Shown: positions 1 through 64,000 of the stretch, in pieces
How the letters are laid out: every line of letters starts with the position of its first letter
How positions within the stretch are numbered: the stretch's first letter is position 1
Source: Paragordius varius
Lineage: Eukaryota; Animalia; Nematomorpha
Reading direction: 5' to 3'
Assembly: GCA_964247055.1 (NCBI GenBank)
Contig: OZ176054.1
Location: 8,122,001 to 8,186,000 of the forward strand
DNA: 64,000 nt
The notes under the pieces: model-generated
What the model saw: only the letters and a program-made list of their open reading frames with translations
Told to the model about the DNA's origin: nothing
Database searches by the model: none
Position numbers and translations under genes: made by a program

Positions 1-55
1 ATTTTAGTCTATAATTATTATAGAATATACCACATCAGTATCAGGGTAAAACAAC

Positions 56-1160
56 CCCTGCGATTGTTATCTTCTGGATGTAGGGATAAAATTTTATTTG
101 TCCATTGTTCTGGAGCACGTTTGATGTGTCCGAAATATCTAAGCCTATTTATTCTGAGCATAACATTTAAAGGTTCGATTTGGTACAGTTGATGTAAATT
201 TGACTTTGACTTATTGGGGTGGAATAAATGCATCCGCTTTTCTATGTTCATTAGTTTTTTCTCAATTGAATCTGTCATCGGCTAAGTCGCGCTTCCATAC
301 AGGAGTATGGGACGTATACCGGCTTTGTAAATCAAACATTTGTTTTTATTTTTGAGCGCAAATTTAAGTTGATGATATTTTACACAAGCCTGTTGGGATC
401 TATATTTAACTGATTGGTTTATTCCACCTAGGCAATGTATGACATCACCTAAGTATTTAAAATTATTTACCAATTCGATTTTGGCGTCTGCCATATAAAA
501 GTATTTTATTGAAGTGGGTGAGTGATTTATTGTTTATTTTTGCATGAATCACATATAAATTTATCATTGTTAATTAATGTCAGCGAGCAATTTTTGTGTG
601 CCCACTTATTTAATCCCCAGTATTAATCACATCCACACTGCGAGCCAACAACGTAGGTGATTAGATAGTTAAATTAATAGAAATGATGTACTACAAAACA
701 ACAAACTGCGTCAGATTAACACTAGGCAACACACCTTTTTTTCCAAACGAATCTGGTCTTCATCAAGGCTCAATTCTAAGCCCTCTATTCTTCATTTTAA
801 TAATGGATTACCTAACAAAAGATATAAAACAAGGCCCACCATGGAAACTTATCTATGCGGACGACATTGTCCTCACCGCAACATCTATGGAAGAATTAAA
901 TCAAAAGTACAACACATGGAAATTACACTTAGAAAAGGGTGGAATGAAGATAAATATAAGCAAAACAAAGGTGCTGATAACGGGTACTGTATATGAACGA
1001 CCTAAGTTTCCATGTGGAGTATGTGATTTGGATGTTAAACTCAATTCAATCCTATGTACATCATGCAATAAGTGTGTACACAAAAAGTGCTCGCTTGGGA
1101 CATTAATCAACAATGATAAATTTATATGTGAATCATGCAAAAATAAAACAACTCTGTTAA
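56..1160. mobile_element. Degenerate RTE-like non-LTR retrotransposon fragment with internal inversion (RT core + Cys/His finger on +, downstream domain on -)
   Basis: ORF 683-1189(+) has HQGSILSPLFF, LIYADDIVL and CGVC..CTSC..VHKKC..FICESC. ORFs 282-494 and 18-278(-) give FKYLGD, IRPILLYGS and RLRYFGHI, which follow the RT in RTE-type ORFs. Confidence 0.85.
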
Positions 1161-1180
1161 AATGTAATTTTTATTATATA

Positions 1181-2200
1181 CTAGCGTAAATCTCGTGCTG
1201 CTACGCAGCCCGAGGAGGTCCTTCGGACTTCTGGGGGGGGGGGCATTTTTAATTTTATAGGCAATTTTGGTATGCGGCACGAAGTTTTAAAATGATTCAC
1301 ATAGTGTCATATACTGAAATTTGGCTCCAAAGACATGCTGTATGGATATGAATGCGCAGTTGTGGGCGGGTGGCCCCCTACCCAGAGGCCAATATAAAAA
1401 TGTAGTTGGATAAGAAAAATTGCCTTTATCCCTGGAATAATCGTTCAGTCCTAATAGTTTATGGAAGAATGGTTTCAAAACTAAATAATAGTTCAATGAT
1501 AGCGCATTTTTAGGGAGTAAAGGGCCTATTTAACGGTTAATTATAAAAATCCGCTTGACTAAAATTTTTGACTTTTTACGGGTAATACTTTAAGCAGCTA
1601 TTGAACTCTATGGCCTGATAGGTTTTCTGAAATTTAGCCCCAAAAGCACGCTATTTCGATATGACGGGTCAGTTTTTCGCGGGTAGCTCCTTACTCAGCT
1701 GCTATCATCAAAGAAACGGTGGACTAAAATTTTTGCCTTTTAACAAGGAATACGTGGAATCCATATTGAATTTTTACGGTCTCATACCTTAGGCAAAAAA
1801 TCGATTAAAAAAATATTTTTGTGGACTTTATTTTTTAAAAAAGGTGGCATTTTACGGGGGGAGCGGGTAAAAAGAAGGCCTAAATCAAAAAAATGAGTCG
1901 ACTATGTTCAGCGCGATCAAAAATAAGTAAACAAAAATCATATTTAAAATTGAATGGTCCAACACGTTCTCCAAAAAATTGTTTCAAAGACACGATTTTT
2001 GTGGACTTGTGTTTTCAAAAAAACCCGTTTTTCACACGGGGTGGGCCCGAACTGGGGGCCTATTTCAAAAAAAGGACGAAGCTATTGTCGGGGCATTCAT
2101 TAATGATTATATTTTTTCGATATTCGGATTTGATTGGGTCTACCGGTTTTCCTGTACCAGATCACAAAGCCAGCATTTTCCATTTTTATAAATATATAGA
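1181..2200 (-). mobile_element. Non-autonomous Helitron
   Basis: On the minus strand: A|TC 5' end at 2200, 3' hairpin ctcgggctgc-gta-gcagcacgag followed by CTAG|T at 1181. It is homologous to 29000-31345 and carries internal ~160-bp repeat units. Confidence 0.8.
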
Positions 2201-2539
2201 TAAGTAATATTAATATCAACAAATTAAGTTAAACTTAAATTTTGGCGCATATTATATTGATTTTCATCAATTATTTTTTATGTTACTAATATAAAGGGCT
2301 AAATTCAGTTGGATTTATTAAATTAAGGTTTATTTTAAAGCTATCCATTCATATTGAGCCAAAATTTGCAAATAAATTGATTTTTTTCGAATATAACCAT
2401 ATATGGAAAAAGTGGAAAAAAAATTTTCTACATTGACAATTTTTTTCATCCTTTATTTTTGAGATATATATATGTCACAACGGTCATGAAGCTAAATGTG
2501 ATATTGTGAGAAAATTTGTTGCACACTGTGTAATAGTGC

Positions 2540-3664
2540 TATTGTTGCGAGGTTAATATATTTGTTTGGATAGCCTTTCACGAGTGGAATTTTTTCCAGA
2601 ACTGAACTATGCAATGCTTGACAGTTTCTCCGAGTCATCCATCTGCTGATACCTTATCTCCAGATAAACAAGTTCTAAAATGTCTCAATCTTGTCTCAAT
2701 CTTAAACTTGTTGATAACGTAATTAGGGAGATGTTTTCATTAAGCTTTTTTGTCATATAAAATTTAAGTTATTTACTAAAAGAATTGGAAGATTAGTACA
2801 TTTTTAAGTAACCAGTTACATTGTGGGCATGGATCGAATTGCTTTTAACCTCTTTTCCGCATCTTCGGCATAAGCATTCAATTTTTTTAATATCATCCAT
2901 CATTAATTTTGTTTTACCTGAATTAACAACCATTCCATAAAATTCCAAACATTATTTCCAGTTTTCGAAGGTACAGAGAGGTTTATTTGATTCTTCTAAG
3001 AGTACATCATCATCTATGTAATTTTCCAAGTTAAACCACATTTAACTTCCATCATTGCGATGATAATGTTGTGAACACAAAGGGCTAAGTAAGCCTTGAT
3101 GAAGGCCGTGAAGTGAGCGCAAATGCCGTTTTAACCATAGATGTTGTTACTTTGAATAAAACCATTATTGCATCTACAAACTTCGACCCCTTTTCGGAGG
3201 GCCCAAAGTACCAGATTTCTTGTAGAATCGTAAGCCTTTTGAAAATCTATGAAAACATAGTATAATGGGGTTGTCGTAAATGCGCAATTTGTAATTAGCG
3301 TAAAATAAACATTTCAGTCGTATGCATTTACTTTAAATGAATCCGAATTGCATAACGTTCACCTGGCTCCAACTTTTGACGATTCATTAACACTCATTCA
3401 TAGACTTTCATAATATGCTCCAAATTTTATTGGCTATAGCTGATGATTGTCCTTATCATCTTTACATTTATAGCTAGGGATAAAAAACTTTCCCTCTAAT
3501 CATATGGTACCATGTTCGATGCTATCCAGGCATCCAGAAAAGGGTATGACAGGCATGGTTTCAACCGCCACTGTCAAAACAGGAGGACCCTTACCGCCTT
3601 CCTACGCTTTTACACACCTCAGGGCAGGGGGAACTTCCTTGTCCGGTGCTTCTAAGGGTATATA
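2540..3664 (-). pseudogene. Degenerate RTE-like LINE, RT half (3' part, split by the Chapaev insertion)
   Basis: Manual minus-strand translation gives a broken KAYD motif, HQG..LSP, GMVVNSGKTKLM, CRRCGKEVKSNSI and YLGDKVS, with many stops and frameshifts. Confidence 0.7.
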
Positions 3665-5007
3665 CAGCACAGTGTGCAACAAATTTACTTAGGATATCAT
3701 ATTAAGCTTAATATGACCGTTGTGACATAGACATCCTAAAAATATAAGGATAAAAAAAATTATCAATGTAGAAAAAAATTTTTTCCGCCTTTTCCATATA
3801 TGGATATATTCGGAAAAAATCGATTTATTTGCATAATACTTGATCAAAAATTATAAAACTTATATAAAATAAATATAATATTAAATAAATATTATTTGCA
3901 AATTTTGGCTCAATATAAATGGATAGATTTAAAATAAACGTCAATTTAGTTAATCCAACCAAATTTAGCCCTTTATATTAGTAACATAAAAAATACTTGA
4001 TGAAAATAAGTATAATATGCGCCAAAGTTTAAGTTTAACTTTATATGTTTAAACAATTACTACTTATATATAATAAAAATTACTTTATAATAAAGTTATA
4101 AATTTTTGAAATTTTTTATTTTGCTAAAATAAATTTAAAATTTTTTAATATAAATTGAAGTTTGATCATGTTTTATCATATGTAATTCAGATGAATCGAG
4201 GTGTAAAGATTAAAGTTGAAATACTGTCAATTTAACCCTGATACTGATAGTATATTTATAATAATTTTAGGTAACTAAATATTGTTTAATTTACAGAAAA
4301 GAAATCTTTCAAGCTTAATAATTATTGCAATCATCTAATCATAATAATATATTTATTACAGATCTTATTTTAATGGTTTAGGTGCATTCCACAAATTAAA
4401 AATGTGAAAAAATTCAAATAATGACGCATTTCTTGGATGATTTTTTAAAAAAGAAAGTTTATGGCTATGGGAAGAATTATACTAATCATTTTAGTAAAAC
4501 TGCGCTACTAAAAGCGTATTTATAGCTTTGAATTGCAAGATATACCTTTTTTTACTATAAATCTCTGCAAGTTTTTACAGTTTTAATATATTGTACGGTT
4601 CTTAAAAAACCTTTCCAATGAGTTGGATTTCATATTTCGCCTAAGTAGGATATAGTACCGATGACCTAAGAAGAGAATGGATAACCCAAAAGAAACCTTG
4701 CCAAACTCAACACTTAAACTTATATTAGCAATATATGGAAGAGTTTTATTTATTTCGAAATAGTGTTTTCGTTTCTAAAACATTCATCGAAAAACATAAT
4801 TTAATATTCAAAAGAGTGAATATTGTATATGTATAGCAAAAATATATTTATTACACATAGAATGTAATTTAAATTATTAATTATAGGCAGAATATAAGAA
4901 TGAAGATAATCATTAAAAATATATAAATGAATATAATTTACCTGAACGACAGGTTTTGCATAAAAATATAAATTATACAAATTTGAATAAATAACAGGTA
5001 TATTGTA

Positions 5008-6505
5008 TCATAATGGTTGATCTAGGCAATAATGCCAAAGATACTCACCAATCATATGACTGGGGTTTTTGTTCCTGTACAAATTTTCTATTTTTTGCAA
5101 GGTTTGATGAACTCTTTCTCCTGTCTGATCAGTGAGTTTACTGAGTGAAAATTTGTCTATGTGCTGGTCCACTATGTGTAGTTTGAGCGACATATTTACA
5201 CCTAATAGTAAATAAAGTTAATATCATAATACATTAATTTAATATAACTTTTTATTTACCCAGTTGATGAAAACTACTAACGAGATCGGATGCCAATTCC
5301 CTGTAGTTCTCACTTTTATAATGATAGAGGAAGTTATCATTAAACAACTTGTATGCCTCCCAAGCATTCCTCTCCTTAACTTCCATCAAATTATAAAATT
5401 CTTGATCTGCCAAGAGTTGGTCGATTTGGGGACCAGTCAAGCACCCATTTGATAATTTAGATTTAGACATTTTGAATTTACCAAGATAATGGGTAAATGC
5501 CAAACCATCCATATCCAAATTAATCAAAAAGGTTCTTGCCAGCCCCAATTTTATGTGAAGAGGAGGGACCACTAATCTATCCATATCGACTAATGGTGTC
5601 CTCTCTATCCCATACTCTCCGATCACATCAACCAATCTGGGAAATGTATCCCCAGGCTGACTGAAATGCGTTTCAATAGCCCGGCTATTGAAATGGCACC
5701 ACGGACAGGAGAAGGTAGGATAACCCGATTTTAGTCCTCTTAAAATTGACAGAACCTATATATTAAGGTTAAATAATACTTTAAAATCACCAATTATTTT
5801 CCATTGGTTATCATACCCTATCAAGCGCAACATTTCTGAATACAATTCATAGCTTTCCCGCTCATTTGGCTGCTTTCCTTTCCATGCAATCAAGGGTTTG
5901 GAAATCGCCATATCATGAAGCAATACAACTTTGAAGCTATTCTATAAATTAAATATGGCAATGAGTTATATATTAATATTTAACATATACAAATAATATT
6001 AAAGTTAATTAAATCGAATTCGCATCCATGAAAAGGCTCCAATCTTCCTGAATATATTTTTTATTCGTCTGTTCCATTAAAAAAGGTATATCACAACAAT
6101 AGTGTATATCATTTTCGAGGGTGTATGCATGGGAAAATAAAGTATTTCTGCTACGGTAAGTACTAGTATATTTTTCTTTTTTAAAGCAGATATTAGTTTC
6201 CCGCTATTTCTTATGTTCATTCTAGTGTCTCGAATTAGGCTATCCACATCATTTTGCGACCAACGAGGATTTGGTTCCTCTTCAGGAAGAAACTCTTAAA
6301 AATATTAATAAACATTTTATTTAATAATTGTATCTAAAAAAACAAAACACCAATAAATATATGTATATATAGGTTTATTCAAATATATAAGGAATAATAC
6401 CCTCTTCGTCACTTGCTATGTTTAGTATATTTTCTTGCGTGGACTTGGGCGCTAGTGTATGTTTTTCCATAATCGGTCTTCGAGCTGACTCTAGACCGGG
6501 ATACA
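5008..6505 (-). pseudogene. Chapaev-like transposase, inverted partial copy (left arm)
   Basis: ORFs 5252-5635 (PPLHIKLGL..GPQI..AWEAYK) and 5008-5193 (MSLKLH..GERVHQ..YLW). It lacks the spacer-encoded N-terminal zinc-binding region, and one intron donor is AT instead of GT. Confidence 0.8.
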
Positions 6506-8309
6506 CAAAAAATGCAATTTACGTGCAATCAACTCTAACATAATCCATTTATATGAAGCATATTTTAAAGACAAACTTGCTGATTACCAACAAATATGGG
6601 CCCCACCCAATATATGCGCAGGATGCCATGTTACGTTATATAAGTGGAATAAAAATGGGAGTCAACGCTTTCCTTTTTCTATTCCGATGATTTGGAGAAT
6701 TCCGAAAAATCATATAAATGGTATCAATCATATTAAATTTCATAAGATTGTTTGTTTTGTATGATGGATAAAAGTACGCTTACCACTAAGCGTTTAAATA
6801 AAAATGTAGTATATCCCGATCTAGAGTCAGCTCGAAGACCGATTATGGAAAAACATACACTAGCGCCCAAGTCCACGCAAGAAAATATACTAAACATAGC
6901 AAGTGACGAAGAGGGTATTATTCCTTATATATTTGAATAAACCTATATATACATATATTTATTGGTGTTTTGTTTTTTTAGATACAATTATTAAATAAAA
7001 TGTTTATTAATATTTTTAAGAGTTTCTTCCTGAAGAGGAACCAAATCCTCGTTGGTCGCAAAATGATGTGGATAGCCTAATTCGAGACACTAGAATGAAC
7101 ATAAGAAATAGAGGGAAACTAATATCTGCTTTAAAAAAGAAAAATATACTAGTACTTACCGTAGCAGAAATACTTTATTTTCCCATGCATACACCCTCGA
7201 AAATGATATACACTATTGTTGTGATATACCTTTTTTAATGGAACAGACGAATAAAAAATATATTCAGGAAGATTGGAGCCTTTTCATGGATGCGAATTCG
7301 GTTTAATTAACTTTAATATTATTTGTATATGTTAAATATTAATATATAACTCATTGCCATATTTAATTTATAGAATAGCTTCAAAGTTGTATTGCTTCAT
7401 GATATGGCAATTTCCAAACCCTTGATTATTGCATGGAAAGGAAAGCAGCCAAATGAGCGGGAAAGCTATGAATTGTATTCAGAAATGTTGCGCCTGATAG
7501 GGTATGATAACCAATGGAAAATAATTGGTGATTTTAAAGTATTATTTAACCTTAATATATAGGTTATGTCAATTTTAAGAGGACTAAAATCGGGTTATCC
7601 TACCTTCTCCTGTCCGTGGTGCCATTTCAATAGCCGGGCTATTGAAACGCATTTCAGTCAGCCTGGGGATACATTTCCCAGATTGGTTGATGTGATCGGA
7701 GAGTATGGGATAGAGAGGACACCATTAGTCGATATGGATAGATTAGTGGTCCCTCCTCTTCACATAAAATTGGGGCTGGCAAGAACCTTTTTGATTAATT
7801 TGGATATGGATGGTTGGCATTTACCCATTATCTTGGTAAATTCAAAATGTCTAAATCTAAATTATCAAATGGGTGCTTGACTGGTCCCCAAATCGACCAA
7901 CTCTTGGCAGATCAAGAATTTTATAATTTGATGGAAGTTAAGGAGAGGAATGCTTGGGAGGCATACAAGTTGTTTAATGATAACTTCCTCTATCATTATA
8001 AAAGTGAGAACCACAGGGAATTGGCATCCGATCTCGTTAGTAGTTTTCATCAACTGGGTAAATAAAAAGTTATATTAAATTAATGTATTATGATATTAAC
8101 TTTATTTACTATTAGGTGTAAATATGTCGCTCAAACTACACATAGTGGACCAGCACATAGACAAATTTTCACTCAGTAAACTCACTGATCAGACAGGAGA
8201 AAGAGTTCATCAAACCTTGCAAAAAATAGAAAATTTGTACAGGAACAAAAACCCCAGTCATATGATTGGTGAGTATCTTTGGCATTATTGCCTAGATCAA
8301 CCATTATGA
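6504..8309 (+). pseudogene. Chapaev-like transposase, spliced and disrupted (spacer + right arm)
   Basis: Exons translate to YEAYF..WAPPNICAGC..PMIWRIPKNHINDCLFC..YPDLESARRP, WSLFMD, GDFKVMSILRG..CPWC, PPLHIKLGL and MSLKLH..GERVHQ, which are motifs I recognise from Chapaev3-type transposases. Introns lie at 6721-6746, ~6914-7020, 7301-7373, 7539-7562 and ~8060-8115. Frameshifts occur near 7140 and 7813, and the first ~20 codons are missing. Confidence 0.8.
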
Positions 8310-9669
8310 TACAATATACCTGTTATTTATTCAAATTTGTATAATTTATATTTTTATGCAAAACCTGTCGTTCAGGTAAATTATATTCATTTATATATTT
8401 TTAATGATTATCTTCATTCTTATTTTCTGCCTATAATTAATAATTTAAATTACATTCTATGTGTAATAAATATATTTTTGCTATACATATACAATATTCA
8501 CTCTTTTCAATATAAAATTATGTTTTTCGATGAATGTTTTAGAAACGAGAACACTATTTCGAAATAAATAAAACTCTTCCATATATTGCTAATATAAGTT
8601 TAAATGTTGAGTTTGGCAAGGTTTCATTGGTTTCTTTTGGGTTATCCATTCTCTTCTTAGGTCATCGGTACTATATCCTACTTAGGCGAAATATGAAATC
8701 CAACTCATTGGAAAGGTTTTTTAAGAACCGTACAATATATTAAAACTGTAAAAACTTGCAGAGATTTATAGTAAAAAAAGGTATATCTTGCAATTCAAAG
8801 CTATAAATAGGCTTTTAGTAGCGCAGTTTTACTAAAATGATTAGTATAATTCTTCCCATAGCCATAAACTTTCTTTTTTAAAAAATCATCCAAGAAATGC
8901 GTCATTATTTGAATTTTTTCACATTTTTAATTTGTGGAATGCACCTAAAAAACCATTAAAATAAGATCTGTAATAAATATATTATTATGATTATATGATT
9001 GCAATAATTATTAAGCTTGAAAGATTTTTTTTGTGTAATTAAACAATATTTAGTTACCTAAAATTATTATAAATATACTATCAGTATCAGGGTTAAATTG
9101 ACAGTATTTCAACTTTATTCTTTACACCTCGATTCACTGAATTACATATGATAAAACATGATCAAACTTCAATTTATATTAAAAAATTTTAATTTTGTTT
9201 TAGCAAAATAAAAAATTTCAAAAATTTATAACTTTATTATAAAGTAATTTTTATTATATATATGTAGTAATTGTTAAAACATATAAAGTTAAACTTAAAT
9301 TTTGGCGCATATTTTATTGATTTTCATCAAGTATTTTTTATGTTACTAATATAAAGGGCTAAATTTGGTTGGATTAACTAAATTGACGTTTATTTTAAAT
9401 CTATCCATTTATATTGAGCCAAAATTTGCAAATAATATTTATCTAATATTATATTTATTTTATATAAGTTTTATAATGATCAAGTATTATGCAAATAAAT
9501 CGATTTTTTCCAAATATATCCATATATGGAAAAGGCGGAAAAAAAAATTTTCTACATTGATAATTTTATTTTATCCTTATATTTTTAGGATGTCTATGTC
9601 ACAACGGTCATATTAAGCTTAATATGATATCCTGAGAAAAAAATACCCCCAATTTTGCACACTGTGCAG

Positions 9670-10560
9670 TAAAACATGCAGTGCTACACAAGAAAAATAA
9701 AATGATATAATAGTACCAAATAATATGCATTACCCCCTATCAAAGAATTTGGGTCACAGAAAATCACAAACTGTCCCCACCGGATTCGCCCTTCTTTCAG
9801 ATAGTCCGGCGCTCCCATCGATGCTGTCGTTTGGCGTAATAAAGTTTTAACTCTTCCTCCTCTAACAGCTCTTTATTAATTTGACCACTTCTATTTTCCA
9901 ACTCCCAAAAAGACAAAATCTCTCTCCGCAAGGCCAAGGCGCCGCAAGAAAACACACACACCCAGGCTATGTTTTCTTGTAGTTCGAGTAGGCTGGGCGG
10001 GCATCAAATTTCTATTCCAGAGCTACTTTAAGTGGGCTCACTTTCATAATGGCTAACTGATGGCCACCACACTCACACTACACACCCGGTATTCCCAGCA
10101 CGAGAGGTCCTAGCATATGATGATTTCACCATCCACATTCCAGCAGAGTTTATATATTCGATCATTAATATCTTCTTGGGATATAACAAACTCGTAAAAG
10201 TTATTATAAATGAAGTAACCTGTACCAGATGACTTATTATTTTAACCACTCCATATTAGTTTGTAATTCAAGTCATTTTATGACAAATATTTTCCAGCGA
10301 CATTCTTGTATATCACATACTAAAACATTTCTATCATCTAACATCGTAGCTGTTTCCAAAGTTTTTCCGGTAACGAATTAATATTCCATGTAGAAAACTT
10401 TATTTTAGGGCCTGTAGCCGAATTAGATATAATTTTGGTCCGCAATTTATTTGGAGCTAATGACAAAATTATTTTAACAATTAGTTTAAGTTTCCCTTTT
10501 GAATATATTTTTACCGTACATTCAGGAACTTTAGAAAATGACCCAATCGATAACGTTGAT
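9670..10560 (-). pseudogene. Degenerate RTE-like LINE, APE endonuclease half (5' part)
   Basis: Minus strand ~10420-10130 reads KIKFSTWNINSL..DIQECRWK..YKLIWSG..GTGYFI..DRIYKL, the N-terminus of an apurinic endonuclease. It is collinear with the RT half across the Chapaev insertion. Confidence 0.7.
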
Positions 10561-10671
10561 ATTGTAAAACCTTAATATAACCTATATGGTTTTATTGATT
10601 ATCAAATGTTAATATGCTCTAATTTCTCAATTAATATGTATAATCATTTTAAATATGTGAACGCAGTTTAA

Positions 10672-13600
10672 TTATATTACATATTTAAAGTATGAGTGAT
10701 ACTGATTTATAAAAAAATTTATAATAATGTTTACCATATGATATATTTCCAAGAATTTAATTCGTTTCGATATACTTTGTTTGTAATTGAGGAAATATAA
10801 ATTTGCTATTAAAGGGAAGTAGATGGTTAGAAATTCCGAATCTTTATCAATTTTATCTTCAGAAATGATTCCAGTGTCTTGTCCAATAAATTCAATTAAA
10901 TTTTCAAAACATGCTAAGGTTTCTTCCACATTTGGTTTAGGTTCATTAATACTAAAAAATAATATATATATATATATATATATATAGAAATGGTAAAAAT
11001 ATTTAATTAAGTTGATAAAATTGATTTTATAGAAATTACCATCGTTTGCTAAAATCTTTTAATTCATTCACAATGATTTCTTGCAAAAAATCTTCTAAAG
11101 TTTGAAAGGTGGATTTTTCAATGGTGTTAATGCATTGATTTTTTATATTGTTATAAATTAATGTTAGATATGACGTAAAGAGATGTTCTTGAGTTACTGC
11201 TATTCTGTCATAAATCAATTTAATCACCAATGTTTTCAACTAAAAGATAAAAAAAATATAAAATTATAAAATAAACATAAAATCGTCAAAATTTTAAGGT
11301 TTTAAATGTTTGCACCAATAGATGTCTAACAGCAGTTATAATATATAAAATAAAGACACAATAACAAACGGTAAGGGTTAAAAATTTGGGGTTAATATAT
11401 GTAAATTGAAACATTTTAAATAAATATTTAAAAACCTTGTGTATATCTCCTTTTGTCAGATCGTATTCATGTGGATACTGATTTAAGTTGTCTGAAAAAT
11501 CATCCATTAATATTGAACTCAATAAAAATGTGTTATCATTTAAGCTATTTAAATGGTAAATCCTTTGTTTCAACTGCGTCAACAATTCCACATTTTCAGA
11601 AATAAACCTGATAAAAATTAATACATTTATAAAACAATAAATAAGTCAAAACTTCTAAAATGCTTCACGTTTAATATAACATTTACTTAAATTTTATTTT
11701 TTATAAAATACTTTAACTAACATAGCTTTATATTAATTCTAACCCCTCAACAAAAGCGAGAAACGATTCAGCACAACTCACCCTTGTAACCAATGTCAAA
11801 TACTCATAAGCCAAAAAACTGTATGAATTATTTCCCACATTAGATTTAGAATGTGCGAAGAATAAAGAATCAAATATATTGGTTATTGTGGTATTTATTG
11901 AACTTTTTTCATCTTGATTAGTCTTTGTGTGCATATTTGCCCCAATTATCAAATATTTTAAAGGTTTAAAGCAAACATTCAAAATTTTTAGCGCATCCTT
12001 TTCTGTTATGAGAGTCCGTTTGTCTCCATATTCTCTTTCCATTAAAAACCAAAATATGTGCGGTATCCAAATTTCATGTAATCTAAACAGCATATGAATG
12101 TCAAAGCTTTGACATAAACCGCATAATATATCGTATAATTTATCTGTTTGTGTTTCATTAAATATAGATTTCCTTGATTCCCACAGATTAATAACATTTA
12201 AAATAAAATTTTCAAAACTTTCATTGGCTAAACCTGTGGGATGGTCGATATTATCATTATTATTAATGGTGAATATATTTTCAAATTGATCCCAATCACC
12301 AATAAAAATGTCAAATAAAAACCACTGTGGAACAGATGCAGAATTCGGTTCTGTATAATTTATTCCACAAATGCTTAACAGCTCTTTTAATTCTTTCAAT
12401 ATTTTTTTATATTTTTCGATTTGACATAACGCTTTATCGTTTGGTATGATATCATTACCATTAGTTTTAACATTTAAAAGCTTTAATGTAAGTTGTACAA
12501 GTAAATCAATATGAAATATTTGATATGGATTTATTAGGGTTACGACTTTTTCCCATAAGTTTTGAGCAATTTGATAACAAGATACCATCTTTTCTATCAT
12601 TTGATTGCTTAATCCAGTAAAAAGTTCATGTTGACAACGGTTATATATCATGCTATGATATAAATGATTTAAGATAAAAATTTGGTAATGATTTTAATGA
12701 TAAATTTTTAACATATATATTCTAACTTGTAATTTTCCAACAACTCCAAGTCGTTCAAAGTTAATAAATGTGATATGTGATCTAGCAAGCTTATGTAATC
12801 GGTAACACCGTGACTTTTAGCCAACACAAGAGCTTTTTCAAATGTGTCAGAGTTCTTTGTAAGAACTAAGCCATGTAACGTGTCTGTCAAATAGTCTTTA
12901 TCGGTTTCCAATCTGCCCATATCAATATCTAGAACGTATTATCAAATATATAAAAGATTGTCTCATGTTTAAAAATTTTACGGTAAAATGTTTTTACTTT
13001 CCGTGATTGATGTTAGAATATTTTTGTTTTCCAAGTTTGAGAGTCGGTTAAATAGTTCTCTGATGTGAATAACATATTCTGGTTTCAATTTACTCAGATT
13101 TTGAGAAAAATTGGATAAATTTAGTTCCCTTATATTGAATTCATCGAAATGTTCAGATAAAAGGGATACTAATATTATTTCGACTAATATGGGTAAAGAT
13201 GGAGATTTACATCCAATCAGTGCCTTACTAACCATATTGTGGATTGTTTCTATATTTTTTTCAGGATTCTATTTTTAAGATAAAAAATTATTAGCCTCCC
13301 AAATACATAAGATAAAAAATTATAAAAAGCTTAAAACAATATAAAAATTATTAAAATTTAAATTAAAACTTGATTAAACGTCAATGTTCGGATGGTGGTT
13401 GTTAAAATACTTATGAATCTTAAAGTAAGTGGTGAGTGTGATCCCGTCAAATCGGTGTTACGTTTAACAAATAAAATTAATAATATCACAACATAATATT
13501 TTTGAGTAATCCGTTCCCCATTATTTGAATGTAATTCCATGTTCAAGGCATTATAATTTTGAGGTATCAAAGGATCTATATCCGAAAATTGAATGATAAC

Positions 13601-16600
13601 GTTATGCAATAGTTTCCAAAACAATTTCAATGATTTATATTCCATTGTGTTAATTACATTCACAATATCGTGTTCCAATGAAAAGGATAAGTGTAATAAA
13701 TCGCTATGCAAGATTTTAAAATGGTTTGAGGATAATATATCTGACATATTAATGTCTTGTAATTGCTTTTGCATTATTTCTAATTGTCTCTTTATCCAAT
13801 CATCAGATTCATCTATTAAAATCATCGATAAGTTTTTAGCCGGTCAAGAATAATAATTGGTTTGACAGCGTATAAATGCAATTTTTTACGGTCATAACCA
13901 GTATATTAACCCATAAAAGCAAATACATATTTTAGAAACAAATTAAAATATTTTGCCTATGCGGTACATCAAAATTAAATTAAAATTTGACTAATATTTT
14001 TTGCTGAAAAGCATTTGAAAACATTTTTAATTGGTAAATATTTTCAATTTTTGGCTGGTTACTTGGTAAGACCAAACACTATTCATTTATATTATTTCTA
14101 ATCTCATATATAACGCATCCCCCTCTTTAATGACCCAAAATTTAGGAAAAAATCCGGCCATCCGCATCATAACTCTTTTATGTTTAAAATATTTTTTTTT
14201 TCAAATTATATTCTAGAGATTAAATGTTATTCATTGTTTTATTATAATAGGGGAGCTATTGTAATGTGTAATAAATATATTACCGTGCGTTTGAGTATAA
14301 TGTGCTGACATATCCTGATTTGTTGATTCATCATGCAATTTCATAACTATTTCATTAATCCTTTCTTTCGGACAAAAAGAAAGTGCAAACGTCATCATAT
14401 CATAACCATGTGAGAATGGTAAATATTTTATACCAACATCGTAACATATTTGCCAAAATTGTTGGAATTCTCGCTCAAAAACCTCAATTAATGGCGATTC
14501 AATTTCACCCAATTTATCTTCATTATGGGTTCTGCTATTTAATTCAGATTTGGATTCATAAAATTCCTCAAAGGCTAGCTTTTTTATTCTTTGACATAAA
14601 TCGAAAGCCGCATCATATGAACGATTTTGTAAATAGTTTGAAGTGAGTGCATTTTGAGCAAGACATTGATATAATTTGCAATAACAAAGTGATAAAACGT
14701 TTTTTTCGAAAAACACTATCAAATCGGGTGTATAAATTTGTAAGTTAAGAGGTTTGAATCCATACTTTTGCAAATATGGATCTATACTATTTGCTTTAGA
14801 GTATGGAATTAATAGTTGAATTATATTTTCAAAAGCTGAAACAAAGGTATCACTGTACAAACTGGAAAAGATTGATTCGCCGTGGCTTAATACAAGTGCC
14901 AGGATATGGTTTTTGATCATATCTAAAATAATAATAAGAAACAACACCCCATTAAAAATTTATTTAAATAAGATTAATAATTAAAGATTTAGCAAAATGT
15001 ATATCATTTCGGATTAAATTAGAAAACTTGACAAAATTATTATTTATATTTTGACATGTAAAATAGAAAACAATCCATATACTTAAACTTAATACCATTG
15101 ATATCTTTCTTAGCAGACATTCTTATTTGCAAAGGAACGGGACTATAAACTTCAAGTTTCAATGGCTCTAATATTTGGGATCTTAAAATCGATATTGCCT
15201 TTAAGAATGCGTTAAGTTCCTTAAGTTTCACAATAATAGAGTCATCTATTTCTTGATTATTAATTACGGACTCTGAGAGCAGGAGGATCTTTTTGAAAGC
15301 TTGGAAAATTTGTCTAAATAAAAGAAAAGAGTTTTAAAATGAGAGTTTAACATAGGAAAATTGTAATTTTACGGAATATATATATATATTAAGCATATAC
15401 CAACCTTGCAATGTCAATGTTACATTGATAACAATCAGTGGCAGAATTAACGTACTCATCCATGATTTCAAAAATTAAACGGCGAATATCATGCAAAAAA
15501 TTCTGTTCAACACCTACAAAATATGATTAAATTATATATTTTGGCAAGCATAATAATTTAAATTTATTGGAGATTCCTGGTGTTTTAAATAAAGAAAATA
15601 TATGGGCTTTAACTGAATTGTCGATGAATCGTTTAATTTAAAGATAATTTACAAAAGCAAATAGTTATTGATTTTCATACTTTTAATTTCGGTCTTTTTT
15701 TCTAGTTTCAATTTAGTGTCTTGCCAATGTAAATCATAAAGTGTTTTAGCTATTTCGATGTTTGAATAGGTACTGTATGTTTCCACATAATCAATGTTGT
15801 CTATATCTTCATCGAGGGTTACCGTGTTAAGTAAATACTTTAATAATGATTGAATAATTATTGGAATCCCTTCATGCCTTTCGATAGGAAACAATATATC
15901 ATTAATGGCCATTAAATCTATGAAAATTTGCAAAGATAAATTTTTAAAACAAGAATAATGCTTAAAAATCGTCGTAATTGTAAAAGTTAATCATAAATGC
16001 ATGCTTGGAAGTGTTATATATTTTCGAACAATTGTGTTTTCAACAAATATTATAAAATATATAAATTTAAATTAAATGGCTTTTATCATTTTTATTTATA
16101 AAAAAAGTATATATTATTATATTAATTGTTAGTATACAATCATAAACCTTTATAAAGGATATTCCAATGTTCAAAAGTGTGAGCTAATGGGAAATTACGA
16201 GTTTTACGGCAACATTGAAGTATTATATTATTTAACAAAGTTGAATATTCACTCAAATCAGAGGGTTTTGTTTTCACAAAATTTTTGGCTACGTTTTTTT
16301 GTAGCTTTGATGAATCGGAATTATTCGTTACTAATAATTTATATATTGTAACTAATTTCAGATCTCGTATTTCATACTTTGATAATATGATTAATATTCT
16401 AAATAAATGAACAAATAAATAAATTTATAACATATATTGACAATTTGAGATATAAGTATTACTTTATACAATCCAATATTTTCGTTATTTTAGCCTCTAA
16501 ATCTTTTGCGACATTGGTAAGACTTTCATTTTTTGATAATTTAGTTTGCAACAACTTTAAAGTTTTGACAATTATTTGACAATTTTGATCACTTTGGGCG

Positions 16601-19600
16601 TGGAAGTTAAGGATGTCCAAAATATTAGAAATAAAAGTAATAATTATTTCGTCACTTTCACGTGCAGAGATGTCTTTTATTTGTTGTCCAGGTTCCAAAG
16701 TAAATAAGGAAATTACAGTAAGTTTTTGACTATTTTTTAGAGCAGGCATACTTGATGATGAATCGTTCGAACTCAATAAATATTGTAGCAGCTATTATAA
16801 ATTATTTTGTACCACAAATAAATTAATTCGTAACAAAACACATTCCAACCTTATTCATATAATTTATAAAAGTTATTTAGCTTTTAAATATATTATTACA
16901 TAATTTAGCATAACTTCATATATTGAAATCATGATAATTCAATATTTTTGTGTTAACTAAAAAATTAATATTTTATGTCGAATTTTGCCCATTAAAACTT
17001 TGATAAATAAGGATGTAGTATTATACGAGTTTTCAAAAATATGGTTCATATTTTAGTTCGCCATATTAAAATGAATAGACAATGTTAGCTAATATAAAAT
17101 ACTTTAACAAAATGAGTTTTTAAAACAATCAATTTAATATATTTTAAAAATTACTGTATATATTGCATCTATTCTCCCTTGCTCTGCTAACCAGGATAAA
17201 CAAGATATAATTAAGGATATATAGATTGGACATTTTACATCCACTTCCATTTTGATTAACATGATCTCATCAATTTTGAGCTTTATAAAATTTATGATTT
17301 TTGATGGATATTTATCAACTTTAATCGTATTTTGTGCATTATACAATTGGTGGTACAATTGACATAGGGGAATCATGAAACTTTTAAAGTTTTGAATTAT
17401 CTTTGAACAATTATAATCAACAACAGTGTCTGCTAATTGTGTCGATTCGCCATCAATGGTATGAGAGTGTCGTAATAACAAGGGAAACACATAATTTCGA
17501 CATATAACTTCTGGTTTATGCTTGAATAAATCTTTCAAAGTAACGAGATGATTCATATCGCCTATTAGACAAATCAAGTTTTTAATCTATTTGACAACTT
17601 TACCATTAATAATTATAGATCTCTAAGGTTTAGTTTAAGAATCATCAAAAGTGAGAAAATTAATTAATTGTTATCAAATAACGTCTTTTTAGTACTAAAA
17701 TTAAAAATTTAATATATCTTTTAGTAGAAAATTAATATGGTACCGAAGTCTGGTTGGCAAACATAAATAATGTGATCCAAAATCCTGAAAATAATAATGG
17801 GCAGTTGATAATCCTATTAAATATAATTATACTTTAAAGACATATATAAATAATAGGTTAATGCCGGTATTATGTCAACATTTCATAAAAACATTTAAAA
17901 AGTTTTAAAAATTAATACTTCCGAACATTAGAAGATTTATGGAAAAAAACTTAAAAAGCATTAACTTTGCCATTATTCTATCGACAATGAGCATAATTTT
18001 TTTATGGAATTTAAATACGTCTGTCCCTTTTTGTGGGTTATATATTTTTTTAATAATTTAGATTATATAGGGTTTCCGACACAAATGGTTTGCATGCCAA
18101 TTCGTATAAAACATAAACGCCAATAAATTTATATTTTAATTATATAAAAATGAGGATTGTAATAATAAGTTATAAAACAAAAAATATAAATTTAACATGT
18201 TTCGCCATGCTATAAAAAAATGATTATGTAAAATAATATACCTGAAAATCTAATGCTTCTTTACCATATGTCAGCAAATTCGAAACATTTTCTACCAAAT
18301 GGGTAACATTTTCAATAGCAAAAGCACGGTATAATAAGAAATTGTGCAGAATAGTATTGTCCTTTTCTCGAACATGAGTTAATCTAAAAGAAAAATATGT
18401 TACAAAATTTAAAATAAGCAACTAAAACTATCAATTATAATTATCTGTTTAATTTAATTTATTTAACACTAAAATTAATTTAATTTTGTAAAAGACTTTA
18501 TATTTCTATTTTTGTTGTCTAAAAAATATTTAATTAAAAATAATTTTTAAATGTAAAAGGTATAATATGGTGAAAAAAATCAAATATACAAAGTTATAAA
18601 AAATATATAAATTATTTGGACAAAATTAGCTTTTTTTTATAATATACCAATAATAAATATACCATTTCCCAGTCTAAATAAACGTTTTCCCAGTCAATCG
18701 AAACATCTTCCCAATCAATCGAAACGTTTTCCCAGTCAATCAAAACATTTTCCCAGTCAATCGAAACATTTTCCCAGTCAATAAAAACGGTTTTATTTTT
18801 AATGATAAATAATAAAACAAGAATATAAAAACAACTTTTAACCATTATTAGCGTACTATATGGAGATATTTTTAATTATAAACACAATTATTGAATGACA
18901 ATTTTTCCAAGTATATTCCTAATGACTTATTCTTTAAATGTTATATTTTTGGAATTTAAGATAATTTTTTTTATTTTATCGATGGTTCGCATTAATATAT
19001 GCGGCTAACTTAAAAAATCTATAGTTACGGAGGAATTAATAAAATTTATAAAAATATACCATTTTTGTCTCAAAGGTCATTTAACACTTTATATTGGATC
19101 TTAAACATAAATTTTACGCTAATTTTATAATATCTAACATTTCGTTGGGGGCCTAAGGCGGCCTTCCGAGTATCTTTGTGCGGCCCGCAAAAAATTTGGA
19201 AAACCATATGCAAAAATATGCCCACAAAATCTTATCAAATATTTCTTACGCAATTATGAATGATTCTATTAAATTGGTAATGAATTAAAAAAAAATTGTT
19301 ATATTGTGTTTGTATTTTATAGTCTTATAAAATTATGTGAATGCCCATATGTATTTCGAATGGGGAACCGTGTGCTTATTGAGTTAAAAATGCGGCCCGC
19401 GAAGGCATTTAGTTGGACACCCTTGTTTTAGTCAAATATCTTTTTTATTTATTAAATATTTTTAAATCAAAAACATTTTTATCAAAAAAATTTTCGTTAA
19501 GATATTTTTTCCGACAGTATTTTTATCGACAAACCGGACAAATTTAAAAACTATTGTGAAGCGTTCCGCAAATATTAATGCGAACTATCAATAAAATAAA

Positions 19601-22600
19601 AAAATATTATCTTAACTCAAATTCCAAAAATATAACATTTAAAGAATAAATCATCAATGATTGTGCACTGGAATATACTTAAAATTGTCATTCAATAATA
19701 GTGTTTTTATAAAAAATAATATCCTAATATTACGCTAATAATGGTTAAAAGTTGTTTTTATATTCTTGTTTTATTATTTATCATTAAAAATAAAACCGTT
19801 TTTATTGACTGGGAAAACGTTTTTATTGATTGGGAAAATGTTTTTATTGACTGGGAAAATGTTTCGATTGACTGGGAAAACGTTTCGATTGACTGGGAAA
19901 ACGTTTCGATTGACTGGGAAAATGTTTCGATTGACTGGGAAAATGTTTTGATTGACTGGGAAAACGTTTCGATTGATTGGGAAGATGTTTCGATTGACTG
20001 GGAAAACGTTTATTTAGACTGGGAAATGGTATATAATATATAACCCGATAATGTTAAAATACTAGAGAATAATAAATTAATACTCATCATTAACTTAAAT
20101 TCCGATAAATCAATATTTAATCCATCTTGGTCATGATGTGATATACTACCAAATACATTGGTATTTTGATCAAACAGGGCTTCAGGTTTATTGATACTTT
20201 CTTCATACCCCATTAAAGTGTCAAAATCTATATCAAGGCTTTCCGCAAAATCCAACGTTTTCTCCTAAAAAGAATTGTAATATCAATATGGAATTGGTAA
20301 ATACTACTAGTATTTTTATGAAAAAAGTATTTCATATTAAAACAAAAAAAATAAATGTTAAACCAATGTTTTAATCTTATTGTGTGTCTGATCCAAAACC
20401 AAGTAGTTTAATATTAGTATGAATATCGAGGTGTCAAAATTCGGTGGGAGATACCATAAGAGACACAGTATATATGGCCTGATAGATTCTAAAAAAATAG
20501 ATATAATATTTATATAATCATTATTTTGATAATTTTGTTCATGCAAACTGTTTAAAATATAATACAAAATCAAATTAATTTATTAGATATATCAAATGGT
20601 TACTTTTATATTGCATAGAATATGCTTGATATGCTAGTTTAAGTGCAACACAAATCAATTCGAATTTTTCAAAATTATCCATTGTTTCCGCCAATCCTTT
20701 TAACACCAACCATATATTAGTATGTCGAAAAAATTGCCAAAATTCTGGGTTAAATTCTTTGTTCGAAAGCGCAATCATGCCCTAACAAAATATAAGTTAC
20801 TTTTTCAATAATATTATTTCAACTCAAACCTTGTTTAATACGATTCGATTAAAAATATATACTTTATACATATCAAGCCGAAACAATTGGGATTGAAATT
20901 GCGCTACGTATTGCTTATCCACCTCCCTGCTCCTATTCAATAAAAAAATATTGTTAATTAATTGTAAAGATAGAATTGTTTAATTAACATTAATAAATAT
21001 ACCTTTTCACAAGTTTAAAACCAAATTTAAGGGTATAGATTGAATCTTCTAAAGTAGAACTTAGAGATTCCAGTGATTGCTGAATGACCCATGACTTATT
21101 TCCAATCTTTTTCTGTTAAATGTGCCAAATTTTAGAAATAAATTAAAAAACGTTGGATTTAATTTATTTATAATTTATAGTAAAAAAATTATGGAAAGGG
21201 TTTCATGAAACAGGACAGACATATATTTGTTAGTTAATTTTTCTATCCGCAATTCGTTTATATTGTAAAAAGTTTAATTGTTTCGTTTTATTTGTATCTA
21301 TTATCAATATATTTTTTATTTTGTAAATATGTTTTTTCCCATATTTCAAGACAATTATCCATTCTAGTGCTTACATACGAAGGCTGCTGCAAAAAAAAAT
21401 CGAAAAAAACTTCAGAATCAATCCAAATTCAATCATATAGAAAATGTAAATCCATTGTACCGAATACCTGATCACAATCCCTTAACAAAGTAATAGCAAT
21501 CTCTGATCACAATGGGCAGGCCAGTGGAAACAGGATAAGACATTCATATTATTAATACTATAAAAAATTATTCAATAAAATTACCAGCTGAATAGGGGAT
21601 ACCCTAAACACCATGGTACAGTACAATAACAAAAGATCTCAAAAGGCCTAATTTTAATATAGAAAGAGCTAAATCACGAAACAATTGGAGATATACCCTG
21701 AGTGTGTGGCCATTTTAGAGCGAATACCTTTACAGATGTTGATGATGATATCCGTTTGCGAACAAATATTAGATTTTACAAAAAGTAAAATAAACTTTAT
21801 GTTAGTTGACAGTTTTCATTTACTTAAAATATTACAGCTTAGCTTAACATGCATTTCATAAATCTCCATTTTTTTATTGGAAAATATTGGGTTAAACACA
21901 TGGATGGATTTTCGAATTTACTAAAATGCCCAAATTATAAAGTAAATAGAATAAAATTCGGAATTAAAAACAATTTGGTAATGTAAAACTTAATATGTTA
22001 AAAATAAATCTGGTTTTGCGAAAATTCTATGTATCCTTATTGCTTATTTTCAAATATTTGATTGAATGAAATTTTAGTATAAACTACCAAATAATTATCG
22101 CAATCCGTTTTAGTTTTAAGTGAATGTGTCCATTGATCCATATATACGTGATCGGTTTCAAGGGCATATTTTCCAGCAAAAATTAATGCTTCATCGTATA
22201 ATTTGGCTTTAATCTATTGGTAATAAAGTATAAATAAATTTTATGCAAAAAAATATAATTTCGCGTTTGTTAAAACATTAGTATATATATATATATATAA
22301 TTATTGTCATTTATTTAATACTACCTTCCTTTCATATAATTTTTGAGGTGTAGTACTTTCTATGGCATATAATTTTTGATAAACATTGCATGGTCTTTAA
22401 AAATATATAAATATAAATATAAAATTAAATAACAAAATCAAATTTCATGTATATAAATAAAAATTTACATTAAATCTGGCTCGACATATCCCATTAATTG
22501 TAAAAATATCATGGGCACTTGCATAAATGTATTTGAATATGCTTTAAATATATATTTGATGGTATCTTGCAAGCTAACAAATGGATTATTGGGTGTTTGC

Positions 22601-25581
22601 TGGAAATCGTTGTACGATATCTTTTTGCTATTAAGGGGTTTCCTAGTTTCCTACATTAGGAAAATAAATTATAAAGATAGCTACAATAAACCCCTGGAAA
22701 AATACTTGATTTACTATCCGCACCATGACCCTTTTTCAAAAAATGTGTAAAATAAAATTTTTGGTTAACATTTAATTACCAAAAAAATTATTTAAATAAA
22801 ATTAATAATATACTACACTATTTAAAAAATAAGTTAAAAAATGTTTAATTTATCTTTTTATTATTTGGATCATTATAAGGGTTACTATTACCCAAAAAAA
22901 ACAAGTTTGTGTAAAGGTAATTTGAAAGATTAAAACTTAAAAAAGATAGTCTTATAAAAGTGCATGATGACCAGCACGAGCTAATTAGTTAATAGGCGCT
23001 TTTTATTCAAAAAACTCATTGTGAGAGGGGATTGGGTCGTTTATACAGAGATAAATCAGGATTTTAAACTATTACAAAACTAAGCAATTTTACCTCCAAG
23101 ACCCAAAGGAGATCATCTTTAACGTAACATAAATTGGATATGTTTGAGCCCGTAAATTCATCATTCATAAAATAAATTATGCTAGCGTCAGACGTATCCT
23201 CATTTGTCGTATGGGCATCGGAGTGTGGGTCAAATTTTGGGTTATTATGAACAGGAAAAGGACTTCTCCCAAGAAATGTAACGTTATAATTATTATCAGT
23301 TTCAATATAAGTATATTTGTTTAGTGGATCAATCTCTTGACCGGGATCTTGAATAGTTAAACGACCGTTACTCCACAGCAAGGCAATCATATTTTCTGTG
23401 CGATTATGCTCTTTTCCGGTTTTGTCACCAACCAATGTTTCTTGACATCGATACCAATCCATGTCAATGGCTAAAAAATGTTGTTTTTGTGAAGTGGACA
23501 CCTAGATTTATTGATTTTAATTAATTAAAATGTAAAAGACAGTTTATAATTATGACCAAATAATAGAATGTGAAAAATTAAAAAAAACAGTTTTTGTGAT
23601 GCGGAAACCTTGATTGTTAATTATAGTTTAGTTTTCGCTTTCAGTATAAAGTTAAATAAAATGGAAATAAAATTAACGAAAATCCGCATTCAATGCGTTT
23701 TAAAAAACTTTATATTCATTATGTTTTAACTAACAAACATTTAATATCTTTATTTGACTTTATTTAACATTTATATTAAATACTTTTCACAATTTGCGAA
23801 AAAATACACCCCTTTTTTAAAGTTAAATTACTTTTTCCTCATAACGATAACGTCTTAAGGAGGTTAACGTGAACGATGGTAACTTAAAAATTAATATCAT
23901 ATTTATTAGGTCCTGTCCATTAATCATAGTTCCAGACAAATAATTCTTGCTATCTTGAGCCATATTATTAACCATTTTATGTAGGAGGGAAAAAAGACTA
24001 ATTGCTTTTGTAGTTATACTTTGAGTAGTATCAAAAACTACCAAGATAGCTAAATAGTTTTCACATGGAGACAATCGCATTTTGACAAATTTTACGAACA
24101 TATTACTCTCAATCTGATCCAAATCGTCCAAAGAATGCTGTGAAAAGGGTTGAAATATGGATTCTAAATTATTTGTATCTAAAATAATATTGAGGTAATA
24201 TTTACTTAAATCTGTTTTAATTGGATCATGCTTAACTATCCGATATAGGGTTAAAATTGGACTTTGATGTTTTGTTGGCACTTTAACCAAATTATTGATT
24301 GGTGTTTCTAAAATAGGAGGTTTTAATGCTAACTAATATATTTTTATGTTACTTGTAACGATGAGTATAGAATGATGTTTAGAAGTTATGACATCCATTA
24401 AACTAGTACCAAAACTAAAACAACCCAACACAAAAAATTTGGAAGTGTCAAAGCTAAAATAATTATGTAATAAACTCGTAATCTAGATTTATTATCGTGC
24501 CATCTAAGTAAAATAGGAAAAACTCTTTGGTGCTATAATGGTTAAAAAAATTAAACTTTTTTGAATCATTTATCATTGAGATCAATGGAATTTTCAAGAT
24601 TTGAGGGACATATGTCTATTTTTATATAATTTAACACTCCATTACCTTTTGGGTTAATTTGATATCCCAGAGCGATTTGGAATTAGAATGTCTTAAAAAA
24701 TATTCAAGGTGTTAAGCCGACTTTAAAATATGCTTTCTTTAGCCTTTTAGGCGAATTATGCAAAAAAAATTTAAAAAATGTAAAAAAATAATCATCTCAA
24801 ACTTTTCTGGCGCCATTTTTTCCTATAAATTTTTTAATCGCCAACGCAACAGGCAAACAAATGTATATTATGGTTAGAAAATGTAAATAATTAATTTTAA
24901 AAAGCTTTCAGGCTACATTTTACCTGCAAAAACTTATTGATTTTAATATCAGCTGTTCGTTTCAATCGTGTTTACGAGCTGTTCAAATTCCATTTTCTAG
25001 AAGTCAAAAACTACAAAAAATTTACTTTTTACATCTATTAAAACAATGTTTGATAATTAAATTTTAACCAGAATAACTTTGAAAACAGTAGTTATTAACA
25101 AAATTGAGCTCTTGGATATAAAACTACCCCAATATCTAAACTAAGACGAAAAAATGAAAAGGCAATGAAGGCTAAATACCGATAGAATAATTGATGCAAT
25201 CTTTTCTTGGGTATTTAGTTTATAAATAATTAGTTCTTCCCCGTTTGAAATATATAAAAAATTTCCTTTAGACAATATAAAGCATGGAGACACGCCTAAT
25301 TTTATATACAATTTACCTTGAATCGAATAACATATTTTAGATTCATTCCTAAAATTAACTGTCCTATACCTGATTTGTAAGACGTCATATAAAAAAATTG
25401 CAATAAAACTAAATATAATATAAATTTACTCATTTAATTTATAGCATTTACATAAATTCAAAGAACTGTTTTTCCCACCAAATCTAATCAATGAATTAAT
25501 TGTCTAATATTAAACTGAATATACTGTTTTATAGGTCCATTCGTCCAGCAATCTTTTTTCAAATAAATTTAGGACTGACAT
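10672..25581 (-). CDS. NBAS: Neuroblastoma-amplified sequence / Sec39-like ER tethering protein (multi-exon; internal exon boundaries only partly resolved)
   Basis: The reconstructed 5' end MSVLNLFEKRLLDEW..LQIR..CFSF..KMRLSPCENYLA and the internal ESTTPQKLYERK|IKAKLYDEALIFAGKYALETDHVYMDQW match the NBAS pattern (STTPEELYQRKI..EYEEAL..YGLDTDLVYQRQW). A run of minus-strand ORFs continues to the stop at 10672. Confidence 0.8.
18657..20034. mobile_element. Foldback-type element with long terminal inverted arms containing a 21-bp minisatellite, in an NBAS intron
   Basis: Arms ~18657-19010 and ~19560-20034 are inverted copies. The unit attgactgggaaaacgtttcg occurs 6 times in the left arm and 11 times in the right. 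Termini atataccatttccc / gggaaatggtatat. Confidence 0.8.
19130..19425. mobile_element. Degraded hAT-like MITE inside the foldback spacer
   Basis: It shares gcggcccgc, aaaaattgttatattgtgtttg and the gttggacaccc terminus with 33947-34225. Confidence 0.55.
24635..25171. mobile_element. piggyBac-like MITE (TTAA target) in an NBAS intron
   Basis: ttaa|cactccattacctttt at the left and a degenerate inverted end aaaaggcaatgaagg|ctaa at the right. Homologous to 26440-26886, 32270-32801 and 52400-53232. Confidence 0.65.
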
Positions 25582-26439
25582 GGTTTATGCACATGTATAT
25601 CGTATGATTTATGCTGTGCGAAGCAAATCTTATGTTATACAACCTAGATTTTATTAATTAGTTACTATGTCTATATACAACACATTAATTTCAGTCCTTT
25701 AATACAAATTTGGGTATTTAAATACTTCAGGATTGTTTAAAATTAAAAAATTCAAAAAATATGGGATAAATAATCATTACAAAAGTATGTAATATAATAA
25801 ACCGAAATATAATAAATAATTTATGCAAAAATACTTGATTTTACTTATTTAGAGGCAAAACCAAAAAGGTAAAATTTAGCCAAAATATGTGTGTTGAGCT
25901 AAATTTCTGTTTATATCAATGTTAAATGTGATTTTATTAAAAAAAACTTAATTTTAACCTTAAAATCAAATAAGCATGATATTTTGCAAAAATGTTTTAA
26001 AATAAAAATGACTTCCATAGTGGTTTGATACGTTTCCAAACTAATTGCATATTTTGGTTTATTTAAATAATTTTCATTAGGATAGAAGCAGATATTTAAA
26101 TTGGAACCGTTTTTTTAGTAGTTTTTTTGAAAATATCATTTTTAGATATTTTCAGGGTATAATAAATACCCCAATTTAAAGTGTTTACAGCTTATCGATG
26201 AATAATTGCTATGAAAATTGAATCCCTAAATTTATTTAGGTTTAATCATAAATTTAATGTATTGTTTATCATCTAAATATACACGCATAAAATGTGTGGA
26301 TATAAAAAATCTGATGATACACAATGTCTATAAAATATATCCTGATGAAATTTATATATTTATATATATATATATATACATTCTGATGGGAAAATGTATC
26401 AGGATTATCACGGTGTTAGTTTTCGACGAGTGATATAAT

Positions 26440-26886
26440 AAAGTTATTAAGACTTTTGTGGCTCATCTTTAGTCTTTTAGGGGCATTATGCAAAAAAATC
26501 TTCATTTCAAATTTCCTTCTCGCCATTTTTTTCCATAATTTTTTTAAATCGCTAATGCAACAAGCAAATAAATATTATAGTTAGATATTGTTAATATTTA
26601 ACTTTAAAAATTTAGACTATATTTTAATAGCAAAAATTTAATATATTTTGATTTGAAAATCAGCTGCTCTCGTTTAATCGTTATTTGGATCTGTGCCGAT
26701 TCTGGCTACAAAAAGTCACAAAACTGTTAAAAATATATTCTTTTTATCTGATACATGAGAACAATGTTTGATAAATTTAACTAAAATGACTTTTAAAACA
26801 GTAGTTTATGTACTAAATTGAACTTTCTGATATAAAACTACTTCAAAATGTTAACTAGGACAAAAATGTCAAAGGTAATCAAGTTT
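26440..26886. mobile_element. Truncated copy of the piggyBac-like MITE family (approximate ends)
   Basis: Shares the cttttaggg(c)attatgcaaaaaa, cgccattttttt, aatcgctaatgcaaca and gagaacaatgtttgataa blocks with 24635-25171. Confidence 0.6.
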
Positions 26887-27426
26887 TAAATAAAAAATTT
26901 TGTGAAAGCTATGCGTTTCATTCCAAAATATATCACTTAAATTATGACTACATTACAAAAGTAAAAATTTTTTAAATTATTTTAATTATTAGACGTAGGC
27001 TACGAATGTCCCAAAAAACGCAAAAATGCCAATATTGGAAATTTTAATAAGCAAAATCATGATATCAATTAAAAATATTTTTAAATAATGCATATTTGGC
27101 AAATCTTTGTTAATCGTACTTGTATTTTGAGATATGATAGAAACGGTATTAGAATTTGCATTAGCATACACATTTTCTAAAAAATTGCTTTAACGTCAAT
27201 ATTTTCTTAAAGTCCCTATTTTTACACTAAGCGGCTATATTGAGGGGTTCGGCGCAATTGTTAAGCAATAAAAAAGTCCACTGTTAAAAATGAATGGGCC
27301 CACTCTTTTTCCTGATAATTCCGATCTTTAAATTTTAGAGAGTTAAGTTTTTTCAAATAACCCGATTTCATACACGGGTGGGTCAAAACTGAGGGCTTAG
27401 TTTTAAAAAGGGCTCATTGTCGGCGT

Positions 27427-28618
27427 ATATATCCATTTTTCATGCAAAAACATCATTTTTTCAACCAAACGCAATATTTTTTTTAAAATTAAAAACATTT
27501 TTTTTTATTTTATGACATATTAAATTTTAAGTTATAATTTATTAGCTTAGAGTTGTGATTTATTGTTTATCATCAATATTTAATGATTAAAACATTTTAA
27601 TTTTGCCCATAAATTGCATTATTTATTTATATTAATTATTTTTTTTTTCTGTTACAATCTCACCTAATCAATATTTAATAAACAAATTGCGGTTAGTGTC
27701 CTTGAAAATTTAAAGTTGGTCCATAAACACTTCAAGTGGTCCTTAAATATTTTAATTTTGATACCAACATCTTTTAATGAAGCAATAAAATATTCATCTA
27801 TCCTGTCTTTTTTAACCAATTTTTTTTATTTAACCTAAACTGTTAAATCAATACATAAAAACCGTATATCCTTATTATTTTCTATAATAAATTTGACTAT
27901 ATTAATCTAAGATTTGTGGGTTATTGTTCGTAATATTTAGTTTAAAACATTAATAGGTTCATAATATTGTTAAAGAAAAGAAAATTAGTTCGAAATATAT
28001 ATAAAGTTGTTTTACTATGAAAATATTTATTTTGATTGAAAAAATACTTATAAATAAGTATATTAAGTTAAATATAAAAAAACAGATAATTACATACAAA
28101 AATAACGGTTGTATGCAAACTGCAAAAAATGTAAGGACTTACTTGAAGTGTTCAAGGACCAACTCATGCAAGGACACTCTTAAAGTGCATATTGTATTAA
28201 TCGATTATGGGTTAAACTAAAGTTTTAAAAGAAAAATAGTTAATATAAATAAATAATGCATATGGGCAAAATTATATCTATGAAAATCAATTTACCATCA
28301 AATATTGATAATAAAACAATAAAAATCATAATTCAAAGCTAAAACTAAATTACATTAACTTGAGATTTAATAAATACTTAATAATTAAATTGTCATAAAA
28401 TAATAAAATTGTTTTTAATTGTTAAACAATTGTAGTTTTTGCTAGAAAAAATGTCTTTGGTTAAAAAATTGTTGTTTTTGCTTGAAAAATGTTGTCTTTG
28501 GTTAAAAAATGTTGCGTTTGGATTAAAAAATGTTGTCTTTGGTTAAAAAAACGTGTGTTTGGTTTAAAAAATGTTGCGGTTTGAAAAAATGTTGTTTTTG
28601 CATTAAAAATGATATATA
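27427..28618. mobile_element. Second foldback-type element with asymmetric minisatellite arms
   Basis: 27427-27612 is the reverse complement of 28260-28618. The right arm has an expanded ~20-bp aaaaatgttgtctttggtt array. Termini tatatatccatttt / aaaatgatatata. Confidence 0.65.
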
Positions 28619-28999
28619 AATGATTAAAAAAACTTTATCGAAATAGGTTTATCCATTTTTCCCAATCATTACTCAAAGACCTCTTATTTTTATTAATGAA
28701 TAAATTATGCTTTTTATATATTAGAGAGGCATTTAGCTTTCACCAAAATTTATTTGGCAAAATGTCCACAATATTTGCTTTCCGTTATGTATATTGTTTT
28801 ACTTTTCAAATTTAGTTTATGCTATATTTTAATAATATTTTTTAATCTAGCTTTAAAATTTTTTTTGGCATAATATGCGCAAATTTTGCGATTTTTGATT
28901 AAGAATTATCATATTGGTAATTATCCTAAATTACTCGCAAAGCTCAAAACAAAGCACTATAAAATCTTGATTCATTTTTATATCAGATTATATATAATA

Positions 29000-31345
29000 C
29001 TAGCTGGCCCTGTCACCCTTCGCTGTGACGTAGTCTGACCGATAATTATTCTTAACAATTTGCAATAAATAATGGACATAAAAGAATGTCTTTAATTATT
29101 TTACGGGTTTTTGCATAGCTTAAATATTGTTTACTCGAAATCGACTATATTAAAACTGTCCCTTATTAAAGTTAATATTCTACTATCATTGGATTTATTT
29201 TAAGATTTTCGTTTTACTAAATCATGGTTAAAATTTTATTTTAAAATTGTCACACAACTGGGATCAAGGGATATAAAAGGTAAATCATTTGTGGTCCCTT
29301 TTTAAAGGAAAGAAGGATACTAAACAAATTCCCCAGAAAAGTTTAATTGAACACGGGCTAATTAAGTTTTTTAAAAATTAGCTTCAAGCGTCTCTTTAAA
29401 CCCGTAGAACCTTACGACCTATATGGAAAAAGCGCTGAGTTAAATTCTTTGCCTTTATAGGGAAAATATTTGGAATCACCTTTGATACCATCATCTTATG
29501 GGTTATTCGAAAAAATACCTCAACACTAAAAAATCGTTATAAGATGGCTTTTTAAGGCTTAAAGGCCCCAAATTACGGCTAATAAAAATAAGCCTGACCT
29601 TAATAATACCTAGTTAGGGGTAATATTTCAAGCATTTAATGAGCTCATATGGCTTCATAAATTTTCTGAAAATTAACTCCAAAACAACGGAATTTCTATA
29701 TAGTGGCGCAGTTTTCGGCGGGTAGCTCCTTACATAGGGGCAGGTATAAAAAATCGTTGGCAAATTTTTTGCCTTTATATGGGGAATATCTGGAATTATC
29801 ATGGATTCCATATGTTTCTATTAGACTCAGGTTTTCTGAAATTTGGCTCCAAAGGCATGTCGTATCGATATGGTGACGGAGTTTTAGGCGGGTAGCCCCC
29901 TAACCAGTGGCAAAACCAAAAAACCGATTAAAAGTTTGCCTTAATTCCGGTAATACCTGGGATTATAATTGATTTTATATGCTCTCGTAGGACTTTCGAA
30001 AAATTGCCTCAAAATCAAAAAGTCATTCTATGATGGCGCATTTTTCAGGGCAAGGGCTTTATTAGGGGGTAATTAAAAAAAACCGCTCTACTTAAATTTT
30101 TGCCTTTTTACAGGCAATATTTTAAGCCCTTATTAAACTTTATGGCCTGATAAGTTTTCTAAAATATGCCTCCATCACGTTGTATCCATATGGTGGCGCA
30201 AATGTTGGCGGGTAGCCCCCTAACCAGACACCAATATAAAAAAGACCTTTTAAAAAAATTTGCCTTTATAGGGGAATACCTAGAATTATCCTCTATTCCA
30301 TATGTTCTTAGTAGTTTTTGGAAGAATGGCTCAAATCTAAATAGTAGTTCAATGATAGCCCATTTTTTAGGGCGTAAAGTGCCTAATTAACGGCTAATTT
30401 AAAAAAATCGCTCGACTCAAATTTTTGCCTTTTTGCGGGTAATATTTCAGGCCCTTATTAAACCTATGTGCCTGATAAGTTTGAAAATTAATTCCTAAAC
30501 AACGCGATTTCGATATGGTAGTTTTAGACGGGTAACTCCCTACCCAAAGGCTGATACAAAAAAGCGCTTGATTAAATTTTTTGCCTTTTATTGAGAATAT
30601 CTGAAATTATGATTGATTCCATATACTCTTATTAGTTTTTGGAAAAATTGCCTCAAAACTAAAAAATTATTCTATGGAGGCGCCTTTTTCAGCGTGAGGG
30701 CCTAATTAACGGCTAATTTTAAAAAGCCTTATTACAGGTAATATTAAGTACCTATAGAACTCATATGGTCTAATAGGCTTTCTGAAATTTAGCCCCAAAG
30801 GCTCGCTATTTCGATATGACGGGATAGTTTTTAGCGGGTATCTCCTTACCCAGTAGCCAATATAAAAAAACGCACGACTAAAATGTTTGCTTTTTAACTG
30901 GGGATACCTGAAATCCTTATTAAAATTTTTTTGGTCACATACCTTGGGCGAAAATTAGATTAAAAAAGTTATTTTTGTGGACGGTTTTTTGAAAAAACTG
31001 GCATTTTAAGGGGGGAGCGGGTAAAAAGAGGGCTTAAATTAAAAAAGCGAGCCGACTATGTTTGGCGCAATCGGAAAAAGGTAAAAAAATCATATTTGAA
31101 ATCGAATAACACGTTTTTGGGAAAATTGTCTCTCAAAGACACGCTTTTTGTTGACTTTGTTTTTAAAAAACCCGTTTTTTTACACGGGGTTGGCCCGAAC
31201 TGGGGGCCTAATTCAAAAAAAGCGAAGCTATTGTCGGGGCATTCATTAATGATTATATTTTTTCGATATTTGGATTTGAATGGTATCAGTTTTCCGGAAA
31301 CAGATCACAAAGCCACCACTTTGCATTTTTATAAATATATATAGA
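29000..31345 (-). mobile_element. Non-autonomous Helitron with internal ~160-bp tandem array
   Basis: On the minus strand: A|TC at 31345, 3' hairpin gtcac-agcgaagg-gtgac then CTAG|T at 29000. The terminal ~450 bp are homologous to 1750-2200, and aaatttttgccttt recurs at ~160-bp steps. Confidence 0.8.
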
Positions 31346-32131
31346 TAACAAGATATTTTTTATGCGTACTGTGTATATTAAGGATATTTTTTGTGCAGTG
31401 TATACCCTTTAGGAAACTTTGGCAAGACCAAATTATATAAAAAAAGTGTTTTGATAATAGTTAAAATATTTATGCTTCAAAAATAAGAACGACGCCTAAT
31501 GATTGCCAAAAATTTAAATTTTTATCCTAAGTATGCGTTTTTTATATTGAATTAATAATCTTGCATCTATTTAAAAATATTGATACTAGCCCGTTTTAAC
31601 GTTTTTAAAAAAAGTGCGATTTTCGAACCTTACAAACATATACATTTTTATGACAAGCACGAAATTTTTTAGAAATTTAAAATATGAAATAACTTGTGGC
31701 AAAACTTTAATCGCTATCATAAAAAATTAATATATGTGGACTATATTTTTGATTCCCGATTTACACCCCTTAAAAGTTCATAGAACAATTGAGCCTAAGC
31801 CCAAAAACCAAGAGCCTCACAAAATCCGAATACAATTTTCTGCCAAATAATGGAAAATATTAACAAATTTATTATATAAATATTGGCTATACGCATTTTA
31901 AACAAAATTGCTCAATCATATGTCAAATTCTTCACATTCAAAATTTAATTAATTCATATCTAGAGCGACAAAAGCAAATTATGGTTACATATATTATTGG
32001 CAAACATATCTAATTTTAATTAATATTATTATTATTATTAGTAAATTCATGGTTAAAAATGCGGTTGTGACAATATATGTGAACGTATATATATAAAAGA
32101 GTAAAATTAGTTAAAATTCATATGGTGAATG

Positions 32132-49966
<17,835 letters not shown>

Positions 49967-50989
49967 ATTTGCTTGATTTTTTTAGAAATTTTAGAGCATT
50001 ATTTGGCTGAAAAACTTTCCATCATATGGAAATATGGAACAATAGTTTATAATGTGTATTATTTTTGATTTTTGAATAAAAGGAATATTACGAATTAATC
50101 TTTTATTATGGATTTCTTTTAAATTTATGGCATGAAATGCCCAGTATATCAAAATAACTTGTTTATTTGAATACATTATTTATCGATATATTTGACACTT
50201 GTCGGTCCCCAGGTTTGAATTAAAATAACTATCTACTAAATTAGTACACGGTTTCATTTTAATTAGAAATATCTCAAAATGTACATTATAAATTGGCTAC
50301 AAATTGAATTTCAAATTTTACAAGTACCTTGGTTTAAATTCTGTGGCCAATTAAGCAGTAGTATTAAAAAATGGTAACTATAGAAAAAACGATATTTGAC
50401 TTCGGAGCATCTGTGCACAAAATCGGAGATAAAATAATATTCTGAGAAAAAATATTTATTTTGGTAAATAAATGTATCAGAAGTCTTTTTGGGCCTTTGG
50501 TTTTGGGGCTTACTGATAAAAGGATCAAAAATTATTTTTTAACTATGTCTTTACTGTAAACATTATCCACAAAAAAACTACTTGAATATATATACTGATA
50601 GGAATGTATATCAAATTTTTAAACTTTTGTGGCAGCTCCATATCAGAAAATGGCCAAATTTGCACGCAATTTTAAATATATTTATAGCAAGGGGCGTTCT
50701 AAAAAATATCATAAATATATAATAAACTACATATAAAGAGAGCAATATTATTATAAAACTTAAATTTTTAGATGTGTGCTCCTAAAGTCTTAAATTTATT
50801 TGCTCTCCTAAAATGGGCTTGTCTAAAATAAACGCACAAATGTAAGATTGCGCGATAATTATAAATATATGCTAAATTTTGATATCAACCAAAATTATTT
50901 TTCGAATGCATATTGTCAATAATTCAAATAATCAAAATTTTGCTGAAGCGCTTTTAGATATCGTAAAAACACTTTTTCTATGTAATTAA

Positions 50990-52191
50990 CACTTGGATAC
51001 AGCTCATTTATTTTAGTCGATTCAAATTGGGGGAGTTAAATACCACTCCTGTTTAAAATTAAATTCTTCAAAAAATATGGAAAGAATCAAAACCATGGCA
51101 AAATTTCCCACTCCTATAACATTAATAAACCAAAAAATATAAAAATGCTAATTCAAAAATACTTGATATTTTTTATTTTAAGCTAAAGAAAGGTGAAAAA
51201 TTAGTCAACGTGACATGTGTGCAATGGTAAAAAGAAATAAACCGCTTTTCTATTTCTATATATGTTAGATGTAATTTAACACTTGGATACAACACATTCA
51301 TTTTAGTTCTTCGATCCAAATTGGGGTAGTTGGATACCCCAGGCCTGTTTAAAATCAAATACTTTAAAAAGTATAGAAGGAATCGAAACCTTGGCAAAAT
51401 TTTGCACTTATATGATATTAATAAACCGCAAAATATAAAAAACTTTATTCAAAAATACTTGATATTAGTTCTTTTAAGCTAAAAGCGAAAGGTAAAAAAA
51501 TCCATTTGACATGTGTGCAATGGTAAAATTGCAAAATAATACAAAATAAACCGCTTTTTCTATTTCTATCGATGTTAGATGTAATTTATATTAAAAATTA
51601 GCTTTAGTTTTACCCTTAAAATTAAATCAAGACGATATTTTGCAAAAAAATTTTAAAATAAAAATGGCGTCGAAGTAGTTTGAGATGGAACTTTTTTTTC
51701 AAAACAAAATTTTATCAAGATATTTTGGCATATTTATGTAGTTTGAGATGGTACTTTTTTTTCAAAACAAAATTTTATCAAGATATTTTGGCATATTTAT
51801 AAAATTTTTATCAGGATAGAAGCATAAATTTAAATTGGGACCGTTTCCTTCAGTAGTTTTTTATAAATATTAATTTAAATTTAGTCTGGGGTATTTGGAT
51901 ACCCCAATTTGAATCGAAGTGTTAAATAAAAAATTGGCTTTGATTTTACCCTTAATAATATATGAAGATTATAGTTTGTAAAAATTTTGTAAAATAAAAA
52001 TCGCGTCGAAGAAGCTTGAGATGTAACTTTTTTTTCAAAACAAAATTTTATCTAGAGATTTTTGCATATTTATTTAATTTTTATTAGGATAGAGGCATAA
52101 ATTTAAATTTGGACCGGTTCCTTCTGTAGTTTTTTTAAAATCCTAACTCAAATAGTCTGCGGTATTTAGATCCCCAATTTGAATCGAAGTA
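50990..52191. repeat. Compound tandem + inverted repeat cluster with TTAA-flanked ends (piggyBac-like MITE derivative)
   Basis: Two ~290-bp direct units start ttaa|cacttggatac. They face two ~270-320-bp units ending gaatcgaagt(g/a)|ttaa. There is an internal ~64-bp tandem duplication at ~51676-51800, and related pieces lie at ~25900-26200 and ~58380-58610. Confidence 0.6.
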
Positions 52192-52399
52192 TTAAATGAT
52201 GATCACACATTTCGACCGCGTTTTGTAAAAAAATACAATACTAATTTAACATAAATTTTGAAGGCGAATAAATATTAGAAATGTTTAGCATCATCAAATT
52301 ATATAAAAAAGTTTTTTTATAATATCCAAATGCGTTTTTAAACCGTTATTATCATGACTAATTGTATTAGATAAAAAAAGTTTTTACAGCTTCCTAACT

Positions 52400-53232
52400 T
52401 CTAGAGTCTAAAAATGGGCTCCAAAACTTGATCGAAACTAACAGCGGATTTTATAATTAATAAATATCAAGTTTTTGCTGGAAAATGTAGCCAGAAAGCT
52501 CACTAAAGTCAAATATCTATTTAGACCATAATATACATTTATTTGCCTCTTTTAGCTATTAAAAAAATGTTAAGAAAAAAATGTTGACAAAAAGTGTGAG
52601 ATGATAATTTTATTACAATTTTTCATTTTTAAAAGGTATTCAAATTTCGAACCCCTCTAGGATACAAAATTTCCCCAAAAGGACATAAAGGGTTAAGTTT
52701 ATGCGATAATTAAATACATTTATTAGCCTATTGTATTAACGATTTAAAAAAATCAAAGAAAAAATGGCGGTGAAAAAGTTTGAGATGAGTATTTATTTAT
52801 AATTATACATATTTAAAAAATTGAAGCATGCGCCTTAAAAAATGAATTCGACAGTACCACATATACTTTTTAAGATATTCTAGTTTCACGTTCTGGGATA
52901 TGAAAGATCGCTAACGGATAAGATGCTAATACAAGAGGCAAATAATTGTACGGTTAGAAATGCAAAAACTTTTGATTTTAGGTTACATTTATCAAAACCT
53001 TAATTTGTATTGATTTTAAAATCAGTTGATTACTTCAAACGTATTTTGGAGCTGTCCAATATTAGACTCAAGCAGACACAAAACTGTAAAATAAGCTTTT
53101 TATTTAATACATGAGGACAATGTTTGGTAATAAAATTTTAACTAAAATAACTTTCAAAATAGTAATTTATTAAGATTTAGTATACAAAACTACCCTAAAT
53201 GTCTTCGACAAAAAAGTGAAATTGTCATGAAG
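52400..53232. mobile_element. Mosaic of piggyBac-like MITE fragments in both orientations (approximate ends)
   Basis: Reverse-complement blocks (ctggaaaatgtagccagaaagct; aaaatggcggtgaaaaagtttgagatg) and forward blocks (gaggacaatgtttggtaa; aaaactacccta) of the 24635/32270 family. Confidence 0.55.
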
Positions 53233-53479
53233 TTTTAAAATCAAAACATCTTTTCACAAAATTTTAGTCTTAAATAGTTTCTCCCCTAAAAAATGGGTTA
53301 GTTTTTTTTAAACGTAAAAATGCCGAGATTGCATGATAAAATTTTTAATATATGCAAGATGCATAAAAAATCTATATATTTATAATAAAATATATGAGCT
53401 TGACCAACGTTTTGTAAAAACAGATAAGCGCATTCCGATTCCAGTGTCAAAATTAAATAATCATTTATAAGTATACTGA

Positions 53480-53860
53480 CAGTGACTAAGCCCTTTTATG
53501 ATTTAGGTTCATATATTTGCCCCAACCCGTGAAACGGGGTTTTTTGAACAAATAAAAATCCTTAAATTTTAAGTTTGACAGACGTTTCCAAAAAACGTGT
53601 TAGCCTAGTGAGTTTCAGTAGGACACTTTTTGTATTATTTTAAGAGTGCGTCGAGGATGACTAGGCCCCTTTTATAAATTAGCTCCACAGTTTAGCCCCA
53701 CACTAAAAAAATGGCGTTTTGGAAGAATCGTTGGCTTTGGAACACGATTTCGAAAAAGGTCCTCAATGAAGAGCAGAAAGTGATCGAGCCCTTTGTTTAA
53801 TTAGCCCTTCATTTAGCCCAACTTAGTGTGAAAATAGCAGCTTTATAATAATATTCGCCT
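53480..53860 (+). mobile_element. Helitron-family remnant with ~150-bp tandem units (approximate ends)
   Basis: gccccaacccgtgaaacggggtttttt and ttagccccaac..gtgtgaaaa are reverse complements of the Helitron subterminal sequence near 2020-2070. Confidence 0.45.
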
Positions 53861-54021
53861 TGATATTTGTAAAACGTAGAGGACCATGCAAATTCAAAAA
53901 TGGTAATTGCGTAAATTTTGCCATTTTATGATATGAAGCAGTTGCTACAAGTATTCTTAAATCACTCGTAAGGGCCAAAACCAAAAGCACTATGACTATG
54001 ATAATCCTTGATATACTATCC

Positions 54022-54027
54022 CATCAG

Positions 54028-54060
<33 letters not shown>
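54022..54060. repeat. (TA)n microsatellite
   Basis: Uninterrupted AT dinucleotide run. Similar runs lie at ~10965-10986 and ~63808-63838. Confidence 0.95.
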
Positions 54061-54062
<2 letters not shown>

Positions 54063-57000
54063 CATCAGAAATATTTTATACCCCCTACCCCTCGATTTCG
54101 GACGCAGTGTTATGGACAAGATAGGATATGCAATATAATATTTTGATGAAAATTGGCATTTATACCTTTACTCAATAAATAATATAGTATACAACTAGAT
54201 GTTTTGTCTGAAAGCTAAAATCATCTCGAAAAAATGCTTATAAATTGGCAAACCAGACAGAGTAGTCGCTCGATTAAAAGTAATTAGAATAAATATTATG
54301 CAGCTCAAACAAATAGTAAACAACCGTGTTAAATAGATAATGATAATGAAAAGTCACAGTCGGACTAGACTTCCCGGCTTGAACACACTAAATTTAGAAA
54401 CGTAAAATGACATTTCAGCCCCTAAATTATTCGTTAATATATATTGGAAAACTATAAAAATATATAAAAAAAATAAATACCAATATTGAAAATAAATATA
54501 TCGTTCTTCAGTAGTTGAATATTATAAAAGGTCTATCATATAGAAAAATTGGTTAGGTTTTAAAATCAAAGTAAAACTTTAAATTTTAAATACCTATTAT
54601 GTCAAAAGTGAAATAATTATTCTAACTTCGCCGCTAATTAGTTAGTAACGTTTAAAATCTTCTGTAATCAGCCAATATTAAGAAAAAAAATTTTGGTTCC
54701 ATAATGCTTATTATTTTAATATATATAACCAACAATATTTTCTATAACGTTAGTTTTACAAATATAAATATGCGAGTATTAAAGGTACCTAAATGCCTAT
54801 GTGATTTATATTTTTGATTGAAACTTCTGGTTTTTTACCTGATTTTTAGCAGCGTTGTGTGTTAATAAACCAATATTTCTTTTTTTTTCTTTCTCTTTTT
54901 AAAGCTTTTCTAAATATGATACAAGGAGCAAAAAATTTGTTATTAATGTTATGTTACTTAATAGAATTTATTTTTACAAAATACTGAAATATGACTTATT
55001 ATTTATTATATTATATGGTAATGTTTCAAGTAAGAGTAATATTTTATAAAAAGTATTAGTTATTATAGAAAAAATTAGGCCTAAATTGCATATATGTCCA
55101 ATCAATAAATATATATTGCTAGGTGGATATGTTTAAACTACTTTATATATTTTATAAAAAATGCATTTATATTTATTTTTAAAATAATATACTTTTACGA
55201 CTATTAATTAAAATAATTTTTTTTACAAAAACTAATCATTTTAAAAAATAGATTTTTTTAGATTTTCCAATCAACAACAAAAGTATGATGAAATTTTGCA
55301 TTTTCGATGGATCGAACGTTGCCTATTAATTTAATAGATTTTATAACCCTATATAGTCTAACGTGATAATGATAATTTTTCAACACTTGTTAGCGAAAAA
55401 TAAATATTATAAACATCGAATTTGTCAAAGAAAAAGAGAATTCCATTTCAAATGAAATCGCGAGACCCTGTTTTATTTTTGTTTCTTCTATCTATTCATA
55501 TTATTCAAGGTAAATTTATATTATTAAGAATCAATAATCATTTTTAAACTATTGATATTTAAATGTTTATAAAAGTTTTGTATAGACATTCGTATGGAGA
55601 ATCTCAATTTCATTTATCAATTATTATTAACTAAATATTAAGGCTATCTTGAAATCGATTAATAAAATTTATCAGCCAATATCTAAGTCATAACTCGCTT
55701 GCGTTCAAAATAGATTAATCTTTATTTATTGTCAAAATTGCAGTAATGGGTATAAATGTAACTTAGGATCTCAATTATTAAATAAAATTGTTTAAGGTAA
55801 TTGCAAGTAATGTGTAAATAATTTTTCGAAATGCAACGTATCTTTATTGATACTTTTAATTTACTATTATTCTAAAGTTAGAGCTTTTTATCTACTTCAG
55901 TTTAATGAGCTCCCTATTGCAGATAAAGATGGCGCAAATATGAGCCTTTTTAATATACCTTCTGTAGTTAAAAATACATGGCTCAATATCCCCATATGAC
56001 CCTTCTTTATAAAAAAAATAAAATTTAATATTTTAAACTAAATATCATTCAATTTTGAGTTTTTTAACTATAATATATACTTAACCATTTTCTACAAATA
56101 CATTTCAAAATGTATATTAAATTTCAATTTGGCTAATTTAATGGGTCGCATGATCAACCTACAATCCTGACCTAAGGACTATACAAGATTTTTTAAAATT
56201 TTACTGATTGATAGGAGCTATTCGATTAATAGGCGCTGTATTTAAAAATATGAAAAGAGAGATTTGTGAATACTGCAGATAAAATTTTTATTTGGACAAA
56301 TTCTAAACTTGATTTGCCGTTTAGGTTTTCTAATATTAGTTTAAAATTGGTCTTGTTTATTTATTTATAAGATATTTTTAATTTATAATCAAACTTTACA
56401 GTATTACTAGACGACACGCTACAAGAAGTTACAAAAGAAGATGGTTTCATAAATATTGTTTACCTTTAGAAAATGTTTGCGACATCTTTGAATTATTTTA
56501 CACAATAAGTTTCCGAAACTTGAAGCACTTAATAAAATTAGCTCCAAACTTATGATCAATTATTTTGACATATTTAAATTTAATCAAATTTAAGCGTTTT
56601 AATTTATAGGAAATAATTTAAATAATTGCGTGTGTGACCTTCGAATTCTATATCGGCTATTATAAATATATTACTCTGTAGTATTTGAAATTTTGAATTA
56701 TTTAGTGTTTCATTTATGAAAAAAATAGTGTTTATTGTTATAAGTAAAGTTTATTAATTTTTGAATGATTTTGGTAATAATAAATATATATATATAATGC
56801 GAAACATAACGTTTTTTATTATAGGTTTTAGGTAACTTACACTATACTATGACATCCGCTATTTTACCTTTTAAAAGCAATCAAAGTTACTTTTATAAGA
56901 TACTATATTTATATTATAAGTATTGTCGAAATGTAAAATTGTATCTCAAGGACATATATTTATAACGTTTGGTTTGCCATTTAGGGAATATAATTTATTG

Positions 57001-59128
57001 TATAATAATAATAACAATATTAATATAAAATTTATTATGCTATGTGAAAAGATTGGTTTTTGATTGTAACTAAATATACGTTAAGTAAATGGCTAAAGAT
57101 GAAAAAATATGGTAAAAATTTAGAAACACCCATTAAATCATATTAATGCAGTTGCTCGCTAAATTTTTTAAATCAAATGCAAATATTTTTAAGGTTGTGT
57201 TTCGACCTAAAAAAAACAATAAATAATCATGATGAAGATAGAATTATGATTATTAGATAGTTGTTTTTGTATGAAAAGATACAGAGGTAGTAGAAGAATT
57301 ACATTTTTGATATAGCAAAAAGCATAGGTAATCGCAAAAAATTATGCGATAAGAAAAGGGCAAGTGTACAATAGATCGGCCAATCCTTTTTATTCAGGTT
57401 CCTATGTAGTCCTAAAGGTAAACTCTGGAAGGAAAACCTTTCTGGGACCAGAATATGTTGGCGTGGATGTGGACACATGATGAGAGTAAGCCAAAAATAT
57501 ATTTGGACAAGAATATGTTTAACTTGGGTTAATCAATAGATACGGCGTTAATATCATAAATTAATTTAACAAATATTGCCAGTTAACAACAACATACGAC
57601 TAATTGAATGTCATAATACGGTACATTCTCGATTTATGATGACTGCCGCAACAATATTAATAAATTTAATTTTAGTTTCAGCAAGTTATAAACTTGAAAC
57701 GAAACCGTGATACAGATTTACTTCATATAATATTCCCAGAAAGAAAATATGGGTGTTTGTCGAGCGTCTAGCTTTGTGGTTATTTACATATATCTCCATA
57801 TTTTCACATAAATTAGTTTTTATTTTGGTTGTTTATACAATATTCCTGTTTTTGGCTCATTTTCACTGCCAGGAATACATGTTATAAAACTTTTACCTAT
57901 TGCCAATTTCGGCTCCATAGATTTTGTTAAGATGTGTGATTTCAACGTGTATTATCGAATATTAAACGAGGTTCTTTTAATCTGAAGCCAATCAGTCTGA
58001 AATTAGTAATATTCTTGATATTATTCAAATATTGGGTTTAATTTATATACTAAAGGTTTTTCTATTTTATTTGGTTTTGAGTATAATGGTGGGGTGCTAA
58101 ATTAGAGTTTTTTTTTTTCAAAAAATTAATTTTCCGAATCGGTGCAAGTGCATAATATATAAAGATTTGAAACCACATCCAGGTTCTATTTTTTAGTTAT
58201 TTATCTGTGGGCCATATGTGTTATAAATGGTAAAACTTGATAAAAAATTGGCTACTATTTAGAAACGAGATAAAAAATGTTTTTTTATTTTTTTAAAGAA
58301 AAGGGTTATTGTTTCAGTAGGTGGCATAATACAGATATTGGGAATTGGCATGTGAGCGTTTTTTGCTTAAAATCCCGATTCAAATTGGGGTAACTAGTGG
58401 CCCCGAATTAAATATACACGATATTTTGCAAAAATGTTGCAAAATAAAAATAGCGTCAAAGTACAATACAGTACTTTTTTTCAAAAATTTTATTTAGATA
58501 TTTTGGCTTATAATTTTTATTAAGATAGAAGCTTGATTATTTACAGTTTCTATGATTATTTTAAAAATATCAAGTTAAATATAGTCTGGGTATTTAGATA
58601 TCCCTATTTAGATTAAGCGCTAAAATTATATCTAACTATATTAATAGAGAAGGTTCTAACATGTCTTGCTGGCCAAATTTGTAATTTGTAATATACGCAT
58701 TTTTTAGATGAATCTTTATTATTTCGTGTATTATTGATTTTCAAAGTGAAAACTTTTGTATTTTATACAGACCTGGGCATATAGTTACTACATATTAAAT
58801 CGAAGGACTGGAAGGAATGTATCGTATCCAGTTCTTTTTTTGCTTTTTAACCAAAATAATTTAATTGGGTAGAAATTTTGCATAAATATAAGAACATAAA
58901 TTTTTATTTATGTTGCCCAAGTTTGGGTTTATACTATCAACCTTTTTCTTTAAAAACATTTTATTTATATTATTTAAGATTTGGTACCAGTTATTTTATT
59001 ATCTTTTGTTACTAATTGGTTTTTTGGATAAAAATATGATGTTGTTTATAAATAATACACTGATTTTGTAAATAATTGTTTGTATCTTCAACCTTTCTCA
59101 TACATTGATTTATCCTGATGAAAACAAT

Positions 59129-59941
59129 ATGAGTGCCCCAGAGACCGAAAATTCATCCGAGCAACATGTTGATTCTGCTTCATATATTATATCTAACCTC
59201 GTTCTACCATTAGTTATTAAGCCAGCAGTTAATAAAATGAGTCAAGATTGCGAAATCAAGGCTTTTGAAAAATTGATTCAAGCATTAAATGATTCATTCG
59301 CAAATATGGAGAATGCTAAACCCGGATTTACATATGATTTCGTTAAAATTTTATTACGAAATGCAGTAATATCTACAACAGGAAATGATGATTCCTCCAT
59401 GTCATTAGATACAACTAATTCTTTGGTTGATAATGAACTACAAGAAAGTATGTTGCGACTATCATCATCGACCAGTATAACAGATGATGCTAAGTATGCC
59501 AATATATACAGAATGATGCCAGCACCCCTAATAGAATTGGATGTCAAATCATTAGAACTTAAACACATCCTCAGCAAAATTCCGGATCAGATTAAAGATA
59601 GAAAAATATTTTTAGAAACCATCAAGGAAATAGCAGGTTCAATTAAACACCTGCTTGATGCCGTTAACGACGTATATTCAAATATAAACACATCTAATGA
59701 AATCGTAATTGAATCTAAAAAAATTATTTTAACAGACGAATACAAACAAAGGATTCAAACTTTGATAGAACAGAAAAAACGTGATTTCGTCCGTTATTCC
59801 AAAAAATTTAGTAATACTTTGAAGGAATATTTTAGGGAGGGTGATGTCTATGCTGTTTATAGAAGCGCTAATTGTCTCGTATACCAAGCCGAATTAATAT
59901 CGGGCACGCTCAAAGAAAATATATTGCAACACACCACCTAA
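59129..59941 (+). CDS. PDCD10: Programmed cell death protein 10 / CCM3, single exon, 270 aa
   Basis: LKHILSKIPDQIKDRKIFLETIKEIAGSIKHLLDAVNDV and EQKKRDFVRYSKKFSNTLKEYFREG..SANCLVYQ match the PDCD10 FAT-homology domain. The ATG is taken at 59129. Confidence 0.93.
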   Translation: MSAPETENSSEQHVDSASYIISNLVLPLVIKPAVNKMSQDCEIKAFEKLIQALNDSFANMENAKPGFTYDFVKILLRNAVISTTGNDDSSMSLDTTNSLVDNELQESMLRLSSSTSITDDAKYANIYRMMPAPLIELDVKSLELKHILSKIPDQIKDRKIFLETIKEIAGSIKHLLDAVNDVYSNINTSNEIVIESKKIILTDEYKQRIQTLIEQKKRDFVRYSKKFSNTLKEYFREGDVYAVYRSANCLVYQAELISGTLKENILQHTT

Positions 59942-61248
59942 CACTATACATTTCCAATTATTATGCCATTATTTAATAAATTATTTATTTTTCACAGATA
60001 TTTAATATTTAGGTCAATATTACTAGCTAATTGTTAAATATGGCTAGGTATTAGACAGTGTCGGGGAATGTAAATATTTTAAACCGCTTTGTTTAAACGA
60101 ATCAACGCATTCCCTATGATTGTTATAAGTTATTTTTGATTTTATATGTTACTTGATATAATTCAATTTAAGCCTGAGTTGTAAATAGCAGAAAATCAGC
60201 ACCTCCAGCCATACAAAGTCTTTGTTTTTCTGTAAAAATTAAAAATATGAAACCACCTTATTATATCACGCGTTTGCGCGTAACGTTAACTCGGGGTTAT
60301 GGACCTCCCTATACGACTATATGCTAGCTAATGCCCATTTGAACAGAAAAAACAAGAAAACACTAGTAAGAACGTTGTGCCGACCAAGTTAATGACCCGG
60401 TAATCCACCTGGCCAAATTTTAAAAAACAGCGTTAGGAGTTTTATGAAACCTTATTTAAGTTTGGTCTTTTTTCATTTCACATTTTTGACGTAAAACGCT
60501 ATATCTTTGAAATTATTATATTCCAAATAAATTGTACTTTTACTATGAAATCAACTCATATTATTTATGTTTTCATTGCATAATCGATTGAATATATATG
60601 TTTGCTACTTTAAAGGTTTGTAATGAGTTTGAGAAGCAATTTAAAAATTAGTTCAAACATATAGTGCTCGCTTCTGTTCTGACCATTTTTTCGATAGTCA
60701 ATCATAGCTCTATGAAACATTTCAACTCATGTTTGTAGCAGAGAACTAAGACTAATTTATAATTCAAATCTATTTTACCGTATATTAAAGGTAGATTTAA
60801 ACCTATCATATCAAATATTTTTTTCCGATTGGGATGATTAAGGTTGTTATTTTATATTTGTGATTTGATTTAACATCAATATACAATCAAAAAAAAGCTA
60901 TAAGACATGTCCCTTTTTTAAACTAAATTGAATAATAAATGCCGGAAAAGGATTGTGGTTTTCGTTTATTGGAATTAATATAACAAAAACAGGATTATTT
61001 TGCATTTACCATGTTTACTTCTTTATTTATAAGTTTTTTGTATTGATTACGCCAATATAATTTTTTATTGGCTGTCGATAATTCAGAATATTTTTAATTT
61101 ATAATTAAAATCTATTAAAAATACTAAAAAAATAAGTTGGAGCTTATAAAATTTGAATATCCACATTAAGAAATTAAATTTAAGAATTAATTTAATTTCA
61201 ATAAATAGTTATAAAGAAGGAAAAATTAATTTATTTTACATTGAATAG

Positions 61249-63803
61249 TTTACACCCAAAGCCAAGAATGTGAGTTCGCATGCCGAAACAAAAATTGTGT
61301 TTCATTTTCCGATTATCGAAACGGAGAAGATAATTGTGGCGATTATTCTGATGAAGGTAATTATATATTGCTATTTTTTTGGCCCAAGGACTTTTTAATG
61401 ATTGTTTTGTTGCCTAAATAATACAGACTTAAAATATGCCCGATTTTCGCTAAGTTCTGGACCTTATTTAATTGGCTTTTTAAAGGTACATTTTTGTTAG
61501 GTAAATTAACTTTTATCAAAATGTCCTACGGTACAATCTATTATAGATTATAAACTAAGAGTAGACTTTAATGGTTGTTTTCGTCAAAGCTTTCTAAATC
61601 ATGATTGAAGGTTTTATTTAGAGTTAATGGAATTTTACAAAAATAAGATCTGAAACGTAACATAAATCACAATAGATCCGGTTTAATCATCCCACAATCG
61701 GGATCATTATGAAGGGGAGTATACCGAAATTAATATAATATAGATGTCCACATTTAATATTATAAAACTTAAAACTTTATCTCACGATTTCCCTTGTTTA
61801 AATTGTTTTATATAAGGCCCCGCAAAAATTTTATATACATGATACGAAACCAGCCATATCTTTAGTAAGCCAGGCCAAATATTTAAAATTAAAAAATAAT
61901 TAAATGATAAATGTTTTATGGATAGATTGCTTGAGATGGGATTACAGGTGCCCAGATTCTGGTGTTTGTATACCTGCTTATAAATTCGTAACCGGTGATT
62001 TTAACTGCACAGGTATTATAATATTTTGTAATTTTCAAATTTTATAGTAAAAACTTTTTTTGAAAAATATATTGTTGGGTTTACAAAAGCAAGAAAACAA
62101 TATATTATTTAATATAGGCAAAGATTATTGTAGCAAAGATTCCAATGATTGTTCGCCCCTAGCTCAATGCATAAATACGGGTGTCTTTTATAAATGTATT
62201 TGTCCGGCAAATACGACTATCGATATGTCCCCAAACCCAAAATACCCTGGGAGGATTTGTCTGTCCATGAATGCTAATGGAACTGAGTATATATTTAATT
62301 TATGTTTCAAATATTTTTTAGATTTTAATTAGATGCAGAGATTGAAACTGGAGCTGTTTTTGTTAATGTTGTGGTTGTAGGATATTGTATCTGATTTTGT
62401 CAGAGTTTTAGTGAAAAACGGTTTTAGACAAAATGTTTCTAGTTCCATTTTTTTTAGTAAATGGTACTCATTTTTATTTGTTTTTTTCGAATGTTTAATC
62501 TATTTAAACACAATTGGATAAATGCGACAAAAAATGCGCATAAAATTTAAAATATTACTATGAATTACAAAATAACAAATAATTAAAAATTAAGGATTTT
62601 TAGAACTGTTTAGGATTCCGGTTAAAGCAGTTCAACTTTTTCCATAATGGAAAAATAACCTGCTCCGCGAAAATAGTTTAGGTTTCAATTCCTGGTTTTA
62701 AACATTATGTATATTAATTATTTTATTTTCTGATACATGATACTATTTATTGAAGTACAAACGGAACAGCCTCAGACATGATCGTCACAGATTGTAATGG
62801 CTTACGATGGGGACGAAACAAGAGATTGTGCGTCCCTAGAGCTTGGGGTAGGTACTTTTGTTTAAAACATTTTTAACTAATCATCATTTTATTTTGGTTT
62901 ATTTCAGAAATTTCTCTTTAAAATCTATCTATATCTCATAATTTTATATATTTATGAGAATATTTATTTATTTTAGCTGCTATTATCATACTTTTTTCCA
63001 TACTTGCGATTGGAGCCATGTTGATGGGATTATATTTTTGTTGTCTGCTATGTGTCAGGAAAAAGTAAATTATTGAAATATACTAATTTATCAACAAATT
63101 TGAAATCATCCAAATTCGTGAAATCATCAACTTTTATAAAAGAACAAATGGGGGTCACATTTTTATATGGACTATTACCTTATGACAAATTTAACTTGAT
63201 AACATTCATAGTTTTGGGGTTACGTTCTGGACCGTTTAAACAGTTCCCCAAAGATATGCAGTTCACGGTCAATCCATCAATAATGCCACAGATGCAAATA
63301 GATTTAATTAAATTAAAATTGTGTTAATATGTATTATTGATAATATTAATTAACAATTTATATTATTTAAGATATTGATATTTTACAAGTGATGATCATA
63401 TGTGGTTTATAAAAGCAGCTATAATCACAAGTAGGTATACATTTAAACATGGCCAAGTACTTTAAAAATTTAAAAAACAAATATTAATTAGCCTTAGACA
63501 ATCATAAATTTTTAACAAAATATAAAGCTTGTTAGTTTTAAATTATTAGAATAAAAAATTCCACATTGACCAACCTTATCCACAAGCAATGCAAAATATG
63601 ACTTATAAATTTTTGCAAAATCAATCAGGAAACCCTTTTTGGAGTTATTAAGATTTATTTTCTGAAGTGTTTTTTACACCTAACAAAAATAGAAATAATG
63701 TATCACAAATTTTGATCTAATGAACAGCTTTGGTAAAAAGCTAAACACACAATATTCATAAAGTGAAAAAGGTCTGAAATGCCCAATAATATAATAATAT
63801 ATA

Positions 63804-63845
<42 letters not shown>

Positions 63846-64000
63846 AGAGATAACCGTGTAACCACGGAACGATTAATTGTTCCAGTACCTGTGGTGAATG
63901 GTGTACCCATGCCTAATCCCACAAGTACCTATGTCCCGGTTCCTATAATAACAACGGCCCCTAATACGGTTGTGATTGAACGCATTCCCCCCTTACCATA
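61249..64000 (+). CDS. Type-I membrane protein with LDL-receptor class A-like repeats, an EGF-like domain and a TM helix (5' start unresolved; runs off the window)
   Basis: Exons translate to CEFACRNKNCV..NGEDNCGDYSDE, CLRWDYRCPDSGVCIP, CSKDSNDCSPLAQCINTGVFYKCICP..DMSPNPKYPGRIC, AAIIILFSILAIGAMLMGLYFCCLLCVRKK, and a Pro/Val-rich tail from ~63845. Confidence 0.75.

What the first reader, a model, noticed from the sequence alone, without database searches (positions are those of the whole stretch)
3668..9666. 6-kb palindromic Chapaev-like transposon with head-to-head transposase copies and one intact target duplication
Seen: ~2.8-kb near-identical inverted arms, each with the 3' two-thirds of the transposase, flank a ~300-bp spacer holding the zinc-binding exon. 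The outer CAC/GTG ends are flanked by the same CAG. The normal 5' end of the gene appears replaced by an inverted copy of the 3' region, while the outermost ~25-35 bp of the two ends differ. Inference: a foldback derivative made by template switching or abortive gap repair that either transposed as a unit or formed in place. Any read-through transcript would fold into ~2.8 kb of dsRNA, a potential siRNA trap silencing the whole family.
Basis: partly seen in the sequence, partly recalled or inferred. Interest (0 to 1): 0.8.

Follow-up and report, generated by a model that had tools for sequence, protein, structure and literature searches.

The report
Chapaev3 transposon with overgrown inverted ends
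A 6-kb cut-and-paste transposon of the RAG1-related Chapaev3 kind has mirror-image ends grown inward over four-fifths of its own enzyme gene, and it is a real but defective example of something that recurs across this genome.

Summary
Window 3668-9666 is one element with mirror arms (3668-6506 and 6809-9666; 32 substitutions, 11 indel events) around a 302-bp unique centre.

Nine paralogous empty sites show a 3-bp target duplication (CAG), which confirms both ends.

It belongs to Chapaev3:
- CAC...GTG ends;
- family target A|TWA|T;
- D, D, E plus C(2)C, LH and H(4)H motifs;
- 548-618-aa relatives elsewhere.

It is not a one-off.
- All six transposase-bearing copies of this family are head-to-head, each with different breakpoints.
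- Its roughly 25 short relatives carry 0.8-1 kb inverted ends as the norm.
- 18 Chapaev3 loci and 13 Tc1-type loci in this genome are head-to-head. None is tail-to-tail.

Best reading: the long inverted ends were extended inward by template switching during break or gap repair. This destroyed the first ~21 codons and the promoter, so the copy is defective. The closest precedent is Galileo, whose ends recruit the end of its ORF.

The hairpin-RNA silencer idea (like Mu killer) remains untested.

Earlier notes of this scan report the same kind of element on other DNA of this genome.

In passing: every mobile copy pairs one short-spacer end with one long-spacer end behind a CACAGTG heptamer, and the gene has 24-26-nt micro-introns.

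The parts
3665..3667 (.). Left copy of the 3-bp target-site duplication (CAG), preceded by A
   Evidence: Sequence. Paralogous empty sites show a 3-bp overlap of the flank matches.
3668..3702 (+). L-type terminus: CACAGTGTGCAA, then a short variable segment, then TAGGATATC
   Evidence: The same end type sits at one end of nearly every family member.
3668..6506 (-). Left arm: inverted copy of the 3' non-coding region and of codons ~115 to the stop. It includes an intact 167-aa catalytic exon at 5255-5755.
3703..4380 (.). Outer layer of the left arm (mirror about 8950-9631). It is 2.5% diverged between the arms and corresponds to the family's ordinary long inverted end.
   Evidence: 17 substitutions in 678 bp against 14 in 2126 bp further in, Fisher p = 2e-4
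6501..6506 (.). Junction of the left arm with native 5' coding sequence: 6 nt (ATACAC) that match both partners imperfectly (microhomology)
6507..6808 (+). Unique centre: truncated N-terminal zinc-finger (Chapa-type) exon 6507-6720, micro-intron 6721-6746, and the start of the exon that begins DCLFC
6809..9666 (+). Right arm. Exons: 6747-6914, 7021-7300 (first D), 7374-7538 (second D), 7563-8057 (C(2)C and LH; 1-nt deletion near 7815), 8116-8309 (H(4)H, E, stop). The 3' non-coding region follows.
7539..7562 (+). 24-nt GT-AG micro-intron (25-28 nt in older copies). The mirror copy lies in the left arm.
9632..9666 (-). R-type terminus: CACAGTGTGCAA, then AATTGGGGGTATTTTTTT, then CTCAGGATATC. About 10 nt longer than the L-type.
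9667..9669 (.). Right copy of the target-site duplication (CAG), followed by T
3524..3667 (.). Host repeat into which the element inserted (continues at 9667 to about 10066)
   Evidence: 40 or more paralogues of the left part and 17 of the right part

Best explanation
This is a single-copy, defective member of a Chapaev3 (CMC superfamily) cut-and-paste transposon family. The family normally carries long inverted ends (0.5-1 kb) behind two distinct outer termini, an L-type and an R-type.

In this copy the inverted ends were extended inward. A break or excision gap was repaired by DNA synthesis that started in one long end, switched to the homologous other end, and copied on into the neighbouring 3' non-coding region and most of the transposase gene. 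It then rejoined at a microhomology inside the zinc-finger exon.

The result keeps one L end and one R end and the 3-bp target duplication. It has 2.8-kb arms, and it has lost the promoter and the first ~21 codons. It cannot make transposase and could move only with help from another copy.

Shown here: the anatomy, the family membership, the target duplication, the recurrence of the architecture, and the family's canonical order (end, 5' coding sequence, gene, 3' untranslated region, end).

Inferred: the repair mechanism, and that the extension is younger than the outer layer of the arms.
For: - Structure.
- Chapaev3 identity: 14 of 16 paired family elements have perfect 3-bp duplications, 11 of them TTA or TAA, after an A. 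All have CAC...GTG ends. D/D/E, C(2)C, LH and H(4)H align with 548-618-aa relatives. These criteria come from PMC4079192.
- Empty sites confirm the target duplication and the ends.
- Long ends are the family norm: arms of 0.82-0.97 kb at 97-98.5% identity.
- Every typed element pairs one L end with one R end, so the termini were not copied from one another.
- Short relatives place a 5' coding piece (window 6541-6597) about 650 bp from the terminus, reading inward, and in both arms. This shows the canonical order. It also shows that internal sequence has been recruited into the ends from the 5' side too.
- Five other gene-bearing copies are head-to-head with different breakpoints and arm identities of 70-90%, so the events are repeated and of different ages.
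- The outer 678 bp of the arms is 2.5% diverged against 0.66% further in.
- The junction shows microhomology.
- Precedent: Galileo recruits the final piece of its ORF into its ends (PMC4168063).
Against: - No canonical, non-palindromic full-length copy of this exact family is in the assembly, so the progenitor is inferred from fragments and short derivatives.
- The divergence step could instead reflect a higher mutation or error rate in the AT-rich outer region, or gene conversion biased toward the centre.
- A symmetric repair mechanism does not explain why large palindromes are always head-to-head (18 Chapaev3 loci and 13 Tc1-type loci against none tail-to-tail).
- No sequencing reads were available to confirm the assembly.
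Confidence: 0.6

Rival explanations
1. Centre deletion of a fully palindromic ancestor. The active form of the family was a perfect palindrome with two divergent complete transposase genes. One deletion across its unstable centre left one copy cut at codon ~115 and the other at codon ~22.
For: - Intact, multi-copy twin-gene palindromes exist for Tc1-type elements in this genome. Paired 341-aa open frames lie head-to-head at C2:4.376M, C9:1.407M and C1:13.996M.
- One deletion explains each pair of breakpoints and the uniform head-to-head polarity.
- No canonical copy of this family was found.
Against: - No Chapaev3 locus shows paired N-terminal exons. All 18 N-terminal matches are unpaired.
- The short relatives carry the 5' coding piece next to the long end reading inward. 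A twin-gene arm predicts the opposite.
- The C5:6.82M element has end, native upstream sequence, then 5' coding sequence, with no inverted gene between them.
- The two-layer divergence of the arms is not predicted.
Confidence: 0.2
2. One-step snap-back of the 3' half. A broken or half-copied element folded back on itself and copied its own 3' half out to the terminus. One terminus was later converted to the other end type.
For: - The junction is microhomology-type.
- The arms are each other's closest relatives in trees.
- This is the classical abortive gap-repair route to defective elements, as discussed for Galileo in PMC4168063.
Against: - It would give two identical termini. This copy, and the older palindrome at C1:12.32M, each have one L end and one R end.
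- It needs an extra conversion confined to about 20 nt.
- The outer layer of the arms is older than the inner part.
Confidence: 0.1
3. Assembly artefact: a chimeric or unsplit palindromic long read produced a false inverted duplication.
For: No reads could be examined. Two of the frame defects lie in homopolymer runs, where long-read errors are common.
Against: - The arms differ at 32 substitutions and 11 indel events.
- The two ends are of different conserved types.
- The target duplication is exact and backed by nine empty sites.
- Five older loci have the same architecture with diverged arms.
Confidence: 0.03
4. Working silencer. The element is kept, or matters, because transcripts through it fold into about 2.8 kb of double-stranded RNA. 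That RNA would feed small-RNA silencing of the family, as Mu killer does for MuDR in maize.
For: - The architecture matches Mu killer: a partial inverted duplication of a transposase gene with two element ends (PMC3440606).
- The arms are 98-99% complementary.
Against: - No RNA or small-RNA data were available.
- No promoter was identified. A candidate first exon inside the end was not conserved in relatives.
- Older palindromic copies decayed to 70-90% arm identity like neutral DNA.
Confidence: 0.12

Closest known systems
Chapaev3 transposons (Merrow, Garfield, Conan; CMC superfamily), PMC4079192
   Same: - 3-bp TWA target duplication between A and T.
- CAC...GTG termini.
- DDE core with C(2)C, LH and H(4)H motifs.
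- Relatives of about 556 aa.
- N-terminal zinc-finger (Chapa) domain, which a 2026 preprint links to the N terminus of RAG1.
   Different: - Described Chapaev3 consensus elements are about 2.3 kb, with one or two exons and no reported long ends.
- This family has 0.5-1 kb ends, here 2.8 kb.
- It has two distinct terminus types.
- Its gene has at least five introns, including two of 24-26 nt.
Galileo (P superfamily, Drosophila): extension of the inverted ends by recruiting internal sequence, PMC4168063
   Same: Long, dynamic inverted ends. The final piece of the transposase ORF is recruited into both ends (69 bp to more than 500 bp), with the same polarity as here. The explanation given there is abortive or template-switching gap repair.
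   Different: Different superfamily, target duplication and phylum. Here about 1.3 kb of coding sequence (about 80%) plus introns is engulfed and the gene is destroyed. The Galileo authors called the trait unique to Galileo.
Mu killer of maize, PMC3440606
   Same: A natural partial inverted duplication of a transposase gene, flanked by two copies of an element end, able in principle to give a multi-kb hairpin RNA.
   Different: Mu killer duplicates the 5' part of mudrA and is transcribed from a flanking gene, and its silencing is shown genetically. Here the 3' part is duplicated and no transcription or small RNA is known.
Foldback-like elements with asymmetric terminal motifs (Tm1 of root-knot nematodes), PMC3169594
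   Same: Variable long composite inverted ends, plus short non-inverted motifs that differ between the two ends (A1 and A2), lying outside the repeat.
   Different: Tm1 is a Mutator/Phantom-type element with 9-bp duplications. Its ends are built from tandem motifs, not from recruited gene sequence.

Membership tests
Chapaev3 (Chapaev / CMC superfamily) | 3-bp target-site duplication, consensus TWA, inserted between A and T | tested here: met
   Of 16 paired family elements, 14 have perfect 3-bp duplications, 11 of them TTA or TAA, usually after an A. This copy has A|CAG|T, which has the right length and context but an off-consensus sequence. It is confirmed by nine empty sites.
Chapaev3 (Chapaev / CMC superfamily) | Invariable 5'-CAC ... 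GTG-3' termini | tested here: met
   CACAGTGTGCAA at both ends of this copy and of about 40 family ends
Chapaev3 (Chapaev / CMC superfamily) | DDE catalytic core with C(2)C, LH and H(4)H motifs | tested here: met
   LFMD, GDFKV, CPWC, PPLHIKLG, HIVDQH and GERVHQ align with the conserved columns of nine relatives of 548-618 aa. Pfam and NCBIfam have no model for this domain.
Chapaev3 (Chapaev / CMC superfamily) | N-terminal Chapa (RAG1 NZD-like) zinc-finger domain | tested here: met
   The centre encodes the domain from about residue 22 (CAGCH...PMIWR...DCLFC). The first FCYVCG is lost here but present in the related fragment L030. Relatives give weak zf-AD matches and an Atlas lead to RAG1_imp_bd. 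Domain definition: bioRxiv 10.64898/2026.01.24.700457.
Chapaev3 (Chapaev / CMC superfamily) | Placement among Repbase Chapaev3 transposases in a phylogeny | not testable with these tools
   No Repbase sequences were on hand.
Galileo-type extension of the inverted ends (a mode of evolution, not a clade) | Internal, ORF-derived sequence present in both inverted ends | tested here: met
   Codons ~115 to the stop, plus introns, lie in both arms. Other family members have recruited different internal pieces.
Galileo / P superfamily | P-type transposase (THAP domain) and 7-bp target duplication | tested here: not met
   The duplication is 3 bp and the motifs are Chapaev-type. It works like Galileo but is not a member.
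Mu killer-type hairpin silencer | Partial inverted duplication of a transposase gene | tested here: met
Mu killer-type hairpin silencer | Transcript across the duplication, derived small RNAs, and silencing of the family | not testable with these tools
   No RNA data. A candidate internal start was not conserved.

The most novel reading that the evidence does not exclude
The two ends are functionally different and must be paired one of each. Both start with the exact RSS-like heptamer CACAGTG. A shared CTCA(A/G)GATATC motif follows after a short segment in the L type and after a segment 7-11 nt longer in the R type. Every typed mobile copy has one L end and one R end, even though the arms behind them are homogenised within elements and the internal orientation flips. 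That would be a 12/23-like pairing rule in Chapaev3, the one transposon superfamily that shares the RAG1 N-terminal zinc domain. It would also explain how near-perfect palindromes stay mobile.
Probability: 0.15. Interest if true: 0.8.

Novelty: new variant of a known kind. Interest (0 to 1): 0.45.

Why it matters
- Recruitment of a transposase ORF into the inverted ends was called unique to Galileo. Here it occurs, in extreme form, in an unrelated superfamily and phylum.
- In this genome it is a recurrent, strongly polar process. Thirty-one head-to-head loci were seen across two superfamilies, and none tail-to-tail.
- That polarity is unexplained by symmetric repair models. It points either to selection against convergent twin promoters or to a one-sided repair step. 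Both are testable with reads and small-RNA data.
- The locus is also a ready-made test of whether natural transposon palindromes seed silencing in an animal.
- The conserved L/R end asymmetry gives a concrete hypothesis about end pairing in a RAG1-related transposon.

Tried and rejected
- **Pfam and NCBIfam scans.** Scans of seven exon translations found nothing. Full-length relatives gave only weak zf-AD matches and carry no names.
- **Promoter and first exon inside the long end.** ATGAATCGAG|GT at 4192 has the right phase for the missing start. I rejected it because the motif is absent from 14 other family elements.
- **L-arm and R-arm lineages shared across elements.** Rejected for this copy, because its arms cluster by element. 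The short 2.3-kb group does keep separate L and R arm clades.
- **hAT palindromes.** A scan for the hAT C-terminal domain showed no pairs among the 30 matches listed.
- **Nested self-insertion (double-Ds type).** Rejected, because the centre junction lies in mid-exon on both sides and has no terminus sequence.
- **RNA-mediated origin.** Rejected, because the introns and the 3' end sequences are present in both arms.
- **Fetching the other palindromic loci.** Those loci are known only from match tables.
- **Spliced protein.** It was never joined. No whole-protein search or fold was made.
Full report
**1. Observation**

The repeat finder shows nine collinear inverted segments. Together they pair 3684-6506 with 6809-9640 at 95-100% complementarity. 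A global alignment of the arms has 32 substitutions and 11 indel events. The 302 bp between the arms (6507-6808) is unique.

Both ends start CACAGTGTGCAA. They then differ for 11 nt (left) against 21 nt (right), and match again from AGGATATC onward.

The window is G000:C5:8122001-8186000 of a 110.5-Mb, 27% G+C animal assembly. Earlier notes of this scan call it hairworm-like. I did not check that label.

**2. Boundaries and target duplication**

The flanks belong to another repeat family. In at least nine paralogues the match to the left flank and the match to the right flank overlap by exactly 3 bp. One example is C5:6988771-6988917 against C5:6988915-6989311. The element therefore inserted at A|CAG|T and duplicated CAG, and 3668 and 9666 are its true ends. 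The argument rests on coordinates.

**3. The gene**

Reading the + strand from the centre gives this model:

| Segment | Coordinates | Notes |
|---|---|---|
| Truncated zinc-finger exon | 6507-6720 | |
| GT-AG intron | 6721-6746 | 26 nt |
| Exon | 6747-6914 | |
| Intron | 6915-7020 | |
| Exon | 7021-7300 | apparent frame change in an A-run near 7140, shared by both arms; ends in LFMDANS |
| Intron | 7301-7373 | |
| Exon | 7374-7538 | GDFKV |
| Intron | 7539-7562 | 24 nt |
| Exon | 7563-8057 | CPWC, PPLHIKLG |
| Intron | 8058-8115 | |
| Last exon | 8116-8309 | HIVDQH, GERVHQ |

The right copy has a 1-nt deletion near 7815 that the left copy lacks. Both frame defects sit in homopolymer runs, so they could be assembly errors.

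Relatives start about 21 residues earlier, with M...FCYVCG. The related fragment L030 keeps FCYVCGKIHKKCNLR, whereas this copy reads stop-TGIHKKCNLR. The start codon, the first CxxC and everything upstream have therefore been replaced by the left arm. At the junction, 6501-6506 (ATACAC) matches both partners at 5 of 6 positions.

All searches were made exon by exon.

**4. Family**

Pfam and NCBIfam have no model for these exons. A full HMMER scan with the 167-aa exon found 1189 relatives. Full-length ones are 548-618 aa, unnamed, and come for example from sandfly and biting-midge genomes. The alignment shows the D, D, E positions and the C(2)C, LH and H(4)H motifs.

PMC4079192 gives the Chapaev3 hallmarks:
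- a transposase of about 556 aa carrying these three motifs;
- CAC...GTG termini;
- a TWA duplication between A and T.

In this genome, 14 of 16 paired family elements have perfect 3-bp duplications, 11 of them TTA or TAA, usually preceded by A.

[quoted passage not shown] Supporting leads are weak zf-AD matches and Atlas hits to RAG1 families. Membership in Chapaev3 is well supported. Only a tree with Repbase sequences is missing.

**5. Not a one-off**

- A DNA search of the genome found five more gene-bearing copies, all head-to-head. Each has its own pair of breakpoints.

| Locus | Position | Breakpoints (1 = window 6507) |
|---|---|---|
| L025 | C1:12.32M | 652/923 |
| L026 | C5:12.13M | 572/961 |
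| L027 | C2:7.417M | 975/1483 |
| L028 | C1:2.125M | 890/1053 |
| L029 | C4:5.215M | 1202/1351 |

- Their arms are 70-90% identical, against about 98-99% here (98.0% in the same BLAST measure). They are older and have decayed without homogenisation.
- L025 has a TTA duplication and one L-type end, paired with an end that resembles the R type.
- About 25 short elements (1.0-2.45 kb) share the outer 500-610 bp. They have arms of 0.82-0.97 kb at 97-98.5% identity.
- Protein searches add 12 head-to-head loci in more distant Chapaev3 lineages. A Pfam DDE_3 search adds 13 head-to-head Tc1-type loci, several with two intact 341-aa frames.
- I saw no tail-to-tail pair in any table.
- Earlier notes of this scan (s1-298955, s1-334294, s1-257526) describe the same kind of element on other DNA of this genome. 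My tables agree for Chapaev3 and Tc1. I could not confirm it for hAT.

**6. How it arose**

- **The termini.** Nearly every element has one L-type and one R-type terminus. The termini were therefore not copied from each other.
- **Canonical order.** The short relatives show the order: terminus, about 505-630 bp of inverted end, then 5' coding sequence reading inward (window 6541-6597), then a deletion, then 3' untranslated sequence and the other end. In the 2.3-kb group the 5' piece and some 3' untranslated sequence have been recruited into both arms. The C5:6.82M element keeps 135 bp of native upstream sequence directly inside the end. The progenitor was thus an ordinary long-ended element, and its ends have grown inward repeatedly, from either side.
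- **Two layers in this copy.** The outer 678 bp of the arms is 2.5% diverged, like the family's ordinary ends. The inner 2126 bp is 0.66% diverged (Fisher p = 2e-4). This fits an old end plus a recent extension.
- **Likely route.** The simplest route is synthesis during break or gap repair that switches between the homologous arms and then rejoins by microhomology. [quoted passage not shown]
- **Main rival.** The alternative is a centre deletion of a twin-gene palindrome. It fits the Tc1 data. For this family, the inward-reading 5' pieces and the lack of paired N-terminal exons contradict it.
- **Unit or in place.** This copy is single-copy. The inherited target duplication fits both possibilities, so I cannot say whether it jumped as a unit or was rebuilt in place.

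**7. What it does**

Nothing shows a function. It cannot encode a transposase. A transcript crossing it would fold into a long hairpin, as in Mu killer. I have no RNA data and found no conserved internal start. The older palindromes decayed like neutral DNA.

**8. Unexplained**

The strict head-to-head polarity of large palindromes (31 loci against none) is not predicted by symmetric repair. Selection against convergent promoters is a plausible but untested reason.

**9. Verdict**

This is a real, well-bounded, young and defective Chapaev3 element with overgrown inverted ends. It is a new variant of a known process, already met elsewhere in this genome. Interest is moderate.

Noticed in passing
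window 3668-3702 and 9632-9666; family ends in L035-L064: There are two conserved terminus types behind the same CACAGTGTGCAA, whose first seven bases equal the RSS heptamer consensus. The L type has an 8-nt variable segment and the R type a 15-19-nt segment containing TTGGGGGT, both before CTCA(A/G)GATATC. Every typed mobile copy has one of each. Internal orientation relative to L and R differs between copies.
   Followed up: partly
window 6721-6746 and 7539-7562 (mirror copies in the left arm); L025-L031: The transposase gene carries GT-AG micro-introns of 26 and 24 nt at positions where relatives from other species are uninterrupted. In older family copies they are 24-28 nt with the flanking frame kept, so they behave as real introns. 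Described Chapaev3 genes mostly have one exon.
   Followed up: partly
G000 tables: C2:4376215/4377838, C9:1406528/1408151, C1:13995616/13997238, C11:1383523/1386669, C8:315654/318760 and others: Thirteen Tc1-type (DDE_3) loci are head-to-head pairs, several with two intact 341-aa frames and present at three or more sites. This suggests an active twin-gene palindromic Tc1 family. No tail-to-tail pair was seen.
   Followed up: partly
window 2182-2530: A 350-bp terminal fragment of the same family, with an L-type end at 2530 facing right (flank TTA), lies 1.1 kb to the left of the element.
   Followed up: partly
window 3524-3667 and 9667-10066: The element sits inside a copy of another dispersed repeat that has at least 40 paralogues. 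I did not classify it.
   Followed up: no
L031/L032 (G000:C2:3.54M and 3.52M): Two identical loci 21 kb apart hold only the N-terminal ~150 codons of a related transposase in an open frame, behind a thrice-repeated copy of the native upstream region. This could be a captured or domesticated zinc-finger fragment within a segmental duplication.
   Followed up: no
window 18665-19921: A separate inverted repeat: 241-nt arms at 90% identity, 775 nt apart. It is probably an unrelated small element with inverted ends.
   Followed up: no

What the first reader, a model, noticed from the sequence alone, without database searches (positions are those of the whole stretch)
24454..25524. NBAS 5' end is chopped by a run of 21-24 nt GT-AG introns
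Seen (minus strand): introns 25504-25524, 25409-25429, 25349-25369 and 25296-25316 (all 21 nt), 24533-24556 (24 nt) and 24454-24475 (22 nt) separate exons of 32-116 nt whose phases all add up into one NBAS-like ORF from the ATG at 25581. Three of them are obligatory (in-frame stop or frameshift if retained). Known: introns this short are typical of Paramecium, chlorarachniophyte nucleomorphs and dicyemids, and are far below the usual minimum in most animals. Inference: this animal has a spliceosome adapted to micro-introns, and standard gene predictors would mis-annotate it.
Basis: partly seen in the sequence, partly recalled or inferred. Interest (0 to 1): 0.85.

Follow-up and report, generated by a model that had tools for sequence, protein, structure and literature searches.

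The report
Tiny introns at one gene's start
The first 1.25 kb of a large gene in this hairworm-like genome reads as protein only if GT-AG segments of 21-27 bases are cut out, which fits the tiny-intron class this scan keeps finding here. The exact cuts, three of the six claimed introns and the NBAS label stay unproven, because I found no RNA and no relatives.

Summary
They are 21, 21, 21, 21, 24 and 22 nt, all GT-AG, and removing them gives one stop-free ORF from ATG 25581. Three are obligatory: two carry in-frame stops and one shifts the frame. The other three have lengths divisible by three and no stop, so the ORF is open with or without them. A seventh obligatory micro-intron (24329-24352) is needed further on.

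Support is moderate. A chance thread of this kind occurs in 1-4% of shuffled controls. GTW..TTAG segments are about 10 times denser here than in long ORFs. All four differences from a related DNA run that fall in the exon model are synonymous. The DRP1 gene in the same window has 23- and 25-nt introns pinned by contiguous homology to human DRP1.

Hundreds of ORF-compatible models with only 32-49-nt introns also exist. No RNA contig covered the locus. No homologue of this gene was found, so "NBAS" is untested beyond a weak propeller-solenoid junction motif. The organism is a hairworm relative (PDCD10 is 55% identical to Gordionus).

The scan has already reported this micro-intron class many times on other DNA of this genome. 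This is one more case, less well supported than those.

The parts
25525..25581 (-). Exon 1 (57 nt), starting at ATG 25581. An in-frame TAA lies at 25585-25587 upstream.
   Evidence: The difference at 25534 in run X3 is a synonymous ACC>ACT change in this frame.
25504..25524 (-). Micro-intron N1, 21 nt, GTATAT..TTAG, phase 0. Obligatory, because it holds an in-frame TAA if retained.
   Evidence: An ORF-compatible alternative is 25484-25515 (32 nt).
25430..25503 (-). Exon 2 (74 nt).
25409..25429 (-). Micro-intron N2, 21 nt, GTAAAT..TTAG, phase 2. Obligatory, because retention reads GAG TAA.
   Evidence: An alternative donor at 25451 gives a 43-nt intron with the same acceptor.
25370..25408 (-). 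Exon 3 (39 nt). It is the start of the 94-codon open stretch 25144-25425, which has no ATG in frame.
25349..25369 (-). Candidate micro-intron N3, 21 nt, GTATAG..TTAG. Its length is divisible by three and it has no stop, so it is optional.
   Evidence: It is supported only by the motif enrichment.
25317..25348 (-). Exon 4 (32 nt).
25296..25316 (-). Candidate micro-intron N4, 21 nt, GTAAAT..TTAG. Its length is divisible by three and it has no stop, so it is optional.
25180..25295 (-). Exon 5 (116 nt).
24616..25179 (-). 564-nt intron, GTATTT..ATAG, phase 0. Most of it is a high-copy repeat.
Evidence: It is the shortest frame-keeping join between the two open stretches. X3 depth is 240-770 across 24589-25149 against about 4 elsewhere.
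24557..24615 (-). Exon 6 (59 nt).
24533..24556 (-). Candidate micro-intron N5, 24 nt, GTTTAA..ATAG. Its length is divisible by three and it has no stop, so it is optional. It is the least supported of the six.
   Evidence: It falls outside the GTW..TTAG class.
24476..24532 (-). Exon 7 (57 nt).
24454..24475 (-). Micro-intron N6, 22 nt, GTTTAT..TTAG. Obligatory, because retention shifts the frame and gives a stop 5 codons on.
24353..24453 (-). Exon 8 (101 nt).
24329..24352 (-). It removes the single TAG (24333-24335) between two same-frame open stretches of 49 and 169 codons. The alternative is 24333-24359 (27 nt).
23832..24328 (-). Exon 9 (497 nt), followed by a 330-nt intron (23502-23831) and exon 10 starting at 23501.
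   Evidence: X3 differences at 23838, 23844 and 23499 are all synonymous third positions. Substitutions at 23554 and 23565 and a 1-nt deletion at 23813 fall in the intron.
22088..22213 (-). Exon encoding the propeller-to-solenoid junction motif. It is the only piece with any family signal.
   Evidence: PF24520 ARM_KNTC1_1st at E=0.0064, 16.8 bits against a cut-off of 27.3. Atlas neighbours are the Nup160, ELP1, KNTC1 and Sec39 junction families.
10675..22039 (-). Rest of the gene: a chain of open stretches up to 321 codons, all-helical where modelled. Candidate joins between adjacent open stretches are 48-101 nt or several hundred nt.

Best explanation
This is the 5' end of a roughly 15-kb minus-strand gene (25581 down to about 10675). 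The gene encodes a large protein with a strand-rich N-terminal part and a long helical body, of the NBAS/KNTC1 kind, in the genome of a horsehair-worm relative. Its first 1.25 kb is cut by a run of ordinary U2-type GT-AG introns that are only 21-27 nt long. The run also holds one 564-nt intron that is mostly a repeat. From the ninth intron onward the introns are of normal size. Shown here: the sequence facts; that an ATG can reach the ATG-less 94-codon open stretch only by splicing; that two further cuts are needed before the 169-codon exon; and that homology-pinned micro-introns of 23 and 25 nt exist in the same window. Inferred: that the cuts are exactly those listed. The four obligatory ones (N1, N2, N6, N7) are likely, N3 and N4 are plausible, and N5 is doubtful. 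Also inferred: that they are removed by intron-definition splicing from a short GTW donor and a TTAG acceptor, and that the protein is NBAS.
For: Exact GT-AG segments and a stop-free 1464-nt CDS. The open stretch 25144-25425 has no ATG in frame. ATG 25581 has an in-frame stop two codons upstream. With at most 2 introns of 18-30 nt, N1+N2 is the only thread from any ATG within 400 nt upstream. Nulls are 1.3-3.7% and 5/3454. GTW..TTAG segments of 20-27 nt occur at 7.2 per kb in 25581-24329, against 0.72 per kb in long ORFs and 1.5 per kb window-wide. In 25581-25180 the only four are the four claimed. The two densest 400-nt windows for the relaxed motif on this strand are 24201-24600 and 25151-25550. 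Micro-intron GC is 17% against 29% for the exons. All 4 differences from run X3 that fall in the exon model are synonymous third positions, and all X3 indels fall outside it. The DRP1 control shows 23-nt and 25-nt introns between residues that are contiguous in human DRP1, followed by a 3.3-kb intron. Later joins in this gene are 48 nt or longer.
Against: No RNA: three possible RNA runs of the same species label laid no contig on 20101-25700. No homologue of any piece was found, so no junction is pinned by homology. There are 5254 ORF-compatible threads from ATG 25581 with up to five introns of 18-150 nt. Models with only 32-49-nt introns also exist. Codon-usage scores do not separate these exons from background. 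N3, N4 and N5 are divisible by three and stop-free, which is the class shown to be annotation artefacts in Tetrahymena (PMC5014332). Four introns of exactly 21 nt are shorter than the homology-pinned 23-25 nt ones in this window.
Confidence: 0.62

Rival explanations
1. The gene and its start are real, but the exon-intron structure differs. Fewer and somewhat longer introns (about 32-49 nt) are used, and N3, N4 and N5 are simply coding sequence. Examples are 25484-25515 plus 25409-25451, and 24475-24523 plus 24308-24352.
For: Among models with at most 2 introns, 654 for the first segment have all introns of 30 nt or more. Among models with at most 3 introns, 233 for the second segment do, and these keep 222-327 coding nt. 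N3-N5 leave the ORF open whether kept or removed. Stop-free ultra-short introns with lengths divisible by three were artefacts in Tetrahymena (PMC5014332).
Against: Lengths of 43-49 nt fall between the two size classes seen in this gene and in DRP1. The excess of GTW..TTAG 20-27-nt segments exactly at the claimed sites would be left unexplained.
Confidence: 0.22
2. The thread from ATG 25581 is a chance construction in AT-rich DNA. The true first coding exon lies elsewhere, either further upstream and joined by a normal intron, or at a downstream ATG such as 24576. Exons 1-2, or 1-5, are then not coding.
For: Chance threads are not rare: 5.5-14.5% of shuffled targets reach some ATG over 20 or more codons. 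About two open stretches of 94 codons are expected by chance in a window of this composition (my estimate from the stop frequency). Codon scores are uninformative. There is no homology to the N-terminus.
Against: The observed 43-codon extension has a null of 1.3-3.7%. The only X3 difference in exon 1 is synonymous. N6 and N7 are still needed downstream. The layout copies that of DRP1.
Confidence: 0.12
3. The stops and the frameshift are real lesions or assembly errors, so this is a decaying or mis-assembled gene end rather than one with introns.
For: Nothing specific. It is only the generic alternative for any interrupted ORF.
Against: Every interruption is bracketed by GT..AG at 21-27 nt. The related run X3 shows only synonymous differences in the exon model and no indels there. 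The downstream 14 kb keeps long open exons.
Confidence: 0.03

Closest known systems
Micro-introns of DRP1 in the same window (49842-49864, 49675-49699, 49522-49546)
   Same: GT-AG boundaries, 23-25 nt, AT-rich, GTW donor and TTAG/TAAG acceptor. They cluster at the 5' end of the gene and are followed by introns of hundreds to thousands of nt.
   Different: Those are pinned by residue-contiguous homology to human DRP1 and their lengths are not divisible by three. The ones here have no homology support. Six of the seven have lengths divisible by three, and four are 21 nt.
Dicyemid (Dicyema japonicum) short introns
   Same: An animal parasite with spliceosomal introns far below the usual animal minimum.
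   Different: In Dicyema short introns are the genome-wide norm (mean 38 bp, PMC6736024) in a reduced 67.5-Mb genome. Here tiny introns sit only at gene starts, beside kilobase introns and many repeats.
Micro-intron modes of parasitic flatworms (Gyrodactylus, Echinococcus)
   Same: A bimodal intron length distribution with a 'microintron' mode, and a bias of short against long introns by ordinal position in the gene (PMC4040987).
   Different: The flatworm short mode is about 32-37 bp. Here it is 21-27 nt, and the lineage is an ecdysozoan.
Paramecium and other ciliate ultra-short introns
   Same: A length of about 25 nt. In-frame stops in introns divisible by three make retention detectable (PMC5014332). 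N1, N2 and N7 fit that rule.
   Different: These are unicellular eukaryotes in which all introns are short. N3-N5 would break the rule that such introns carry a stop.
NBAS / KNTC1 (ROD) family of beta-propeller plus alpha-solenoid tethering proteins
   Same: Size of the coding chain (roughly 2000 codons, my estimate). A strand-rich N-terminal third and an all-helical rest. A junction motif that weakly matches PF24520 and clusters with KNTC1/Sec39 proteins.
   Different: No hit to Nbas_N, Sec39 or Rod_C. No phmmer hit among 1.8 billion representatives for the 321-aa C-terminal piece. My recollection that the motif matches human NBAS residue for residue is memory only and was not tested.

Membership tests
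Spliceosomal micro-introns (under 30 nt) | Canonical GT..AG boundaries at a length under 30 nt | tested here: met
   All six claimed segments and the added 24329-24352 meet this.
Spliceosomal micro-introns (under 30 nt) | Removal is required to restore the reading frame | tested here: inconclusive
   Met for N1, N2, N6 and N7. Not required for N3, N4 and N5. Other boundary choices also restore the frame.
Spliceosomal micro-introns (under 30 nt) | Flanking exons are contiguous in homologous proteins | tested here: inconclusive
   No homologue was found for this gene. Met for the DRP1 control in the same window.
Spliceosomal micro-introns (under 30 nt) | Spliced form seen in RNA | tested here: inconclusive
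   No listed run is on record as RNA. Three possible RNA runs laid 0 contigs on 20101-25700.
NBAS (neuroblastoma-amplified sequence) | Nbas_N beta-propeller domain (PF15492) | tested here: not met
   No Pfam hit at E<=1 for the N-terminal pieces 23064-23501, 23823-24290 and 25141-25311.
NBAS (neuroblastoma-amplified sequence) | Sec39 domain (PF08314) | tested here: not met
   No hit for the 18 pieces scanned across the gene. Pieces were scanned singly, so a divergent domain split over exons could be missed.
NBAS (neuroblastoma-amplified sequence) | Orthology to annotated NBAS proteins | not testable with these tools
Single exons found nothing.
KNTC1 / ROD | Rod_C (PF10493) and KNTC1 ARM domains above threshold | tested here: not met
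   Only PF24520 at 16.8 bits against a cut-off of 27.3 on a 35-residue stretch, and no Rod_C. No KNTC1 chain appeared among PDB hits at E<=10.
Nematomorpha (organism) | Closest available orthologue is from a hairworm | tested here: met
   PDCD10 (59129-59938) has 55% identity, E=6.6e-75, to Gordionus sp. m RMFG-2023. The next hits are about 40%, from arthropods. Window GC of 24-35% fits the 26.9% reported for Gordionus (10.1101/2023.06.26.546503).

The most novel reading that the evidence does not exclude
Hairworms have a distinct promoter-proximal class of spliceosomal introns reaching down to 21 nt, used in runs of up to eight per gene beside kilobase introns. Standard pipelines set a minimum intron length near or above this size. 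By my recollection, which I did not check, STAR counts gaps under 21 nt as deletions and AUGUSTUS has a default minimum near 39 nt. If so, many 5' exons are mis-annotated, and that would contribute to the low BUSCO scores and the 'rampant gene loss' reported for Nematomorpha.
Probability: 0.3. Interest if true: 0.8.

Novelty: new member of a known kind. Interest (0 to 1): 0.45.

Why it matters
If confirmed by RNA, 21-nt introns would sit at the lower limit known for any animal. A run of eight at one gene's start, one of them later inflated by a transposon, would be a compact substrate for asking how a spliceosome places the 5' site, branch point and 3' site within about 20 nt. It also bears on annotation quality. 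The only hairworm genome paper I could read (Gordionus, annotated with BRAKER and STAR) never mentions introns and reports 71.6% BUSCO completeness. By itself this locus adds little, because the class has already been noted many times by this scan and this example lacks both homology and RNA support.

Tried and rejected
RNA evidence:
- The look-up of sequencing runs listed no holder on record as RNA.
- Read laying on 20101-25700 with three possible RNA runs of the same species label laid nothing. Only the DNA run X3 was informative.

Homologues:
- phmmer of the 321-aa piece against 1.84 billion representatives gave 0 hits.
- The word-indexed search of the 169-aa and 145-aa N-terminal exons gave 0 hits.
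- PDB phmmer of three pieces gave only noise.
- The Gordionus PDCD10 protein is not on record in the contig index, so no related locus could be fetched.

Family assignment:
- Pfam on 18 exon-sized pieces gave one sub-threshold hit.
- Atlas features were uninformative for the 242-aa piece, and the tool was busy for the N-terminal piece.

Structure:
- Single-sequence AlphaFold models had pLDDT of 44 and 39. That is too poor for fold search, so I ran none.

Coding potential:
- A codon log-odds score trained on 1800 codons from the window did not separate the short exons from stop-free background.

Other:
- A search for terminal inverted repeats of the repeat inside the 564-nt intron gave only weak arms. 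I did not pursue it.
- I did not hand in the spliced protein as typed letters, so it was never searched as a whole.
Full report
WHAT IS THERE. On the minus strand the six claimed segments are exactly as described. Segments 25504-25524, 25409-25429, 25349-25369 and 25296-25316 are each 21 nt. Segment 24533-24556 is 24 nt and 24454-24475 is 22 nt. All begin GT and end AG, and five of the six end TTAG. The exons between them are 57, 74, 39, 32, 116, 59 and 57 nt. ATG 25581 is preceded two codons upstream by an in-frame TAA. Reaching the first large exon needs three further introns: the 564-nt intron 24616-25179, one more small intron, and a 330-nt intron. With all of these removed, the first 1464 nt read without a stop.

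Retaining N1 or N2 gives a stop within 2-5 codons. Retaining the 22-nt N6 shifts the frame and gives a stop 5 codons later. The other three (N3, N4, N5) have lengths divisible by three and no in-frame stop. The frame is open whether they are removed or not, so 'the phases add up' says nothing for them.

Two open stretches of 49 and 169 codons in the same frame are separated by a single TAG at 24333-24335. That TAG is bracketed by a 24-nt GTAACA..TTAG segment (24329-24352) or a 27-nt alternative.

IS IT MORE THAN CHANCE. The window is 24-35% GC. A bare GT..AG of a given length occurs about once per 600 nt per strand, so such segments are cheap. Four controls bear on this.

(a) Only 5 of 3454 ATGs in shuffled sequence can be threaded over 402 nt with at most four 20-24-nt removals. 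In the real window the 45 ATGs that can be threaded are mostly in regions with long ORFs.

(b) The 94-codon open stretch 25144-25425 has no ATG in frame, so a start must be spliced on. The chance that an arbitrary target can be threaded to an upstream ATG over at least 43 codons with at most two introns is 1.3% for introns of 20-24 nt and 3.7% for 18-30 nt.

(c) Segments of the form GTW..TTAG, 20-27 nt long, occur at 7.2 per kb in 25581-24329. The rate is 0.72 per kb inside long ORFs and 1.5 per kb in the whole window. In 25581-25180 there are exactly four, and they are the four claimed. Under a relaxed motif the two densest 400-nt windows on this strand are 24201-24600 and 25151-25550.

(d) The micro-introns are 17% GC against 29% for the exons.

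Together these give moderate support, not proof. The ORF constraint alone leaves 5254 possible threads from ATG 25581 with up to five introns of 18-150 nt. Among models with at most 2 introns, 654 for the first segment use only introns of 30 nt or more. Among models with at most 3 introns, 233 for the second segment do. The best of these are 25484-25515 (32 nt) with 25409-25451 (43 nt), and 24475-24523 (49 nt) with 24308-24352 (45 nt). A codon-usage score did not help to choose between models.

INDEPENDENT EVIDENCE. RNA: no listed sequencing run is on record as RNA. Three possible RNA runs carrying the same species label laid no contig on 20101-25700. Splicing is therefore neither shown nor refuted.

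DNA of a close relative or other strain: run X3 holds 39% of the sampled words. Its contigs differ from the window at many sites in this stretch. The four differences that fall inside the exon model (25534 in exon 1, 23838 and 23844 at the end of exon 9, 23499 at the start of exon 10) are all synonymous third-position changes. Every X3 indel lies outside the exon model. This supports the reading frame of exon 1 with a single site. It also supports the 330-nt intron boundaries. X3 barely covers 25337-25523, so it says nothing on N2-N4.

Positive control in the same window: the DRP1 gene on the minus strand starts at about 49956. Its exon pieces align to human DRP1 up to residue 54 and from residue 55 of chain 8skn_A, across a 23-nt GT-AG segment inside the P-loop. 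They also align up to residue 123 and from residue 124 of chain 4h1u_A, across a 25-nt segment. A third 25-nt segment lies between these two, and a 3.3-kb intron follows. Micro-introns of this kind, clustered at a gene's start, are therefore established by homology 24 kb away.

The gene under study has the same layout. All eight introns in its first 1.25 kb are 21-27 nt, apart from one that is mostly a high-copy repeat (X3 depth 240-770 against about 4). The next joins are 330 and 272 nt. In the 3' half the candidate joins between adjacent open stretches are 48-101 nt.

WHAT GENE, WHAT ORGANISM. The chain of open stretches runs from 25581 to about 10675. No piece has a significant family hit. 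The exception is a 58-residue exon (22040-22213) that matches PF24520, the KNTC1 first ARM domain, at E=0.0064. That is 16.8 bits, below the 27.3-bit cut-off. Its feature neighbours are the propeller-to-solenoid junctions of Nup160, ELP1, KNTC1 and Sec39-domain proteins. One neighbouring cluster carries both PF24520 and Sec39, so the hit does not separate NBAS from KNTC1.

All homology searches for this gene came back empty, and the single-sequence structure models were too poor to use. From memory, the motif and the spacing to a following 'NYL' match human NBAS. That is a lead, not a test. I rate NBAS about 55%, KNTC1 about 15%, and another protein of this architecture about 30%.

The organism is a hairworm relative. 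The intronless PDCD10 ORF at 59129-59938 is 55% identical (E=6.6e-75) to a protein of Gordionus sp. m RMFG-2023, and the next hits are about 40% identical, from arthropods. At 55% identity it is a different species from that one.

COMPARISON WITH WHAT IS KNOWN. Introns this short are the norm in Paramecium, at about 25 bp (PMC5014332). They are close to the dicyemid condition, where the mean is 38 bp (PMC6736024). Parasitic flatworms have a 'microintron' mode at about 32-37 bp, with a bias by ordinal position in the gene (PMC4040987).

In ciliates, short introns with lengths divisible by three are depleted and enriched in in-frame stops. Stop-free ultra-short ones in Tetrahymena turned out to be annotation artefacts (PMC5014332). 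By that yardstick N1, N2 and N7 look normal, and N3, N4 and N5 deserve suspicion. The motif enrichment favours N3 and N4 all the same.

I found no paper reporting micro-introns in Nematomorpha. The Gordionus genome preprint does not contain the word 'intron'. Cunha et al. 2023 is not in the searchable library, so I could not check it.

STANDING WITHIN THE SCAN. Earlier notes on this same genome report the same class many times on other DNA. They include the 5'-end bias (s1-248847), the DRP1 case (s1-261312) and the reading of the 564-nt intron as a 23-nt intron plus a MITE (s1-261448). I tested the DRP1 claim and the 5'-end bias for this window, and both hold. I checked only the repeat nature of the 564-nt intron.

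VERDICT. The sequence observation is correct. The reading as micro-introns is probably right for the four obligatory cuts, with the exact boundaries unproven. It is plausible for N3 and N4 and doubtful for N5. The NBAS label and the 'adapted spliceosome' are untested. This is one more example of a phenomenon already noted, and a weaker one than the homology-pinned cases.

Noticed in passing
window 49435-49981 (minus): DRP1 begins with three micro-introns (23, 25 and 25 nt), the first inside the P-loop. Two are pinned by residue-contiguous alignment to human DRP1. A 3.3-kb intron follows.
   Followed up: yes
window 59129-59938 (plus): An apparently intronless PDCD10/CCM3 gene. The best hit is Gordionus sp. 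m RMFG-2023 at 55% identity, which identifies the genome as that of a hairworm relative. The 400 nt upstream (58551-58950) is one of the densest spots for micro-intron-like GTW..TAG segments on the plus strand, so there may be introns in the 5' UTR.
   Followed up: partly
window 24589-25149: The inside of the 564-nt intron is a high-copy repeat. Depth is 240-770 in DNA run X3 against about 4 in the flanks, and many X3 contigs join within it. The intron ends that remain outside the repeat are about 30 and 25 nt.
   Followed up: partly
window 18612-18875 (minus) and 19741-20043 (plus): Two inverted copies of an ORF with the same 27-residue N-terminus, followed by a tandem 8-residue repeat (IDWENVS-like, 24-nt unit). 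They lie inside an intron of the large gene and are probably the two arms of an inserted element.
   Followed up: no
window 20101-25700, run X3 (organism B): A second, differently labelled organism holds 39% of the sampled words of this 10-kb stretch. It has identical exons and diverged introns (for example 12 substitutions and 2 indels in 21653-21755). It is either a sister species or a mislabelled or host-derived sample.
   Followed up: partly
window 41098-41480: A locally GC-rich patch with overlapping open stretches on both strands, unlike the rest of the window. I did not examine it.
   Followed up: no
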